Shown here: positions 1 to 64,000 of the stretch, one piece after another
How positions within the stretch are numbered: position 1 is the stretch's first letter
Layout of the letters: every line of letters starts with the position of its first letter
From: an uncultured Candidatus Binatia bacterium
GTDB taxonomy: Bacteria > Desulfobacterota > Binatia > Bin18
Reading direction: 5' to 3'
Assembly: GCA_965214605.1 (NCBI GenBank)
Contig: OZ243961.1
Span: forward strand, 3,872,001 to 3,936,000
DNA: 64,000 nucleotides
Notes under the pieces: generated by a model
Told to the model about the DNA's origin: nothing
The model's input: only the letters and a program-made list of their open reading frames with translations
The model's database searches: none
Translations under genes and position numbers: made by a program

Positions 1-425
1 ACCGTCTTATCAACAAACAACCCAACCGCCTGGATATTCTTTTCAGCATTATAGGCAGCCACGAGGCTTTTCCCCCAAAATGCTCGGATATTCTGATAGT
101 TTGAGTCGGGGGCAGGCCCAGTATCTTCAAATTGTCCGTATGTGAGCAATCCACGTAGGAAGGTATCTCGGCCGAGCAGCCTGAACTGAATCTCCTGTGC
201 AAATTCACAGAGATACATTGCACAATAAGATTTGTCGCTATTGGAAACGGCTGGTACTCCGTTGAATACGAGCAACGTGTCCGAAAATTGAATGACTCTG
301 AAATCTCCGTGGTTATGTGCGTTGGACTTGTCCAATACACGGAATAGATCAGGGAGAATTTCTGGCTTCGTATATACAAGCTCAGAAAATCCTAAGAGGT
401 CGATATAAAGAAGAAAGCGGTCCAT
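1..425 (-). CDS. Class III nucleotide cyclase-like protein, partial (runs off window start; absent from ORF track)
   Basis: Manual translation from ATG 425 with SD GGGGAGG: MDRFLLYIDLLGFSEL...VIQFSDTLLVF...FLRGLLTYGQF...FWGKSLVAAYNAEK. The DxxGF, FSD, RGxxxYG and GxxLVxAYxxE motifs fit the adenylate/guanylate cyclase fold. Confidence 0.7.
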   Translation of the reverse strand, partial: MDRFLLYIDLLGFSELVYTKPEILPDLFRVLDKSNAHNHGDFRVIQFSDTLLVFNGVPAVSNSDKSYCAMYLCEFAQEIQFRLLGRDTFLRGLLTYGQFEDTGPAPDSNYQNIRAFWGKSLVAAYNAEKNIQAVGLFVDKT

Positions 426-886
426 TATTTATCCTCCCCCGATAAGGCAAGAGCGGGTAACGCGGATGGGCTTCTGGATAAAGGACAGTACTTCAGCCAT
501 CAAGAGTGGTGGCTCAATTCATCCTCGCCACCGACCCTGCCCACCCCGCCGCCCTGGGCACTGCTCGGCCTGGTCGCTGGGCGCTAGTCTGTCTTTTGCG
601 TTCCCCCCCGCCTTGGTAAAGCTGCTCGAAAATCCAGAACAATACGTCCGGCTCAAAGAGTTGCTTGCGGCTAAGAACTGAATGATTTATCTCCGGCTGC
701 GCCGCCCACCTAGTGGCGGTTTCTTCGGACCTGGCCGCCCCACAAAGGCGGCCTTCCTCCGCATCCCGCTCCGGCCCGGTAGGGGTGGCTTGGTGTCACC
801 TTGGACACGAAGCCGGGGGCGGCCTGCTCCTGGAGGCCTGCGCGTCCAGGAGCGCGGCGGCTACCGGCGGAAACCCCAAAATTAGG

Positions 887-994
887 CGCGGCGGCAGGAC
901 TTGAACCTGCGACCTTCTCGCCCATACAATGTCGGTTGTCACTCTACATCGTATGTCGAAAACGAGATGCTCTATCCGTCTGAGCTACGCCGCG
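887..994 (-). ncRNA. tRNA-like RNA with hairpin-extended anticodon loop (copy 1)
   Basis: Acceptor CGCGGCG/CGCCGCG, D arm GCTC-AGACGGATA-GAGC, stem TCTCG/CGAGA, variable AGGTC, T arm GCAGG-TTCAAGT-CCTGC. 35 extra nt follow TTTTCGA. No encoded CCA. Confidence 0.8.
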
Positions 995-1009
995 AGGGAG
1001 CGCGGATTA

Positions 1010-1501
1010 TTATTTCACTGCCTTTAACCGAGGAATCCGAGGTTTGCCTTTACGGCTCCGTGTGGCCTCGTCCTCCTGTTTCCGCTGCTCACGTTGCTCC
1101 AGCTTTTCCGCAGCGTACCCGGAGGCTTCTTTAATGAGGCCATCGAGGTGATAAATATTCGTCCGACTCCCTCTCCCGGGTATTCGCCGTTCTTCACGCC
1201 GAATCAAGCCGTCCTGCTCCATGCTGGCAATCCGCCGCTGAATAGTTCGCGGCGTGACCCCCATCGCGTCAGCGATGGTTTTTTTTGACGGATACGGCTT
1301 TTGGTCCTTGGTCCACCAATAATCTGCGAGGTGCAGCAGGATGTTCAGGTCAAGAGCATCAAGGCCCAGTGCCTGCTGGCGTTCAACAAACACGGACGGA
1401 AACCCTATCCAGCCCGCGTCCATGAGTGGTTTGGTCCATTTCTCTTCGTTCACTTTGAGGTTTTCCCTCGGCTGTTTTGCTGCGGAATTTTGATTCTTCA
1501 T
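1010..1501 (-). CDS. Winged-helix HTH protein, replication-initiator-like
   Basis: YPSKKTIADAMGVTPRTIQRRIASMEQDGLIRR...GSRTNIY is the HTH_36/RepA-like signature. Likely start ATG 1501. Confidence 0.7.
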   Translation of the reverse strand: MKNQNSAAKQPRENLKVNEEKWTKPLMDAGWIGFPSVFVERQQALGLDALDLNILLHLADYWWTKDQKPYPSKKTIADAMGVTPRTIQRRIASMEQDGLIRREERRIPGRGSRTNIYHLDGLIKEASGYAAEKLEQREQRKQEDEATRSRKGKPRIPRLKAVK

Positions 1502-1686
1502 GGTTTTGATCTTCCACACAATTTCGGGTCGTGTAAATACTTCAGAGAGTCTACCCAGGAGACACAAAGGTCGCGGGGATATGGGTCCTGTGTGTGTAGC
1601 CTTCTCCGTCTGGCTTAGCCTTCGTCTTGTTTGCCTGTATACTATTTTGGTGGACATCCCTGACTGGGAGGAGGAAGACTAGAGAA

Positions 1687-1722
1687 TCTCCCAGGGGAGA
1701 TTTTAGAAACTCCCCTGGGAGA
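1687..1722. promoter_or_regulatory. Perfect 13-bp inverted repeat (operator or terminator)
   Basis: TCTCCCAGGGGAG-N10-CTCCCCTGGGAGA upstream of the HTH gene. Confidence 0.45.
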
Positions 1723-1852
1723 CCTTACTGTCTGGGGAAGGCCGGTGATCTGATTCGTTGACTGGGCAAAGACCGTTCTCCCGCCAGTGGGCTGATTCGG
1801 GGGGGGATGCTGCCAGTTGCAAGCGGGTCACGTTTGCGGGGCGGCGGGCGGA

Positions 1853-2071
1853 TCAGCCAGGTTTGACGGGGGTTTCCGCCGGTGGGTCGAGCGGGATGCA
1901 GGAGCGCCGTAGCAGCTCGGCTAAGACTTCGCCTTGTCGCTCAAGCGCGTCCCCTTGGCGGCGCTGGGCGGCCTCCATCGCGTCCAGTTGGCGGTTGCGC
2001 TCCTGGGAGGACACCCGCAGCTGCCACAAGCCCCAGGCAATCAAGAGCAGTTGCCCGCCAACAAGGGCCAA
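1853..2071 (-). CDS. Small TM + coiled-coil paralog family member (possibly 5' truncated)
   Basis: Hydrophobic LLLIAWGLWQL followed by ALERQGEVLAELLRRS, shared with other island ORFs. Confidence 0.55.
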   Translation of the reverse strand: MALVGGQLLLIAWGLWQLRVSSQERNRQLDAMEAAQRRQGDALERQGEVLAELLRRSCIPLDPPAETPVKPG

Positions 2072-2170
2072 GGTGCGCGGGCGGGCGGGCCGTTCGGATT
2101 GGGGATTTTTAAGGATGTCATAAGATCGCGCCGCGTCCCCCGCTCTCGCGGGGGCGCATAATAAAGGCGG

Positions 2171-3067
2171 CTATTTCTCGTCCTGGCTGTCCATGCCGAG
2201 AATATAATCGGCTGCCCGTTGGGCCTGGGAAGCGGCCTGCACAAGCAGCCGCGGGTCATCGCGCAACCTTTTCAACCAGCCGCGGATATAGCTCACGCTG
2301 GTGTCCGTCGTCCGGTTGTCAATCCCAGCCACCCCACACAGGAAGGCCGCCCCCATTTCCGCCACCAGCTCTTCTTTGCTGTAGTTGGTATCGCCGAAGC
2401 GGCCCGCGTCCACCACCCCCGGCCGATTCAACCGCCCGGCATGGCCGGTCGCATGGGTCAGCTCGTGAAAGAGGACGGAATAATACAGCTCCGGGGCCTC
2501 GAAGCTGGACGCCTCCGGCATGGTCACCTGGTCCACGCTCGGCCGGTAGAAAGCCGAGTCTCCCCCGTGCGTAATCGCCGGCCTCCCTGGCATGTCTGCA
2601 ACGATCTTTTCGCAAGCGCCAATTTTCAGGACGGGGTCAATGGCCCGCTGCTCCACCTTCGCCCGCTCCGCCCACGCCGGGGGCAGTTCGCATTGGGTAG
2701 CGTTGAACACCGTATAGGCGCGCGCCACAACCTACCCTCTCCGCGCCGCCCGTTCCTCGCCGGCGTCCTGCTGCTCGTCCTGCGCGCCCCCCTTCCGGGC
2801 CATGTATTTCCAGAACATAACGCCGGTGCCTTTCGCGCCTTTTTTGACGTACCCGCCAATCTGCCCGGCTTGCCGGTAGGTCAACCAGAACGGGGAGCCC
2901 CCTTGCCCGGCCAGCAACCACACATTCAGCCCCCGGTACGGCTTCCCGCTGATGAGAGTGCGCGGCGCGCCCTCGGCCGCGGTCCACGGGCGATGCCCCG
3001 GCACCACCCCGGCTTTGAGGGCGGAAACGATCCGGTCAGTAATTGTCGTGTACACGTCCGGGCTCAT
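2171..3067 (-). pseudogene. ardC: ArdC-family antirestriction protein (ssDNA-binding + zincin-like), premature stop
   Basis: VYTTITDRIVSALKAGVVP..SGKPYRGLN..WLTYRQA; AFYRPSVDQVTMP; HELTHATGH; EELVAEMGAAFL. In-frame TAG at 2732. Confidence 0.85.
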
Positions 3068-3575
3068 TTGGGCCTCCTGCTCTCCTTGAAAAAACAAATG
3101 ATTTTTTCGGTTCTCACCACCTGCTCGGACCGAAAAAAATCAGAGAGTGGCCCGCAGGGCGCAGGGGTGCGTCCGCCGGCGGCCATTCAGCGAGGCGTGA
3201 CAGGTTCGCGGAGCGGGGCTGGCGCGTATTGCGGCCGGTAGGCGGCGCGCGGTCTTAGTCCTGGCAAGTGGCTGCCAGGGCCTTTTGTGGTGGCCTCTTG
3301 CCCGGTCTTTGGGGGGGGGGCGGTGTGGCCCTCTACACGGACCCCCCCGCCCAGCCGGGGACGGGGTGGCTCTGTGGGTTCGTCCCACTGAGCTGGCGGC
3401 GTGGCCAGGGCAATCCGGGGAGGTAGGGAAAGAGTGACCGCCGTGAACACTCCCTCAAGGGAGGTGTGGAGGGGAAAAGAATCGCCCAGGGCGACCTTGC
3501 TCAACGCCCCGCTCGGTTGCGCGCGGGGCCATCCGTATCCGGTTGGGCCGGGCGTGACCCCGCCCGGCGGGGGAT
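3068..3575. other. Conserved structured non-coding region upstream of ardC (copy 1)
   Basis: Colinear with 11284-12000; several hairpins show compensatory changes. Confidence 0.6.
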
Positions 3576-3584
3576 TTGGAGGGG

Positions 3585-3855
3585 TTAGGCGGTGCGGCGG
3601 AGCAGCTCGGCCAAGACTTCGCCCCGGCGTTCGAGCGCCGCGCCGGTCGGCCGCCTCCCCCTGTTTTCTGAACGCCCCCGCCCGCTCATCAATTTCCCGG
3701 GCGCGCCGGGGGCCGGCTTCCCCCATCCGCTTCAATCCCACCAGGATCGCAAAGCGCCCCCCACCACTGACCGCAAGCTGGGCAATCTCTACCCAGCGCG
3801 GCCCCTGGAGCGCCTCGGCCGCCGCCTGCGTCACCCGTAACAATTCAGCGTCCAT
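3585..3855 (-). pseudogene. Small TM + coiled-coil paralog, frameshifted
   Basis: MDAELLRVTQAAAEALQGPRWVEIAQL..., with the C-terminal ALERRGEVLAELLRRTA in another frame. Confidence 0.6.
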
Positions 3856-4052
3856 CCTGGCCTGCTGCCGGACGAAATTTGCGCGCCCGGAAAGCAAAAA
3901 CAGCGGCGCCGCAGTCCAGGGCGGCGGAGCGGCGAAGCGCAGCGGAGTGGACCCTTGACGGTGGATTCTTTTTGCTCCGCTGACAAGCGCCAGGCAGGAA
4001 GGCAGAAAAAAAAGGGCGCGGGGCCTGGCCCGCCGCCTTCCCGCCCCCCGCC

Positions 4053-5023
4053 CTAGATATGAATCCGCTCGATTTCATCCAGCGAGACTTCGTTCGGCAA
4101 GCGGTTGTAGAGCTGCGTCGTGCGAGTCGATTCATGCCCGGCAATGCGCGCCGCCGTCTCCAACGTCCCGCCCGCCCGCAGATATTCGGTAATGCCCGTG
4201 CCCCGGAAGCTGTGGGCGCATATCTTCGCCGGCAACCCCGCGCGGCGCGTGCGCCGCTTAATCATCTTCAACGCGTCGGCCCGGTCCATCGGCCGGCTGG
4301 TAAGCCGGCCCCCCGCGCCCGGCCGACGGAAACAACGGGCCTTGCGGATTGGCCGCCAGGCCTGCGCGGTCTATGTAGTCATCCGTCCAGGCTTGCGCCA
4401 TGTGGTGCGCGGGAAGGACCAGATACTTGCCGCCCTTCTCGTGCAGCCGAAAAAAGGACCGCTTGCCCTGGGTGTAATAGTCCGCCACCCGCATCGCCAG
4501 CGCCGCGCTGATGCGCGCGAAGCCGTACACCATCAGACCCAGCAGCGCCCGGTCCCGCAACCCGATCAGCGGGGCGGGGTCGATACGGTCAAGCAGGCCC
4601 CGCGCTTCTTCCGCCGTCAACACGGGGGTCTTGCCCGTTTTGACGACCTGTTTCGGCCCGCGGACCGCCCCGGCCGGATTACTCCGCAGGACCTGGCCCA
4701 CGACGAGCCAGGCAAAGAGCTGGCGCAAGGCGGCCAGATTTTGCTTGACCGTGGCCGGCGCATACGCCCGCCCGAGCTGCTTGATGTAGCGGGTCACATG
4801 CAAGGGCTCGACCTGGGCCAAGCGGAGCGCCTGGGCCTCGCACCAATCCGCGAAGCGGAAGGCGGCCGTGACATACGCCATCCGAGTATTGGGATTGCGA
4901 ATGTTGGCCCCAAAACCGCCGCGCGTCCTCGCGCGTCTCGACAAAGAGCGCCGGCGCACGCCCGGCCGCAATCCGCCGCCGAATCGCCGCGGAAGGCGGC
5001 CGCTCCGCTATTGATGTGTCCAT
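4053..5023 (-). pseudogene. Tyrosine recombinase (XerC/D-like resolvase/integrase), frameshifted
   Basis: LRDRALLGLMVYGFARISA, HEKGGK, HSFRGTGIT, AGH..TRTTQLY split over frames. Confidence 0.85.
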
Positions 5024-5240
5024 ATCCCCTTCCTGTGTTACATATCCCTCATAAACCCTGTTTTTATGCCCTATTTTCCAGCCCCCCCCCCCCCCCCGCC
5101 GGGGCAGCACGAATGCGCTACTGGCTGGATTTCTTCGACCATTAGCGACTTGCCGCGTAGCTAGAGAAGGCGGCCAGGGTGGGGTGGGGCAAGACGCCGC
5201 CCCGGGGCCGACCTGGACGGAGCGCGGGCGAGGGCACCCC

Positions 5241-5678
5241 CTAAGCCGCCGTATCAACGGTCAGGGAGAGCCGTGCGCCGAGCCGCCGTAACACTGCGTC
5301 GATGGTGGCGGCCTTCGTGGCATGGTCGGGGTTCAACATCCGCCGCACCTCGTTTTCCGCAATGTTCAGCTCGCGGGCGAGGCGCCGGTGCGAGATGTTG
5401 GCGAGGCGATAGGCTTCGTAGAGGGCCGCTTTCAGCGCGATCTGCAACGGCGGAATGACCAACGGCCGCCGCTTACTGGCGCGCGACGGCTCGGGTAAGG
5501 CGCGGCTCTTGCGCATCGTCGTAGTGATCAACTCCCGCAGTAAGTCCTTCGCCTCGTCCAGCGCTTCCTCGCGGGTTGCTCCATCTGTCGCCCCCCACCC
5601 GAAGTCGGGAAACGTGACGACAAACCGACCGTCTTCGTCTCGTTCGATCTCCGCAGGATAGTTGAAAGTTTCAGGCAT
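5241..5678 (-). CDS. hicB: HicB-family antitoxin with C-terminal HTH
   Basis: YPAEIERDEDGRFVVTFPDFGWGATDGATREEALDEAKD plus C-terminal HTH. Confidence 0.85.
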   Translation of the reverse strand: MPETFNYPAEIERDEDGRFVVTFPDFGWGATDGATREEALDEAKDLLRELITTTMRKSRALPEPSRASKRRPLVIPPLQIALKAALYEAYRLANISHRRLARELNIAENEVRRMLNPDHATKAATIDAVLRRLGARLSLTVDTAA

Positions 5679-5961
5679 GGGGCGCACCTCTCCTTAATTA
5701 AAATTAGGAAGTTGGTCAATGCACCTGAAACCTTAGTAAACTGTAATTTTGGGCGAAGCTCTCCTAGCCCCACCGGAATGGGGGGGAGAGCTCGTCCGCT
5801 TGTATGCGGCTCTGCACTCGAATGCCAGCTCGGTGCAGACCCCCTGTTCCTTGCTGGACTGCTGGATAGTCCCGTTTCCCGCCCTGTCAGGGTTGCGCTC
5901 TAGGGCGGCGGCTGTGGGAAGCCCCCTGGTAGCCGCGGTTCCTCCTCACGCTGCCAGCGTC

Positions 5962-6192
5962 TTACCGCCCAGCGCGAAGGAATTCGTTCTTGTCAATGCC
6001 GAGGTCGGCGAGCATCTTGTTGAGTAGACCCTTCCCGATTTCTTTTTTCCGATCCTTCACCGTGGTTTCCTGATCGCCTACAAATAGCGTCCCATGCGAC
6101 CCCCGCCCCTTTTTGGCTATGAATTCAGGACGGGCCAGATCCTTGTCTTTAGCCCACTGCCGTACCCGCTTTATGAATTGCGCGCCGGTCAT
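5962..6192 (-). CDS. hicA: HicA-family toxin
   Basis: KGRGSHGTLF...KEIGKGLLNKMLADLGI (GSH motif); lies upstream of hicB. Confidence 0.8.
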   Translation of the reverse strand: MTGAQFIKRVRQWAKDKDLARPEFIAKKGRGSHGTLFVGDQETTVKDRKKEIGKGLLNKMLADLGIDKNEFLRAGR

Positions 6193-6536
6193 GCCGTCCG
6201 CCCCATCGTCCGATGTATTGCGCCATAGATAATGCCTCCTTCTCCTTAAAATTTAGGATAATGATCTCCAATCATGCGCACAAAAATGAGTGCACTTCAA
6301 GAGGGAGTGCCCCCCCGAGAGGCGACATCGGGCATTATCGGAAGGAATGAAGCCCCTGGCTGGAACTCGGCCCTGGCGGACATCGGGGACCTGAATCAGC
6401 CCTATCCAGTGTCGGACGCGGAATCAACATGGAAACAGCGGGCTTGAACGGCCGTGAGCGCGAAGCCGGAACGACTTGGCGACTGAAGCACAAGGAACGG
6501 CCGGCGCCGACAGCCCGCCGCAAGGTGTGGAACCTA

Positions 6537-7106
6537 ATGAGTATCAAAGTCAACTTCAGCGATTTTTGGTCCAAAGACGTCTCTCACAATCCCATTTTCC
6601 AGCTCATATCAAAACGATTCGATCTGGAAATTTCGCAACACCCCGATTACTTGTTTTCCGGGCCGTTCGGCAAAGACTACCGCGCGTACAATTGTGTGCG
6701 GATCTTCTGCACCGCAGAGAACATTCGTCCCGAATTTAGGGAATACGACTACGCCTTCAGTTTCGATTACCCCATAACCAATCGTAACTATCGACTACTC
6801 AGTTATCGATGGGGGGATAGGTACGGATACCACGCACTGAAGAAGGCGAGAGATGTAGATTCGCTGTTGGCGAACAAGAAGGGATTTTGCAACTCCATAC
6901 ACAGCAATCCGTACCCGACGGCAAGGAATCTATTCTTCGATGAACTATCCAGATATAAGCGCGTAGATAGCGCTGGCGGCTTTCGCCCAAATATCGGCTA
7001 TAGCTTGGATGAGGATGTGAGAAGCGCCCCCCGAGGTTCCGCGGCCCCGATTCAGATGAACCCATTGCCCAGGCCTATGTCGCCCTCGGCTGAGCGTACT
7101 TTGTGA
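6537..7106 (+). pseudogene. Alpha-1,3-fucosyltransferase (GT10) N-terminal fragment
   Basis: IKVNFSDFW..PDYLFSGPFG..RIFCTAENIRP..DYAFSFDY..KKGFCN..YKRVDSAG; truncated before the C-terminal GT10 motif. Confidence 0.7.
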
Positions 7107-7479
7107 TTTTTTCGGCAACATTTCCACCGTTATAACCATGAAACAAAAACACCACACCCCCACACAGAACAGCCGCGCCTCCCAAAATACCTAAAGAAAT
7201 CAGGACATATCGGGGGATTTTAAGAGTTACCAATTTCGCCATACCCTCCCTCCTTTCCACCGATCAAAACCGGCAGTAAACCCAATCACCACCAGTGCAG
7301 CCTAGACGACCAGAATTCACCGCCGCGGGTCCGCATGAAACCGACGAGGGTGTATTTGGTCGGCTTCCCGTAATTCCCCAATAAGAATATATTGTTTCAC
7401 CCGGCTTGTTTCCGCTCCTAATTGATTCTGCCCGTCATATCGACTCTCATCCCCTCCGGAAGACTGATGCCGAGGGCCT

Positions 7480-8031
7480 CTAGGCTCGGCGGCCGCCGCT
7501 CTTCGCCCTGGGCACGACGCTACGCCACCCGGTATGGATCACACGCTCCCCGCGCCCCCCTCCACCCCCCCGCTCCTCCCGCCGCCGGAAATACTCTTGC
7601 TCTGCCCCCCAGTACGCCTCATAGTTTGGAAAATCCGTCCGTTTGGGCTTAGGGTTCGCGGGGTCAGACGGCGGGTTGAACCAGTCGCCACCCAGCTGCT
7701 CTTGGCACTGCTGAATGGCCTCATATTTCGCCTGCATCTGATCCCAAAAGACCGGCCGCTGGAGATGGGCCGCCTTTACGCCAGCCACCCCATTATGTTC
7801 CAGATAGGCCGCTATCTTGACCATGCTTTCCGGGCAAACTTTTGAGAGATCGCCCCGGTTAATGGTTTTCCACCGGGGATGATCCGGATCACGGTAATAA
7901 TGGGCGCATCCGTCTCCCCCCGGCCCAATCCCCCCGGCGCTTATCAACACCCACAGTCGGTCTTGATCGTAGGTTTCAAGCGGATTTGTGGGGCTGGTCA
8001 ACGACTCCCCACCACACCCCAAGCAGACCAT
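7480..8031 (-). CDS. Hypothetical protein
   Basis: 183-aa ORF with protein-like composition; no family recognised. Confidence 0.4.
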   Translation of the reverse strand: MVCLGCGGESLTSPTNPLETYDQDRLWVLISAGGIGPGGDGCAHYYRDPDHPRWKTINRGDLSKVCPESMVKIAAYLEHNGVAGVKAAHLQRPVFWDQMQAKYEAIQQCQEQLGGDWFNPPSDPANPKPKRTDFPNYEAYWGAEQEYFRRREERGGGGGRGERVIHTGWRSVVPRAKSGGRRA

Positions 8032-8099
8032 CAGCCCCGCTGCGAAAATATTGTTCCATCCTCTCCCCTCCTCTCTGTCTGTTTGGGCCTAGTATTCAA

Positions 8100-9412
8100 T
8101 ATTAGCCCGGTCAATGAAAACCGGGTATGAATAGCTCTGCGTTGCCCCGTTTCGTAGCGTGACGTTGCGAATCTCGGCCTCATATAGGGTGTCATATGCC
8201 CAGGCCTTCGACCTGCCAACTCAGGAGGTTGGGCACGCCGAACCCCTCGCTGTCTGTATAGGGGTTAGTGATTACCAGACTCGCGTCGTCGGATGTGCGG
8301 ATAACGCTAATGCTCGCGTGCTCGAAGTAAGGATATTGGTTGCCCCATATATTATGCTTGTCTTCGATCACGCTGAAGCTCTACGGTGTGCCCTCCCCTA
8401 CCAGATGAAAGGGGTAGGTCTCATACGGAAAGGCGACATAATCGACCTCGACCCGAGGGCTGACAACAGGTTCATCATGGAAACTATGGACCTTTTACAC
8501 GGCATAGCCGTTTACCTGCCCATAACTCATGTAGGTTGCGAAGGGGTTGAGCAGCCAGCGGCGGTGGCCGACTGCGGCTATTAGGCTGCGGTTTCTCGCA
8601 TCATTGGCCCAGCCGATCATATCCCGCCGGGGTCTTTCTCCCTCGCCCCCCCAGAAAGGTTGCTCGATGCGCTGCCTGCTGCACCTGATTGTCATAGCGC
8701 AGGCTGTATTGCACAGGCTCCAGGCCGTGCAAGGCCCGAATCTGGTTCATGGCATCTAGGGCACGGCCCCTCGCGGCCTGTGTCAGCCTCCCCGCTCCAC
8801 AGGTGTCAAGGTCGGGCTGCGCGTCATACAAAAACCTGGCGGTCTGATAAGTACCCTCGAACAAGTCTATAGACAGTTGCCGCCAGTACGCCTAGTCATA
8901 TTCCCCCCCATCGGGCTCTCTAACATCCCCCGGATTTCAAAATGCTGGGTGCTCTCGTTCCATTCAAGCACCGTGGTTTCTCCAGGGGCCGGGAAGTTCT
9001 CAAGCAGATGCTGGCGCTCAGCGCCTTTCAAGAACTCCTCCCCGGTCGATCCCACGGTAAACGTCGCCCGGTCAAACTCCACCCCATTGTCGTAGGCCAC
9101 GTCCTCATGCTCCCCATCACCGAGCCGCGCCCAATTCCAGATGGCCACAAACCCCGCGCGGTCATGGTTACAGGCCCCCGCCTCTAGTACGTCGGGGCGT
9201 TGACTGCCGTACACCAGGGGAATCGGCTTCCCACCATTGAAGCGGACGGTGAGGGCCCCATCTGCTTCACACTTCCAGCCAGATATGACGCCAATGCCCG
9301 AATAGAGCCGCCCGTTACCGGGATTTCCCAGCAGCGCCGCCCAGCTCGGAGCGGCGGCAAGAACGCCGAGGTACAGAACGGTCCCTAGACCCACCCATCT
9401 AGTTCTCGTCAT
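8100..9412 (-). pseudogene. Secreted protein (SGIGVISGW domain + CAP/SCP-like domain), fragmented
   Basis: Signal peptide then LGNPGNGRLYSGIGVISGWKCEA; downstream fragments ALDAMNQIRALHGLEPV and VGHRRWLLNP. 3' end approximate. Confidence 0.55.
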
Positions 9413-9681
9413 CGGGGTGCCGTCCGTTCGATGAGGACCCGCAGCGCGTCCCCCTGCTGATGCAGCGCGGTCATGGTCTCTTCGTGCTGCTGCCGAGCCT
9501 CCTCGCGCCGCTGTTCGGTGCCCAGGCGCATCAGCCGAAAGCCGTAGAGCACCAAGCCACTGGAGACGGCCAACGTCAGGGCGCTCAAGACGGTCTGCCA
9601 CGTCGCCAGGGCCAGACTCCCTTGCTGGATAGCCAGACTGGCATTTTGGTAGGCGATGGTGGCCGCTTCAAACTCAGTCAT
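9409..9681 (-). CDS. Small TM + coiled-coil protein (related family)
   Basis: SD GGAGG; TM segment then QQGDALRVLIERTA. Confidence 0.65.
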   Translation of the reverse strand: MTEFEAATIAYQNASLAIQQGSLALATWQTVLSALTLAVSSGLVLYGFRLMRLGTEQRREEARQQHEETMTALHQQGDALRVLIERTAPR

Positions 9682-9690
9682 GGCTTCCTC

Positions 9691-9840
9691 CTACTGCCGA
9701 GCTATCGCCGCCTTCCCCCGCGCTTGAAAGAGCATATCAAGGGCCTCGGCTACCAGCTCCTGTACGGTCGTGTCCTCCTCGGCCGCCAGGGCCTTTATCT
9801 GCCGCGCTACCGCTGGATCGAAGTAGCCGCCGATACCCAG
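9691..9840 (-). pseudogene. Ribbon-helix-helix (ParA-partner-like) C-terminal remnant
   Basis: Manual translation IGGYFDPAVARQIKALAAEEDTTVQELVAEALDMLFQARGK; abuts the N-terminal fragment MTEFEAATT (9928). Confidence 0.55.
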
Positions 9841-10382
9841 CCTGGACATACGTCGCCCACAGGCCGGCCCGGCTTATTTCCAGTGAAGCACTTTGAAAAG
9901 CAGTAGTCGCGGCTTCAAATTCCGTCATGGTTTCGTTTTCTCCTATCCCTCGTCTTTCGTCAAGATTGCCGGGCTATCGCCGGTCGAGGGGGTCGAGCCG
10001 GGCGAGTCCCAGCGGGTGTCCCTCGGGGTCTCTGCTCTGCGTGGCCCTCAGCGCGCCGCTGCTTTTTGCAAGCGGCCCAAGTCGCGGCTTTGCCGGCCCT
10101 GCTCAAAACGCCAGATTCGGCAGGGTCGAGCGAGCTTCTGCATCGGGCCTAGGCCGCGGCCCGCGGGCAATGCGGCCACCGCTAACAGTAGCAAGCAGCC
10201 GTCCCCGCTCCTTTTCAGACCCGGTTTCACCGCCCGCCCAAGAGCGGATTGTCCGGCTACGCCGCCCACCTAAAGGCGGTAGGAGACTTCGGGGGCGGGG
10301 CCGTTCGGATTGGGGACTTTTAAGGATGTCATACGATCGCCCCTTCTCCCCCGCTCTCGCGGGGGGCGGGTCATAAAGCCGG

Positions 10383-11283
10383 CTATTCCTCGGCCTGGCT
10401 GTCCAGGCCGAGCATATAATCGGCGGCCCGCTGGGCCTGGGAAGCGGCCTGCACCAGCCGCCGCGGGTCATGGCGCAACTTCTCCAGCCACCCGTGGATA
10501 TAGCCGGCGCTGGTGTCCGTCGTGCGGTTTTCAATCCCCGCTACCCCACACAGCACCGCCGCGCCCATCTCGGCGACCAGCTCCTCTTTGCTGTAGTGGG
10601 TATCCCCGAAGCGGAGCGCGTCAACCAGCGTCGCGCGATTCAGCCGCCCGGCGTGGCCGGTGGAATGGGTCAGCTCATGAAAAAGGGTCGAATAGTACCG
10701 CTCCGGGGCCTCGAAGCTGCCCGCCGCCGGCATCGTCACCTGGTCAACGCGCTGCCTGTAAAAAGCAGCATCCCCCCCGTGCGTGATAGCCGGTCGGCCT
10801 GGCATCTCCGCCACGATCTTTTCACACGCGGCGATTTTTTGGGCGGGGGGCCATGTCCGGCACACCCACCTGCGCTCGCTCTGCCCACGCCTCGGGCAAT
10901 GCGCATTGGGCGGCGTTGAACACGGTATACGCACGGGCCACGGCATAGCCGCCCCGCTCTTTGCGGCCCTCCTCGCCGTCCTGGCGGCCGTCCAGCTCGC
11001 CACCCTTGCGGGCGAGGAATTTCCAGAATATGACGGGGTGGCCTTTTGCCCCTTTTTTGACGTGGCCGCCTATCTGCGCGGCGTGCCGGTAGGTCAACCA
11101 GAACGGCGACCCCTCGTGCTGATGCGCCAGCAGCCAGACATTGACGCCCCGGTACGGCTTGCCGCTGATGAGATTGCGCGGCCGGCCCTGGGCGGCGGTC
11201 CACGGGCGATGCCACGGCACCACCCCCTCGCGGAGGGCGGATACGATGCGAGCGGTGATGCTCGCGTACACGTCCGGGCTCAT
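10383..11283 (-). pseudogene. ardC: ArdC-family antirestriction protein, copy 2, frameshift near 10845
   Basis: GVVPWHRPW..NLISGKPYRGVN; HELTHSTGH; EELVAEMGA. The shift lies near homopolymer runs and may be a sequencing error. Confidence 0.85.
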
Positions 11284-12000
11284 TTGGGCCTCCTGCTCTC
11301 CTTCACAACACAGATGCTTGTTTTCGGTTCTCACCACTGCCCGGACCGAAAACAATCGGAGAGCAGCCCGTAGGGCGCACGAAACCGAGTCCGCCGCCGG
11401 CCGGCGCATCCGTGCCAGGTTCGCGGAGCGGGGCCGGCGTGCGATGCGGCCGGCCGGCGCGCCATACTGGAGCCGAGGCCATCAGCTAGGTGTGCTAGGT
11501 TCGCGGAGCGGGGCTGGCGCCGCTTGGCGGCCGGGAGGCGGCGCGCTGTCTTGGGCGTGGCAAGGGGCGACCAGAGCCTGCTGTGGTCGCCCCTTGCTCG
11601 GTCTTCGGGGGGGGGTGCTCGGTGTGGCCCTCTACACGGAGCGGCGGGCAGCGCGGGCGGGCGGGCCGCGGACCTGGGCACCAGCGCGCCCGCCCGCGCG
11701 GCAGGTCCTGGGGGGGGGCCCCGGCGCTTCTCCTGGCTTGGGCGGGCTCTGTGGGTTCGTCCCACTGAGCTGGGGGCGCTGGCCCGCGTGGTCGGTGATG
11801 CGGACCTGGGCACGCCGGCGACGTGGGCCAGCGCAATCCTGGGAGGGAGGGAAAGAGTGACCGCCTTGAACGCGCCCTCAAGGGAGGTGTGGAGGGGAAA
11901 AGAATCGCCCTGGGCGACCTTGCGAAGCGCCCCGCTCGGTTGCGCGCGGGGCCATCAGGACACGGCTGTACCAGGCCTGACCCCGCCCGGCTGGGGGACA
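11284..12000. other. Conserved structured non-coding region upstream of ardC (copy 2)
   Basis: Colinear with 3068-3575, with internal insertions. Confidence 0.6.
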
Positions 12001-12004
12001 GGGC

Positions 12005-12238
12005 CTAGGCGGTGCGCCGTAACAGCTCGGCGAACACTTCCCCCTGGCGTTCGAGCGCCTTGCCCAGCACGTCAATTTCCTTGTTGCGACGTTCGCCCGC
12101 GGCCTGCATCTGGAAGAGCCCCCAGACAATGCAGCCCAAGCCTACGCCGCTGACGAGAAGCTGGGCGATCTCTACCCCGCGCGGCCCCTGCAGCGCGGCG
12201 GCCGCCGCCCGCGCCAACGGTAAAAATTCAGTTTCCAT
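12005..12238 (-). CDS. Small TM + coiled-coil paralog
   Basis: SD AGGAGG; VGLGCIVWGLFQM..ALERQGEVFAELLRRTA. Confidence 0.7.
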   Translation of the reverse strand: METEFLPLARAAAAALQGPRGVEIAQLLVSGVGLGCIVWGLFQMQAAGERRNKEIDVLGKALERQGEVFAELLRRTA

Positions 12239-12413
12239 ACCGTCCTCCTGCCGGACACACAAAGGCAGGAAGCATCTGCCCTAAAGAATAGCGCCCAAAG
12301 GGCGAACCTTACAGGCCGGTTTTCCGGCCGCGCCTAAAGTGTGCTTTTGGAGATGGAGGAAGCGGGGGACACGTAATTCTCATCCTAGCTATGTTGTTAG
12401 GAACCGAGAATCA

Positions 12414-12734
12414 ATGGTACTGAAGCCAGTGTTTGTTGAGACAATCCCGCACTTACCCGAAATGGAAGAGGGTACACTTTACGTCAGCATGAGGTTCGCC
12501 ACCCTTTCCCATTTATGTCCATGCGGGTGTGGTCGTTTGGTCGACGTGACGCTGGACCCTGCGACTCGTAGTCTGACCTACGATGGTGAGTATCTAACCC
12601 TAAAACCTTCGATCGGGGTCAAGTTCCCATGCAGAAGCCATTACTCGATTATTCGGAATGCGATCATGTGGTACCCGCCGATCTCGAAATCGGAAGGCAG
12701 GTGGTACAACCGTGTTTGGGAGAGATGGAGCTAG
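12414..12734 (+). CDS. DUF6527-family protein
   Basis: EGTLYVSM..HLCPCGCG..LTLKPSIG..CRSHYSI..W motif set. Confidence 0.8.
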   Translation: MVLKPVFVETIPHLPEMEEGTLYVSMRFATLSHLCPCGCGRLVDVTLDPATRSLTYDGEYLTLKPSIGVKFPCRSHYSIIRNAIMWYPPISKSEGRWYNRVWERWS

Positions 12735-12768
12735 ACAAAGACATCGGTCAAGAAACGAAGCGCGAGAT

Positions 12769-12878
12769 CGCGGCGTAGCTCAGACGGATAGAGCACCTCG
12801 TTTTCGACATGCAATGTGAGGGATGACAACCCGCATTGTATGGGCGGGGAGGTCGCAGGTTCAAGTCCTGCCGCCGCG
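12769..12878 (+). ncRNA. tRNA-like RNA with hairpin-extended anticodon loop (copy 2)
   Basis: Acceptor, D and T arms identical to copy 1; stem CCTCG/CGGGG; 37-nt extension forms CATGCAATGTG/CGCATTGTATG. Confidence 0.8.
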
Positions 12879-13026
12879 TCCCCACCGAAAGTGCAAACAT
12901 TTCTTCGTAACGGTGATACCGCGTTGTTCTTCTGCCATGGGACTCCTCCTTGGGGGGTGGGGGGCGGATACATCAGGAAACCGCTGTGCCGGGCGTGACC
13001 CCGCCCGGCTGGGGGACGGGGAGGGG

Positions 13027-13302
13027 CTAGGCGCTACGCCGTAACAGCTCGGCTAAGACTTCGCCTTGCTGGGTGAACGCTTTGGTCATGGCTTCGCCTT
13101 GCTGGGTGAGGGCCTTGGTCATGGCTTCGCCCTGGCGTTCGAGCGCTTGCCCCTGCTGCTGGAGGCCCTTCCCCAGCTCATCAATTTCCCGGTCGCGGCG
13201 TTTACCGGCCGCCTGCATCTGGAACAACCCCCAGACAATACACCCTAAGCCTACCACGCTACTGAGCGTCTGCACCCACATCGCCACGATTTCGTGGTCC
13301 AT
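13027..13302 (-). CDS. Small TM + coiled-coil paralog with 11-aa tandem expansion
   Basis: SD GGAGG; GEAMTKALTQQ-GEAMTKAFTQQ-GEVLAELLRRSA. Confidence 0.7.
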   Translation of the reverse strand: MDHEIVAMWVQTLSSVVGLGCIVWGLFQMQAAGKRRDREIDELGKGLQQQGQALERQGEAMTKALTQQGEAMTKAFTQQGEVLAELLRRSA

Positions 13303-13485
13303 ACCGTCCTCCTTCCGGACAACATGTGCGCACCCGGAAAGCAAAAAAAGAGGCGCCGCAGTCACGGGCGGCGGAGCCGTGCATTTTCCCCTTGACTGTG
13401 GCGTCTTTTTGCTACGCTGGAAAGAGCCAGGCAGCAAGGCAGAAAAAAGAGCGGGGGGGCGTAGCGGAGCCCTGGGCCGCAGGCC

Positions 13486-14473
13486 CTAGATATGAATCCG
13501 CTCGATCTCATCCAGCGAGACCTCCTCCGGCAAGCGGTTGTAGAGTTGCGTCGTGCGGGTCAAGGCATGGCCCGCGATACGTGCCGCCGTCTCCAGCGTG
13601 CCCCCCGCCCGGAGATATTCGGTAATACCGGTGCCCCGGAAGCTGTGCGCGCAGACCTCAGCCGGCAACCCGGCACTCTTCGCACGCCGCTTAATCATCT
13701 TCAAGGCGTCGGTCCGGTCCATCGGCCGGCTGCTGAGGCGGTCAATACCCCGCTGTGTGCCAGCAGAGGGAAACAAGGGGCCTTTCGGGTCGGCCGCCAG
13801 GCCTGCGCGGTCTATGTAGTCATCCGTCCAGGCCTGCGCCCTATGGTGCGCGGGAAGGACCGGATACTTGCCGCCCTTCTCATGCAGCCGGAAGTAGGAC
13901 CGCTTGCCCTGGGTATAATAGTCGGCCACCCGCATCGCCAGCGCCGCGCTCACCCGCGCAAAGCCGTACACCATCAGGCCCAGCAACGCCCGATCCCGCA
14001 GCCCGATCAGCGTGGACGGGTCGATACGGTCAAGCAGGCCCCGCGCTTCTTCCGCCGTCAACACGGGGGTCTTGCCCGTTTTGATGATCTGTTTCGGACC
14101 ACGGACCGCCCCGGCCGGATTACTGCGCAGGACCTGGCCCACGACGAGCCAGGCAAAGAGCTGGCGCAAGGCGGCCAGATTTTGCTTCACCGTGGACGGC
14201 GCATACAGCCGCCCGAGCTGCTCGATGTAGCGGGCGACATGCAAGGGCTCGACCTGGGCCAAGGTGAGGGCTTGCGCCTCGCACCAGTCCGCGAAGCGGT
14301 AGGCCGCCGTGACGTAGGCCAGCCGGGTATTGGCATTGCGGATGTTCGCCCCAAAGAACTCCCAAAACCGCCGCTGGCCCTGGCGTGTCTCGGCAAAGAG
14401 CGCCGGGGCGCCCCCCCCCGCAATCCGGGCCGAAATCGGCGGGCGGCCCGCTTTCCACGATGTGCATCGTCAT
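13486..14473 (-). CDS. Tyrosine recombinase copy 2 (5' frameshift near the C-run at about 14415)
   Basis: R-K-H-R-H-Y catalytic motifs all in one frame (13486-14262); N-terminus in another frame. Confidence 0.85.
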
Positions 14474-14488
14474 CCCTCCCTGCTATAT

Positions 14489-14516
14489 GTTCCTCATAAC
14501 AGTGTTTATGAACCCC
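14489..14516. promoter_or_regulatory. dif/res-like recombination site upstream of the recombinase
   Basis: GTTCCTCATAA-CAGTGT-TTATGAACCCC: 11-6-11 layout with CATAA/TTATG inner arms. Confidence 0.45.
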
Positions 14517-14557
14517 TCACAGCCCCCCCAAAGGGACAGCACACCACGGCTGCGTTG

Positions 14558-14589
14558 GTTTCAATCCACGCGCCCGTGAAGGGCGCGAT
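14558..14589 (-). CRISPR. Solitary type I-C-like CRISPR repeat
   Basis: Minus strand ATCGCGCCCTTCACGGGCGCGTGGATTGAAAC (32 nt); no second repeat nearby. Confidence 0.75.
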
Positions 14590-14792
14590 TCGGCCAGCTC
14601 CTGGAGGCCTGCCCGTCCAGGAGGAACAATAGGCAGGACTCTTTTCCGCTCTGGCCGCTCGGGCCGGAAGGTGGACGGGCGACACCGGGGGAGGGTCGGC
14701 CAGGCTCGAGTGTCCCATGCTCACCGGCTTCGATGCTCTGTTCCCCTCAAGACTTTAGATTGTTCAGTCCGGGGGGGGGCCGAGCGGGGCGG

Positions 14793-15085
14793 CTACGCGG
14801 AGTGCCGCAACAGCTCGGCTAAGACTTGGCCCTGCCGCTCAAGCGCTTGGCCTTGCTGTGTGAACGCCTGGGTCATGGCCTCGCCCTGGCGGCGGAACGC
14901 CGCGGCCAGCTCATCAATTTCGCGATCCCGCCGCTGGCCGGATTCCTTCATGCACGCCAACCCGATCAGGATCGCCGCAAGCCCCGTGCCGCTGATGCCA
15001 AGCTGGACCACCTCGACCCAGTTCGTGCCCCCTGCGGCCACGGCCTGCAACTGTAAGGCGGTGACCGCCTCCCGTGCCAAGGGAC
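14793..15085 (-). pseudogene. Small TM + coiled-coil paralog, 5' end lost next to the IS630 remnant
   Basis: WVEVVQLGISGTGLAAILIGL..ALERQGQVLAELLRHSA. Confidence 0.55.
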
Positions 15086-15329
15086 CCGCTGAGCGCGCAG
15101 CAGATTGGGCAGGCCGGGGCGACCCTCCGGTTTCTCCCCCCATACAGTCCTGACCTCAATCCGATTGAGCTAGTCTTTGCCAAGCTCAAAGCGCTGGCGC
15201 GCGGCGGCGCCCACCGGGCCCGTGAGGACCTCTGGACATACCTTGGCTCCGTTGTATCGTGCTTCTCCCTAGGAGAATGTCAGCAGTACTTCCACCATTG
15301 TGGCTACACTGCATCGTGAAATGCTCTAG
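15086..15329 (+). mobile_element. IS630-family transposase 3' remnant with terminus
   Basis: FLPPYSPDLNPIELVFAKLK..ECQQYFHHCGY; ends AAATGCTCTAG. Confidence 0.8.
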
Positions 15330-15381
15330 CGGGCCAAAGCCCCCCGGCGGTTTCGATGGATCTGTTGGCCTATGTGCGGTA

Positions 15382-15735
15382 TCAGTCCTGCGCCCAGTGC
15401 CACCGGACGCGACCGCGCCTGAACCAGAAATGCGATCCGCAACCTTTCTTGCGCCAAACTGAGGGATAAAGTGTCGCCGTCCCGTCGTCATGCCGTATTA
15501 GGCACCAGCAGGGAAGCTCATCAGGGAGCAGATTCATATGAAGCACTCGCCAGCAGCCGCACGGGCATAGCATCGCAGCCTGCTCATTGAAGCCGTCCTC
15601 TTGCACGATGTAGAGAGTACGTCGCCTGAGCTGGTCTGGTAGTGCTTCCTTGACGAGGACAGTCTGGTAGGTGGGGACGAACCAGTAGAAGAGCCGCTCT
15701 CAGACACGTCTAATGAGTCGGCGCAACCAGATCAC
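15382..15735 (-). pseudogene. DUF6527-family protein with premature stop
   Basis: VIWLRRLIRRV*ERLF..AAMLCPCGC..TLYPSVWRKKGCGSHFWFRRGRVRW; start overlaps the E1 stop. Confidence 0.75.
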
Positions 15736-17144
15736 ACTGACTGCCTTTCCGCCAGTGCTAGGAGCCCGAGAGGTGGGGTGCTATCGCCCTTGCCGACATT
15801 GTCGGCTAAAATCTCGCAGAGCCCGTCTTCGGCATCATATATTAGCTCCATGCTCGTGAGGCTGAAGGTAACAGAGGCGTAGTTGTGATTCGGTCCTTCA
15901 CGGAACGGATGAAGTCGCGCTAGGAACTCGTTGACTGCGAGTGAGGCTGCGAACATGTTGACACTAATGACCGCGGGACGGTGTGCGGCCACTCCGGAAA
16001 TATAGCCGTCCTTCCTCTACTGTTCGTGTGCGGTCGGATCGTTGCGTCGCAGGCCCGCGGCAGCCACATCGCTCATAGTGAACAGGCCCCGACTCATCAG
16101 GCTTGATCGCCCAGGCTGCAGGTAGTGAATCGTGCCGCAAATTTCGTGAATATCCGCTTTATCAGTACCTCGCGGCATAGGTTTAAGCCGAACCCCGAGG
16201 TCGAAATACGGCAAGGTGTAATGCGTGGCGAGAACATTCAGCAGATAGCGGCCGTCGATGGTATCCATGCAACCGAATATGACGTCGCACTGCGCCACGG
16301 CACGCACAACTTCCGGATCCCAGAGATTCCGATTCATGCGGATGACCCGCGTCCCTAGACCCATACGTTCAATGGCGTCGGCCAGTACATCGACCTTGGC
16401 ACGGTTTTGCGCTATGTCTTTCAGTGTTGAGTTCAGAATGCGATTGACGTTGCGGTCTTCCATATGATCCTCATCGACGATTACGATCTCCCCGACGCCA
16501 AGCCGTACAAGTTGCTCGATAACAGGGCTCCCCGTACCCGAAGCGCCAATTACGGCAATCGATAAGCGCCGCAAGCGCTGAATAGTACCTTCATCGAATA
16601 TCTGGGCGTGTGAGGCTACGAAACTCGGTATGGCCACATCACCAGCAGCGCGTACCAGAAATGCAGATCATCGCCTGCGACGCTGATACACTCGACTGGT
16701 TCGAGAACGTTGCCGGAGCGAAGCACGCGCCCAAACATCTGCCCGTCGGGCAGTATAATGGCACTCCCGTGCAGGATATCGGCTTCGATACAGTCACGGA
16801 TCATCGGTATCAGCCGGGCATCGCCCTCATCGTCTGTTGCTGAAAAAGCGGGATAACCGGTCGGATGGCTATGTATCTTGATAATCGAAAAGCCTTCCTC
16901 GGTTGAACGGTCCGGTACGGACGCGATGCAGTCGGGCGACCATGTCACGAGCGTCGGGGTTCTTCTTGAGCATTGATTATAGGGGATGCAGTGGATGTCG
17001 CGAACGGTCAGACGATGACGACGCTCACCAGCGCGGCTGGCGCAGAGGAGCAGGGCAACAGCCTCTTTACCATCACCAGGGAAAAAAACTTGTCAGACGT
17101 TCATACTGATCACCTGATAATGCAAGGGTTACCGGCGCGGTCAT
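15732..17144 (-). pseudogene. JAB deubiquitinase-like + ThiF/E1 fusion, disrupted
   Basis: PGDGKEAVALLLC; IHSHP..FSATDD (JAB); GASGTGS, NVNRI, GCMD (E1). Two frameshifts and a TAG at 16017. Confidence 0.8.
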
Positions 17145-17510
17145 TTCTCGAACTCTCGTTCTAACCAGTCCTCAATCAACATGATATGCGTTCCCAGGTG
17201 GTCCTGGCCGATTTTCCACGAATTCTGCGGCGTGCGATGACGAGACCAACGCTGGTAGCTCTTCCCATCGATTTTCTGTGCTGCGTTAGTTGCACCTATT
17301 GGTTTGCCGTCTTTCCGTGCCAGAGCCGGGAAGAAGTAGACCATGTTCAGCTCCGTATTGGGGTAGCCGGTTTCCATGCGGATTGCCGCTGTAACAAGCG
17401 GATGGTTGTATCCTTCGTGTGTCTGGAACTCGTGAATCAGCACCCACTGAGAGCCATCGATAATGGTCTCCCAGTGGGTGCCATATTCGTCGAGAAACTC
17501 ACGGTCCTGT
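17141..17510 (-). pseudogene. Prokaryotic E2 family E (ubiquitin-conjugating-like), 5' truncated
   Basis: DREFLDEYG..WETI..EGYN..GYPNTELNMVYFFPALARKDGKPI..YQRWSRHRT; stop overlaps the JAB-E1 ATG. Confidence 0.75.
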
Positions 17511-17981
17511 GAGGGAGATATCTTCTCACGACAGGCCGCAGATTCCGCTTTGGATATCAAGACTCCGCTCAAGCTCGCGAAAAAGTTCGGTGCCTCGCTC
17601 TATGCGTCGATACGCGAATTCGTCCGGACCAACCACAGGGCATGTGCTGTCTATGTCCTGGAGCCACTCAAATTTGTCGAAGGAGCGGGCGCACAGGCAG
17701 TGGTTCGGCGTATTGAAACTTCATCCGCGTTCATCACGCAGTTCGGGCAGCCTGCCGATACTGTGGTCACACCCGCCCATTCTCTGTGGCCGGTGATACC
17801 GATCAAACGCAAGATGGTCCGGCCCGTTTCGCTCTCTATTACCGACAAAAACGGTGAAGCCCACGAATGTGTCGCCGAGGCGTTCGACACCACCTATAAT
17901 GTCCTCATTTTACTCTATCCTGAAAAAGCACTCACGTCCAAGACGATTACACTCTCGCCGAGGTCAAGAGCCGGTTACTGA
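17510..17981 (+). pseudogene. C-terminal part of an ImmA/IrrE (CapP-like) metallopeptidase
   Basis: PLKLAKKFGASLYASIREFV HTH followed by a GAF-like tail; the HExxH region is missing. Confidence 0.55.
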
Positions 17982-17988
17982 CGGCCGA

Positions 17989-19122
17989 TTATCCAGTTAG
18001 ACGGGGGTTACCGATATCTCGTTCCCACGTGGCGTATTCGCGGGGCTGTTGCCAGAAGGATTGCCACGCCTCGTTGAGGGTACCACCGACGGACAATTCT
18101 GGGGCCGATCCATCAAAGACAGTGCAGCCGATAGCGGTAGCTCCTTGTGTGGCATGTCCCGCAATGGCGTCAAGGACATGCGAGGGATAACGCCGGTCGT
18201 ACTCAGGAATGGCCTGGACACCAAGATGGTGGAGCACTGTCGCCCACTTATCACGGATGGTGGCTGCCACCGACCCGTGTCCAATGTGCTCCAGTACCCG
18301 CAGCATAACTCCCATTCGAGCTGCATCCGCCGGATGGGTAGACGCCATATAGCGGGGCACGAGGTACGGGTCCTCGGTAAATCCAGCGCAGAGATGTAGA
18401 TGTGACCAGGCGAACGCTGGCCCAAGTGTATAGGTTGCGAACACGTCACAGAAGAACTCCGTCAACCAACTCTCCCATGAGCCGCTCCAAGCCGTGAGAT
18501 AACGTTGGTAGCTCTGCGGCCTACTCCCACGGTTCTCTTTATCCAATTCCGCGCTGACATACTGAAGGACGTGAGAGAGAGCAATGTGAAAAGCGCGTTG
18601 CCACGCCTCTACCCGTGGGTCATGGCGCGCGTCGAACAGTAAGTGAGCCAATTCATGATAGAGGTCCGGAAAATGCAGCAGAAAGCGCCCTTCTGCAAGG
18701 GGAATGACAATCAGGTTCCACGGAGTGTACGTGTGATAATAAGCGCCCCGAGGCGATGTGCAGGAAACGACTGGAACCGGGAGTGGAAAGTTGATCTCTT
18801 GGCAAATCTTTCCGGCTAATCGATTTGCCTGGGTATCAATGTCGCTCCACCGATGAAGTGCGGCGACGACGACGGACTCCTGAATTTCGAGATCTTCAAC
18901 TGCGCGACGATAGCGACGCAGTCTCAAGGCCTGGGTCTCTCCTGTCGCAAACCCTGTATGCTCGACAAGAAATTCGAGACGGACCTGGAGATCAGTCAGC
19001 TCCTCTTGGCACTTCATGATGAGAATATCAAGGTCGCGCCCTTGATCTCTGGGAACCATGTCGAGGAGATGGTTCGCTCGGGCCTGGAGATGTGATATGG
19101 CGCCGTCCAAATATTCCTTCAT
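17989..19122 (-). CDS. HExxH zinc-metallopeptidase-like protein, Argonaute-operon associated
   Basis: LYHELAHLL, WLTEFFCDVFA..LGPAF, THP..AARM; helical N-terminus; start overlaps the upstream stop. Confidence 0.75.
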   Translation of the reverse strand: MKEYLDGAISHLQARANHLLDMVPRDQGRDLDILIMKCQEELTDLQVRLEFLVEHTGFATGETQALRLRRYRRAVEDLEIQESVVVAALHRWSDIDTQANRLAGKICQEINFPLPVPVVSCTSPRGAYYHTYTPWNLIVIPLAEGRFLLHFPDLYHELAHLLFDARHDPRVEAWQRAFHIALSHVLQYVSAELDKENRGSRPQSYQRYLTAWSGSWESWLTEFFCDVFATYTLGPAFAWSHLHLCAGFTEDPYLVPRYMASTHPADAARMGVMLRVLEHIGHGSVAATIRDKWATVLHHLGVQAIPEYDRRYPSHVLDAIAGHATQGATAIGCTVFDGSAPELSVGGTLNEAWQSFWQQPREYATWERDIGNPRLTG

Positions 19123-19481
19123 CGAAGAGCCGCGCTTCTCATCTTCAGAGCCATATCCGACAAGTCTCTGTCCAAGTCTCGGGCTAAGGACTCTAGTTCG
19201 GCCTTCACATCTTCACTGTCTTTTGCATCGCGAAGTTTACAGGCTATCCTTCGCCACGCGCCCTCATCTACACTACGCCTGAGAAGGCCTCTGACCTGGA
19301 TGTCAGCAAGGTCGGGATCGGCATTATCCGCGAGCCGATCTAGCTCGTCGGCGAGCTTCTGGATGTCTTCCTGGTAGTTTCCTTCACCTTCCGTCAAGAG
19401 TCCCAGCAGGACGTTGTCAAGAAGATCACTAAACTCTCGCACATGTGCATATCGACTCGCATAGATTCCTGTATCGCTCAT
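19119..19481 (-). CDS. Small acidic all-helical protein, Argonaute-operon associated
   Basis: SD GAGGAGG; ATGA overlaps on both sides; no family recognised. Confidence 0.75.
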   Translation of the reverse strand: MSDTGIYASRYAHVREFSDLLDNVLLGLLTEGEGNYQEDIQKLADELDRLADNADPDLADIQVRGLLRRSVDEGAWRRIACKLRDAKDSEDVKAELESLARDLDRDLSDMALKMRSAALR

Positions 19482-20979
19482 CCTGTTTCCTCCTCAATAG
19501 TGTACTCGGCGGGGACGAAGGCCGCCGGATCAAATTCACCAGCGTCACGCCGGAGAAGGCGATCATTCATCCGCAACGTGATTGGTTGTCGGCTGCACGT
19601 CCCTGGTTGGGTCCAAGCAAGACAGGACAGGAAAAAACATCCTCCGCAATTGTGTCCATTTCTCCATTACCGACAATTCTTTGGATATGTAAAGGATTCG
19701 CCGTTCCGTGGAATGAGAATGGCCACCCCGTTGTCGCGAGGTATCCTTCATTGTTGTCGGTCTGTAGCCAAGTGCCGATAGCGGGATTTACTATTCTAGA
19801 TTGATCGTTTCCATGGCGGAGTTCCGCATACAGGCGCATCGGTACCATGTTGTGTTTGCCAATCTCGACAACGGAGACATCTGCGGTGTCGGTGAGTAGG
19901 TCTTGCGACTTGAGAAAGTCTACCGCCTTGAGAATCCCACGACGTTCGCTATCAAACAAACGGCCATCGCGGTGAATCGTAACGGACTGTATCGCATGGT
20001 GTTGTGACGCGGACTCGGAACGCACGATCTCGACGAGGGAATGGGCCGCTTCTTCAGGCATGAGCTTTTCTGTCTGCCGAATACTCTGGGTCTCGAATCG
20101 GACCTGTGTCCCATATCCGCTGATAGCAAGCAGGCCGCAGAGCCCATTCTTCACATCAATACCGACGATCATTTCAGTATGGGTCGGGTCTGATAGGACA
20201 AACGGCCAGTGTCCGTTGTTGAGGAAGATGTGGTTCAGGGCAACATTCCGCAGATAGCCACGGCGTTTTCCGCGCCTACGTTCATCTGCTCTGTAGCGCC
20301 AGGTGCCATCGTTGTCCTTTTCCGCTCGATAACAAGGACGAGTCGACTCAGCATGAATCACGGCTGCATACAGCTCGAACTCGTCACGGAGTTGCCGAGT
20401 CAGGTAGGCAGCCAATGGATCTTCCTTTCGAGCCTCTCTACCGGGGCTCTCATGAACCATAACAAGAGCGTGGGCCGGCTCTGGTTTTGCTTGTCTGATG
20501 GCTTCTAGGATATATTCAGCCTGGCGCGCGAGACGCCTATTCCCTGTGTCATCGTAGACAATAATCTCCGGCCGATAGCCGTGATGGCCGGCGTACAGAC
20601 GACGGACTTGGTGATCCAGATTCTCGATAAACTGTTCGCCGTAGGTGTCCATAACACTGTGCGGCAATATAGCATACTGCCGCGCTAACGGATCATTGCT
20701 GTAGATTCCCGCTTCTCTGGACTCCAGCATCCGGATTCGCTGTTGCCCCCATTCTGGGAACTGACAGAAGTGCGAGGCGGAATCCCGTCGTACGGAGAGA
20801 GTCTTGTTTTGTCCAAAACGGAGATCAGGTACCAGAAACCTACGTGTTCGCCCCCGGACCCCCTGGTCCGCTAGCAAGAGCCGCACCCCATCAATTTCGA
20901 GACGATTGAGGTAACGTGAAACAGCCGCCCGACTCCGCCCCAGCCGCTCCTCTGGTTCAATGAGCGTGGCCGCCACCAA
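19478..20979 (-). CDS. ago: Prokaryotic Argonaute (L2-MID-PIWI), N-terminally truncated, frameshift at about 19635
   Basis: PDLRFG (L2); IVGIDV, QTEKL, TIHRDG; one extra T restores LSCLAWTQP..SRQPITLRMND..., giving a DEDD-like tetrad. Confidence 0.85.
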
Positions 20980-20986
20980 GTACTCT

Positions 20987-21134
20987 ATGCCGGAGCGGAT
21001 CGACGCCGCACCGGAGCGGCTAGCGGAAGTCGTACTTGGCGTAAAGCCTAAGAACCACTGGGATTATGAGGCCGCGACGGGGCGGACACGGACGCGGCAA
21101 TCGGGTTGATTTTGGTACACAGGTCTATAATTCC
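20987..21134 (+). mobile_element. Possible IS remnant: 40-aa ORF (20987-21109) and terminus-like TATAATTCCC at the island edge
   Basis: MPERIDAAPERLAEVVLGVKPKNHWDY resembles small ORFs I recall beside IS1595-type transposases; unverified. Confidence 0.3.
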
Positions 21135-21152
21135 CTTTCGAAAAGTCCTGGC

Positions 21153-22157
21153 TCATGAGCCAGGACGCCGGGCGACTTCCGGAACCTCTAGTATAATCTT
21201 GCCGAAATTCCGGTTGTCTTCCATGTACCGGTGAGCCTCGGCAGCTTGGGCTAGTGGAAAAACCGTATCAATAATCGGTTTGATTTTTCCCGCTGTGAGC
21301 AGCGGCAGCCAGTTTTGCTTAAAGCGCTTGGTGATTGCAATTTTCTCCTCAAGTGTGCGGCTGCGCAGCACCGAGCCGAAGATCTGGAGTCGTTTGGTCA
21401 GAATCAGACCTAGATTGGTCTCAACTTTCACCCCGCCCATCACCCCGACCAACACCAAACGGCCGCCGATCTTCAAGCTGCGCAGGTTCTTGTCCCAATA
21501 CGCCGCGCCGATGAAGTCCTCAATGACGTCCACGCCTTGTCCCTGAGTCAGCCCGCGGACCCACTCGGCAAAATCCTGGTCTTTATAGTTGCAGCCTACC
21601 TCCGCGCCGAGTTCGACACAGCGCCGAATTTTATCCGCAGATCCGGCGGTAATCAGAATCCGCGCGCCCCTCTCCCGAGCCATCTGGATGCCGGCCGTCC
21701 CCACCCCGCTCGCTCCAGCGTGGATCAGAATGGTCTCACCGGCGTTGAGACCGCCTAGGGTAAAGATCGTTTCTTGGGCGGTGAGGTAGACCTCGGGCAC
21801 TGCGGCGGCTTGGCTAAAGCTCCAGCCGTCCGGGATAGGTATGGCCATCCGCGCGTCAATGACGGCCTTCTCGGCATAACCGCCGCTCCCAACCAGACCA
21901 AAAACACGGTCGCCTAGCCCAAAGTCGTGCACGGCTGAACCGACCGCTTCCACCTCACCGGCCAGTTCCAGACCTAGGATGTCTGATTCTCCGGGTGGTG
22001 GCGGGTAGGCGCCGATACGCTGCATGGTATCGGCACGGTTGAGGGCAGAGGCGCGGACCCGAACGAGCAGTTGATTTGGGCTCGGGGCCGGGTCGGCGAC
22101 ATCGGTAAGCCCTAAGACCTCAGGTCCACCGGGTTTTGTAAAAGTGATAGCTTTCAT
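21153..22157 (-). CDS. NAD(P)H-quinone oxidoreductase, PIG3 family
   Basis: LNRADTMQR.GAYPPPPG..ILGLE; HAGASGVG; GKIIL. Confidence 0.9.
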   Translation of the reverse strand: MKAITFTKPGGPEVLGLTDVADPAPSPNQLLVRVRASALNRADTMQRIGAYPPPPGESDILGLELAGEVEAVGSAVHDFGLGDRVFGLVGSGGYAEKAVIDARMAIPIPDGWSFSQAAAVPEVYLTAQETIFTLGGLNAGETILIHAGASGVGTAGIQMARERGARILITAGSADKIRRCVELGAEVGCNYKDQDFAEWVRGLTQGQGVDVIEDFIGAAYWDKNLRSLKIGGRLVLVGVMGGVKVETNLGLILTKRLQIFGSVLRSRTLEEKIAITKRFKQNWLPLLTAGKIKPIIDTVFPLAQAAEAHRYMEDNRNFGKIILEVPEVARRPGS

Positions 22158-22165
22158 AGCTGGGG

Positions 22166-22957
22166 CTACTTTCCCTTAAAGGTCGGCTTACGTTTTTCCA
22201 TAAACGCCCTCACCCCCTCGGCAAAATCGGGTGACTGGGCCGAGATCGTAATGGAGCGCGCTTCGTTGTGGAGCTGTTCTTGGAAAGAACTGCCAAAGCT
22301 CTGGTTTAACAGCAGCTTGGTCCGACCAAACGCCGCGGTCGGTCCTTGGGCCAACTCATCGGCTAGGCGCATGGCCTCCTCCAAGACGTTTGCGGGAGGG
22401 ACGACCGTGGTGGCCAAGCCGAGATCGAGCGCTTCCTGGGCCGATACCGAGGTGTTGCGCATAAACAGTTCCGTGGCCTTTCCCATACCGACAAAACGGG
22501 GCAAAAAGAAGGTCGAGCTGGAGTCTGGACTGGCCCCAATGCCGAGAAAAGCGGTGACGAGGCTGGCCTTGGCAGACATAATCCGAAAATCGCAGGCCAG
22601 GGCTAAGCCTAGCCCCCCGCCTGCCGCCACGCCGTTCAGCGCGGCAATCACCGGCTTTTGAATCTCGCGGACCAGAGAAATCGCCGCGTGCAGCATAGGC
22701 ATCATCTTTTCAAAGCTGGGTCCGATCGTTTGGGTTTTGAGCTCACTGACAAAAAACTTGATATCTCCCCCACCGCTAAAAGCCCGACCGTTGCCGGTCA
22801 GAATAACCGCCCGGACATCCGTCTCATCGGCGCACTCCTGGAGAGACCGGCGTAAGTCAATCGACAGGGCGGCGTTCATGACGTTGAACTGCTCGGGGCG
22901 GTTGAGGGTAATGGTGGCAACATGACCTTGGCGTTCTAACAGGACGGCATCTCCCAT
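22166..22957 (-). CDS. Enoyl-CoA hydratase/isomerase
   Basis: RAFSGGGDI; KPVIAALNGVAAGGGLGLALACD. Confidence 0.9.
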   Translation of the reverse strand: MGDAVLLERQGHVATITLNRPEQFNVMNAALSIDLRRSLQECADETDVRAVILTGNGRAFSGGGDIKFFVSELKTQTIGPSFEKMMPMLHAAISLVREIQKPVIAALNGVAAGGGLGLALACDFRIMSAKASLVTAFLGIGASPDSSSTFFLPRFVGMGKATELFMRNTSVSAQEALDLGLATTVVPPANVLEEAMRLADELAQGPTAAFGRTKLLLNQSFGSSFQEQLHNEARSITISAQSPDFAEGVRAFMEKRKPTFKGK

Positions 22958-23087
22958 CGTGTTCTCCTTCTCGTGCATCGGTGGTCCTGCCGCTTACCCG
23001 CTTGACTGGGCGGACAGGATCATCGAACATATTCCAGCTCTGACCCCATATAAAATTCTCGTCGCTAGCGAAAGAGAGGAGCCGTGT

Positions 23088-23537
23088 ATGCCGGTCAAAC
23101 AAACCACCCCGCCCCAAGCCTATCAGACCCTGAGCACTGATCCGTCGGTCATCTATCTCGACGTGCGGACCGAGGCCGAATTTACCGCTGGTCATCCTGA
23201 AGGGGCAATTAATATTCCGGTCGTCTTTTTTGATCTGACTACCCGACAGCCGAGCCCGAATCCAAATTTTCAGGCGATTGTCGAGGCGAATATTGCCAAA
23301 GGGGTGGCGGTGATTGTCGGCTGCCAGGCGGGTGGACGCTCCCAACGCGCGGCCGAGATCATGGAGCAGGCCGGCTATAGCAATGTCACAAATATGCAGG
23401 GCGGGTTTGGTGGCGGGCAGAACCCGGCCGGTCGGGTGGTGGCGGGATGGCGCGATGCCGGGCTGCCGATCGGTACCGATAACGGCAACGGGGTCAGCTA
23501 CGCCTCCCTGGCTGCCAAAGCGGGGCTCGAGGGATAG
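23088..23537 (+). CDS. Rhodanese-like domain protein
   Basis: LDVRTEAEFTAGHPEGAINIP; CQAGGRS. Confidence 0.9.
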   Translation: MPVKQTTPPQAYQTLSTDPSVIYLDVRTEAEFTAGHPEGAINIPVVFFDLTTRQPSPNPNFQAIVEANIAKGVAVIVGCQAGGRSQRAAEIMEQAGYSNVTNMQGGFGGGQNPAGRVVAGWRDAGLPIGTDNGNGVSYASLAAKAGLEG

Positions 23538-23953
23538 TCTGCGAAAACCGACTCGACCCGGCTTCGATTGACTGCCAGGCGTGAGGATGCTTGGGTAATT
23601 CGGATACAAGCACGGCACCTCTCCCATCCGAGACACACGCTTTCGTGCAAGAGTTGACCTCGCTCTGTTGGAAGCGCGGGCCACAGGGCCCGCGCGTTCA
23701 CCGGCGACCCTGATTCGGTGACAAATGCCGACAAAACAAGACCTCAGTGAGAAGCCCGCCTCAGCGGCGATGTGAGAGAGCTAGGGGTGCGCCTCAAGCC
23801 TCACTCAACACCGCACGGCTCGGGGCTTGATGACGGTAGCGGCTGTCGGCGTTGTCGCCGCGTGGCTGCTAATGAGTGTGAGTATTGCAGACCGCTCCGA
23901 GGGTTCTTGATGCGGTTCCCCTTCACCTTTTCGACGATTGCGGCGCGGGTCCG

Positions 23954-24964
23954 CTACTCGGCCAGACACTCCTTAATCGCCCGGTCAATAAAATCGGTGT
24001 CAACCGGATTAATACCAGCCCCACAGAAGTGGCCCCAGATGGACGGTACGGCCTTCAAGATCGCGTTCGGCATGCACGCCACCTCTGCCTCGCTATCCTC
24101 GGGTGGAAAATACAAATCGGTCTGGCCCGGCATAACGACCGCACGGGCGGTGATGGAGGCCAGCGCTTTCTTGTGGTCGCCGCCAAATCCGGGCGTATCC
24201 CCGACATTGTGCGTTTGCCAGGTCTTGGCCTGAGACAATAGATCGTTGGCATCGCACTGTAGAAAGAAGGTCTCCCAAAAGCGGACCAGAAAATCTTCGA
24301 CGCTCGGATGTCCAATCTGTTTGTTTAACTCCTGCCGATACCAGGCCTGAGAGAACCCCCAGCCGGCATACACCCGAGCCATAGCGCGCAGCCCGCGGTC
24401 CGGGGCGGCCTCATACGCGCCGCCGTTCCAGGCGGCGTCGGCTTTTAAGGCCGAGGTAAAGCCCTCGATAAAAACGTGGGTGTGGGGCGTGGTTCGCGCC
24501 GCACCGCACAGCGGCACTATCCGTTCCACCATAGCCGGATGGCTCACCGCCCACTGAAAGGTTTGCTGGGCGCCCATAGAGAAGCCAGCAACGAGGGCCA
24601 GCCTCTCTATGCCGAGCTGGTTGTGGACTAGGCGGTATTGGGCCGCGACGTTGTCCCGGATGGTAATTGCCGGAAAGTGTGGACCGTTCAGCGGCGAGGG
24701 AGTGGTACTGGGCGATGAGGACAGCCCGTTGGCAAACATGTTGACGGCAATAATGCAGTAGCGGCTTGGGTCGAGACAGCGACCCGGCTGAATGAGAAAC
24801 TCATAGCCGGTGTGGTCGCCGCTATACCAGGACGGAATCAGGATGGCGTTGCTCTTTTGACCGTTCAACTCGCCATGTATCCTGTAGGCCAACTTCGCAT
24901 CGGGCAGTATCTGGCCGCATTCCAAAGGAAAGTGTCCGAGCGAAAAAAGATCATGGTCTGGCAT
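23954..24964 (-). CDS. Homoserine O-acetyltransferase-like alpha/beta hydrolase
   Basis: GFSMGAQQ nucleophile elbow; DLYFPP; SIWGH. Confidence 0.85.
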   Translation of the reverse strand: MPDHDLFSLGHFPLECGQILPDAKLAYRIHGELNGQKSNAILIPSWYSGDHTGYEFLIQPGRCLDPSRYCIIAVNMFANGLSSSPSTTPSPLNGPHFPAITIRDNVAAQYRLVHNQLGIERLALVAGFSMGAQQTFQWAVSHPAMVERIVPLCGAARTTPHTHVFIEGFTSALKADAAWNGGAYEAAPDRGLRAMARVYAGWGFSQAWYRQELNKQIGHPSVEDFLVRFWETFFLQCDANDLLSQAKTWQTHNVGDTPGFGGDHKKALASITARAVVMPGQTDLYFPPEDSEAEVACMPNAILKAVPSIWGHFCGAGINPVDTDFIDRAIKECLAE

Positions 24965-25706
24965 TTGTATCCCTCTGTGTGTCTTCCAACACTTTCAAGT
25001 AGGCCTGGACCGCATTCTCTAGTCCCATGTCCAAGGCATCACAAATCAAGGCATGCCCAATCGACACTTCGAGCAGGTTTGGGATGTGCTGCACAAAATA
25101 GGGGAGATTGTCCAGATTCAAATCGTGTCCGGCATTGAGTCCCAGATCAACCGCCTGGGCCGTCAGGGCGGCCTGATGATAGGGGTGAAAGCCATGCTCT
25201 CGTTCCGGGCTGCCGAACAGACGCGCGTAGCGTTCGGTGTACAGCTCGATCCGCTCCGCGCCGAGGTCTTTTGCCCGTCGGACTTGGTCGGGGTCGGGAT
25301 CAAGGAACAGGCTGGTCCGAATACCGTTGTTGCTCAGTCGCTTCAGGATAGCACTCAACCATTGCGTATCACCGTCCAAATTCCAGCCCTGATCTGAGGT
25401 CAAGACATCAGGACCATCCGGGACCAGGGTACACTGAGTCGGACGCACCTCGCATACCAAGTTCAGCAGTTCGGGCGAAGGGTAGCCTTCGATGTTGAAC
25501 TCCGCCTCTTGTTCGGCCAGCATGCCCCCCAAGTCGTACACGTCCTGGTACCGAATATGGCGTGCGTCAGGGCGTGGATGCACAGTAATGCCGTGGCAGC
25601 CGGCCTTGATACACGTTTGGGCGGCTTGGGCAACGTTTGGTCGGGCGCCTCCCCGGGCGTTGCGCAGCGTGGCGATTTTGTTGACGTTGACGCTGAGTTG
25701 CACCAT
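24951..25706 (-). CDS. pdxJ: Pyridoxine 5'-phosphate synthase
   Basis: LSVNVNKIATLRNARG; ITVHPRPD; NAGHDL; EVSIGHA. Confidence 0.95.
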   Translation of the reverse strand: MVQLSVNVNKIATLRNARGGARPNVAQAAQTCIKAGCHGITVHPRPDARHIRYQDVYDLGGMLAEQEAEFNIEGYPSPELLNLVCEVRPTQCTLVPDGPDVLTSDQGWNLDGDTQWLSAILKRLSNNGIRTSLFLDPDPDQVRRAKDLGAERIELYTERYARLFGSPEREHGFHPYHQAALTAQAVDLGLNAGHDLNLDNLPYFVQHIPNLLEVSIGHALICDALDMGLENAVQAYLKVLEDTQRDTNARP

Positions 25707-25811
25707 TGTCTGACCCCGAATGAGCTCCTTGTTGTGACGGCTTGTGGGAAGAGCGGGCGTTTGGTGTATTATGTCCTTCTACCCCCGATATGCAAAGGGG
25801 AGGGAGAACGC

Positions 25812-27005
25812 ATGGACTCATATCTCCACGAACTCACACGGCGCCTGATCGCCTACAATACGGTCAGTCTCAACACCAATGCTCCAGCCATGGATTATCT
25901 TGGTGAACAACTGGAAGGGCACGGTTTTCGGGTGGTACTGCAACGGACCGAGGTGGGCGGTGCGCAAAAAGTCAACCTGACCGCTTGTGCCGGGCCGCCC
26001 GAACCGGATGGGCTGATTATTTCCGGCCATGTGGACACGGTTCCCTTTGCAGACCAGCCGGGCTGGACCCGCGATCCCCTGCGGCTTGGGATTGAAGACG
26101 ACCGGGTATACGGCCGGGGAACCTCGGACATGAAAGCGTTTATCGCTCAGTGTGTGGATGCGGCAGCCCAGCTTGAGCTGAGCACGCTCGCCCGCCCACT
26201 GGTGTTTGTGTTTACCGCAGATGAAGAAGTCGGGATGCTCGGCGCCGAGCGGCTGCTGCCGGACTTACCGCTGGCCCTGCGTGACCTTCCCCGGCCCCGC
26301 TTGGCCTGGATCGGCGAGCCGACCTCGGATCAGGTGTTTCATACTCACAAAGGCGTTGCTCTGGTGACGATCACAGTGCATGGCCGAGGCGGCCACAGCA
26401 GTGTGCCGGAAAAAGGAGCGAACGCGATTGCAGTGGCCGGTAGGGTTATTGAGGCGATCGGTCGCTACCAGGCTGAGCTGCGGACCCAAGCCTCGGCCGA
26501 ATTTGCCACTCTGTTTCCCGAGGCACCCTACACCAGCCTCAATTTCGGTTTGATTCGAGGGGGCACCGCAGCCAACATGATTGCCGAACAATGCACCCTG
26601 CTGCTCAGCTACCGCCCGCTACCGCGAACCGATCCCACCGAGCTCTATGAGGAGATCGTCCGCCGCGTTCGAGCTGTCGATACTCGCGATTACGGCTCTG
26701 AGCTGCGGCCGACCATCGAGGTGGGCGACCCCTTTATTGCCCCGCCCCTCTTATCGCCGCGCCACACTCCGCTGGAACGGGTATTGTTTGCCGAATTCGA
26801 CACCACAACAAGCGGCGGTGCGCCGTTTGGCACCGACGGCTGCCAGTTCGCCCGAGCCGGGATTGATTCCCTGATTTGCGGACCCGGTGATCTCGACCAG
26901 GCTCATCAGCCAAACGAGAGCATCCGGCGCGAGGCTTTTGAGGCCGGCTCGCAGCATATTCTGTCGATTATTCATAAGATGTGTGTGGTGCAACAGCCTC
27001 TCTGA
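25812..27005 (+). CDS. argE: Acetylornithine deacetylase / M20 peptidase
   Basis: SGHVDTVP; GRGTSDMK; DEEVG; GEPT; AHQPNE. Confidence 0.8.
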   Translation: MDSYLHELTRRLIAYNTVSLNTNAPAMDYLGEQLEGHGFRVVLQRTEVGGAQKVNLTACAGPPEPDGLIISGHVDTVPFADQPGWTRDPLRLGIEDDRVYGRGTSDMKAFIAQCVDAAAQLELSTLARPLVFVFTADEEVGMLGAERLLPDLPLALRDLPRPRLAWIGEPTSDQVFHTHKGVALVTITVHGRGGHSSVPEKGANAIAVAGRVIEAIGRYQAELRTQASAEFATLFPEAPYTSLNFGLIRGGTAANMIAEQCTLLLSYRPLPRTDPTELYEEIVRRVRAVDTRDYGSELRPTIEVGDPFIAPPLLSPRHTPLERVLFAEFDTTTSGGAPFGTDGCQFARAGIDSLICGPGDLDQAHQPNESIRREAFEAGSQHILSIIHKMCVVQQPL

Positions 27006-27015
27006 GGAGGGCGGT

Positions 27016-28107
27016 ATGAAAGCGAACGTTGCCATCTTTGGCGGGGCCAGGAAGGCCATGGAATTTCGGGAATATCCCCTCCCGGACGTGGGTCCGGAAG
27101 ATATGCTGGTCAAAATCCACCGCGCAAATATTTGTGGATCCGATCTCCACCTGTGGCGTGGCGCTGGTCCGGGTATGCCGAGAGGTCGGGCGGTTGTGTC
27201 TGGGCACGAAATGGTCGGCACGCTCTCCCGTCTGGGCAGAGCCGTCCGGCGAGATTGTTTGAGCCAGCCTTTGGCTGAGGGCGACCGGGTGGCCTATACC
27301 TACTTTATTCCGTGCGGTACTTGCCCGGCCTGTCTGCACGGCTCCTCGGCCTGCCCCAACCGCTACCGTCACTGGATGCGTGACGCAGATGAGCCACCGC
27401 ATTTTCGTGGCGCCTACGGCGAGTATTATTATCTGCGCAAGGGCCAGACCGTGTGCAAAGTCCCGCCCGAGCTGAGTGACGCAGCGGTTTCGCCGGTCAA
27501 CTGTGCGTTGTGCGAATCCTTGTACGGCCTCGATCAGATCGGCCTGCAACTCGGCGATACGATTGTGATTCAGGGGGCTGGCGGATTGGGCCTGTACGCG
27601 GCGGCTCTGGCCAAAGACATGGGGGCCGCTCAGGTCATCATCTTTGACCGTCTGCCCGACCGCTTAGCCCTAGCCAAAGAGTTTGGTGCCGATATCGCGG
27701 TCAACATCGATGAGGTCGACCAAAAGGTGCGCCGTGAGCTGGTATTTGATCATACCCGGGGGCATGGTGCCGACGTGGTGGCGGAGTTCGTCGGCGCCCC
27801 GCACGCCGTAGACGAGGGGGTCCGGCTGTTGCGTCAGGCCGGTCGCTACTTTTGGGTGGGGAATATTACGCCCGGCCCGCAGTCCAGCCTTGATCCCGGG
27901 ACTGTTGTGCGGGGTGGCCAAACGATTCGGGGCGTGACGGTCTATGAGCCGTGGGTGCTCCCGCGCGCCCTCGACTGGCTGGCGCGGCGTAAAGACGCCT
28001 ATCCATTTGACCGGATTATTTCGCACACCTTCCCCTTTGTCGAGATTAACCAGGCGTTTCTGTTTGCCGATGACGGCAGAGCGATCCGGGTGTCGTTAGA
28101 GATGTAA
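27016..28107 (+). CDS. Zinc-binding alcohol dehydrogenase family
   Basis: ICGSDLH; GHEMVG; CxxCxxC; GAGGLG. Confidence 0.9.
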   Translation: MKANVAIFGGARKAMEFREYPLPDVGPEDMLVKIHRANICGSDLHLWRGAGPGMPRGRAVVSGHEMVGTLSRLGRAVRRDCLSQPLAEGDRVAYTYFIPCGTCPACLHGSSACPNRYRHWMRDADEPPHFRGAYGEYYYLRKGQTVCKVPPELSDAAVSPVNCALCESLYGLDQIGLQLGDTIVIQGAGGLGLYAAALAKDMGAAQVIIFDRLPDRLALAKEFGADIAVNIDEVDQKVRRELVFDHTRGHGADVVAEFVGAPHAVDEGVRLLRQAGRYFWVGNITPGPQSSLDPGTVVRGGQTIRGVTVYEPWVLPRALDWLARRKDAYPFDRIISHTFPFVEINQAFLFADDGRAIRVSLEM

Positions 28108-28231
28108 AGACCCTCGCCCTTGATAACGGATCTGTGCTAGGGTGCTGGGTTTTATAGAAGAACCAACTCCATTGCTCGCGTGCTGGGGGCGAACGCCACG
28201 ACCGCGTGATTTGCCCCAGGAGGCTATAAGT

Positions 28232-28834
28232 ATGTCCACAGCCGCTCCCTTCGCACCGATGGCCCTTTTCCACCGCCAGCTGCGGCCTGTCCTCAATGTG
28301 GACGAATTTTTTGTATTCCGTCGGCTTCATCTGGACCTGCGCCTTGAGAGGACAGCAGAAGGAGAGTGAGTGATGATGTCCTCAACCGCAGGAGAGGCGG
28401 GGAACCGAAAGGCACGTCTTAGCACCGCTCTCACGCTGTGGGCTCTGACCGATGGCAGCAGAGAACCTGTTCTCTCCTCTATCGGCTTCATCCTTGGAGC
28501 GCCGTACTCGCCAGGCGCCGCCTGGGTGAAATGCTCCTGCCTGGCCGGGCTGAGGCCTGAGCAGAAAAAAAAGTTTCTGGCGCTGCGTCCCGATTTCCCG
28601 ATTGAACTCCATTTGCCGTTGGACAACGTAGGGGCGCTCCAAGAAAAAATACGGGAGTATCCGGCCAATGGCCGACGCTTGAGATGGTTGCTCGACCCGT
28701 TTGACCACCGCGTTTCCGTCCACTGTTCTGTCGTGGGGTGTTTAGAGAATCCACTTCCACCTTGGGCAATCCAGAACTCCCAGGGCGCATTTTCGATCTC
28801 ACCCGTATCTGGGAGGAGAATTTCTGAGGCATAA
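28232..28834 (+). pseudogene. Uma2-family endonuclease, decayed
   Basis: LRLERTAEGE*VMMS..PDFPIEL..LQEKIREY..WLLDP; internal stop. Confidence 0.7.
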
Positions 28835-28849
28835 TTGAGGAGGACAACA

Positions 28850-29737
28850 ATGAAGTTTGCACTGATGGGGGTTGGCAGTGGTTCAACGGCCCGCCCCGAT
28901 ATTCTCGTCCAGGTTGCCCAAAAGGGCGAAGAGCTGGGCTTTGAGTCGGCCTGGATTCCGGAACACTTGGCCGTGCCGGTGGAGATGAAGGCTCGCTACC
29001 CAGGCTCGGCCGATGGCAAGTTTCCCGGCGGGTCCGGCGTGGCGCTGCACGACCCGTTTGTGGCCCTGTCGTTTGTGGCGGCTCAGACTACGACGCTCAA
29101 GCTTGGTACCGGCGTTTTTGTCCTGCCGCTGCGCAACACAATCAGCGTGGCCAAAGCGGTTGCGAGTTTGGACGTGCTGTCGCGGGGACGGGTTATTTTT
29201 GGTATCGGCGTCGGCTGGTGTGAAGAGGAGTTTGACGCCGTTGGTATGCCGTTTAAGAACCGGGCTGGCCGGACTCGGGAAGCGGTGAGCGTGATGCGGG
29301 CGCTGTGGACCGAAGAAACGCCACAATTTGCCGGCACTCATCATCGTTTTCAGCCGGTCGGCTTTAACCCCAAACCGGTCCAGAAACCGCATCCCCCCGT
29401 AGTCTTTGGCGGCGACAGTCGAGCGGCCCTCAAGCGCACGGCCGAACTGGCCGATGGCTGGTGCGGCCTGCGCTATACGCCGGACAGCGTCAGGCCCTAT
29501 CTGGCGACCCTCAAGGAACTGACCGAGCAGGCCGGCCGTGACTTTGCTCAGCTTGAAATCACGGTCGGACTCGATCCAAGTGTCGAGCTGAGGCTCGACA
29601 CCGTGAAACGCTTTGAGGACGCCGGAGTGCACCGGCTGTTTGCTTTTTCTCCGGGTTGGATACGCCGGTCGCGTTTTGACACCGACCTGTACCCGTCCAT
29701 GGAACGCTTTGCCAATCAGGTGATGGCCCGCACATAA
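28850..29737 (+). CDS. LLM-class (probably F420-dependent) oxidoreductase
   Basis: GFESAWIPEH; DPFVAL; PKPVQKPHPP. Confidence 0.9.
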   Translation: MKFALMGVGSGSTARPDILVQVAQKGEELGFESAWIPEHLAVPVEMKARYPGSADGKFPGGSGVALHDPFVALSFVAAQTTTLKLGTGVFVLPLRNTISVAKAVASLDVLSRGRVIFGIGVGWCEEEFDAVGMPFKNRAGRTREAVSVMRALWTEETPQFAGTHHRFQPVGFNPKPVQKPHPPVVFGGDSRAALKRTAELADGWCGLRYTPDSVRPYLATLKELTEQAGRDFAQLEITVGLDPSVELRLDTVKRFEDAGVHRLFAFSPGWIRRSRFDTDLYPSMERFANQVMART

Positions 29738-29747
29738 GGAGCAGCGG

Positions 29748-30722
29748 ATGAGCAGAGTCCCTATCCCCCGTCGACATTTTCTGAAGAATGCAGGCCGGCT
29801 GGCCGCGCTGGCCGCCTTTGCCGGACGTTGGTCTCTCCCAAAGGCCGAGGCTGCCTCGCATAGCCCGCTCAGCTTCGGTATTCAAACCCCTCCGCAGAAT
29901 GTGACCTATAGTGAGCTACAGCAGACCTGGCTGGAGGCCGATGAGCTTGGCTACGATAGCGCGTTTGGTTTCGATCATTTTTTCCCTATCGTCACCGACC
30001 CCACCGGTCCGTGTCTAGAGGGCTGGACCCTACTGTCGGCCCTGGCCGCCCAGACCAAGCGGCTCAAGGTCGGCCTGCTGGTGACCGGCAATACCTACCG
30101 TAACCCGGCCGTGCTGGCCAAAATGGCGGCGACCGTGGATCACGTCAGCAACGGCCGGCTGATTCTCGGTCTGGGTGCGGGCTGGTTTGAGCTGGAGCAC
30201 CGGGCCTTCGATATCCCGTACTATACGGCTGGCCAGCGCGCCCGGCGCCTGGTCGAAGCGGTCGAGCTGATCAAGCTGTTGTTCACCCAAGAAAGGACAA
30301 CCTACAACGGCAAACACTACACGATCACTGACGCGCCGTTTGAACCCAAGCCGATCCAGAAGCCCCATCCCCCGCTTCTCATTGGTGGAATGGGCCCCAG
30401 AGTCATTCAGCCGCTGGCCGCCCGTCACGCCGATATCTGGCATTTCTTTGTGCGCGACGGCGGGGTGGAGGCGGTGCGAAAAACCTGTGCCGACTTTGAT
30501 ACCGTGTGTCAACAAGTCGGCCGCAATCCCGCCGCGGTGCAGAAGTCCGTCTCTCTACGCCCTCCGCTCCTTGAGCGACCGTCTGCCGAGATCATTCAGC
30601 AGGTCAAAGACTTGCAACAGGCCGGAGTGCAGTATTTCATTCTCTCATTGTTTGAGAATCTGGACCGCCAGCTGATACGGCGCTTTGCCACGGAGGTGCT
30701 GCCCGAATTCCGGCAGGCCTGA
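29748..30722 (+). CDS. LLM-class F420-dependent oxidoreductase with Tat signal
   Basis: PRRHFLK..AEA signal; FDHFFPI; LVTGNTYRNPAVLAKMAATVD. Confidence 0.85.
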   Translation: MSRVPIPRRHFLKNAGRLAALAAFAGRWSLPKAEAASHSPLSFGIQTPPQNVTYSELQQTWLEADELGYDSAFGFDHFFPIVTDPTGPCLEGWTLLSALAAQTKRLKVGLLVTGNTYRNPAVLAKMAATVDHVSNGRLILGLGAGWFELEHRAFDIPYYTAGQRARRLVEAVELIKLLFTQERTTYNGKHYTITDAPFEPKPIQKPHPPLLIGGMGPRVIQPLAARHADIWHFFVRDGGVEAVRKTCADFDTVCQQVGRNPAAVQKSVSLRPPLLERPSAEIIQQVKDLQQAGVQYFILSLFENLDRQLIRRFATEVLPEFRQA

Positions 30723-30741
30723 ACAGAGACAGGAGTGGACG

Positions 30742-31935
30742 ATGCAGCACAGGGTCCCTGCGGTATTCATGCGTGGCGGCACGAGCCGGGCGGTCTGCTT
30801 TCGGGAAGACGACTTAGCAGGCTACGACCACCCGACGCGCGAGCGAATTATCCTGGCCGCCTTGGGCAGTCCCGATAGATACGGCCGCCAGGTCGATGGG
30901 CTCGGCGGTGGTATTTCCTCCCTCAGCAAGGTGGCGATCATCGGGAAAAGCACCCGCAGTGACGCTGATGTCACGTTCACCTTTGGGCAGGTCGACGTGC
31001 GTACCCCGACGATTGATTGGCGGATCACCTGCGGCAATATTTCGGCTGCAGTTGGTCCGTTTGCCATTGACGAGGGCTTGGTACCCGCGGTTGAGCCGTT
31101 CACCCGCGTCCGGGTTTTGGCGACCAATACCGGTAAACATTACATCGCCCAGGTGCCGGTTCGTCACGGCCAGGCCGCAGTTGAGGGGGAGTACACGATT
31201 GACGGCGTGCCAGCTCCCGGGGCATGTATCCGGCTTGAATACCTAGATCCCGGAGGGTCTCTGGGGGGTGCGGTGCTGCCAACCGGCCGGCCCTGCCAAG
31301 CGCTGAGCTTAGCCGGCGGTCGGCGCGTTACCATTTCGGTGGTCGACGCCGCCGTTCCGACCGTTTTCGTCTTGGCTGAAGAGTTGGCGGTTGATGCCCG
31401 GCTCCTGGCGTCTGAGCTTGATAGCGACCACGGTTTGCAGACCACCCTTGAAGAAATACGCTGCCGGGCGGCCGTTCTGCTAGGTGTGGCTGACAGCCCC
31501 GAAGACGCTCACCACTACAGTCCGGCCTCGCCAAAGATCACCCTCCTTGCCCCGTCGGCCTCCTATACCAGCAGCGACGGTAAAGAGGTGGGAGCCGACC
31601 AGATTGATGTGCTGGGTCGGGCGATTTCTATGGGCAACACCCACCGAACCTTTCCCGCCACGGTGTCAATGTGTACGGCTGTAGCGGTGGCGGTGGAAGG
31701 TACGGTCGCCCAGCAGGTAGCCCGGACGGGCTCGGCCGAGAAACTCCGCATCGGTCATCCAGCCGGCATTATGGAGGTCGGAGCCAAGGTGAAATGCTGC
31801 GGGTCAGAGTGGCGGGCCGAGAGTGTCTTTACCCGGCGTACCGCCCGCCGAATTATGGAAGGGCATATTCTTGTTCCTCAACACTATGTGAATGGAACCC
31901 CGTGGTTTGCCGACGAAGATCCTAGGTCGGTTTAG
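30742..31935 (+). CDS. prpF: PrpF/AcnD-accessory family isomerase
   Basis: MRGGTSR; QVDGLGGG..SK; CGN; RTARRIMEG. Confidence 0.85.
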   Translation: MQHRVPAVFMRGGTSRAVCFREDDLAGYDHPTRERIILAALGSPDRYGRQVDGLGGGISSLSKVAIIGKSTRSDADVTFTFGQVDVRTPTIDWRITCGNISAAVGPFAIDEGLVPAVEPFTRVRVLATNTGKHYIAQVPVRHGQAAVEGEYTIDGVPAPGACIRLEYLDPGGSLGGAVLPTGRPCQALSLAGGRRVTISVVDAAVPTVFVLAEELAVDARLLASELDSDHGLQTTLEEIRCRAAVLLGVADSPEDAHHYSPASPKITLLAPSASYTSSDGKEVGADQIDVLGRAISMGNTHRTFPATVSMCTAVAVAVEGTVAQQVARTGSAEKLRIGHPAGIMEVGAKVKCCGSEWRAESVFTRRTARRIMEGHILVPQHYVNGTPWFADEDPRSV

Positions 31936-31964
31936 TGGCGCCTGAGCCGACACTGTTCTACGCC

Positions 31965-32768
31965 TCAGCGGCTGTACTTGACAGCAAAACCCTCCAATTC
32001 GCGGTTGAACTCCAGCGGACTTTCAATCTCATAGCAGTGACCGACATCCTTGATGACCCGCAACTCGGCCCCGGGGATGTGGCTGGCCAGAAATCGGTTG
32101 GCCTCAACCGGGGTGGCCCGGTCTTCTTCACCGACCAGGATGAGGGTCGGCTGGGTGATCTCTTTCAGCCGGTCGGTGATGTCCCACCGCCAGACTCCGT
32201 TGGGATCCTCCAGGCAGCCGAAAACCACCCGGCGGGGCAGCCCGGCCTCATTGAGAAAGTTATTTCTAATCATTGCACAGACTTCGGGGCGCTCCTTACG
32301 CGTCTTTGCCGAGAAACACCGCTCCACAACGTCATTGGCCGCGGCCTGATAGTTGTCACGCAGACTGGCGATGAACTCATCCGCGTCCGCATACCGGCTC
32401 AGGTTGGTGGCGCTGCTGATGATGACATTGCCAGCGACTAGGTGGGGGTAATCGAGGCTCATCTGCATGGCCCGCATCCCGCCCATGGAGTTGCCGACCA
32501 GAATCGCCCGGTCAACGCCGAGGGCGGCCAGAGCCGCGGCGTCGTCGGCCGCCATGTCCTGAATTGAGTAACCGCTGAGCGGCTTGGACGACAGCCCGTG
32601 GCCCCGCGCCTCAATCACAATACAATGGTAGCGGTGGGCCAGAACCGGGGCTTGAAAGGCCCACAGCCAGGCATTGGCCGAGAAGCCGTGCAGAAAGACC
32701 AGGGGAAATCCCGCGCCATAGTGATTGTAATGAATCCTAACGCCCTTCTCACGTTCAACATACGGCAT
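31965..32768 (-). CDS. Alpha/beta hydrolase
   Basis: LHGF; GNSMGG; GEED; GH. Confidence 0.85.
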   Translation of the reverse strand: MPYVEREKGVRIHYNHYGAGFPLVFLHGFSANAWLWAFQAPVLAHRYHCIVIEARGHGLSSKPLSGYSIQDMAADDAAALAALGVDRAILVGNSMGGMRAMQMSLDYPHLVAGNVIISSATNLSRYADADEFIASLRDNYQAAANDVVERCFSAKTRKERPEVCAMIRNNFLNEAGLPRRVVFGCLEDPNGVWRWDITDRLKEITQPTLILVGEEDRATPVEANRFLASHIPGAELRVIKDVGHCYEIESPLEFNRELEGFAVKYSR

Positions 32769-32782
32769 CTGCTTGTCCCCCT

Positions 32783-33253
32783 CTACTGGCCGACAAAGGG
32801 TTTCTTGGCCCAGCCCTCTTCAAACGAGGTGAAGAACTCGGCCTTGACCTTGAGACTCTTGAACTGCCACTCCTGGCTGTTGCGCACGTACTCCTCGGCG
32901 TACTTGGCGGCTAGCCACATGGCCTGATTACGCTCGCCGAGGGTACACGGCTGGAATAGATACCACTGTCCGGTGGCGGCATCGCCGTCAACCTCGATCA
33001 GCGGATTCATAACCTGGTGGAGAGCAAAAGGGAAAATTTCTGCTGCGCCCTGAAAGAATTGGCGAATTGCTTCGCGACCGTGATAGACGCCGAAATTCCC
33101 GCCGTCCCAGACCGCATCTTCGGTAAACAGCGCCGCAATCGCGTCCGCATCGTACTGATCATCACACGCCGCGCAGTATTTGGCCTTGAGCTTTTTAATC
33201 GCTTCAATGTCTTCAACTGCGCGGAGCCGACGTTCGAGTTGTTCAAGATCCAT
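32783..33253 (-). CDS. SnoaL/NTF2-like protein
   Basis: EDIEAIKKLKAKYCAACD..LFTEDAVWD; paralog of 46927-47394. Confidence 0.85.
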   Translation of the reverse strand: MDLEQLERRLRAVEDIEAIKKLKAKYCAACDDQYDADAIAALFTEDAVWDGGNFGVYHGREAIRQFFQGAAEIFPFALHQVMNPLIEVDGDAATGQWYLFQPCTLGERNQAMWLAAKYAEEYVRNSQEWQFKSLKVKAEFFTSFEEGWAKKPFVGQ

Positions 33254-33409
33254 GGGGAGCCCTCCTCGTTTTCTCTCTTACCTACAATAGCCGCTCCGAA
33301 ATGAAAACCTGCTCACCCGTCCATCCAACGACGCGGAGCGGCCGCTAGCCCGCGGCCCGGCCTTGGGCTACAATCCGGTCCGTTGACACCAGGCCATTAA
33401 GGAGGGCGT

Positions 33410-34699
33410 ATGGCGTGGCCAGTCCGCTACAAGCTGGTGGGGCTGCTGACTACCGGCAGCATGATTAACTACCTCGATCGGGTCAATATCGCGGTCGCCG
33501 CTCCGGTGATGATGGAAGCCCTCGACTGGGAGGAGGATAGCTTTGGCGTCATCTTCTCCGCCTTTCTGATTGGCTACACGCTGTTACAGTTTCCCGGCGG
33601 CGTCATCGCTGACCGTTGGAACGCCTGCAAACTGCTCGCCGTTGTCTGTATCGGTTTCTCGCTATTTACCGCCCTGACCCCGCTCGGCGGTCTGGCGTTT
33701 GGCCTGATGCTGGCGATCCGTTTCGGCGTCGGCATGTTTGAGTCAATTACCTTTCCGGCCTACGCCGCACTCAACGCCCGCTGGATTCCGCGCCAGGAGT
33801 ACAGTCGGGCCCAGACCCTCAGCGTGTCCGGAGCCTATCTGGGTCAGGCCATTGCCTACCCCCTCACCACCTGGCTGCTGATGACCTTTTCGTGGCCAGT
33901 CGTGTTTTATTTTAACGCCGCCTTAGGCCTCGTCTGGTTGGTCCTATGGCTGGCCTTGGCGACCAATACCCCGGCTGAGCATCCACGCATCAGCCGCCAA
34001 GAGTTGGACTACATTGAGCGCAACCTGGCTCCCCAAGCCGAGCTACAAGTCTCTCCCTGGGCGGTCGCCAAGGAGAAGCAAGTGCTCCTCTTGTCGCTGT
34101 CCTATCTGTGTCTGGTCTTTGGACTGTGGATGATCGTGCTGTGGCTGCCGACCTATATGGTCAGGGTGCGGGGCTTCAGCCTTGAGCAGATGGGCTGGAT
34201 CGGGATGATTCCTACGGTAGCCAGTTTTTGCGGCTTAGTGAGCGGCGGCCTGTTGTCTGACCGCTTGGTTCGGGCTGGCTGGAGTCGCCGCTTTGCGCGT
34301 GCCCAGGCCCCCTCGCTGTGTATTGCCCTGGGCGCGCCCTTTCTGGTCGCAGCGGTGCTGGCCTCTTCGGGCGGGATGTCGGTGGCCTGTTTTACGGCCT
34401 ACCTGTTCTTGGTTAATATTGCCGGCGGCGGGTATTGGGCGGTGCCCCTGGAACTCAACCCCAGGCTGGTTGGCGCCATTTCAGGTGTCATGAACGGCTC
34501 GGGAAATTTTGCCGGTATCTTTGGCCCGATGACAGCCGGCCTGCTGATTGCCCAGACCGGTAGCTGGGCGCTGCCCTTCCTGGTCGCGGCCGGACTGGCC
34601 GGCGTGTCTTTTGTAATCTTGTATTTCCTGGTGATTCCCGATCCGATTGATATCAAGCTGCCCCAGGACGACCCGGTCAGCCTACAAACAGGAGTATAA
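33410..34699 (+). CDS. MFS transporter (ACS-like)
   Basis: INYLDRVNIAVA; about 12 TM segments. Confidence 0.9.
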   Translation: MAWPVRYKLVGLLTTGSMINYLDRVNIAVAAPVMMEALDWEEDSFGVIFSAFLIGYTLLQFPGGVIADRWNACKLLAVVCIGFSLFTALTPLGGLAFGLMLAIRFGVGMFESITFPAYAALNARWIPRQEYSRAQTLSVSGAYLGQAIAYPLTTWLLMTFSWPVVFYFNAALGLVWLVLWLALATNTPAEHPRISRQELDYIERNLAPQAELQVSPWAVAKEKQVLLLSLSYLCLVFGLWMIVLWLPTYMVRVRGFSLEQMGWIGMIPTVASFCGLVSGGLLSDRLVRAGWSRRFARAQAPSLCIALGAPFLVAAVLASSGGMSVACFTAYLFLVNIAGGGYWAVPLELNPRLVGAISGVMNGSGNFAGIFGPMTAGLLIAQTGSWALPFLVAAGLAGVSFVILYFLVIPDPIDIKLPQDDPVSLQTGV

Positions 34700-34701
34700 G
34701 C

Positions 34702-35910
34702 ATGCTGCAAGGAATCAATAAAAAAGCCCTGGCCTTACTCGGGCTTGGCCATCTGATGGTTGACCTGAACACGGGAGCCTTACCAGCTCTCCTGCCGTTT
34801 CTCAAAAATTCTTTTGGCCTGTCGTACACCATGACCAGCGTCCTCATCTTGGTCGCGAACGTGTCCTCGTCTCTGGTCCAGCCGGTCTTCGGCTACCTCT
34901 CGGACCGCACGACCAAGGCGTGGCTGTTACCCTTTGGGGTAATCGCCGCGACGTGTGGTATGGCGAGTGTGGGCTTGGCCAACAGTTACCCGATGCTGCT
35001 GGTATTGATCTTGATCAGCGGTATCGGGATTGCGAGCTATCATCCCGAAGCCTACAAAACCGCTTATCTATCGACCGGTACAAAAAAAGCGACCGGTATC
35101 TCGCTCTTTTCGGTCGGTGGCAATATCGGTCTGGGCTTAGGCCCTCTGGCCGTGGCCCTGTGCTTAGTCGCTCTGGGGCCGCGTGGTCTGCTGCTGCTGT
35201 GGATACCGGGGTTGATCGTCGGCACGTTGTTGCTGCGTTCTCTGCCGTGGCTGTCGCAGGTGAGACTTCCGTCGCCCACGGCACAGCTTGAGACACCGGC
35301 TATTCCGCATGCAGCCATGGCGGTAGTGTTGGGCGTAGTGATGCTCGGCTCGTGCGTCCACGCCGGGCTCTTTACCTACGTGCCGCTGTATTTTGATGCG
35401 CGTGGCGATAGCACGGTTGTGGTTGGCTCGATTGTGTCGTTGTTTTTAATTGCCGGGGCAATCGGTACCCTGATTGCCGGACCGGTGTCCGACCGTATTG
35501 GGCACAAACGCTTCCTGATGCTGAGCTTTGGTCCGCTGTGTCCTCTGATGCTGTTGTTTCTGCACACCAGCGGATTCCTCAGCCTGATCATTCTCGCCCT
35601 GGTCGGTGCGTTGTTGTCGCCGATGTTTGCGGTGACCCTGGTGATTGCCCAGAACCTGATGCAGGGGCGGCTGGGGACGACCGCCGGGTTGATGACCGGA
35701 GTTGGCTTTGGCGTCGGCGGACTAAGCGTCACCGGTCTGGGCGTTATTGCCGATACCTGGGGGGTGGGGACGGCCATGCAGGTCGTGAGCATCTTACCCG
35801 TGCTGCCCTGGGTGTGCATTCTGTTCCTCCCCGCTGATGCCAGGACTGAGCCAGCACCGAGCCGATTGCCAGACACACCGGCTGCGATCGCCCGGCCGAG
35901 CGAGAGCTGA
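34702..35910 (+). CDS. MFS transporter (Fsr-like)
   Basis: QPVFGYLSDR; YHPEA; FSVGGNIG. Confidence 0.85.
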   Translation: MLQGINKKALALLGLGHLMVDLNTGALPALLPFLKNSFGLSYTMTSVLILVANVSSSLVQPVFGYLSDRTTKAWLLPFGVIAATCGMASVGLANSYPMLLVLILISGIGIASYHPEAYKTAYLSTGTKKATGISLFSVGGNIGLGLGPLAVALCLVALGPRGLLLLWIPGLIVGTLLLRSLPWLSQVRLPSPTAQLETPAIPHAAMAVVLGVVMLGSCVHAGLFTYVPLYFDARGDSTVVVGSIVSLFLIAGAIGTLIAGPVSDRIGHKRFLMLSFGPLCPLMLLFLHTSGFLSLIILALVGALLSPMFAVTLVIAQNLMQGRLGTTAGLMTGVGFGVGGLSVTGLGVIADTWGVGTAMQVVSILPVLPWVCILFLPADARTEPAPSRLPDTPAAIARPSES

Positions 35911-36010
35911 GAAGTTGTGCTCAGACCAGGGCTGTGGTAGAACTGAGATTATGAAGGGTTCTTGTTGCACTGACAGCTGGGATAAGATTTTCTGGACCTG
36001 AGAGGGAGTA

Positions 36011-36292
36011 ATGCCGCCAAGACGAAGCCGAAGAAGACCCCAAAAGCGCTCTAGCACCCCAAGACCCGAACGGTCTGCCGACTCCGATGCCATTGAGATG
36101 ACCGGGACGGTTGTCGAAGTCCTTCCTAACGCATTTTTTCGGGTCAAGCTCGAAAATGACCACATAGTCTTGGCCCACGTTGCAGGCAAAATGCGTAAGT
36201 TTTTTATTAAGATTATTCAGGGCGATACCGTTACCGTCCAGCTCTCTCCGTATGACCTGGATCGAGGCCGTATTACCTTCCGGCGCCGCTAA
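36011..36292 (+). CDS. infA: Translation initiation factor IF-1
   Basis: [39 protein letters not shown]. Confidence 0.95.
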
Positions 36293-36315
36293 GCCTGTCT
36301 TTCATCACGCGCGGC

Positions 36316-37305
36316 TCAGCCCTCTCCGCCACCGATCACCGACTCTGGCGCCTGCCCGGCGGCAACCCGCTGGATATTGGCGAAGCCAAAGCTGATACGC
36401 CGCGCCCAGGTGTCAAGCGTGACGCCGGCAATGTGCGGCGTCACAACAACATTATCCAAGCTCAACAGCGGACTATCGGTGGGCATGGGTTCGGTGGAAA
36501 ACACGTCTAGCCCGGCTCCGGCAATCTGTTTGTTGCGCAGAGCTTCAATGAGCGCGGGCTCATCAACCACCGGGCCGCGCGAGGTGTTGATCAGGATGGC
36601 CGAGGCTTTCATCAGACCGAACGCGCGGGCATTGATGAGACCCTGGGTGTGATCGGTCAGCGGGGTGTGAACCGACACGACATCGGCCTGGGCCAGCAAC
36701 TCGTCAAAGGGGAGAGCGACAGCGCCAAGTTCTTGCTCAACCTCGGCCGGCGCACGGACCGCATCGTAGTACCGAATTGTGGCCTCAAAGCCGCTCGCCA
36801 AGCGGGCCAACTGACGACCGATCCGGCCAAAACCGACAATTCCCAGGGTCTTGGCCCGGAACTCGCGCATACGCAGAGTTTCCTGCAGGCCCAGCCAGCG
36901 TCCCTGATGGAGGCTGTCGTGGTGGAAGGGCAATTTTTTATACACGGCCAGAATCAGGAGCAGGGCGTGTTCGGCCACCGTTGGGGCGTTGGCGCCGCCG
37001 TTGTTGGCGATCGGAATCCCGGCCTGTTGAAAGGCCGCTAAGTCCAGCCATTCATACCCCGCGCTTAGTACCTGAAAGAGTTTGAGGCGGCCGGCAGCGG
37101 CAATCTCTTGCTTGGACGGATTACCGGGGTAGCCGAGCAGAAAGTCGGCCTGGGAAATTTTTTCGTGTCGTAACTCGGCCGGCGCGTCCTGTTCGAGCAG
37201 CTCAAGACTGAAGTTCGCTGGAACCCGGGCGGTGGCCATGTCAATAATCTGTTGGGGCACGTAGCGCGGAGAGTAGAGAAAGACAATCGTGTAGTGTTCG
37301 CTCAT
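36316..37305 (-). CDS. D-isomer-specific 2-hydroxyacid dehydrogenase
   Basis: GIVGFGRIG; INTSRG; LDVF; TPHIAG. Confidence 0.9.
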   Translation of the reverse strand: MSEHYTIVFLYSPRYVPQQIIDMATARVPANFSLELLEQDAPAELRHEKISQADFLLGYPGNPSKQEIAAAGRLKLFQVLSAGYEWLDLAAFQQAGIPIANNGGANAPTVAEHALLLILAVYKKLPFHHDSLHQGRWLGLQETLRMREFRAKTLGIVGFGRIGRQLARLASGFEATIRYYDAVRAPAEVEQELGAVALPFDELLAQADVVSVHTPLTDHTQGLINARAFGLMKASAILINTSRGPVVDEPALIEALRNKQIAGAGLDVFSTEPMPTDSPLLSLDNVVVTPHIAGVTLDTWARRISFGFANIQRVAAGQAPESVIGGGEG

Positions 37306-37323
37306 CGCGACTTCCCTCACTGT

Positions 37324-38604
37324 TTAGCCGAAATAGGCCAGGATACGACATAAAATCTGAAAGCCTTGGCGCATATGGGTGAGTTCGGCAAACTCGTTCG
37401 GTGCGTGGTAGGTATCAAGACGGCCAAAGCCGGTAATTTGAATATCAAAACCGTTTGTTTGCAACATCTGCACATAGGGCAGACCACCCGTCACCGAAAA
37501 CGGCCGGGAGTCGGGACGAACCGCAGCTACCGCCTCAGCCAGGGCCTGGTAGCCGACCGAGTGGCGGTCGCATGCCATGCCGCCGACCGGCGCGCCAATG
37601 CTCTCTAGCTTGACCGTTCCGATCTCGGTTGGCCCCAGCCGGTAGCGGCTAGGGCCGACTGTGGGCAGCCTCAGGATATCGAGGTTGTTGATAAACGCCT
37701 TGGCTCCATCGCGAACCTCTTGGGGCGAATACCACGGTGTGAGACGGATATCACCCTCAACCACGGCGGTGGCCGGAATCTTGCTCAGGGTGTCGTTGTG
37801 AACCGTGACCCGGGTCGGCTTGAGTGAGGACGGTCCCCGAAAGCCGTACTCCTGCTCTTTGGGATGGGGCGGATAGTGCTCATAAAACCAGCGCTGTAAG
37901 GCTCGGGTCGCCTCAAAGGCCAGCTCGGCGGCATTAATCCCGTCCTGTGGAAAGCCGGAGTGTGAGACCTTGCCCTCCACCAGCAGCCGCCACGGCGCCA
38001 TACCACCAGTCGCCAGAGTTGGTCCGAAGTCGGCACTATCGAGCCAGTACACCGGTCCTTTTTTGAGGTGTTTGAGCCTGCCGTCCCGCACCAGCCTGCC
38101 GAGGCCGATACCGCTAACCCGCGAGAGTTCTTCGTTGGCGATAATGACACCGACAACAGTACGGTCGAGGCGGACTTCCGACTCGGCTAGTTGGCGAAAC
38201 AGATCGGTCAAAACCGCCACATGTCCCAGGCAGTCTGTGACCCCACGTCCGTACAAACAGTCGCCCTCAATGTGGAGCTGGAACGGTGGATGTTGCCACT
38301 CGGCTGGGTCGGCCGGTACGACGTCTAGATGGGCCCCAACAAAGGCAACCGTGCGTTTGGTTCTCCCCGGGTAGGTGATGATGAGATTGCCACGTCCCTC
38401 GGCATAGCTGACGCGCTCGACGCGCAGCTTACCGGCCCGTACCAGTGGACTCAGCTCGGCGACAACGATGTCACCAGCCAAATCTTCCTGGGGAGGCGGC
38501 GCCTCTTTAGCAAGGGAGTTTTGCAGTTGCTCACCGACCGCTACCATTCCGCTCAACACGTGTAGAAAGCGGGCGGTGTTGAGCGTCCAGGTGGTGAGAT
38601 CCAT
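37324..38604 (-). CDS. M20 family acetylornithine-deacetylase-like protein
   Basis: GAHLDVVPA; YGRGVTDCLGH; ANEE; YHAPNE. Confidence 0.8.
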   Translation of the reverse strand: MDLTTWTLNTARFLHVLSGMVAVGEQLQNSLAKEAPPPQEDLAGDIVVAELSPLVRAGKLRVERVSYAEGRGNLIITYPGRTKRTVAFVGAHLDVVPADPAEWQHPPFQLHIEGDCLYGRGVTDCLGHVAVLTDLFRQLAESEVRLDRTVVGVIIANEELSRVSGIGLGRLVRDGRLKHLKKGPVYWLDSADFGPTLATGGMAPWRLLVEGKVSHSGFPQDGINAAELAFEATRALQRWFYEHYPPHPKEQEYGFRGPSSLKPTRVTVHNDTLSKIPATAVVEGDIRLTPWYSPQEVRDGAKAFINNLDILRLPTVGPSRYRLGPTEIGTVKLESIGAPVGGMACDRHSVGYQALAEAVAAVRPDSRPFSVTGGLPYVQMLQTNGFDIQITGFGRLDTYHAPNEFAELTHMRQGFQILCRILAYFG

Positions 38605-38644
38605 ACCCCCAGCTCTTCAAGGTTCGCCCAGAGCTCAGAGCTGT

Positions 38645-39052
38645 TTAGATGCCTTCGGCGTCAAAGACTTCCTTGGCCACCTGAAAGGCGTTGACCGCAG
38701 CGGGCACGCCCGCGTAAAAAGCCATCTGAATCAGGATTTCGATGATCTCTTCTTTGCTTAGGCCGACGTTGAGGCCGTTGGCGATATGGCTTTTGAGCTG
38801 CGGCAGGCGTTGCATCGAGGTCAGAGCCGCGATCACGGCCACACTGCGCAGTTTTATTTCAAGGCCCGGTCGCCCCCAGACTTTGCCAAACACAACTTCG
38901 TTCAGCATATCCTCCAAATCGGGCGCCAATTCCGCCAGCGCAGTGGGCGGTCCGCCATAACGTTCACCGCTCAGTTCCTTGCGAATCGCAATGCCTTTTC
39001 GATAGGCCACAGTTTTCGGAGTCGCTCTTTTCCTAGCCGGTGCTTTTGCCAT
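38645..39052 (-). CDS. Carboxymuconolactone decarboxylase family
   Basis: FGKVWGRPGL..RS; HIANGLNVG; YAGVPAA. Confidence 0.85.
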   Translation of the reverse strand: MAKAPARKRATPKTVAYRKGIAIRKELSGERYGGPPTALAELAPDLEDMLNEVVFGKVWGRPGLEIKLRSVAVIAALTSMQRLPQLKSHIANGLNVGLSKEEIIEILIQMAFYAGVPAAVNAFQVAKEVFDAEGI

Positions 39053-39230
39053 ACTTTCTCCCTGCTTCGGTGATGATAGGCTGCCCGCAGACTATACCTA
39101 GGCAGGGCAGTGAGCACAAGCGAGCCCCGCCCGGCGGCTTGACAGGCTGGGCCTCAGCATGTTCAAAACAGTGCGTTACCGCTGGCCGATACGCTCGGCG
39201 AGACGCAACAGGCTGTGAAGGAGGGACTCT

Positions 39231-40298
39231 GTGAAATTTGGCCTTTTTTACCAACTGCCGTGTGCGGACGATCAGTCCGATGTCACCCGCTACCGAGAGA
39301 CAATAGAACAGGTCCAGTATGGCGATGAACTCGGCTTCAACTGTGCCTGGCTGGCCGAGCTGCATTTTTATAAACCCTTTTCGATCATGTCCTCCCCCCT
39401 GATTGTGGCCACCGCGATCGCCCAGAAAACTCGCAATATTCGACTCGGCATCGCTGTCAGTCTGCTGCCGCTGTGGCACCCCTTACGGAGTGCTGAGGAC
39501 GGCGCAACCGTGGACATTCTGAGCGAGGGGCGCTTGGAGTTTGGTGTCGGCCGAGGCGCAATCCCACTCCACTTTGCCGGCTTTAACGCCTCACGTGAGG
39601 AGAGTCGCCAGCGATTTGAAGAGTCGCTCGAGATTATTAAAAAAGCCTGGACGACCGAGTCCTTCTCGTATGACGGGCAGTTCTACCACATCCCCGAGAC
39701 GAGTGTTGTTCCCAAGCCGTTCCAAAAGCCACACCCTCCGCTGCGGGTTGCCGCCAACAGTCCGGAGACAGCGGTGTTTGCCGGTCAGGAGCATTACTCG
39801 ATATTTGTCGCCTCAGTCACTAATCCGCTGCCGCGTATGTATGAGCAGGTTGACCGCTATCGAGAAGCCTGGGCAATGAGTCCCATCTCAAACGGTGAAG
39901 GTCAACCGGATGTCTCGACCATGTTTTTTATGCAGCCGGGCGAGAGTTTGGCCGCGGTCCAAGACGCTATTGAGCCCAGCCTAGGCAACTATTTCCAGAG
40001 TGTGTCGGGCATGGTTCGGGCGGCCGTGGACGCCCAGAGTGGCTCAGACAGCTACCGTTACCTGCAAGAAGTCCAGAAAAGTGTGGATAGCATCACCTTT
40101 GAGACCATGACCCAGAACATGGCGGTCTTTGGTTCGCCGGCCGAGTGTATTGAGCGCATCAGGGCACTGCACGAGCGGCTTAAGATGCAAGAGCTGATCT
40201 GCTGGTTCAATCCCGGCGGCAAGGTCCCGCACAAAAAAGTCTTGGCCGCTATGGCCCGCTTTGCCAACGAAGTCGCGCCCGCCGTCCAAGATCTGTGA
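39231..40298 (+). CDS. LLM-class flavin-dependent oxidoreductase
   Basis: WLAELHF; AEDGATVDILSEGRLEFGVGRG. Confidence 0.9.
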   Translation: MKFGLFYQLPCADDQSDVTRYRETIEQVQYGDELGFNCAWLAELHFYKPFSIMSSPLIVATAIAQKTRNIRLGIAVSLLPLWHPLRSAEDGATVDILSEGRLEFGVGRGAIPLHFAGFNASREESRQRFEESLEIIKKAWTTESFSYDGQFYHIPETSVVPKPFQKPHPPLRVAANSPETAVFAGQEHYSIFVASVTNPLPRMYEQVDRYREAWAMSPISNGEGQPDVSTMFFMQPGESLAAVQDAIEPSLGNYFQSVSGMVRAAVDAQSGSDSYRYLQEVQKSVDSITFETMTQNMAVFGSPAECIERIRALHERLKMQELICWFNPGGKVPHKKVLAAMARFANEVAPAVQDL

Positions 40299-40413
40299 GC
40301 TCGGCCTTGGGCGCTTTTCCCTTGACAAGCCGCGGCCAGAGGCTGATAAGATCTGAGGACGCTGGCGGAGCAAACAGGAGATAGGTCACACTAGCTCAGA
40401 GGAGGGCACGAGT

Positions 40414-41685
40414 ATGGGACGTACTTTTTTTCGCGGAGCAAATCTGATCGACGGGCTCCATAGACCCAAAGCGAACGCCACCGTGGTGGTCGAGGGCGAG
40501 CGCATTACCGCGGTCGGCGCAGGCAGCCGGGCGCCCAAGCCGACCGCTCAGGACACGGTGTATGACCTAAGCGGAAAATCGCTGATGCCGGGTATGGTCC
40601 AGAGTCACTATCATGTGGCCTATGCCAATATCAGTGATCTGAACGACATTGATATGAAATACCACCCGACCCATCTGGCGCTGATTGCGGCTAAAAATGC
40701 CGAGTTGCTGCTGCGCAGCGGTTTCACCGGCGCGGTCGGGGCGGGGACGCTGCACAATATCGACGTCTCACTCAAGAAGGCCATTAATGCGGGTCTGATT
40801 CCCGGCCCGCGTTTTATGGCCGCCGGTCGGGATGTAGTCACTACCGGTGACTCTGTTGATAGCCATCCGTCATTTTGGAACCTCAAGATGGATGGTCTGG
40901 CCTATATCTGTGATGGTCCGGATGAGTTCCGCAAAGCCATCCGAGCAGAAATTAAAGATGGCGTGGATATAATCAAGCTGTATCCGACCGGCGGGCACGG
41001 CTTACCCTGGCCAATTGAGACCATGACTATGAGCCAGGATGAGCTTGAGGCGGCATCCAACGCGACCCACGAACGGGGGAAAAAGATTCGCGGCCATATC
41101 TGCTCCAAGAAAGGCATCAAAGCCGCCCTCAAAGCCAAGGTCGATCTGATCGATCACGGCGACCGTTTAGACGAGGAGTGCATTGACCTGATGGCCGAGA
41201 ACGGGACGTTTTTAACGCCCAGCTTGTATTTTCCGTGGATGGTGGTTGAGGAGAACAAACGGAGCGGCAAGGTCATGTGGGATGAGATTGAGGGTATGAG
41301 TCGCGGGGTCGACAACTTTGCCAAGATGCTGCCCAAGGCCAATAAAGCTGGCGTCAAGCTTTTAATTGGAGATGATTTTGGTATCTCGATCATGCCCCAC
41401 GGGGATTATGCCAAAGAACTCGAAGCCTATGTTGAGGGCGCGGGGATTAATCCGCTCGATGTCATTCGCTGGGCGACGGTCAACGGCGCGGACCTGATGG
41501 GCATGAAGGACGAGCTGGGATCGATCGAAGCTGGTAAACTGGCCGATCTCCTCGTGGTCAACGGCAATCCGGCCAAAGACATCACTGTCCTCCAGGATCG
41601 CAACAACCTTGAGGTTATTATGAAGGGCGGCGAGATGTTTGAGTGCCAGCTCACCCCGAGCAAGGTTCAGCTCAAAGCCGCCTAA
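40414..41685 (+). CDS. Metal-dependent amidohydrolase
   Basis: MPGMVQSHYH; DHGD; GSIEAGKLADLLVV. Confidence 0.9.
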   Translation: MGRTFFRGANLIDGLHRPKANATVVVEGERITAVGAGSRAPKPTAQDTVYDLSGKSLMPGMVQSHYHVAYANISDLNDIDMKYHPTHLALIAAKNAELLLRSGFTGAVGAGTLHNIDVSLKKAINAGLIPGPRFMAAGRDVVTTGDSVDSHPSFWNLKMDGLAYICDGPDEFRKAIRAEIKDGVDIIKLYPTGGHGLPWPIETMTMSQDELEAASNATHERGKKIRGHICSKKGIKAALKAKVDLIDHGDRLDEECIDLMAENGTFLTPSLYFPWMVVEENKRSGKVMWDEIEGMSRGVDNFAKMLPKANKAGVKLLIGDDFGISIMPHGDYAKELEAYVEGAGINPLDVIRWATVNGADLMGMKDELGSIEAGKLADLLVVNGNPAKDITVLQDRNNLEVIMKGGEMFECQLTPSKVQLKAA

Positions 41686-41801
41686 TGAGGAGGGCTGCAG
41701 AGGCGGGTGGTCCGCCCCCCGCCCGGCCAGTCTTGGCCACCCCGCCTGCCTTATCCGCTCCCGCTCCTCTCTCCCATCATTTTTTCTAGGAGACGCACCT
41801 C

Positions 41802-42932
41802 ATGAGCCGGATTATCGACGCCGACAGTCATTTTATGGAGCCACTTGATCTGTGGGAGCGCTATATAGAACCGCAGTACCGGTCCCGATGCTTACGCTTT
41901 CGCCAAGAGCCCGACGGCCATTACATTATGCTGGTCAACGAAGACAAGCAGGTCCGTGGTGTTGGCGAGTTCAGCATGGAACAGCTGCTCGGGGTGGGGG
42001 TGGGCTATGGCCAAAAGGAAGAGGGATCGGGGTTGGGCCACTTTGATTTTTCGGCCGCCTTCAACAACAGTCTCGAAGACATGGACGCCCGGGTCGCTTT
42101 CCTCGACCAGCAAGGCATGGCCTCCCAGTTCATCTATCCCACTCTGGGGCTGCTGTGGGAGGGCCAAGTCACTGACCCTGAATTGGCCGCCGCTCACTGT
42201 CGAGCCTATAATACCTGGGCCTTGGAGGTGTGTGCCAAGCATCGTGAGCGGCTCTTCCCGGTCGGTCATATTTCCCTCCGTCATCCCCAGGCGGCCGTCC
42301 GGGAACTCGAGCGTTTAGCCCGGGCCGGGGTGCGGGCGGTGTTTGTTGGCGCGCTCCCGATTGAGGGCAAGAGCTTTGGCTGTCCGGATTTTGATCCGAT
42401 TTGGGCCAGCGCCGAAGCGCTGGACCTCGCGGTTGGCATTCATCTGGTCGTGCACCGCAACTATATCGGTCATGACTGGTATGAGGATCGTCGGCCGGGC
42501 TTTATGTATCTCAGTATGAACACTATCCAAGATCCGCGTATAGCGCTCACCACGATGGTCTACGACGGGGTATTTGAGCGGTTCCCACGCCTGCGGGTCG
42601 CCACGATTGAGGCGGCTAGCGGCTGGGTCGTCGAGTGGGTCGATCGACTCGATTATCGCTATAGCTATATGGGCCACACCTGTCAGATGAAGCGGCCCGC
42701 CAGCGAATATTTTGAGCGCAATATCTGGATTGGTGCCGATCCAGAAGAGCGCCTACTGCCCTATATGGTTGAGCTGCTCGGCGACCACAAGTTTTTCATC
42801 GGCTCCGATTACCCACACGCCGAGGGCTTTGTCGAGCCGGTCGCCAAAGCCCGTAAGGCGCTCGCTAGCTTGCCTCCGGCCGCGGTAGATAAAATCCTGG
42901 GCGATAATGCCGTGCAGTTTTTTAGGGTCTGA
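41802..42932 (+). CDS. Amidohydrolase 2 family
   Basis: IDADSH; GSDYPH. Confidence 0.9.
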   Translation: MSRIIDADSHFMEPLDLWERYIEPQYRSRCLRFRQEPDGHYIMLVNEDKQVRGVGEFSMEQLLGVGVGYGQKEEGSGLGHFDFSAAFNNSLEDMDARVAFLDQQGMASQFIYPTLGLLWEGQVTDPELAAAHCRAYNTWALEVCAKHRERLFPVGHISLRHPQAAVRELERLARAGVRAVFVGALPIEGKSFGCPDFDPIWASAEALDLAVGIHLVVHRNYIGHDWYEDRRPGFMYLSMNTIQDPRIALTTMVYDGVFERFPRLRVATIEAASGWVVEWVDRLDYRYSYMGHTCQMKRPASEYFERNIWIGADPEERLLPYMVELLGDHKFFIGSDYPHAEGFVEPVAKARKALASLPPAAVDKILGDNAVQFFRV

Positions 42933-42948
42933 AAAATCTACGTCGATT

Positions 42949-43807
42949 TTATTCTTTTGAGGCCATGAAACCAGTGAGAGGCGGTTTGGCCATAAAGGCG
43001 TCCCAGAACGAGGTGTTCCGCTAGGAGGGATGCAAATAGGGGCCGACCCACTGAAAATCGGCAAAGCCGGCTTCTTGAAAGCTCTGTCGCTTCCGGCGGC
43101 GGCTCTACCGGCGTCGGGACCCACTGAAAATCGGCAAAGCCGGCTTCTTGAAAGCTCTGTCGCTTCCGGCGGCGGCTCTACCGGCGTCGGGACCCACTGA
43201 AAATCGGCAAAGCCGGCTTCTTGAAAGGCTTCCCGACAGGTCTCCGGTGTCAGAAAAAAGTTCTTGAACTCAAACTGCCGCCCGTCTTCGTTAGTAAACC
43301 TGTAGATAATGGCGATCCCTTCTGTGAGGGGACGGGCGCAGGTTCTTTCAAAGCTGTACTGTCCCCAGGAGTCGGTTTCAGCAGGTGGAAGCCGGATATT
43401 ATCGTTGAAGCCGACAAATCGCCCTCCGGGTCGCAAGGCCTGGGAGACGACTAAGCAGAAGCGGAGGAGTTCGCCCCTGGTCTTAGCGTAATTCAGCAGA
43501 TACAGGGCCACCGCCACATGCTTGGGAGAGTTCCAGCTCTGCCACATCCTGATTGAGATAGGTGCAGCCGAGCGGGTGGCTCCGCTCTTCTTTCTCTGCC
43601 AGCCGGATCATTTCCGATGACGTGCGCGGCCCCGGCCTGCTTGAGTTTGCGGGTATAAAACCCCTTGCCGTAAGCTAGGTTCAACACCTGCTTGTCCCGA
43701 ATATCTCCCAGCGTCTCGAACAAGGTATATTCTTCAATATATTTGCGCCACGGATGGTGTTTGGAGTCTCTGTAGGCCGTAGCAATGAAATCGTACTCGT
43801 GACTCAT
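42949..43807 (-). pseudogene. Class I SAM-dependent methyltransferase, disrupted
   Basis: VLNLAYGKGFYTR; YLLNYA; LRPGGRF. Contains frameshifts, a stop and the 43045-43227 insertion. Confidence 0.75.
43045..43227 (+). CRISPR. CRISPR-like ectopic array: 3 x 37-bp repeat, 2 x identical 36-bp spacer, inside a CDS
   Basis: GACCCACTGAAAATCGGCAAAGCCGGCTTCTTGAAAG at 43045, 43118 and 43191. Confidence 0.7.
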
Positions 43808-43900
43808 GGGGAGATGCTCCCGGGCAAAAGACTCTTTTTTCCGATATGTCCCTACTTGGTGCCGGTGCTGCTGGAAAGTGTCTTGGGCGGCGCGGCGCCA

Positions 43901-44359
43901 CTACTCTTCAAGGAGCTCATCTAGCTGGACTAGGATGCCGTCCGGGTCACACAGAAAGGCACTGTGAAACGTGCCGTCCGCAGTCTTGGCCTTGCTGGGT
44001 GGCACCACAAACTCGGCCCCTTTGGCTTTTAGTTCCTCATACACGCCCGGCAGGTCTTCGACCCAAAACGCAAAATGATGCACGCCGATCTGATCGAGCT
44101 TGATCGGCTCGCCGCTGACCGGCTTATCGGAGTGCTCTGACAGGACGAGAAACGCCTCGTCTTTCCCACGTTTCCAGTACAGGGTAGCCACCCGGCGCTG
44201 ATCGTGAGGGTCTTTATACAGGGCTGGCAACACCGTTCCCTGGGTGGGCTGGATTTCGTCTCGGATGACCTCAAAACCGAGCAAGTCACGATAGAAGGTC
44301 AGGGATTTGTCCATATCTCGAACGCCAACCGCAATGTGTGAGACGCCTTTGGTTCTCAT
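43901..44359 (-). CDS. VOC/glyoxalase family protein
   Basis: SHIAVGVRDMDKSLTFY; HHFAF; DPDGILVQL. Confidence 0.9.
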   Translation of the reverse strand: MRTKGVSHIAVGVRDMDKSLTFYRDLLGFEVIRDEIQPTQGTVLPALYKDPHDQRRVATLYWKRGKDEAFLVLSEHSDKPVSGEPIKLDQIGVHHFAFWVEDLPGVYEELKAKGAEFVVPPSKAKTADGTFHSAFLCDPDGILVQLDELLEE

Positions 44360-44485
44360 ATGTATTTCCTCCTGCCTTCTTGTCTGCCACCTGGAGGCCA
44401 AAGTCAAGCGAGACGAGGTGCCCCAAGACTTTACAAGCTGGCCGCGAGCTGGAACAGTGACCGAAAGCTTAGGAGGAATACTGCG

Positions 44486-46276
44486 GTGGCGAGCACCGGA
44501 CGACACGCTGAGGGAATCAGCTGGAATTTAGACGATTTGTACCAGGGTCCGGACGATCCGCGCCTGGAGGCGGACCTGGCTGAAGCAAAACGCCGGGCCC
44601 AGGCATTTGTCCGTTCCTATCGAGGCAAAATCGCGACGGCTCAGCTCGACGGACCCGGCTTGGCCGCCGCGCTGGTCGAGTATGAGGCACTGTCGGCACT
44701 CGAATCCCGCCCATCGTTCTACGCCTCCTTGTTGTTTGCCGCGGATACTCAGAATCAGAGGGCTCAGCAGCTCGTCCAGCGCACCCGCGAGGCGGCTACA
44801 GAGACCGGCAATCTAACCGTTTTTTTCAATCTTGAACTGATCGCCCTTGACAACAAACGGCTGGCGCGGCTGCTGACTAGCCCGGAGCTGGCTGCGTATC
44901 GGCACTATATTGAAGCCCTGCGTCGCTTTAAGCCGTATACCCTGAGCGAAAAAGAAGAGCAGCTGCTGAATCAGAAGAAGCTGTCCGGCCAGAGCGCCTT
45001 TGTCCAGCTGTTTGGCGAACTCAGCGGCTCGCTGCGTTTTGAGCTAGAGCTGGACGGCGAACGGCAGGAGTTGACAGACGGAGAAGTCCTGGCCCTGCTG
45101 CGCAACCCAGACGCGGCGATCCGCCGCCGCGCCCTCACAACTTTTCTGGAAACCTATGCCGAGCACGGCCTCGTGCTGACGTCGATATTCAATAACCTCC
45201 TGCTCGACCACAAGATTGAGTGTGATATCCGCCACTATGATGATGTGGTTATGCCGACCCATCTGGCCAACGAGATCGCGCCGACCACGTTTGAAGCGAT
45301 GATGCGGGCGGTCGAGCAACACTACCCGCTGGCCCAAGAATACTTTCGACTCAAGGCTCGCCTGCTGGACTTGGAGCGTTTGAGCTATAGCGACGTCTAT
45401 GCCCCGCTTGAAACCACGGCCGAGACTATTCCGTTTTCTGCCGCACAAGAACTTATTGTGACTGCCTTTGGCCAGGCGGATGAGCGGTTTGCGGTGCTGG
45501 CCTCGGATTTTTTTCACAATCGCTGGATTGACGCCGAGGTGCGGGCTGGCAAGCGCGTCGGGGCTTTTTGTGCCGCCCTGTCACCCCAACATCACCCGTA
45601 TATTCTGTGTAGCTACACAGGGACAAGCCGCGATGTCGCAACTGTAGCCCACGAGTTGGGCCATGGGATTCACTACTCCTTAGCCCGACGCAACAGCCTG
45701 CTGAACTACGACGCGCCGCTGGTACTGGCCGAGACCGCTTCGGTGTTTGCCGAAATCGTGCTGACCCAACATCTGCTGGCCCAAGCTCGCGACCCGGCGG
45801 CTCGACGGGCAATCCTGTGTGACACACTTGAAGATATGTATGGTACGGTGTTTCGTCAGACCGCACTGACCCGGTTTGAGATCGAGGCCCACGCCCAACG
45901 CCCGAAAGGCGTGCTCAGCGCCGAAGATCTCGGGCGGCTGTGGTGGCAGGAGCAGGAAAAATTATTCGCCGACAGCGTTGAACTCCCACCGGTCTACCGC
46001 TGGGGCTGGTCGTATATTCCGCATTTTATCCATAGCCGCTTTTACTGCTACTCATATTCGTTTGGAGAGTTGCTGACGCTGGCCCTGTTTCAGCGTTACG
46101 TTGATGAGGGACCGACGTTTATGCCGGCCTATCTTCAGCTACTCGAAAGCGGTGGCTCGCAACGGCCCGAACACGCCCTGGCCCAGCTCGGCATAGATAT
46201 TAACCGACCAGAGTTCTGGGAACAGGGGTTTGAGGTTATCCGGGGCTTCTTGAGCGATTTACAGGAGATCGTGTGA
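44486..46276 (+). CDS. pepF: M3 oligoendopeptidase F
   Basis: WNLDDLY; TVAHELGHGIH; AETASVF; IPHF..FYCYSY. Confidence 0.9.
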   Translation: MASTGRHAEGISWNLDDLYQGPDDPRLEADLAEAKRRAQAFVRSYRGKIATAQLDGPGLAAALVEYEALSALESRPSFYASLLFAADTQNQRAQQLVQRTREAATETGNLTVFFNLELIALDNKRLARLLTSPELAAYRHYIEALRRFKPYTLSEKEEQLLNQKKLSGQSAFVQLFGELSGSLRFELELDGERQELTDGEVLALLRNPDAAIRRRALTTFLETYAEHGLVLTSIFNNLLLDHKIECDIRHYDDVVMPTHLANEIAPTTFEAMMRAVEQHYPLAQEYFRLKARLLDLERLSYSDVYAPLETTAETIPFSAAQELIVTAFGQADERFAVLASDFFHNRWIDAEVRAGKRVGAFCAALSPQHHPYILCSYTGTSRDVATVAHELGHGIHYSLARRNSLLNYDAPLVLAETASVFAEIVLTQHLLAQARDPAARRAILCDTLEDMYGTVFRQTALTRFEIEAHAQRPKGVLSAEDLGRLWWQEQEKLFADSVELPPVYRWGWSYIPHFIHSRFYCYSYSFGELLTLALFQRYVDEGPTFMPAYLQLLESGGSQRPEHALAQLGIDINRPEFWEQGFEVIRGFLSDLQEIV

Positions 46277-46279
46277 GTC

Positions 46280-46882
46280 ATGTACGCGCGTGTTATTCCA
46301 CTGCGATTCAAGCCGAACTATATAGACGATTTTTTGACCGTGTACCAAAAAGTCGCTGTTCCCGACCTGCTCCAACGTCGGGGGTTGGGCGGAGCCTTGG
46401 TGTTGACAGATGTTGAGTCGCAGCGAGGTCTGCTACTCTCGCTGTGGGAACAGGGGGACGACCTGCGGCACTCGCAGCCGCACAGCTAGCGCATCCTGTC
46501 AGCCATGCTGCTACCCTTTCTGGCCCAGCCGCCGACGCCTGTCTCCTATGAAGTGTGTGTCCACGCCGGCCACCATATCGGCGGACGGGCGGCACGGACG
46601 CTGAGCCTGCCGATAGCCGGCGAAAAGCTTGAGCAGGCCCTGACGGTTTATACCGAATCGCTGTTACCCGAACTAAAACAACAGGACGGTCTCCAGGGCG
46701 TGTTTTGGTTTGCTGACCGGCAGACCGGCAGCGGACTTGGCCTGACTCTGTGGTCCTCGTCCGAAGCGATGCGAGCGGCTGATGAGCCGGGCGCATTTTT
46801 TCCGCGTGCCGCACAAACCTTAGCCGAATTTTTTCAGGCCCCGCCGGCGCGGGGCTATTATGCGGTCAGCAGCCAGCTGTAA
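46280..46882 (+). pseudogene. Tandem ABM-like (dimeric alpha+beta barrel) protein with internal stop
   Basis: MYARV... two similar halves; in-frame TAG at 46487. Confidence 0.55.
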
Positions 46883-46926
46883 GATGCCGCGCGGCTTGCG
46901 CTCCCGCAGGCCTGTTCTCCGTCATC

Positions 46927-47394
46927 CTATAAAAACGGCTTCTTCTCCCAGCCCTGCTCATACGGCGTCCAAAAACTGGGAGTGACATTGAGGTGCTGAA
47001 ACTTCCACTCGCCGTTCACTCTCACATACGCCTCAGTATATGTTGCCGCTCCCCAAACCGCCTGCGTATTCTTGGCATAGGTGCAGGCCTGGAACAGACA
47101 CCAGTTGCCGGCGGCCGTCTCACCGTGCACCTCAATACGCGGATTCATGACATAATGGAGGGCAAAGGGGAGCTGTTTTGTGGCGCCGGAGAAGAACTTG
47201 CGGATTGCCGCCTGTCCTTCACATTTGCCGAACACATCCCCACCATCCCACACTCCATCTTCGACAAACAGACCGGCGATACCGTCTGGATCATAGCCGT
47301 CGTCACAAAAAGCGCAGTAGCGGGCTTTGAGGCGTTTGATCGCTTCGATATCTTCGAGGACCTGTAACCGTTGGGATAATGCTTCGAGATTCAT
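46927..47394 (-). CDS. SnoaL/NTF2-like protein
   Basis: EDIEAIKRLKARYCAFCD; paralog of 32783-33253. Confidence 0.85.
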   Translation of the reverse strand: MNLEALSQRLQVLEDIEAIKRLKARYCAFCDDGYDPDGIAGLFVEDGVWDGGDVFGKCEGQAAIRKFFSGATKQLPFALHYVMNPRIEVHGETAAGNWCLFQACTYAKNTQAVWGAATYTEAYVRVNGEWKFQHLNVTPSFWTPYEQGWEKKPFL

Positions 47395-47449
47395 GATGGT
47401 TCGATTAGTCTAGGGCTGCCGGATTGTCAAGCGAGAGACGGCTCAGATT

Positions 47450-47578
47450 GGGCCGTCTCTCCTCGTTGCTTTCCTCTCGACTCAGCGGGCACAATCCGAC
47501 CATCGCGCGTGGGCAGGTTTCAATCTCCTACGGAGCGTTGGCTTCATTTCGGAGCTCCGCAGCATTTTTCTTGTAAAA
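47450..47578 (-). CRISPR. Orphan I-D mini-array: leader motif, repeat, 35-nt spacer, degenerate repeat
   Basis: Repeat 47517-47553 is 32/37 identical to the main repeat; a 17-bp leader motif is shared with the main array. Confidence 0.7.
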
Positions 47579-47739
47579 AGCAAGCCTGTTCCCTCTGCCG
47601 CTAGGCGATGTTCCGGGAAGAAAGGGCTCATTTTAAACGAGTTTCTATCCCCTCTTCTGCCTGTTGCGGGACAAGGCGACATGATGAGTGAGGCGAGGAA
47701 CTCGGTCAATTAGAAAAAAGGGATCCTGAGGGGAAAATC

Positions 47740-47771
47740 AGGCTCAGTCTCAACCTAGAGAGACTGAGCCT
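47740..47771. terminator. 12-bp perfect hairpin, probable terminator
   Basis: AGGCTCAGTCTC-N8-GAGACTGAGCCT with adjacent A runs. Confidence 0.5.
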
Positions 47772-47891
47772 CGAAAAAAAGAGATGGAGCGAACTTTTTC
47801 GCTATGGTGGCTACTGTCCGCTTTCTTAATCAGTTCACTACAGGATAGGGGTGCTTAGATAGTAGAAAGAGAACCCTCTTTCTAAGGAGCG

Positions 47892-48266
47892 GTGAGTCTG
47901 GAGGCCCGGCCCGGCAGGTCGCTCCTGTTCGCCGTCTATCCGGGCACCGAGCTGTCGAGTCCTGACCACTACATCCTATTCTACATCGGTAACGAGCCGC
48001 TGTCGTCCTGGCTGTTCCAGCCGGTGATCGTCAACGCCTGGTCGGGAGAGATGATCGCGGCGCCCGACATGCCCTGGTACATCACCATGCTGCTGCTCTC
48101 GCAGCCGCTGCACTTGGGGGACTACGGCGGGATCGGTCTCAAGATCGCGTGGGCGCTGCTCGACGTTGGCATGATCATCGTGCTGTGGAGCGGGCTCATG
48201 CTGTGGTGGCGGAAGTGCTCGAAGATACCCGAGATCGATCTCGGGCCCACCGGGGCGCCAGCATGA
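47892..48266 (+). pseudogene. PepSY-associated TM protein, C-terminal fragment
   Basis: MPWYITMLLLSQPLHLGDYGGIGLKIAWALLD..SGLMLWW. Confidence 0.7.
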
Positions 48267-48519
48267 ACGCCGCCACCTTGCGGCGCCTCTAGGCCTGGCC
48301 GCTCGCCATAGGAGCGGGCCTTGATTTCGGATTGGTCTGCGCACTGGTGGCGGATGGTTTCTGGGACGTCACCGGGGCGCTCTGTCTGGGCGCGCCAGCC
48401 GCGTTCTGTCTCTGGCTGACGGCCCGGGAAACACGCGGCGGAGTCGGCCCTGAGCGAAGTCTCTCCTGGACGGATGACCGACGGCTATCTCCAGGATGGC
48501 CGGTGACATGGAGCACGTA

Positions 48520-49410
48520 ATGAACAACGGCATCGAAGGTTTGCAGGTCACGAAACTGACGAAGACGTACCTGGGCGGCATCCGCGCTCTCGACGCCGTC
48601 GACCTGACGGTCGGCCTGGGCCTCTACGGCCTGCTAGGCCCCAACGGCGCGGGCAAGAGCACCTTGATGCGGACCCTAGCCACGCTGCAGCAGCCCGACA
48701 ACGGCTCGATCACGCTGGACGGAGTGGACGCGCTCGCCGACCCCGACTACGTGCGCCGGCGGCTGGGCTACCTGACGCAGCAGATCGGCACCTATCCGAC
48801 CGTCACCGGACGGCAGCTCCTGGAACCGTTCGCCTGGCTCAAGGGCCGGACCGACGCGGCGGAACGCCGGCGGGCGGTCGCCGAGCTCCTCGAGCGGGTG
48901 AACCTGTGGGCGGACGCGGATCGCGCCGTCTCCACCTACTCCGGGGGCATGCTGCGCCGGTTCGGCATCGCCCTGGCCGGCAACCCGCGGCTGCTCATCG
49001 TCGACGAGCCCACCGCCGGTCTCGACCCCGCCGAACGCAGCCGCTTCCACCGCGTGCTAGCCGACAGCGCTGCCGACAACATCGTGCTGCTGTCGACCCA
49101 TATCGTCGACGACATCGAGAGCCTGTGCGAGCGGCTGTCCATCCTCGCGGGCGGGCGGATCGTCGCCGAAGGAACGCCGGTTGCCCTGACCGCACCGCTC
49201 GAAGGCCGCCTCTGGTCGCGCGTGGTGCCGTGCGGCGAGCCGCTGCCGGACGCTGTGCTGCACGTTTCGGCGACGCCAGCGGGCTCGCTCGTCGTCGAGG
49301 CGGCCTCGACCCCAGGGGAGATCTGGGTGCCCCACGCGCCGAGACTGGAGGACGTCTACCACGCGGCGATCGCCCGCGCCGGGTTCCGGGACGAGGAGGC
49401 GGTGGCGTGA
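48520..49410 (+). CDS. ABC transporter ATP-binding protein
   Basis: GPNGAGKST; YSGGM; IVDEPTAGLD; STH. Confidence 0.9.
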   Translation: MNNGIEGLQVTKLTKTYLGGIRALDAVDLTVGLGLYGLLGPNGAGKSTLMRTLATLQQPDNGSITLDGVDALADPDYVRRRLGYLTQQIGTYPTVTGRQLLEPFAWLKGRTDAAERRRAVAELLERVNLWADADRAVSTYSGGMLRRFGIALAGNPRLLIVDEPTAGLDPAERSRFHRVLADSAADNIVLLSTHIVDDIESLCERLSILAGGRIVAEGTPVALTAPLEGRLWSRVVPCGEPLPDAVLHVSATPAGSLVVEAASTPGEIWVPHAPRLEDVYHAAIARAGFRDEEAVA

Positions 49411-50753
49411 CGATGCTGCGTTTCGTGGCCGCGGAAGGGAAGCGTGGTACGAGTTCCGCGCCGGTTGCCGGGGGCCGCGCGGCACCGTGGCCGCGCTCCA
49501 CGGACCGTAGCGCGTGCGCGATGCGGACGGGGTCCTCGACGACGTGACAGCGATGCACGCCTGCGTCACCGCGCCCCGCGGCCGCGCGCCATCGGTCCGC
49601 AGGGTGCTGCAGGCCCCGCGCGAGCGTGGAGAAACCCCGCGTACTTTTTAGAGAAAATCAACCGCAACAGCAGGCCCCGCGCGAGCGTGGAGAAACTGCC
49701 CTCTATGGCGATGTGCTCTGGCTGCCCGAGCATGAGGGATGGGACATCGCGAGAGAGGCTTTCGGCCGCTGGCAGCGCCGCGCGACGATCGCGGCCGCGC
49801 TGGCGGCACGCCTGCTGGCGGACGGAGCCAACCTGCGGAAGAAGCCCGGCAAAGGCTGGCTGCGCGTCGGCGTACCCGGCTGGGTCGGGCTGGAGTGCGT
49901 CCGGCAGGGGGACGGCGTAGCATGGCTAGCGCTACAGGCGCGCCAGTGACCAGGTCATCGAAGCACTCGGCGCACTGAACGCTCCCGCCGTCGGCGTGGC
50001 CGCGGCGGGCGACGTGCCGTGGGTGCGGGAGTACACGCCCTTGGCAACGGTCGCTTGGGCAGAGTCGGTTGGGTCGGCCGCCGCCGACGCGGTTGGCGTG
50101 ATGGTCGAGCGGATGCGAGCAGGCGTCCCGCTGGCCGACGCCCTGGTAGAGGCCATCGGCACCGGTACCGCCGCGGCGCTTCTCGGACCGCTGGAGTCGT
50201 CGGACGTCCTGGTCGGGCAGGCGGAGCAGACCCTCAACAGTGGCGGCCAGCGATGGCTCTGGCGCGGCGGCGGCTGGAGCCGGTCGCCGCGACCATTCAC
50301 GTGATGCAGCGGTTCGACGACGACAGCGGCAGCCGGCGGCGGATCGGCCCGGTGCCGACGACGGTCGCCCCCGGCGCGCCGTTCACGTTGACCGACGCCT
50401 GGCCGTCGTTCGAACGGACGCCGATCGACAACCTCTGGCAGGGCCCCAGCGACGATTGACGCCCGCTGTCCGCGGAGAGTTCATGAATAACGGAGGAATC
50501 GCCTGGGTTCGCGCGGAGTCCGGTAAGTTGTGTGTAATGCGTTAGCCCGGAGATTCAAGTACCATGGGAACGGGGTTGGCCTCGTTCGGTTCTCCAGGTC
50601 CTTTGGCATAATCTCCGATCCTGCCGCTTTAACCAAGCGATTCTTCAGATATTCCATCTCTATTTTGTTATTAGCGAACAGACCGAAGACGAACCGAAGC
50701 GTCAGCCTCTGTTCTATCTCAAGAGTGTCAGGTATATAGACCGCCGTATAAAG

Positions 50754-53700
50754 GTTTCAATCTCCTACGGAGCTTTGGATTCGTTTCGACGTCCGCCGGG
50801 TCGATCAGCCCACGACGAATCATTTCGTTTCAATCTCCTACGGAGCTTTGGGTTCGTTTCGACCGCAAAGACCCAGAGAAGTTCGGGTATAAAATTGTTC
50901 CGTTTCAATCTCCTACGGAGCTTTGGGTTCGTTTCGACGAACATATTTTTGATGGGAAAAATACTTTAGTATTGTTTCAATCTCCTACGGAGCTTTGGGT
51001 TCGTTTCGACCAGAAGAAGGCTATCACGCCTGGGGACAACTTTTATTTCGTTTCAATCTCCTACGGAGCTTTGGGTTCGTTTCGACCCTGTTTTTCCCAG
51101 AACGGGGAAACCCGGTACTACGTGTTTCAATCTCCTACGGAGCTTTGGGTTCGTTTCGACTGTCTGTCTCAAGCGGCACGATCAGCCGCTTGTCATAGTT
51201 TCAATCTCCTACGGAGCTTTGGGTTCGTTTCGACCTTGAGGGTCTTCACGACCCGGTCAATAATGGTGAGGGTTTCAATCTCCTACGGAGCTTTGGGTTC
51301 GTTTCGACCGCCATGGAGCGCGGCGCGTCGAATAAGTATCCGACGGTTTCAATCTCCTACGGAGCTTTGGGTTCGTTTCGACCCTAGCCCTGGTCCCTCC
51401 TGCTCCAGCCCTCCCTGCTGTTTCAATCTCCTACGGAGCTTTGGGTTCGTTTCGACTCCCCCTGAAGCCCTTTTTGTGGGCTTCACGAGTCAGTTTCAAT
51501 CTCCTACGGAGCTTTGGGTTCGTTTCGACCCTAGAGCCAGCCAAAAGGAGATAACTATGGTTAATTGGTTTCAATCTCCTACGGAGCTTTGGGTTCGTTT
51601 CGACCGCCGAGCGGGAACTGCAAAAGCACTATCAGCTTGTTTCAATCTCCTACGGAGCTTTGGGTTCGTTTCGACCTTGAATGTGACTTAAGAGCTTGGT
51701 TCACCTACTTCTGTTTCAATCTCCTACGGAGCTTTGGGTTCGTTTCGACCAGGGACAGGGTGAGCAGAGAAGATCAGCTCGTTGAGGGTTTCAATCTCCT
51801 ACGGAGCTTTGGGTTCGTTTCGACGTCTCCCGCTCACCCTCCCTCCAACGAGTCGGCCCTGTTTCAATCTCCTACGGAGCTTTGGGTTCGTTTCGACTGC
51901 TCACTCCCTGCTCACTCCCTCCTTGGCTCACCCTGTTTCAATCTCCTACGGAGCTTTGGGTTCGTTTCGACGTCTCCCGCTCACCCTCCCTCCAACGAGT
52001 CGGCCCTGTTTCAATCTCCTACGGAGCTTTGGGTTCGTTTCGACCTCACGAAATGTTCCAACTCTTGCTTTGTCTACATCAGGTTTCAATCTCCTACGGA
52101 GCTTTGGGTTCGTTTCGACCTGGTAATCCCGCCAGCTCTTGCGCGGGCCTTTATAAATGGTTTCAATCTCCTACGGAGCTTTGGGTTCGTTTCGACATAG
52201 TCCCCTCACCGATAGGTAAAGCCGAGAATGCCAGTTTCAATCTCCTACGGAGCTTTGGGTTCGTTTCGACCCTGCAGTTTGTCGCGGACCGGCTGGGAGT
52301 GCGACCGGTTTCAATCTCCTACGGAGCTTTGGGTTCGTTTCGACCGGCGGTTCCGCGTTGCTTGGAGCCCGGGTACCCCCGAGTTTCAATCTCCTACGGA
52401 GCTTTGGGTTCGTTTCGACCCCCAGAACCCGGGTTATGCCCTGTCCGGCGAACTGAAGTTTCAATCTCCTACGGAGCTTTGGGTTCGTTTCGACCCACAG
52501 CGCCTGCTGGCCAACCACCTGGCCGCGTGACCGTTTCAATCTCCTACGGAGCTTTGGGTTCGTTTCGACCCGCAGGAGTGAGGTCGCCGGCCAAATTGCC
52601 CGTGCGAGTTTCAATCTCCTACGGAGCTTTGGGTTCGTTTCGACCCCTGTGAAGCCTCCACCCCAAGGCAAGGCACTCGCCTCAAGTTTCAATCTCCTAC
52701 GGAGCTTTGGGTTCGTTTCGACCCAATGCGTTCAACACCTCGTACACGCAAAATATCGTCGCGTTTCAATCTCCTACGGAGCTTTGGGTTCGTTTCGACC
52801 CCCGGGCAGCTCGTCATCTCAAGCCGCTATCTCGAGCGGTTTCAATCTCCTACGGAGCTTTGGGTTCGTTTCGACCCACCGGACAATATGACCGGTTGGC
52901 GGATGCCATAGTAGTTTCAATCTCCTACGGAGCTTTGGGTTCGTTTCGACCCCCTGGGGTAAGGTCCCCAGCAAGGTTACCAGTACGAGTTTCAATCTCC
53001 TACGGAGCTTTGGGTTCGTTTCGACCCCGACATAAGTAGCGTGGGTCTCAAGGCCAAGAAGGTTTCAATCTCCTACGGAGCTTTGGGTTCGTTTCGACTT
53101 GCTGCTCTGTGTAGGGTTGTCGGCCCAACTCAAGTTTCAATCTCCTACGGAGCTTTGGGTTCGTTTCGACGCCGAAGCTCTCGATGGCCTCGTTGGCGTC
53201 GCCGCGTTTCAATCTCCTACGGAGCTTTGGGTTCGTTTCGACCCCCAGACGGCCGCTGAGGCCGAAAAATCGGTATCGGTTTCAATCTCCTACGGAGCTT
53301 TGGGTTCGTTTCGACCGAACGCGGATAGGGAGCTCGCCTCTCTGCCGCGAGGCGTTTCAATCTCCTACGGAGCTTTGGGTTCGTTTCGACCCAGTTGAAA
53401 AGTTGATAATCCGGCCACGATCGCCAAAGTTTCAATCTCCTACGGAGCTTTGGGTTCGTTTCGACCCCAACTCCCCGAGTTCCATGGCCAAGTTCGCGGT
53501 CGCGTTTCAATCTCCTACGGAGCTTTGGGTTCGTTTCGACCCCAAGCGCGTCCGCCGCGTTCTTGACACGTATGGATGTTTCAATCTCCTACGGAGCTTT
53601 GGGTTCGTTTCGACCCCGCCCCCGCACTCCGCCCCACGTCGAACCCAGATCAGTTTCAATCTCCTACGGAGCTTTGGGTTCGTTTCGACCCGTCCCGAGG

Positions 53701-56384
53701 CGATCAACCAACTCACCCTTACCCTAGGTTTCAATCTCCTACGGAGCTTTGGGTTCGTTTCGACCTCACATCATTCCGTTACGCGTTTGACGGTCCATTC
53801 GGTTTCAATCTCCTACGGAGCTTTGGGTTCGTTTCGACCGCGATGTGGCTCCAGCCTGCGAGCAGCTTGCTCTTAGTTTCAATCTCCTACGGAGCTTTGG
53901 GTTCGTTTCGACCCCATGATATCAGGGCTGCTGGGTGTCCCGGCGGTCCGGTTTCAATCTCCTACGGAGCTTTGGGTTCGTTTCGACCCTCTGAGTTGCC
54001 TCTCTCACGCGTATGCGTGTTTTGTTTCAATCTCCTACGGAGCTTTGGGTTCGTTTCGACCCCGGCGCGTCACCCGGGCACCGCAAGGGGACGAGCTCGT
54101 TTCAATCTCCTACGGAGCTTTGGGTTCGTTTCGACCCTGGCCGATCGTAGTGCGGCCGGACGTCTTTGTCCGTGTTTCAATCTCCTACGGAGCTTTGGGT
54201 TCGTTTCGACCCTGCCAGAACTCCACGCACCATCCGTTGTTTTTCTGCCGTTTCAATCTCCTACGGAGCTTTGGGTTCGTTTCGACCCTCGAACCGCTGC
54301 GGGAGCGTAAACTGGCCGTTCGACGTTTCAATCTCCTACGGAGCTTTGGGTTCGTTTCGACCCCGGCCTGCAAGGCCGCCGCGGCCTCGTCACAGCGCGG
54401 TTTCAATCTCCTACGGAGCTTTGGGTTCGTTTCGACCCGGGAGGGAGCTCCTCCCGGTAGAGGTCATTCTTCCGGTTTCAATCTCCTACGGAGCTTTGGG
54501 TTCGTTTCGACGCCGCGACACAAGCCGAACCCTTTGTCTGGAGGATTCGTTTCAATCTCCTACGGAGCTTTGGGTTCGTTTCGACTCAACGCCGTACTCA
54601 CAACGGAGATGGTGATCGCAATGTTTCAATCTCCTACGGAGCTTTGGGTTCGTTTCGACCTCGCTTAAATCGTTCTTGGTGTTGTCTAGCCTGGTGTTTC
54701 AATCTCCTACGGAGCTTTGGGTTCGTTTCGACCCAAGCAGAATCCTCGCATTATCACGTTGCTTGATTTGATTGTTTCAATCTCCTACGGAGCTTTGGGT
54801 TCGTTTCGACCACACTATGCCCGCGGGGAATATGAAAAAGCAAAAGAGTTTCAATCTCCTACGGAGCTTTGGGTTCGTTTCGACCCCCGGAACAGGTCGA
54901 TGTGTTTATGTGCTTTAATGGAGGTTTCAATCTCCTACGGAGCTTTGGGTTCGTTTCGACCCATGCCCGGTCGGACACCGCTGTGGGCATTCGTGAGCAT
55001 GTTTCAATCTCCTACGGAGCTTTGGGTTCGTTTCGACCCCAAATAAGCGGATGTACGACGGCAATCTACTATTCAGTTTCAATCTCCTACGGAGCTTTGG
55101 GTTCGTTTCGACCCCAATCTCCAGAAAGTCTATGTGCTCTTGCCGTCACGAGTTTCAATCTCCTACGGAGCTTTGGGTTCGTTTCGACCCTCCGATTACG
55201 GAGGCTTAAGCAGTCGGTTAGAATGTGTTTCAATCTCCTACGGAGCTTTGGGTTCGTTTCGACCAACTGTTTAACCTTGCACGGGCATAGTGTGGATTAT
55301 GTTTCAATCTCCTACGGAGCTTTGGGTTCGTTTCGACCCAGGATGTTGCCGGCCGCGTCTTTCTGGCTGATCTGTTTCAATCTCCTACGGAGCTTTGGGT
55401 TCGTTTCGACCGGACAGAGCAGCGTATATATAGGTATAGGAAAGGAGGTTTCAATCTCCTACGGAGCTTTGGGTTCGTTTCGACCCCTTCGCAATCTGGA
55501 TGCCATCGGAACGTTAATCGGGTTTCAATCTCCTACGGAGCTTTGGGTTCGTTTCGACCCACGGTAATTGAGAAGACAACTAATCCCCCCCGAGTATAGT
55601 TTCAATCTCCTACGGAGCTTTGGGTTCGTTTCGACCCGCCATCGCACGGCCCATCCCCAGGGGGTCGACAGGTTTCAATCTCCTACGGAGCTTTGGGTTC
55701 GTTTCGACCCCCCCCCGCGATGCCCCGGGACAATTCCGCCTTCGTGGGGTTTCAATCTCCTACGGAGCTTTGGGTTCGTTTCGACCCCTGATGAACAACC
55801 GACACGAGGATCGCAAAAGGTTGTTGTTTCAATCTCCTACGGAGCTTTGGGTTCGTTTCGACCGTGGAAGAGCAATAAAAATCGATTCTCCCTGCCTGAG
55901 TTTCAATCTCCTACGGAGCTTTGGGTTCGTTTCGACCGAAACCACATCGACACCAAAGACCATCTTGAACTCGGTTTCAATCTCCTACGGAGCTTTGGGT
56001 TCGTTTCGACCCCCCGGCCACAGGTCCGGCGGTGACGGCGGATCATGCTCGTTTCAATCTCCTACGGAGCTTTGGGTTCGTTTCGACCCCGGCTCAGGCG
56101 CCGGCTCAGGAGGCTCCCCATAAAGTTTCAATCTCCTACGGAGCTTTGGGTTCGTTTCGACCCAGGGCATCCCAGGTCGGCCGCGTCCTGGAGCCAGGGT
56201 TTCAATCTCCTACGGAGCTTTGGGTTCGTTTCGACCCATGATCTCTATCGGTCGGACACGGGGCCCACGGTGGTTTCAATCTCCTACGGAGCTTTGGGTT
56301 CGTTTCGACCCCGTCCATACCTGGCCCGGCTCGAGATTCAAAAGGCGGTTTCAATCTCCTACGGAGCTTTGGGTTCGTTTCGAC
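50754..56384 (-). CRISPR. Type I-D CRISPR array, 76 repeats / 75 spacers (manual count)
   Basis: 37-bp repeat GTCGAAACGAACCCAAAGCTCCGTAGGAGATTGAAAC on the minus strand; spacers about 34-41 bp; one-mismatch trailer repeat at 50754. Confidence 0.98.
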
Positions 56385-56583
56385 CCCCCCTAGGGCATTT
56401 TTCTTGTAAAATCAGGATCTTAAGGACCCTTTGGCGCGGGTCGCTGGTTTTCAGATGAATTTCTGAGCCTCTCCTCCCTACCTTTGGCAGTTGCATCTTC
56501 TCAACTCCTTGATCCTTCGGTATTTTCAAATAAACGCGGATCTACCCATATTTGATCAACAGCTTCGATACGCGCTGGATGAG
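56385..56583 (-). promoter_or_regulatory. CRISPR leader
   Basis: AT-richer non-coding stretch between cas2 and the first repeat. Confidence 0.8.
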
Positions 56584-56859
56584 CTAGATAATGACCGCTC
56601 CTTCTTTTCGCGGTTTTTCTCCGCCTATACGTTTGATTTGTTGTTTGCAATGCTCACACAGAAAATAGAAGCGCACGCTATCATCCTCGCCCGGCCTGAT
56701 GAATTCGTTCAACCGGTCCTTTAAACGCGCCAGGTTCATTTTGTCAAGTTCACACTCAAAAACGCTATACTGCATCCACTGACCAAAATTCTTGAGCGTC
56801 TTAAAAACACGATTGCGTCGTTTGTCGCTGCGGATATCGTACGAGATGATAACAAACAT
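56584..56859 (-). CDS. cas2: CRISPR-associated Cas2
   Basis: ISYDIRSDKRR..QYSVFEC..DSVRFY. Confidence 0.95.
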   Translation of the reverse strand: MFVIISYDIRSDKRRNRVFKTLKNFGQWMQYSVFECELDKMNLARLKDRLNEFIRPGEDDSVRFYFLCEHCKQQIKRIGGEKPRKEGAVII

Positions 56860-56882
56860 GCTCTTATTCCTTCCACTGAGTA

Positions 56883-57884
56883 TTATCGCACCACAAATGG
56901 CTCATACCGTTCGATCTCTCCCTGAACGCACTTGGCTAGGATGCGTGCCTGGAGTTCAAAACATCGTTGATATGTCGCGCGGTATGTAAACACCGGATGC
57001 TGTATTTCTGTTTGTTTGCGGACCTCGTATTGTGCTAGGAACTTCTTTCGTGCTTCTGGCTTGAGACGATGAACCTTTCCTAGGCTGACTTCGAAATCCG
57101 TAGTTTGAAGAACCCGCTTGTTGAGGCATGTTAAGACAACTGCGTCTACTACAATTGGGCGAAACTCCTCCATGAGATCCAAGGCCAATGACGGACGGCC
57201 ATACCGGTCGGCGTGCAAGTAACCGCAGTACGGATCAAACCCCAATACCTGTATAGCCGCGTGTATATCGCTGGCCAGCAGCGCATAACCAAAGCTGAGC
57301 AAAGCATTGACTGGGTCAGTCGGTGGCCGTCGCACGCGCTTTGGAAAAGAGACGCCCTCGGCTTTGATGAGCTGATTAAAGACGCTGAAATAGGCGGCTG
57401 AGCCCTCGCCCTCATGGCCACGCAGCGCGTCGAGATCTTCTGCACCCGCAAGGTGGCGTTCTGCTCGTCTGATTGTTTCCACGGTCCTATCAAGGTTCAA
57501 TCCTTCGGTATTGCGAGCCGCCCGTAATAATGTCACTCGAAGATTTGCTAGCTTGCCAGCAACAAATCCTCTGGCCAAAGTTAGGGTTCGATCCCGGTCA
57601 AAGGCCGCTACATATTGCGCCCGTCGAAGCAGCGAATTTTTGGACAAGGCGGGTTCAATGCGGCCGATATATCGGCCATGTTCCGTCAGATAAGTGAGGC
57701 AGACGCTTCTGTCCATCAAGGCCGCTACTGTGTGGGGTGTTACCGTTACCCGTCCCACTACCACGACCTGAGAAACTTTGAGCATGGGCAGGTCAAGTAG
57801 CTTTTTACCCTTGAGGGTGACCTTGAGGCGTTCATCTTCTTTGCGTAGTACCGAGTCCTGTTGAGTAAGATAGAGTGTAGACAT
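56883..57884 (-). CDS. cas1: CRISPR-associated Cas1 (type I-D)
   Basis: LRGHEG..AAYF; RRPPTDPVNALLSFGY; LALDLMEEFRP. Confidence 0.95.
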   Translation of the reverse strand: MSTLYLTQQDSVLRKEDERLKVTLKGKKLLDLPMLKVSQVVVVGRVTVTPHTVAALMDRSVCLTYLTEHGRYIGRIEPALSKNSLLRRAQYVAAFDRDRTLTLARGFVAGKLANLRVTLLRAARNTEGLNLDRTVETIRRAERHLAGAEDLDALRGHEGEGSAAYFSVFNQLIKAEGVSFPKRVRRPPTDPVNALLSFGYALLASDIHAAIQVLGFDPYCGYLHADRYGRPSLALDLMEEFRPIVVDAVVLTCLNKRVLQTTDFEVSLGKVHRLKPEARKKFLAQYEVRKQTEIQHPVFTYRATYQRCFELQARILAKCVQGEIERYEPFVVR

Positions 57885-57910
57885 AGGAAGAGGCTGTAGA
57901 CTGTGGGGAT

Positions 57911-58507
57911 TTACTCCTTGCTCGAGGGAGTCCGACCGCTCTGTAGCCGAGCGGTCTCTTTTGGAAGACAGAGGCCGTGTAAGCTGCAACCCTCGCAACG
58001 GGGAGTATAGGGGTTTGGTGGGCGCTGGCCGGACTCAATTAGCCGACGAACGACGCTAATCGTCTCAATTGTTTGCCGACGTAACATTTTGGTAAACTGC
58101 ACCTCCTTGCGTCGCCCTGTGGAGGCATAAAACAGATAGCCTTTTGGAATCTCCTGCCCCTGCATCTCCTCAAGACACAGGGCTTGAGCGCAGAGCTGGA
58201 GCTCATCGTTCGTCCACTTTCCGCGTCGACCTTTTTTGTGTTCAACCGGATAGAGCAAACCCGCTTTCTCTTCAATAACATCGGCCTTTCCGGTGAGACC
58301 GTAGGCATGAGAGTAGAGATATACGCTACGAAGCTGCAAGATGTCGTCCCGTCTGGTCGTTTCGTCAGAGTGCGAACGAGTGTGTTGAAGCGTGCCTTCT
58401 ACTGTATGTTCGTTGTCGAGAAAGGTATTTTCAACGAACAGATAATAACACCTCCGGGGGCAGTATTCGTATTGGTTCAAAGCAGAGATGTAGATGTAAT
58501 CGTCCAT
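57911..58507 (-). CDS. cas4: CRISPR-associated Cas4
   Basis: YCPRR; GKAD; PVEHK; QLCAQ; CxxCxxxxxC. Confidence 0.95.
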   Translation of the reverse strand: MDDYIYISALNQYEYCPRRCYYLFVENTFLDNEHTVEGTLQHTRSHSDETTRRDDILQLRSVYLYSHAYGLTGKADVIEEKAGLLYPVEHKKGRRGKWTNDELQLCAQALCLEEMQGQEIPKGYLFYASTGRRKEVQFTKMLRRQTIETISVVRRLIESGQRPPNPYTPRCEGCSLHGLCLPKETARLQSGRTPSSKE

Positions 58508-58522
58508 AAGAGAACCTGTCGC

Positions 58523-59377
58523 TTAAGCCCTAATCCTCCGAGCCATTCCAAAGCCCATCGTCGTGCGCGCGCCAATACCAGAGAAGAAGGCCAGATCGGC
58601 AAGCGCGTTGAGTTGCTTGTTTAGCTCTCCTATGGCGCTGCCGCACAAGCGGAAATGGCAGGTGCCAACGAATCCAGGAAACCCTGTCGTGCGGTATTGT
58701 CCGTCGGCCCTTGGAAACACGAGCCGTGCCTGCTGCGATGAAATGCGGTGGGACATCATTTCCAGATTATGAGCAAAGATATCTTTCAGCAGCGCTTCAT
58801 CAGGAAAGGGTAGGGGAGAGAACTGGTTCCAGTTTTGGAGCAGGCTACCAAAAAGCAACTCCGGTAAGGGGAGGGGAACCATCAAATCCGGGTAGGCGGC
58901 CCCCCCCCCACGTTTGAAGAACGTTGGCGTGACAAAGTGGAAGGAAAAGAGTTTTTCTTCCACTGAGGCCTGGTCGTATATATCCTCAAAAGAACAACAG
59001 CCCGCCCAAGCTTCATTGCTGTGTGGAGTGCTCAGAATACGGGCGACTGTCAAGTCCGTCCGGACCAGCTCAAGCCTGAGAGCTGGCGCAGTCAGAAAAT
59101 AACGGGATAGAAGAGGATAGATCGCATCATCCAGAAAGGTGAATCGAATTCTCAGTTCCTCGCCTGCACGTATCTTCTCTGCCCGCCGCTGACGATCGTC
59201 CAGCAGAAGAGTAGTGGAAAAGGGCTTGAGCCCGGATATATCATGGACCTCATCCCCTTTGGCTACGCTTGCCTTTTGGAGCAGTTCATAAAAGATACCG
59301 TGCAGGATCTTACCCTGGGTGTGAAGCACGGGCATATCCGTACTGGGGAAGGCGTAAATGACGAGGGCGTAGGGCAT
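58523..59377 (-). CDS. cas6: CRISPR-associated Cas6
   Basis: KPFS; FVTPT; GIGARTTMGFG. Confidence 0.95.
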   Translation of the reverse strand: MPYALVIYAFPSTDMPVLHTQGKILHGIFYELLQKASVAKGDEVHDISGLKPFSTTLLLDDRQRRAEKIRAGEELRIRFTFLDDAIYPLLSRYFLTAPALRLELVRTDLTVARILSTPHSNEAWAGCCSFEDIYDQASVEEKLFSFHFVTPTFFKRGGGAAYPDLMVPLPLPELLFGSLLQNWNQFSPLPFPDEALLKDIFAHNLEMMSHRISSQQARLVFPRADGQYRTTGFPGFVGTCHFRLCGSAIGELNKQLNALADLAFFSGIGARTTMGFGMARRIRA

Positions 59378-59443
59378 GATTAAATCTCCTGAAAAGTTTA
59401 AAAATTTTTTCGCTGGCTACAAAGAACCCTATAGCTTCACTCA

Positions 59444-61789
59444 CTATGCTATCCACCACTCTCCCGTCTGTCGTTTGAGCGACCAACCATAACGACCCAT
59501 GACCTTATAACCATCTAAGCCATCTAGAAGGCGGAGTTTTCTTGGAGGGGAACAATCTTCTGCAAAGGTGATGTTGAGATCCGTATAATGAATTCCCTCC
59601 CGGATAAGCCTGCCCCATTGCCAGGGCTTGAGATCATCAGTATCAAGAATAAAGCAGGGGATGTAGCGTGTAGAGAGGACCTCGGTCATCCGATCTAGAT
59701 CTGGAATGGGAACAATTGCTCCCTGTTGTTTCAGACTGAGGGAGAGCTTCGGAAGGGCGGTTGGCTTTTTCGTATAACGCCTCCGAAAATCTCTCCAGCT
59801 ACCTTCAAAATGCCGTATCCAGCTTACCTGTAAAGGCTGATCTAGGATGTCCCGGAGGATAACCTTGAGGTTGCCTTTCTCGGGATGCGACTCTGCCTTG
59901 AGCCGCCAAGAGTAGAATCGGAGGAGGTGAAAAAGCCTGAGTTGTACAGTCTCGCGGGCCGGTGATACCAATCCGTGCGGGTCGTCAGCCTCAATCTCTA
60001 TGCCAATGTCAGGGTTGCGAAAGCTGAATATTGGCCGAAGTGCGACCTCTTCACGGACAAGATAGTCACGAAGTTGTTCCCGGCCCCGGTCCGTGGATAG
60101 AATTTGTTCTACCTTGCCCTTGACCTCCTCTTTGCTTAGAACTAGTTCTCCTTCCTCTCGCGCATATTCGCGTAAAGCCCTGACTACCGCGGTGCCAGGT
60201 TTCATATTGGACTGCCGCAATTCCTGCTGCAAACGGCGGAAGTCCTGCAAACGGCGGATCTCTCCTTTCAGCCTCCGAAGGGTTCTTTTACTCGAAGGAG
60301 CGTAGACCCGCTTAATCCTGTCAAATGTCTGCTCAATGATGTCCCCGTTCTCTCCCAGCAGTCGTTGCATTTCTGATAGCGGTTGGGCCACCTCAAGCAG
60401 GGTATAGGAGCTAATGTATTCTGCAAATGAAGGGCGATGCATATCTCCATTTGCAGCTTCATGTAATAAACTCTTTAGTTCTGTCCGAGAAAGAGCAACG
60501 TCTTCTCCAATTTTTTCATGCAGTCTACGCCAGGGCTCGTCTGGGATGAAGGCAAATCCAAGAGATGGAGCGTCTTGAATTCGTTTGCCTAGGACGCGGC
60601 CTCCGCGTCCTAGGCGTTGCCAAAATTGATCTTCTAACAACGCCTCAAAACCCACAAAGTCGAGGTTTTGTTGATCCTTTGCTCGGCCCTCAAAGTTGAA
60701 ACCAATGTCTACCGTAGGCGTGGCAAGAAGGAGAGGTCTGAAACGAGCCTGTTTTCGTTCCTCCTTTCCCAGTGGGCCGGTTATTCTTCCGACATTCTGT
60801 ACCCCGAGTCTACGCTCGAACTTTCTGGCAAGACGATTCACACCATATAAGCTGTTGAGGAGAATTGCCCCATCGTTTTTTTGCTCAACCAGATTGGCAA
60901 TTTGTTCGATACAGGAGGAAAATTCTCTGGCTGCATCTCGCGTATACGGGAATAGCTCCAGCTCCAACTTGGTCAGGCTTTTGGTTGTCAGACGGTCAGG
61001 CACCGTTGCGGGTTCCGGATCCAATCTTTTGATCGAAATCCCTTCGTCGGCTAATCGCTCAACGAAGAGATTCAGATCCGAATCAGGCGTTGCTGTGAGC
61101 AAACAAATTTTTCTCCGCTCGGTTTGACTAGGCGCGAAGTAGCCAAACGCTTTGGACAGTAGAACAAAGAAGAGTAAGTTAGCGAATTGTTTAGCGTCGT
61201 AGTAGTGGACTTCGTCGATAATAATGTACTGAAACTTACTAATGAACTGCTCGGCGATATTGCGCTGGTCAAGGCGATTAAAGAGGTAGAAAATGCCGTA
61301 ATAAAACAGGTCAGGATTCGTCACCAGGACGAGAGGAGGCTTTGCGCTGCGTTGGGAGTTTTGTGCCTTCAGGACCAGTGATGGGTTGGTGAGAATCCGG
61401 TAGAACCGCTCGCCAGGTCTTTTTCCAAGGGTGTCGGGTAGCTCTCGCAAAAAAGCGGCATCCACGCTCTCCACAACATGAGGCAAGCCAGCGGTTGCGA
61501 TAAATTGCTTCACATCCTGAGCATGTTGTCTTACTAGTTCATTTACCGGAGCGATGAACAGGGTGTTGACCTGTGGGTGATTGAGGAGCCACAGAAGAGC
61601 AGCCTTCGTTTTGCCCGTACCAGTGGGGAAAGCATTGAGGACCATATCGTGCTCTGCCAGGGCCGAAACCGTGTCCATTTGATGTTGGAGGGGGGTGGGC
61701 AATACTCTGTGAATGTTGATCGGGACGGTCTCAGGTGCAGCAATTCGTTCATATTCTGCCCCAAGATGGATACGGATTGGTCTGGTCAT
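59444..61789 (-). CDS. cas3: Type I-D helicase Cas3' (no HD domain)
   Basis: PTGTGKT; TNPD; DEVHYY; TATP; QRLGRGGR. Confidence 0.9.
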   Translation of the reverse strand: MTRPIRIHLGAEYERIAAPETVPINIHRVLPTPLQHQMDTVSALAEHDMVLNAFPTGTGKTKAALLWLLNHPQVNTLFIAPVNELVRQHAQDVKQFIATAGLPHVVESVDAAFLRELPDTLGKRPGERFYRILTNPSLVLKAQNSQRSAKPPLVLVTNPDLFYYGIFYLFNRLDQRNIAEQFISKFQYIIIDEVHYYDAKQFANLLFFVLLSKAFGYFAPSQTERRKICLLTATPDSDLNLFVERLADEGISIKRLDPEPATVPDRLTTKSLTKLELELFPYTRDAAREFSSCIEQIANLVEQKNDGAILLNSLYGVNRLARKFERRLGVQNVGRITGPLGKEERKQARFRPLLLATPTVDIGFNFEGRAKDQQNLDFVGFEALLEDQFWQRLGRGGRVLGKRIQDAPSLGFAFIPDEPWRRLHEKIGEDVALSRTELKSLLHEAANGDMHRPSFAEYISSYTLLEVAQPLSEMQRLLGENGDIIEQTFDRIKRVYAPSSKRTLRRLKGEIRRLQDFRRLQQELRQSNMKPGTAVVRALREYAREEGELVLSKEEVKGKVEQILSTDRGREQLRDYLVREEVALRPIFSFRNPDIGIEIEADDPHGLVSPARETVQLRLFHLLRFYSWRLKAESHPEKGNLKVILRDILDQPLQVSWIRHFEGSWRDFRRRYTKKPTALPKLSLSLKQQGAIVPIPDLDRMTEVLSTRYIPCFILDTDDLKPWQWGRLIREGIHYTDLNITFAEDCSPPRKLRLLDGLDGYKVMGRYGWSLKRQTGEWWIA

Positions 61790-62547
61790 TGTCGGGCCCT
61801 TCGCCGACCTCTTCTACGAGGCGGGGCATCGGCAGGTAATCTGAACATCATTCCGGCCGGTATCCGAATGTCGTCTAGATAGCACATGCGGCCAGAAAGC
61901 TGAGCGTTAATGATGAGCGGGACGGGCGGTAGGTTGAACAGATCATGATAGCCGACCTCGACCGTCGGAGGCAGGTCGAGAGGATTAAGGAATATCTCGA
62001 CCTGCTCGGCCTGAACGTCCTGAGTCGGTGGATCTTGCCATGTCTGAGTGACCTCAAGGCGTATTTTCCCCATAAACTTTCCGAGACGAATGTAGCGAGG
62101 GAGAGAGACAGATTCCCGAGAGAACACATAGCAGCGGAAACGGTTTCCCCGGGAGAGCACGCGGAGTCGTCCTTTCTGGGGGAAGTTGGTAGCTGGAGCA
62201 CGAATGCTGTCAAGACGGACGGCGAGATCGGCAACAATTGCATTGTTTGCCATTTTATACCAGTACGAATCGACCATACCGTTAAAACGCTCAACCTCCA
62301 GCGCGGGTGTTCCCACAGGAGTGCCCGGGGTTACATAGAGACCTTTCTTGTTGAGACCTCCGAGGTCTTCTCGATAGTAAGGGCGGTCCTCTCGGTCTGA
62401 CTGCCGATAGGGCGATAAACAGAACCCCAGCGCATAGGTCAGCGCGTAGTTGCCGAGCACGGGCTCTGTCTGGAACAGTTCATCGATTTCTCGGCTCGCA
62501 AAGAAGACCTTCTCATGCAGGGTGAGATCAAGACGATAGACAAACAT
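61786..62547 (-). CDS. cas5d: Type I-D Cas5/Csc1
   Basis: FFASRE..TEPVLGNYALTYALG; LPRYIRLGKFMGK. Confidence 0.9.
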   Translation of the reverse strand: MFVYRLDLTLHEKVFFASREIDELFQTEPVLGNYALTYALGFCLSPYRQSDREDRPYYREDLGGLNKKGLYVTPGTPVGTPALEVERFNGMVDSYWYKMANNAIVADLAVRLDSIRAPATNFPQKGRLRVLSRGNRFRCYVFSRESVSLPRYIRLGKFMGKIRLEVTQTWQDPPTQDVQAEQVEIFLNPLDLPPTVEVGYHDLFNLPPVPLIINAQLSGRMCYLDDIRIPAGMMFRLPADAPPRRRGRRRARQ

Positions 62548-62555
62548 AAGGCTTC

Positions 62556-63536
62556 CTACTGTCTCTTTTTTGTCACGGCTGAAGTAGGATAAGATTCGTC
62601 AAGACGCCGGAGAAAAGCTTCTGGAGCTTCATATGTCTTCTTCACCTCGACCAGAAACTCGTCAAGCCGCGGCCCGCTCATTACCTGATAGTCTCCGATA
62701 GTTTCCGAGAGGAGATTTGTCAGGACGCCGTCCTCTCCGCGAATAGCCGAAACAATCTCAGTCGTTTGTAACGGGTGTTCCTTGTCAGTGAGGCGTTGAT
62801 AGGTTGCCTGAGTCAGCTCTAAGGAGCTGAAGATTTCAGTCCGGGAAAAAACAAGGCCAAGAATACTGTTCTGGACTCTCCCGATACGAGACGAAATGGC
62901 ACCGTAGCGGGAGCTCCGCAAAATGTTTCCGCACGCATAAAGCAGTTCGTCAGCAGTGACATCTTTGAGGACTTCGAGGTCAATGAAATGCGACTCAGGT
63001 TTAACGTACTCGCTTTCGTTGATGCTTGTTGACGGCTCTCCGGTGAGAGGATTACGCATGGTACCATTGTCAAAGAGTGCATTAAAAGTCTTGGTGTCTA
63101 CAATTGAAGGAGCCGGTAGCAAGGAGAAGGCATCTTCGGTCAAAACCCTCGATTTTTGAGCCCCTCCCCCACCAGCCGCAAATCCATAGAGCCAACAGTC
63201 TACACATTGCTCACAGGGATTATTGGTGTTGAGCATACACTCTTCTGTCCCATCTTTGATTTTTTTGAGGAGGCCAAAACTTCGCAACAGTTCTCTGCCC
63301 GTCCGGCGTTCAACAGCGGTTTGTTTGCGCTTGGAAATGACGATTCGGGGAATCACTTCACTGTCATTGAGTCCTGCTCGGACAAACTCACGGTTCAACG
63401 GCTCACCGCTTCCTTCGGTCCGAAAGATGGCCTCGGATTTTGTTTCACGTAGGACAATAAGGTTCACATATCGCCCTTGGGGCAGATTGGAATATTCACT
63501 CAGCAGAAAATCTGGGTACGCGCTCAGTGTATTCAT
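62556..63536 (-). CDS. cas7d: Type I-D Cas7/Csc2
   Basis: FRTEG; KRKQTAVERRTGR; CVDCWLYGFA; RYGAISSR. Confidence 0.92.
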   Translation of the reverse strand: MNTLSAYPDFLLSEYSNLPQGRYVNLIVLRETKSEAIFRTEGSGEPLNREFVRAGLNDSEVIPRIVISKRKQTAVERRTGRELLRSFGLLKKIKDGTEECMLNTNNPCEQCVDCWLYGFAAGGGGAQKSRVLTEDAFSLLPAPSIVDTKTFNALFDNGTMRNPLTGEPSTSINESEYVKPESHFIDLEVLKDVTADELLYACGNILRSSRYGAISSRIGRVQNSILGLVFSRTEIFSSLELTQATYQRLTDKEHPLQTTEIVSAIRGEDGVLTNLLSETIGDYQVMSGPRLDEFLVEVKKTYEAPEAFLRRLDESYPTSAVTKKRQ

Positions 63537-63554
63537 CTTCTCTCCTTCCGCTTT

Positions 63555-64000
63555 CTACTCGGGGCTTTCAGCGTTTATCGCTTCCTTGGTGTTATTTCTT
63601 TCTTCCCGTTTGTCTTGGAGGGCTGCGTTCAAGTAAAAGAGGTACGCTTCCTTCAGAGATTTTTCGTCACTGAGAAAGCGGGCGAAGCTGTTTCCATAAC
63701 TCTCGCGCAGTAAGTCATAGAATACTGCAACGAAACGGGTAATCTTTTCGTGCTTGGCTGCGCCGGGCTTATACTGAGGATCGGCCAGGCGTTCTATACG
63801 ATCGAAGATAGCCTGACTTGTTGCAGCCTGGACGGCGTCGAGATCGAGCGGTTCTGACTTGCGCCGCAAACGGTCGAAGGCAAGAGTCAGTGGATCAAGT
63901 AAAGAGTTCCGTTTAAAGCTGCTCCCTCGCAAAGTGTGCTCCGCCGCAAGTTTGGCCATGGTCTTCAAACGCGTTGATACGGCCTGTTCTGCCATTGTCT
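63555..64000 (-). CDS. cas10d: Cas10d/Csc3 C-terminus (Cas11d region); frame open at window edge
   Basis: Helical small-subunit-like region directly upstream of csc2; in-frame ATG at 63995. Confidence 0.75.
   Translation of the reverse strand, partial: TMAEQAVSTRLKTMAKLAAEHTLRGSSFKRNSLLDPLTLAFDRLRRKSEPLDLDAVQAATSQAIFDRIERLADPQYKPGAAKHEKITRFVAVFYDLLRESYGNSFARFLSDEKSLKEAYLFYLNAALQDKREERNNTKEAINAESPE

Follow-up and report, generated by a model that had tools for sequence, protein, structure and literature searches.

Three neighbouring genes on the minus strand of the window (the whole 64,000-nucleotide stretch of DNA that was analysed) encode part of an Argonaute (pAgo), a small acidic protein, here called S, and a larger protein with metallopeptidase motifs, here called M. 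Do these genes form a defence system of their own, and what ties S and M to the pAgo? According to the discussion in PMC9360449, the natural function of DNA-guided RNA-cutting pAgos is an open question. Studies of these proteins have been confined to the enzymes on their own in vitro and to their use as tools. We found that window positions 17989-20973 represent a 3' fragment of a mobile pAgo operon with five genes and not a complete system, and that the most faithful genomic partners of these pAgos are two unnamed proteins, S and M.

The locus is the remnant of a five-gene operon

In relatives, the full operon is made up of an HTH regulator, a Cas4-like PD-(D/E)XK nuclease, the pAgo, S and M, in this order. 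An operon of regulator, nuclease and pAgo is described in the text of Lisitskaya et al. 2022 (PMC9360449), and PADLOC-DB 2.0.0 carries it as pAgo_II + Aga_Cas4-like_Nuc ('Class II'). The trio that the preliminary description had taken for a self-standing system is instead the tail of this longer operon: the HTH gene, the Cas4-like nuclease and the N-terminal half of the Ago are present in relatives and absent from the window (Table 1). The upstream genes of the relatives encode a protein matching Aga_Cas4-like_Nuc (E 2.5e-114), for which a sequence search found no solved structure, and an Xre-type HTH protein that matches capH weakly (6.9e-6).

Table 1. Features of the Argonaute locus in the window
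Feature	Position	Strand	Remarks
M ORF	17989..19122	minus	intact, 377 aa; gluzincin-like metallopeptidase family without a name
S ORF	19119..19481	minus	intact, 120 aa, acidic; predicted M-binding partner
pAgo C-terminal 62 codons, shifted frame	19478..19666	minus	clade model 749-801/804; PliAgo alignment
PIWI-frame ORF	19567-20979	minus	open reading frame with the pAgo remnant
pAgo remnant, MID-PIWI	19567..20973	minus	~residues 297-745 in the intact orthologue (794 aa)
T-run with 1-base deletion	19632..19637	minus	global alignment to L001
Deletion or island boundary	20974..21152		last position homologous to the intact operon: 20973
Putative quinone oxidoreductase-like ORF, housekeeping-type	21153-22157		name from reading the translation only

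The three minus-strand genes, the two 4-base ATGA stop/start overlaps (19119-19122 and, after correction of the Ago frame, 19478-19481) and the frameshift in the Ago gene were confirmed where they had been placed before. The window is 98.35% identical across 3463 bp to an intact copy of the operon (L001/L006), and relative to this copy it is one base short in a T-run, which gives rise to the frameshift. The frameshift precedes the fourth catalytic residue; the site of this residue, an Asp (RMND), falls in the shifted-frame end of the gene, which then runs into the ATGA overlap with S. The extent of the decay had, however, been understated: besides being frameshifted, the Ago is 5'-truncated, with ~300 N-terminal residues gone, comprising the N, L1 and PAZ domains and most of L2. 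DNA homology between the window and the intact L006 begins at 20973, and the match to PADLOC pAgo_II (E 5.4e-135) covers positions 294-739 of the 782-position model, while our own 804-position clade model is matched at positions 305-752 plus 749-801. The window Ago thus has no intact DEDD set, as the protein has lost its N-terminal half and the fourth Asp lies past the frameshift, and it is a pseudogene of the PliAgo-group family. One deletion took away the regulator and nuclease genes together with ~300 codons from the start of the Ago gene; a 1-base deletion then broke the Ago C-terminus.

Both partner ORFs are indeed intact, as had been claimed, but their intactness is no evidence of function: compared with the 97%-identical L001 relative, the window M carries 2 synonymous and 11 non-synonymous changes (pN/pS ~1.7). 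A signature of purifying selection is not seen in this comparison, and the local M copy may be drifting. Because the genome has no second Ago or M of this kind elsewhere, this copy of the locus is most likely inactive; as a decayed remnant it matters little to the source genome.

The Argonaute belongs to a catalytically active group

Judged by sequence, the Ago is a member of the PliAgo group. Its closest solved structure is PliAgo (7R8F-K, E 1e-108, full length), and the intact orthologue L001 aligns to 7R8K residues 4-776 (E 8.5e-109). In five intact orthologues D569, E598, D632 and D767 are invariant; they correspond to D563, E592, D626 and D762 of PliAgo, the tetrad positions given in the text of PMC9360449. 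This type of pAgo is a catalytically active DEDD enzyme and differs in this from the inactive pAgos that act as sensors in short and long-B systems. DNA-guided RNA cleavage in vitro is reported in the text of PMC9360449 for PliAgo, RslAgo, PnyAgo and one fourth protein; since this type of pAgo itself cleaves its RNA target in vitro, an additional effector is not obviously needed.

S and M accompany the Argonaute

We surveyed the genomic surroundings of M with a profile built from 28 M sequences, taking the best 80 of 148 matching loci, of which 78 could be evaluated. A pAgo of this type lies directly upstream of M in 71 of these 78, in the same Ago-S-M order, and since the order recurs in this many loci from many phyla, the arrangement is far beyond chance. 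The remaining seven loci retain HTH-S-M and have lost both nuclease and Ago, which shows that S-M can outlast the pAgo and may even act in its absence. M in an unrelated setting was found in none of the 78 evaluable loci. Where at least 4.5 kb of upstream sequence was available (63 loci), the nuclease was found in 61 and the HTH gene in 62, and S, located by its profile, sits between Ago and M in 78 of the 80 loci. Loci seeded with the Ago gave the same picture, with S and M downstream in 10/10 evaluable cases. Among 401 evenly sampled Bacteroidota genomes, all six strong M matches fall inside the operon, and a pAgo is nearby for eight of eight plasmid matches of M. The proposal that the partner genes are tied to the pAgo is thus borne out by all three counts (71/78 loci, Bacteroidota and plasmids).

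Intact operons are carried by plasmid pRUNSL03 of Runella slithyformis, where the order is HTH-Nuc-Ago-S-M, and by a plasmid of Rhizobium sp. L51/94; the hypothetical pAgo on the Runella slithyformis plasmid is presumably RslAgo. S and M are also present in the sigma-70-type (PnyAgo-group) operons of Emticicia and Spirosoma. On three haloarchaeal plasmids an M homologue lies near a pAgo; the Halosimplex homologue, the one haloarchaeal copy tested, reached an hhalign probability of 98.6%, and the pAgo matches PADLOC PprPIWI in the two loci scanned and the clade profile in the third. The nuclease is absent in the haloarchaeal loci and the HTH profile found no match in the two that were scanned; one locus has an annotated HTH gene ~1 kb off on the opposite strand, another a MarR regulator ~3 kb off. 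A small haloarchaeal ORF considered as S showed no detectable homology (hhalign probability 0.3%). Overall, S and M are retained across more than 10 bacterial phyla and through the change of regulator type, and M also in haloarchaea without the nuclease. M homologues were absent from the phage records searched, and a pattern scan of IMG/VR found none. ThiF-type genes occur within 10 kb in 13 of the 80 loci, on either side, which we ascribe to a defence-island neighbourhood; a link to ubiquitin-like genes was rejected.

In 55 complete operons the pairwise distances of Ago and M correlate at 0.78, those of Ago and S at 0.73, of M and S at 0.70 and of Ago and nuclease at 0.69, while correlations with the HTH protein range from 0.36 to 0.47 (0.44 for M-HTH). 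Taken together, S and M are near-constant partners of the pAgo superclade, and their co-divergence with the Ago is no looser than that of the nuclease. These values also bear on a reading in which M would be a regulatory protease, by analogy with CapP/CapH or ImmA/ImmR, cleaving the Xre-type HTH repressor or the sigma-70 partner of the operon and so turning the operon on, with S as inhibitor or sensor and the Ago not controlling M. Defence operons are commonly regulated by pairs of an HTH protein and a zinc peptidase, a transcription factor heads every operon type (HTH, or sigma-70 plus a ~180-aa protein), and HTH, S and M stay together in 7/7 loci without nuclease and Ago. The divergence of M, however, tracks that of the Ago far better than that of the HTH protein, which does not adjoin M, and M lacks a match to Peptidase_M78. 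Moreover, the M family is constant although the regulator type changes and the HTH profile is blank in the two scanned haloarchaeal loci, and M is seen only beside this pAgo superclade, whereas generic regulator pairs move among systems. On this evidence we regard a purely regulatory role as unlikely.

M resembles gluzincin metallopeptidases

M has two parts, a bundle of three helices at the N-terminus (residues 1-92) and a domain of catalytic type (93-377). The HELAH, EFFCD and THP motifs noted in the preliminary description were recovered as H156-E157-x-x-H160, E222-x-x-x-D226 and H263-P264 (HELAH, EFFCD and THPAD in the window copy), a gluzincin-type set. H156, E157, E222, H263 and P264 are invariant among 107 diverse members, H160 and D226 are each retained in no fewer than 90% of these sequences, and HE..H is present in 228 of 229 full-length members of a family comprising 1136 clusters at E<=1e-3. 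The thermolysin/neprilysin motif set likewise comprises HExxH, the Glu of ExxxD and a later His. As predicted from the motif, His156 and His160 would bind the metal with Glu222 of ExxxD as third ligand, Glu157 would serve as base and His263 as an auxiliary residue.

Sequence searches with M found no family at E<=0.1 in Pfam, NCBIfam or PADLOC, the Pfam profiles Peptidase_M48, M78 and U49 included; atlas look-alikes labelled U49 or M48 score just 0.78-0.79, and a sequence search of solved structures with M and S returned coiled-coil noise only. The structural model of M has a pLDDT of 96.7, and the domain 93-377 was modelled separately (pLDDT 96.5); the VIA list of the whole protein was swamped by the three-helix bundle. 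Foldseek found nothing at E<=1e-3 with the full-length and domain models. The best VIA matches of the domain include BepA (Z 8.6), Zmp1 (8.2), PepO (8.0), neprilysin (7.9) and ZMPSTE24 (7.2), followed by minigluzincins, LTA4H and thermolysin, and zinc metallopeptidases make up most of the domain rows among the matches listed. The best matches belong to M48, M13, minigluzincin, M1 and M4 at Z 5-8.6, with Z up to 8.6 being 'middling' in the terms of the tool; the resemblance to gluzincins that had been suggested from the motifs may extend to the modelled fold.

Motifs and model together suggest that M is likely to be a peptidase. The lack of a family assignment and the only moderate structural Z-scores could instead point to a zincin-like scaffold or another hydrolase, which together with S might load or process guides or assemble an Ago-nuclease complex; known pAgo accessory proteins, as described in the text of PMC12094033 and PMC10620215, act on nucleic acids. 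Against such a role, the (near-)invariance of HExxH, ExxxD and the downstream His in 107 members is hard to explain without catalysis and the domain fold search mostly returned metallopeptidases, which makes a non-peptidase M quite improbable.

S is predicted to bind M

S has a pI of 4.58 (27 D+E versus 18 K+R), so that its acidic character, as first described, stands, and its helical nature is suggested by the i, i+3/4 contact pattern of the complex model. An alignment of 57 members shows a conserved N-terminus (MSDxG....Y) and C-terminus (LExLA...ER). No Pfam, NCBIfam or PADLOC family was found for S: a weak match to HVO_A0114 (E 0.0034, 1 of 57 members) was treated as chance, and matches to DpdJ were rejected as far below the cut-off.

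Modelled together, S and M gave ipSAE values of 0.65, 0.65 and 0.67, compared with 0.00 for three controls; the runs share at least 81% of their contacts and the partner pLDDT is at least 78. In the calibration of the tool, the mark was reached by 58 of 80 solved complexes and by 2 of 110 mismatched pairs. Predicted contact residues on M include 129-134, 160, 222 and 262-263, and the S segments 1-12 or 55-65 are candidates for touching the catalytic residues of M. Judging from these models, S probably binds M.

A toxic protease M held by an antitoxin S could show the same contacts; such a pair would stabilise the island or provide abortive infection by itself, mechanistically independent of the Ago. 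The layout would suit a type II-like pair, with a small acidic protein upstream of a larger one and an ATGA overlap; S is predicted to touch residues of the catalytic site; and in the window, as in 7 of the 78 loci, S-M has outlived the Ago. Toxin-antitoxin pairs, however, usually occur in many contexts, whereas in the loci examined M always comes with a pAgo or a pAgo remnant, its context does not vary, and both its gene order and its co-divergence tie it closely to the Ago. Neither PADLOC nor Pfam gave a toxin-antitoxin family match, and the local copy carries no purifying selection signature. An independent module of this type thus appears quite unlikely as well.

A proposed mechanism

We prefer to see S-M as a gated metallopeptidase module that is coupled to the pAgo. 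M would be a gluzincin-type zinc metallopeptidase, and S would dock onto its N-terminal helical bundle and reach the catalytic cleft as a plug or first substrate, which would keep M latent. The Cas4-like nuclease would provide DNA guides, and action of the pAgo on invader RNA would most likely lift the block by S, upon which M would cut a protein target. The leading candidate for this output is the transcription factor encoded in the same operon, either the HTH protein or sigma-70 together with the ~180-aa protein. The observed parts, namely the identity of the operon, its decay and the partnership of S-M with the pAgo, are practically certain. Gating of M by the Ago is a possibility that we place slightly short of an even chance, and the explanation as a whole, a five-gene remnant with a gated S-M module coupled to the pAgo, is somewhat more probable than its converse. 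If the peptidase belongs to the mechanism, these operons would be the first Argonaute systems coupled to a protease, and work on the Ago only would have missed the output of the pathway.

Comparison with known systems

The nearest known systems are the D-R pAgo operons (PliAgo/PnyAgo groups, PMC9360449), which belong to the same pAgo clade and, in the intact relatives, share the HTH or sigma-70 regulator and the Cas4-like PD-(D/E)XK nuclease. The text of PMC9360449 names regulator, nuclease and pAgo and does not name S or M, while its Fig. 1b or supplements may draw unnamed genes. PADLOC lists the operon by its pAgo and nuclease and has no model for S or M; the first three genes of the operon are thus already described. 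In the literature searched we found neither a description of S and M nor, in keeping with the preliminary description, a protease-coupled pAgo; both proteins may be among unnamed orthogroups in the figures and supplements of PMC9360449 and PMC6299218.

APACE (Bobadilla Ugarte et al. 2025, PMC12094033) combines a long-A pAgo with the Cas4-family proteins ACE1/ACE2 and shares the nuclease directly upstream of an active pAgo. In the text of that study ACE2 averages 313 aa, compared with 312-315 aa for the nuclease here, a likeness of length and position; APACE1 is presented there as a two-gene system without a peptidase and APACE2 as uncharacterised. The long-B systems BPAN, BPAS and BPAM (Song et al. 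2023, PMC10620215) share a pAgo with co-encoded effectors and the idea of an enzyme activated by recognition, but, as described in the text, they have a catalytically dead pAgo and a downstream RecB2 nuclease, Sir2 or membrane effector. We rejected a long-B reading of the present operon, in which the DEDD residues are conserved in the clade, the Cas4-like nuclease lies upstream and S and M lie downstream.

With the gluzincins M48 (BepA, ZMPSTE24), M13 (neprilysin, Zmp1, PepO) and M4 (thermolysin), M shares HExxH, the Glu in ExxxD and the later His, and its modelled fold bears a moderate resemblance to theirs (Z 7-8.6 over 140-183 residues). Unlike them, M has no sequence-family match and is a soluble protein of 377 aa that has a three-helix bundle of its own at the N-terminus and a small protein as dedicated partner.

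The type III-E CRISPR complex gRAMP-TPR-CHAT ('Craspase') comes with Csx30 and RpoE; in this case, too, an RNA-targeting guide-directed enzyme is encoded together with a small protein, a sigma factor and a protease. By analogy, the D-R pAgo operons might be its Argonaute counterpart: recognition of invader RNA would free M from S, or M would cleave S, and the product would act on the HTH/sigma-70 regulator or on host proteins, leading to a transcriptional or abortive response. We consider this reading rather unlikely. It is an analogy only, the proteins being unrelated. CHAT domains do occur in a small number of M proteins, one case being P0123, in which M is fused to a CHAT protease domain (E 4.3e-9). 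If true, M and S would be the conserved signalling core of a pAgo superclade that includes the haloarchaeal PIWI proteins.

The operon in the window and its intact relatives

The three-ORF layout with two stop/start overlaps given in a preliminary description is correct, since the ORF positions and both overlaps are present in the window sequence: the stop of S, the predicted partner protein, contains the start of M, the metallopeptidase-like protein (TCGATGAAGG), and the stop of a second Ago frame contains the start of S (AGGATGAGCG). The frameshift reported there for Ago was also found, but the damage had been understated, as the 5' part of Ago is gone too. The window Ago covers positions 294-739 of the 782-position PADLOC pAgo_II model (E 5.4e-135) and 305-752 plus 749-801 of the 804-position clade profile built here. 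An intact, near-identical operon copy from a Binatia genome (L001/L006) has 3463 bp in common with window positions 17512-20973 at 98.35% identity. Compared with this copy, everything upstream of Ago codon ~297 is missing, the 5' half of the operon being absent from the window, and one base is lost in the T-run at 19632-19637, so that the last 62 Ago codons, including the fourth catalytic Asp, are out of frame. No second M or second Ago of the clade was found in the genome (4.37 Mb, 99.99% complete). Between the window and L001, S differs by 2 synonymous and 4 non-synonymous changes and M by 2 and 11, respectively; these small counts give no sign of purifying selection on either window gene, and their intactness is best explained by recent decay.

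Features of the window in and around the operon
Feature	Positions	Strand	Remarks
Tyrosine recombinase/integrase ORF	13486-14262	minus	Phage_integrase, E 4.7e-18
Short ORF, candidate DDE transposase end	15074-15319	plus	read from translation
Ubiquitin-like conjugation cluster	15382-17572	minus	decayed; just downstream of M
DUF6527	15382-15606	minus	E 1.2e-19
Frame without Pfam match	15732-15992		probably displaced C-terminal part of ThiF/E1
ThiF/E1	16017-16637	minus	split frame
Partial JAB	16616-16948	minus	
Prok-E2_E	17141-17572	minus	E 1.6e-41
IrrE/ImmA-like Peptidase_M78, C-terminal part	17463-17981	plus	172-aa ORF, convergent with M
M	17989-19122	minus	ORF, 377 aa
S	19119-19481	minus	ORF, 120 aa
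Second Ago frame, C-terminal 62 codons	19478-19666	minus	stop overlaps S start
PIWI frame of Ago	19567-20979	minus	ORF

The neighbours of the operon are likewise decayed. Multiubiquitin and ThiF genes (plus DUF6527) also lie beside the pAgo operon in L001 and on the Runella and Spirosoma plasmids. Just 13 of 80 M loci have a ThiF-type gene at a distance of up to 10 kb, so the ubiquitin-like cluster is probably defence-island company. In L001 (positions 9142-10504, minus strand) the Peptidase_M78 gene (311 aa, E 1.9e-5) follows an HTH gene, forming a CapH/CapP-like pair; relative to L001, a ~1.4-kb deletion at 17511/17512 has cost the window the HTH gene, the Peptidase_M78 N-terminus and the multiubiquitin gene. 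The integrase and candidate transposase ORFs are consistent with a mobile, decaying island. In two Binatia loci M is followed by a 1140-1158-aa protein (L004 9188-12610; L005 7052-10528) with RNase_H-superfamily and SF1 helicase domains and MkoA/MkoC-like PADLOC matches.

In the intact L001 copy Ago has 794 aa, and the S and M genes come next, overlapping in the same way. Four more distant loci from Planctomycetota and Binatia (M identity 35-43%) share a five-gene row consisting, in order, of a ~130-aa Xre-type HTH protein, a 312-315-aa PD-(D/E)XK nuclease, an 808-812-aa Ago, S and M. The nuclease of these relatives matches the PADLOC Aga_Cas4-like_Nuc 'Class II' model (E 2.5e-114); PADLOC holds no model for S or M. 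Among solved structures, PliAgo (7R8F-K) is nearest to the Ago (E 1e-108, full length), and the tetrad columns D569, E598, D632 and D767, invariant in five intact orthologues, align with PliAgo D563, E592, D626 and D762. According to the text of Lisitskaya et al. (2022, PMC9360449), two pAgo groups, PliAgo and PnyAgo, possess a DEDD tetrad, cut RNA with DNA guides and have a Cas4-like PD-(D/E)XK nuclease ahead of Ago, the PliAgo group with an HTH regulator and the PnyAgo group with a sigma-70 factor; the two downstream genes S and M go unmentioned in that text, though the paper's figures and supplements may show them as unnamed genes. The PliAgo similarity and the DEDD alignment thus mark the window Ago, as judged from sequence, as a pseudogene; the pAgo class it derives from is already known and catalytically active, and is neither the short nor the long-B sensor kind.

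Linkage of S and M to pAgo

Within this pAgo superclade, S and M are inherited together with Ago as its dedicated partners. An Ago-seeded search gave 11 distinct loci, one of which ends at a contig edge, and S and M lie directly downstream in the other 10 of 10. Searching 185,579 species genomes with a 28-sequence M profile, we found 148 loci and examined the best 80; two with <500 bases upstream were left out of the Ago count. Of these 78 evaluable loci, 71 have a strongly matching Ago (E<1e-100) immediately upstream in the same orientation (in pieces in four of the 71), which bears out the neighbourhood with pAgo that the preliminary description had proposed to score; three loci contain an Ago fragment only and four no Ago. 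Where the upstream sequence reached 4.5 kb or more, the nuclease was found in 61/63 and the HTH gene in 62/63 loci. S was detected by profile in 78/80, and both misses show a ~400-bp gap at its expected position. An evenly drawn sample of 401 Bacteroidota genomes contained M matches in eight: all six strong ones lie within Nuc-Ago-small ORF-M operons, one of them very divergent (M E 4.6e-33, Ago E 7e-25), and the two weak ones are partial matches inside other proteins. M homologues were absent from phage records and, by pattern scan, from IMG/VR. Pairwise distances in 55 complete operons correlate best for Ago-M (Spearman 0.78), followed by Ago-S (0.73), M-S (0.70) and Ago-Nuc (0.69), with lower values for HTH (0.36-0.47); this shows an operon inherited as a unit without shuffling and does not prove co-evolution.

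The Nuc-Ago-S-M row is also found on 5/5 bacterial plasmid hits. An HTH gene accompanies it on Runella slithyformis pRUNSL03 and on a Rhizobium plasmid, and no regulator is visible in the Aphanizomenonaceae plasmid operon. The Emticicia and Spirosoma plasmids carry a sigma-70 factor and a ~180-aa protein in place of HTH, a PnyAgo-type layout, and their Ago matches a second PADLOC pAgo_II model (E 1.7e-215). On three haloarchaeal plasmids (L095, L098, L118) an M homologue with HEVAH, ELFCD and HPPD (hhalign probability 98.6% for the Halosimplex one) follows an overlapping 148-150-aa ORF; none of the three loci has a Cas4-like nuclease. In two of them a PADLOC 'PprPIWI' pAgo is adjacent and convergent to M (full-length match in Halorientalis, E 2.7e-119), and the third, from Natrinema, has an Ago ORF detected with the clade profile (E 7e-33) a few kb from M. 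In two of these three loci the opposite flank carries DUF6166 and a gene for a DNA polymerase sliding clamp.

M and its predicted complex with S

M is a member of a large family without a name: when 1.84 billion representatives were searched with a profile, 1136 clusters reached E<=1e-3, 295 of them E<=1e-30. Among the matches listed, almost every member has 370-400 aa, and the named matches are all 'hypothetical protein', none with a Pfam domain. In gluzincins such as thermolysin and neprilysin, HExxH is followed by ExxxD and a later His. Among 107 diverse M members, H156, E157, E222, H263 and P264 are invariant, and H160 and D226 are present in at least 90%. In the AlphaFold model (pLDDT 96.7, pTM 0.94), residues 1-92 form a three-helix bundle; the mixed domain that follows (residues 93-377; pLDDT 96.5 when modelled separately) includes a small sheet of three strands. 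Compared with 48,161 chains, this domain finds almost exclusively zinc peptidases as best matches: BepA (M48; Z 8.6, 140 aligned residues), Zmp1 (M13; Z 8.2, 183), PepO (M13; Z 8.0, 174-180), neprilysin (M13; Z 7.9, 180) and ZMPSTE24 (M48; Z 7.2, 159), with minigluzincins, LTA4H and thermolysin ranking below. Since the Z values are moderate and Foldseek gave no match at E<=1e-3, the zincin-like fold assignment is supportive, not proven; within this predicted fold M shows a complete, invariant metallopeptidase motif set. Among metagenomic homologues, P0123 has a C-terminal CHAT (caspase-like) domain (E 4.3e-9), P0136 a weaker such match (2.4e-4, below the Pfam cut-off), and P0145 a tail of ~400 residues that contains another HExxH-like stretch and matches no Pfam family.

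S has 117-124 aa across 78 loci, and the window protein is acidic (pI 4.58; family median 5.39). Conservation is seen at the N-terminus, where M1 is invariant and S2 and Y11 reach at least 90%, and in an LExLA...ER motif at the C-terminal end; counterparts in sigma-70-type operons have 128-145 aa and the same ends. Complex modelling of M, S and zinc with custom-made alignments, a step proposed in the preliminary description, supports S-M binding: ipSAE was 0.65, 0.65 and 0.67 versus 0.00 for each of three controls, with contact agreement between runs of at least 81% and partner pLDDT of at least 78. The mark is reached by 58/80 solved complexes versus 2/110 mismatched pairs, a calibration that is only approximate for custom alignments and a ligand. 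The most confident predicted contacts join S 15-33 and 100-119 to M helix 55-84; further M contacts (127, 129-134 in the edge strand, 160, 163-166, 175-182, 214-222, 262-263) take in the helices that carry HExxH and the Glu, as well as the conserved His. The model thus places S on and next to the catalytic-type site of M. On the S side, residues 1-12 and 55-65 make the remaining contacts; the output gives no S pairing for the M catalytic residues, and we infer that the conserved N-terminus of S sits in the M cleft.

Possible mechanism and comparison with known systems

M may be a zinc peptidase kept latent by S, a gate that Ago would control; DNA guides for Ago would presumably be made by the Cas4-like nuclease, as by ACE1 in APACE1 according to the text of PMC12094033. 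We tentatively prefer such Ago-coupled gating, at a little short of an even chance, because M, in the loci examined, is confined to this pAgo superclade, tracks Ago more closely than HTH, and persists through regulator change and nuclease absence. The rivals have real evidence on their side: the gene layout is like that of a type II toxin-antitoxin pair or of an Xre-protease regulator, and HTH-S-M is retained without Ago in 7/78 loci (L021, L068, L070, L071, L072, L083, L093). The hosts are KSB1, Latescibacterota (n=3), Bacteroidia, Caldilineaceae and Gemmatimonadota, and a tight, compact row with intact M is kept in 7/7, spanning at least five phyla. As short nuclease or Ago stubs are still present in 4/7, these loci are deletion derivatives of several independent origins; the HTH-S-M trio has survived the loss of nuclease and Ago repeatedly. 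A combined chain, in which Ago would act on M, M on S and S on the transcription factor, would reconcile gating with the rival evidence, and we consider it rather unlikely. The type III-E CRISPR protease pathway is the model for such a chain. As for the earlier suggestion of an undescribed pAgo system, it holds for the S-M pair, which was not found described in the literature searched (figures or supplements of key papers may list the two genes without names), but not for the pAgo, its nuclease and its regulator, which are already known.

Follow-up and report, generated by a model that had tools for sequence, protein, structure and literature searches.

The locus at positions 43045-43227 of the window (the whole stretch of 64,000 nucleotides that was analysed) lies near the end of a methyltransferase gene and has the exact composition A-B-A-B-A, where A is a 37-bp segment of the gene, B is a 36-bp sequence and all copies are 100% identical. 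The architecture given in the original prediction, a 37-bp unit occurring three times with a 36-bp sequence in between, was recovered exactly by both a script and TRF, the latter reporting a single array with a period of 73, 2.5 copies, 100% matches and 0% indels. A is found three times and B twice in the 4.37-Mb genome, all within this locus. The bases bordering the copies of A differ (A1 is preceded by C, A2 and A3 by G; A1 and A2 are followed by C, A3 by G), hence the duplicated unit is exactly 37 bp long. On the minus strand, A codes for FQEAGFADFQWV, close to the C-terminus of the methyltransferase.

None of the three methyltransferase fragments of the window matches a Pfam family, and the assignment was made with the intact orthologue, a class I SAM-dependent methyltransferase with matches to both Methyltransf_25 and Methyltransf_11. 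The orthologues in genomes G006 and G007 are intact, with 286-287 residues. Compared with these, the gene of the window carries a 17-bp deletion near 43614, indels of +3 and -5 at 43519-43529, a CAG>TAG change at 43023-43021 and three substitutions that turn the SAM-binding motif I from DLACGE into NLAYGK. Judged by its sequence, it is a decayed pseudogene. Deleting the 146-bp insert brings the reading frame back into register with the orthologues, as expected from the plausible C-terminus noted earlier, but the short end of that restored protein (..GPYLHPS*) stems from the CAG>TAG change, and the orthologues are 24 residues longer. Similarly, what had been proposed as a disruption of the gene by the adaptation machinery may have been an insertion into a gene already dead; given its four other lesions, the insert need not have killed it.

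The insert is absent from the related genomes. A DNA search of 40 relatives gave, for the two closest genomes of the same genus, split matches, with a 37-bp overlap between the two pieces on the subject side. In the alignment, all of the orthologous loci from the same genus (5/5) contain one A and no B, the window being 146 bases longer. A contig of run X7, from a more distant relative, spans the site in 226 letters against 373 in the window (147 fewer), again with a single A and no B. With up to 3 mismatches allowed, B was detected in only one of 401 genomes of the class, which is the genome of the window itself. That B might be native to the orthologous genes, a possibility named along with the original prediction, is ruled out by these alignments.

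The genome holds several CRISPR systems, one of which lies in the window, 13 kb from the insert. Its Cas1d, Cas2 and Cas4 all score above their family cut-offs (409 bits for Cas1d with TIGR04093, cut-off 385), which gives the genome a cognate adaptation module. The type I-D signature genes (cas3', csc1, csc2, cas1d and cas6) adjoin the array and are all above the NCBIfam cut-offs, the large subunit running off the end of the window. Sixteen further I-D repeats are found on a small contig. The DNA from cas2 through the leader to the repeat had matches in none of the seven other genomes of the genus (0/7). In addition, the genome has an I-E system with a geometry of 28+33 (repeat plus spacer, in bp) in 93/93 spacers, an array at C1:528854 with a geometry of 36+30 in 11/16 spacers, and a second array with 37-bp repeats at C1:1687758-1689739, whose Cas1 (C1:1690257-1691267) is also above the family cut-off. 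The features of the window are listed in Table 1.

Table 1. Features of the window discussed in the text, with positions on the window.
Feature	Position	Strand	Remarks
Class I SAM-dependent methyltransferase pseudogene	42949..43807	-	From alignment with orthologues; carries the 146-bp insert
Left flank of the site	43025..43044	+	ATGC..TAGGGG; resembles the native I-D leader end (ATGCCCTAGGGGGG)
A1, first copy of the 37-bp duplicated target	43045..43081	+	Methyltransferase coding sequence, FQEAGFADFQWV on the minus strand
B1, 36-bp spacer-like insert	43082..43117	+	Absent from orthologues
A2, second copy of the 37-bp target	43118..43154	+	Located by script
B2, second copy of the insert	43155..43190	+	Identical to B1; located by script
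A3, third copy of the 37-bp target	43191..43227	+	Located by script
Second stray insertion, I-E geometry	49609..49697	+	28-bp duplication (last base differs), 33-bp insert
Native type I-D array	50753..56384	-	75 exact 37-bp repeats and a degenerate terminal repeat
I-D leader	56385..56583	-	From cas2 to the first repeat, about 200 bp; GCCAAA at about -51 (-51..-46); ends CCCTAGGGGGG
Adaptation genes	56584..58507	-	cas2 (56584-56859), cas1d (56883-57998), cas4 (57911-58507)
cas6, I-D cas3', csc1/cas5, csc2/cas7	58523..63536	-	NCBIfam matches

The dimensions of the insertion are those of the I-D system. A is as long as the I-D repeat (75 exact copies of 37 bp), and the 36 bp of B fall within the range of the native I-D spacers (34-41 bp) and of those in related I-D arrays of the same family (mostly 35-37 bp); both lengths had been correctly described in the original prediction. 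Spacers of exactly 36 bp account for 9/74 in the native array. The final GG of B had also been noted as matching a bias of the array for G at the spacer 3' end. This bias does exist, with a final G in 63/74 spacers and a final GG in 44/74, but it has no diagnostic value. The mean length of the I-D spacers rises with the number of terminal Gs, from 36.2 bp for none to 37.3 bp for one, 38.0 bp for two and 38.2 bp for three or more, and the related arrays, whose leaders lack a terminal G-run, show no G bias; the GG end of B is therefore not evidence. The G-run at the boundary between leader and repeat, rather than the prespacer, is probably where the extra 3' Gs of the native spacers originate, in which case the core spacer would be about 36 bp long.

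We consider it highly probable that the structure at 43045-43227 was created by off-target integration by the type I-D Cas1-Cas2 complex, with or without Cas4, the duplication of the unit being secondary. This interpretation, already put forward from the sequence, is supported by the empty sites of the orthologues, the 37/36 geometry, a genome-wide signature and the self-derived inserts of sister loci, the last two of which are described below. A variant of it, in which the second 37-bp-repeat module and not the neighbouring I-D module carried out the integration, seems improbable to us. The repeat of that system is likewise 37 bp long and likewise ends ATTGAAAC, its Cas1 is above the family cut-off, and A agrees with it at 12/37 positions, against 13/37 for the I-D repeat. 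However, its 24 spacers measure 39-52 bp and none is as short as 36 bp, and its leader ends TTTGGTAGAGG, unlike the flank of the methyltransferase site, whereas the end of the I-D leader matches that flank in register. These differences make the I-D enzyme the more probable integrase.

The I-D leader ends TAGGGGGG and the flank of the methyltransferase site reads TAGGGGCC, while A ends TTGAAAG and the I-D repeat TTGAAAC; the sequences thus read as had been described for both resemblances. Over the 20 bases of flank plus A, compared with 20 bases of leader plus the 37-bp repeat, 20/57 positions agree (p = 0.057), and A compared with the I-D repeat alone agrees at 13/37 (p = 0.2). The matches cluster, with TAGGGG at -8..-3 and TTGAAA at 31..36. 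This combination is found twice in contig C1 (both strands), at the native junction and at the methyltransferase site, and at least two in-register runs of at least 6 nt in common with leader plus repeat are seen in 306 of 8,624,144 genome windows (3.5e-5), this site included. Since these block statistics were picked after the data had been seen and related I-D leaders show no conservation of the final 8 nt, the apparent likeness of the site to the I-D leader-repeat junction is rated as suggestive only. None of the five orthologues shares the TTGAAA, which is peculiar to this genome; they read GTGAAA, GTCAAA, CTCAAA or TTCAAA. The hairpin that had been pointed out in A is present, but its likeness to the native hairpin is at chance level (z = -0.52) and it lies 4-5 nt away from the native position; as 51 of 200 shuffled sequences fold equally well or better, it was dropped as evidence.

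The whole genome was scanned for direct repeats at offsets of 40-130 bp, excluding the known arrays and multi-copy repeat families. Exact repeats gave 36 isolated pairs, with peaks at periods of 61 (5 pairs), 73 (5 pairs) and 76-79 (8 pairs), and the number rose to 49 when a few mismatches were permitted. The geometries of the resident systems (28+33, 36+30, 37+34-41 and, for the second 37-bp array, 37+39-52) occupy 50 of the 3136 length cells (1.6%), in which 24 of the 49 pairs were observed against 0.78 expected (P = 3e-30 by a binomial test with a uniform null, a crude figure). These 24 take in one duplicate contig copy, one genuine mini-array ending ATTGAAAC and part of a 48-bp tandem repeat; the methyltransferase locus and C1:711165, which the scan set aside as tandem or multi-copy, are additional to them. 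Duplications elsewhere in the genome with inserts of spacer length, which the original prediction had proposed to look for, are therefore present, about half of the isolated pairs carrying the repeat and spacer lengths of a resident system. This signature decides for a CRISPR origin. The other 25/49 pairs match no CRISPR geometry. The genome also contains perfect tandem repeats whose periods (30, 36, 54, 99 and 159 bp) are unrelated. At 29 candidate loci, the open frames measured after removal of the insert were uninformative, as the high G+C content of the genome yields long spurious ones.

Several of the sister loci have empty counterparts in related genomes. The 28+33 locus at C1:4089123 is present as a single copy with no insert in 4/4 aligned relatives, and the one at C1:91695, within a conserved gene for a transporter-like membrane protein, has an empty site in 2/2 relatives. 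C1:711165 has four repeats with three different inserts and is a single copy in 3/3 relatives. The regions of C1:500128, 1399850, 2103855, 2197075, 3676203 and 4250365 and of window positions 49000-50300 are not conserved in the five genomes of the genus. Three other events with a period of 73 are compatible with 37+36.

The source of some of the inserts could be traced to the chromosome itself. For 8/32 inserts, a near-full-length copy is located elsewhere in the chromosome, with ends within 1 nt of the boundaries of the insert (33/33, 32/33, 32/33, 33/33, 32/32, 36/36, 34/35 and 30/30 nt). Second copies of random fragments of 30-36 nt were found in 77/3984 cases, and relative to this rate the 8/32 corresponds to P = 1.4e-7. 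For example, the insert of the second stray insertion in the window is identical to C1:1215783-1215815. At C1:1967743, a locus of I-D geometry (37+36), the exact 36-bp protospacer is preceded by GTC, which fits the GTN PAM of type I-D. For the I-E class, no consistent PAM motif emerged from the self-derived stray inserts (TGA, CCG, GTC, TGA and ATC) or when native spacers were also tried. Self-derived spacers make up 5/225 in the native arrays, against 25% of the stray inserts, a difference expected if self-targeting guides are selected against and silent stray inserts are not.

In the nine events of the I-E class, the targets show in-register similarity to the I-E repeat (p from 0.0008 to 0.16; Fisher P = 1.4e-7) but not to the other repeats. 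Similarly, the single 36+30 target agrees with its own repeat at 18/36 positions (p = 0.003). The 37-bp-class targets, of I-D geometry or that of the second 37-bp array, showed as a group no resemblance to their repeats.

These sister loci weigh against a process that has nothing to do with CRISPR, such as staggered-break repair that uses filler DNA or the activity of a small mobile element, in which the lengths of 37 and 36 would be coincidental. Such a process would be in keeping with the searches for the source of B, which gave no match, with the tandem repeats of unrelated periods and with the 25 pairs outside the CRISPR geometries. It does not account for the exact 37/36 geometry, for the concentration of 24/49 pairs in 1.6% of the length cells, or for sister loci that bear spacer-length copies of distant DNA, and we regard it as very unlikely. 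No transposon or repair pathway of bacteria is known to us to create target duplications of 28 bp and 37 bp around inserts of 30-36 bp.

The structure of the locus was checked in the unitigs (Logan) of two sequencing runs, X1 and X2, which belong to two different studies. The left junction (L-A), A-B-A (96 nt), A itself (37 nt) and the right junction (A-R) are all present in both with 0 differences, which confirms every junction. The copy number was confirmed in part. In X2, the depth is about 10 for the flank, 19.3 for the A-B-A unitig and 30.3 for the A unitig, a ratio of 1:2:3 that fits A-B-A-B-A with two copies of B. In X1, the corresponding values are 5-5.8 (about 5.4), 4.5 and 10.2, which fit A-B-A with a single B, but the inference is weak since the depth is only about 5. 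The comparison of the two runs suggests that the duplication of the 73-bp unit was a separate, later step. This check covers the locus at 43045-43227; the other loci rest on one assembly, apparently a metagenome-assembled genome. An assembly artefact, which could be imagined for a genome of this kind and with a copy number that differs between runs, is hardly credible at the methyltransferase locus given four junction types without differences in the unitigs of two studies and X2 depths in the predicted ratio. Finally, a simple tandem duplication by slippage of sequence native to the gene, to which the perfect head-to-tail copies might point, can be dismissed: one A and no B in five orthologues, and again in the X7 contig, exclude it, the 73-bp unit is out of frame, and the duplication of one unique segment cannot yield an A-B-A core.

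Off-target integration by the I-D machinery thus stands as the preferred explanation, and its course may be pictured in four steps. The I-D complex would first have attached a prespacer of 36 bp to both strands of the methyltransferase gene, the attachment points being separated by 37 bp, a distance set by its repeat-length ruler. The site would have been chosen because its left flank (ATGC..TAGGGG) and the TTGAAA of the target happen to resemble, in register, the leader end and the repeat end, respectively; a role of this resemblance in the choice of the site is plausible. Gap repair would then have duplicated the 37 bp and produced A-B-A. Unequal recombination or replication slippage between the copies of A could finally have duplicated the 73-bp unit to give A-B-A-B-A. 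The second B-A unit probably arose by such a slippage-type tandem duplication, and the order of events proposed here would place it last.

The search for a protospacer of B, suggested along with the original prediction, yielded no source in any of the collections that were covered. The best match in the own genome was 17 nt long, blastn against phages and plasmids gave best E values of 1 and 0.1, and exact scans of viral and genome contigs, like the 401 genomes of the class apart from B itself, returned none. A wobble-tolerant pattern, with N at the wobble positions, found nothing beyond chance in viral, genome and metagenome contigs.

The resulting neo-array is probably not functional as a CRISPR array. 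A lacks the native hairpin and the repeat sequence that Cas6 would need, agreeing with the I-D repeat at the 13/37 positions mentioned above and having its hairpin shifted, at chance level. Moreover, B1 and B2 are identical and the locus does not contain several different spacers.

Taking the loci together, we think it likely that the genome has preserved a natural record of spacer integration by promiscuous adaptation modules, at least three in number (I-E; I-D and/or the second 37-bp system; and 36+30), with more than 20 insertions, of which about a quarter are self-copied and some break conserved genes (the methyltransferase and C1:91695), while C1:711165 has grown to four repeats with three inserts. 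On this reading, the self-derived inserts would be tolerated because they are not expressed as guides. If it is true, CRISPR adaptation in the wild mutates genes by insertion and gives rise to new arrays.

In the accessible parts of the literature, off-target integration by Cas1-Cas2 is known mainly from over-producing E. coli or from reactions in vitro, and natural cases are few and circumstantial. The genome described here offers a fixed natural event of I-D geometry with empty-site controls and read support, together with about two dozen sister events from several systems. Through the length of the duplications, this set provides an in vivo ruler of each integrase. It also gives the spectrum of prespacers before selection (25% self-derived, against 5/225 of the native spacers), as well as the preferences for off-target sites and the mutational cost of adaptation. 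Stray insertions of this kind bear on the origin of new CRISPR arrays, and the apparent difference in copy number between the two sequencing campaigns suggests that natural populations may allow the process to be tracked. What makes the finding of interest is how extensive and clean the natural record is within one genome. A literature search of main texts retrieved no paper describing numerous natural off-target integrations within a single genome, nor any on off-target integration for type I-D.

The closest known case is that of Nivala, Shipman and Church, who in 2018 reportedly found, for the type I-E system of E. coli with over-produced Cas1-Cas2, that a spacer can be put outside the array at a site resembling the leader-repeat junction, the repeat-length target being duplicated to form a proto-array of two repeats. 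In the accessible parts of papers citing that work, off-target integration in E. coli is said to be capable of spawning arrays, and circumstantial natural cases are mentioned for two other species. The methyltransferase locus is of the same class: the duplication is as long as the repeat, the insert has the size of a spacer, relatives have the empty site and the genome encodes a cognate adaptation module. The locus differs in being natural, of I-D geometry (37+36), located within a gene and later enlarged by duplication of the unit. The genome differs as well: its roughly two dozen events follow the geometries of three or four systems, many of the inserts are self-derived, and three different inserts sit at one locus.

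The I-D system of Synechocystis shares with that of the window the 37-bp repeat and a GCCAAA motif in the leader, about 50 bp upstream in Synechocystis (PMC6607411) and at -51..-46 here. As far as the accessible parts of the reports go, its Cas1-2 mostly integrates 36 bp, or 35 bp with Cas4 (PMC5896167), Cas1-2 alone suffices for adaptation (PMC5896167, PMC6607411), and new spacers are mostly derived from the genome, with a GTN PAM that depends on Cas4 (Kieper et al. 2018, PMC5896167). Integration can also take place, at a low rate, when the leader is lacking (Kieper et al. 2019, PMC6607411). The organism of the window differs in that its leader ends in a G-run and its spacers bear extra 3' Gs. 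In addition, the accessible parts of the Synechocystis papers (PMC5896167, PMC6607411) deal with integration into arrays only, and off-target I-D events do not appear there.

For Pyrococcus furiosus, the accessible part of the report describes how Cas1-Cas2 inserts spacers in vitro into non-CRISPR DNA with features of the repeat, spaced by the repeat length (Grainy et al. 2019, PMC6698737). That system is archaeal and was studied on plasmids in vitro, whereas the event in the window is a fixed genomic one. Ordinary tandem duplications or VNTRs have perfect head-to-tail copies in common with the locus, but the A-B-A core, with DNA foreign to the gene between native copies, sets it apart. The kind of event is already known from the work of Nivala, Shipman and Church; the methyltransferase locus is a new natural case of it, and the number of such events in one genome is unusual.

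A second stray insertion, that is, a spacer-length insert between repeat-length copies of its target and attributed to off-target Cas1-Cas2 integration, lies within the window and has the geometry of the I-E array. Its two target copies differ at the last base, the target matches the I-E repeat at 16/27 positions (p = 0.0008), and the insert is identical to C1:1215783-1215815 on contig C1 of the same genome.

Features in the window and elsewhere on contig C1
Feature	Coordinates	Strand	Structure
Native I-D array	window 50827-56384		
Orphan leader-like stretch	window 47516-47600	minus	single degenerate I-D repeat
Stray insertion, I-E geometry	window 49609-49697		28-bp duplication around 33-bp insert
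L031	C1:91695-91783		28+33 insertion
L042	C1:711165-711379		four repeats, three different inserts (33, 32, ~43 bp)
L044, stray event	C1:125255		32-bp insert
Repeats with two different inserts	C1:1706198-1706361		three 31-32-bp repeats; inserts of 34 and 37 bp
Cas1-like open frame	C1:612055-613453		with adjoining tandem repeat

Outside the window, the L031 insertion interrupts a conserved membrane-protein gene that is uninterrupted and intact in two relatives. The position of L042 is single copy in three relatives, and this locus looks like a stray site that later took up further spacers. The L044 insert exactly copies C1:2307693-2307724, a segment of the leader belonging to the I-E array itself. 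The two-insert locus does not fit the geometry of any of the four resident arrays, and one of its inserts is identical at 27/28 positions to C1:4260291-4260318.

The 4.4-Mb genome holds at least four CRISPR arrays of differing kinds (I-D, I-E, a second 37-bp repeat, and 36-bp repeats with 30-bp spacers), as well as four Cas1 genes over the family cut-off. The Cas1-like open frame scores under that cut-off and is adjoined by a tandem repeat in which a 44-bp unit is present in 12.5 copies. In the window, the orphan leader-like stretch, reading TTTTTACAAGAAAAATGCT.., is followed by one degenerate I-D repeat with no spacers, and together they are 83% identical to the native I-D leader end and repeat.

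In the native I-D array, 63 of the 74 spacers carry a terminal G, and spacers are about 1 nt longer for each terminal G, a pattern absent from related arrays. The native leader ends in a run of six Gs, and these observations suggest that the leader-side nick slips within the G-run. Inside the same array, at window 51788-52044, two copies of a single spacer lie on either side of another, different one. This is a duplicated repeat-spacer unit, the same type of event as that proposed for the second 73-bp unit (B-A) at the methyltransferase pseudogene.
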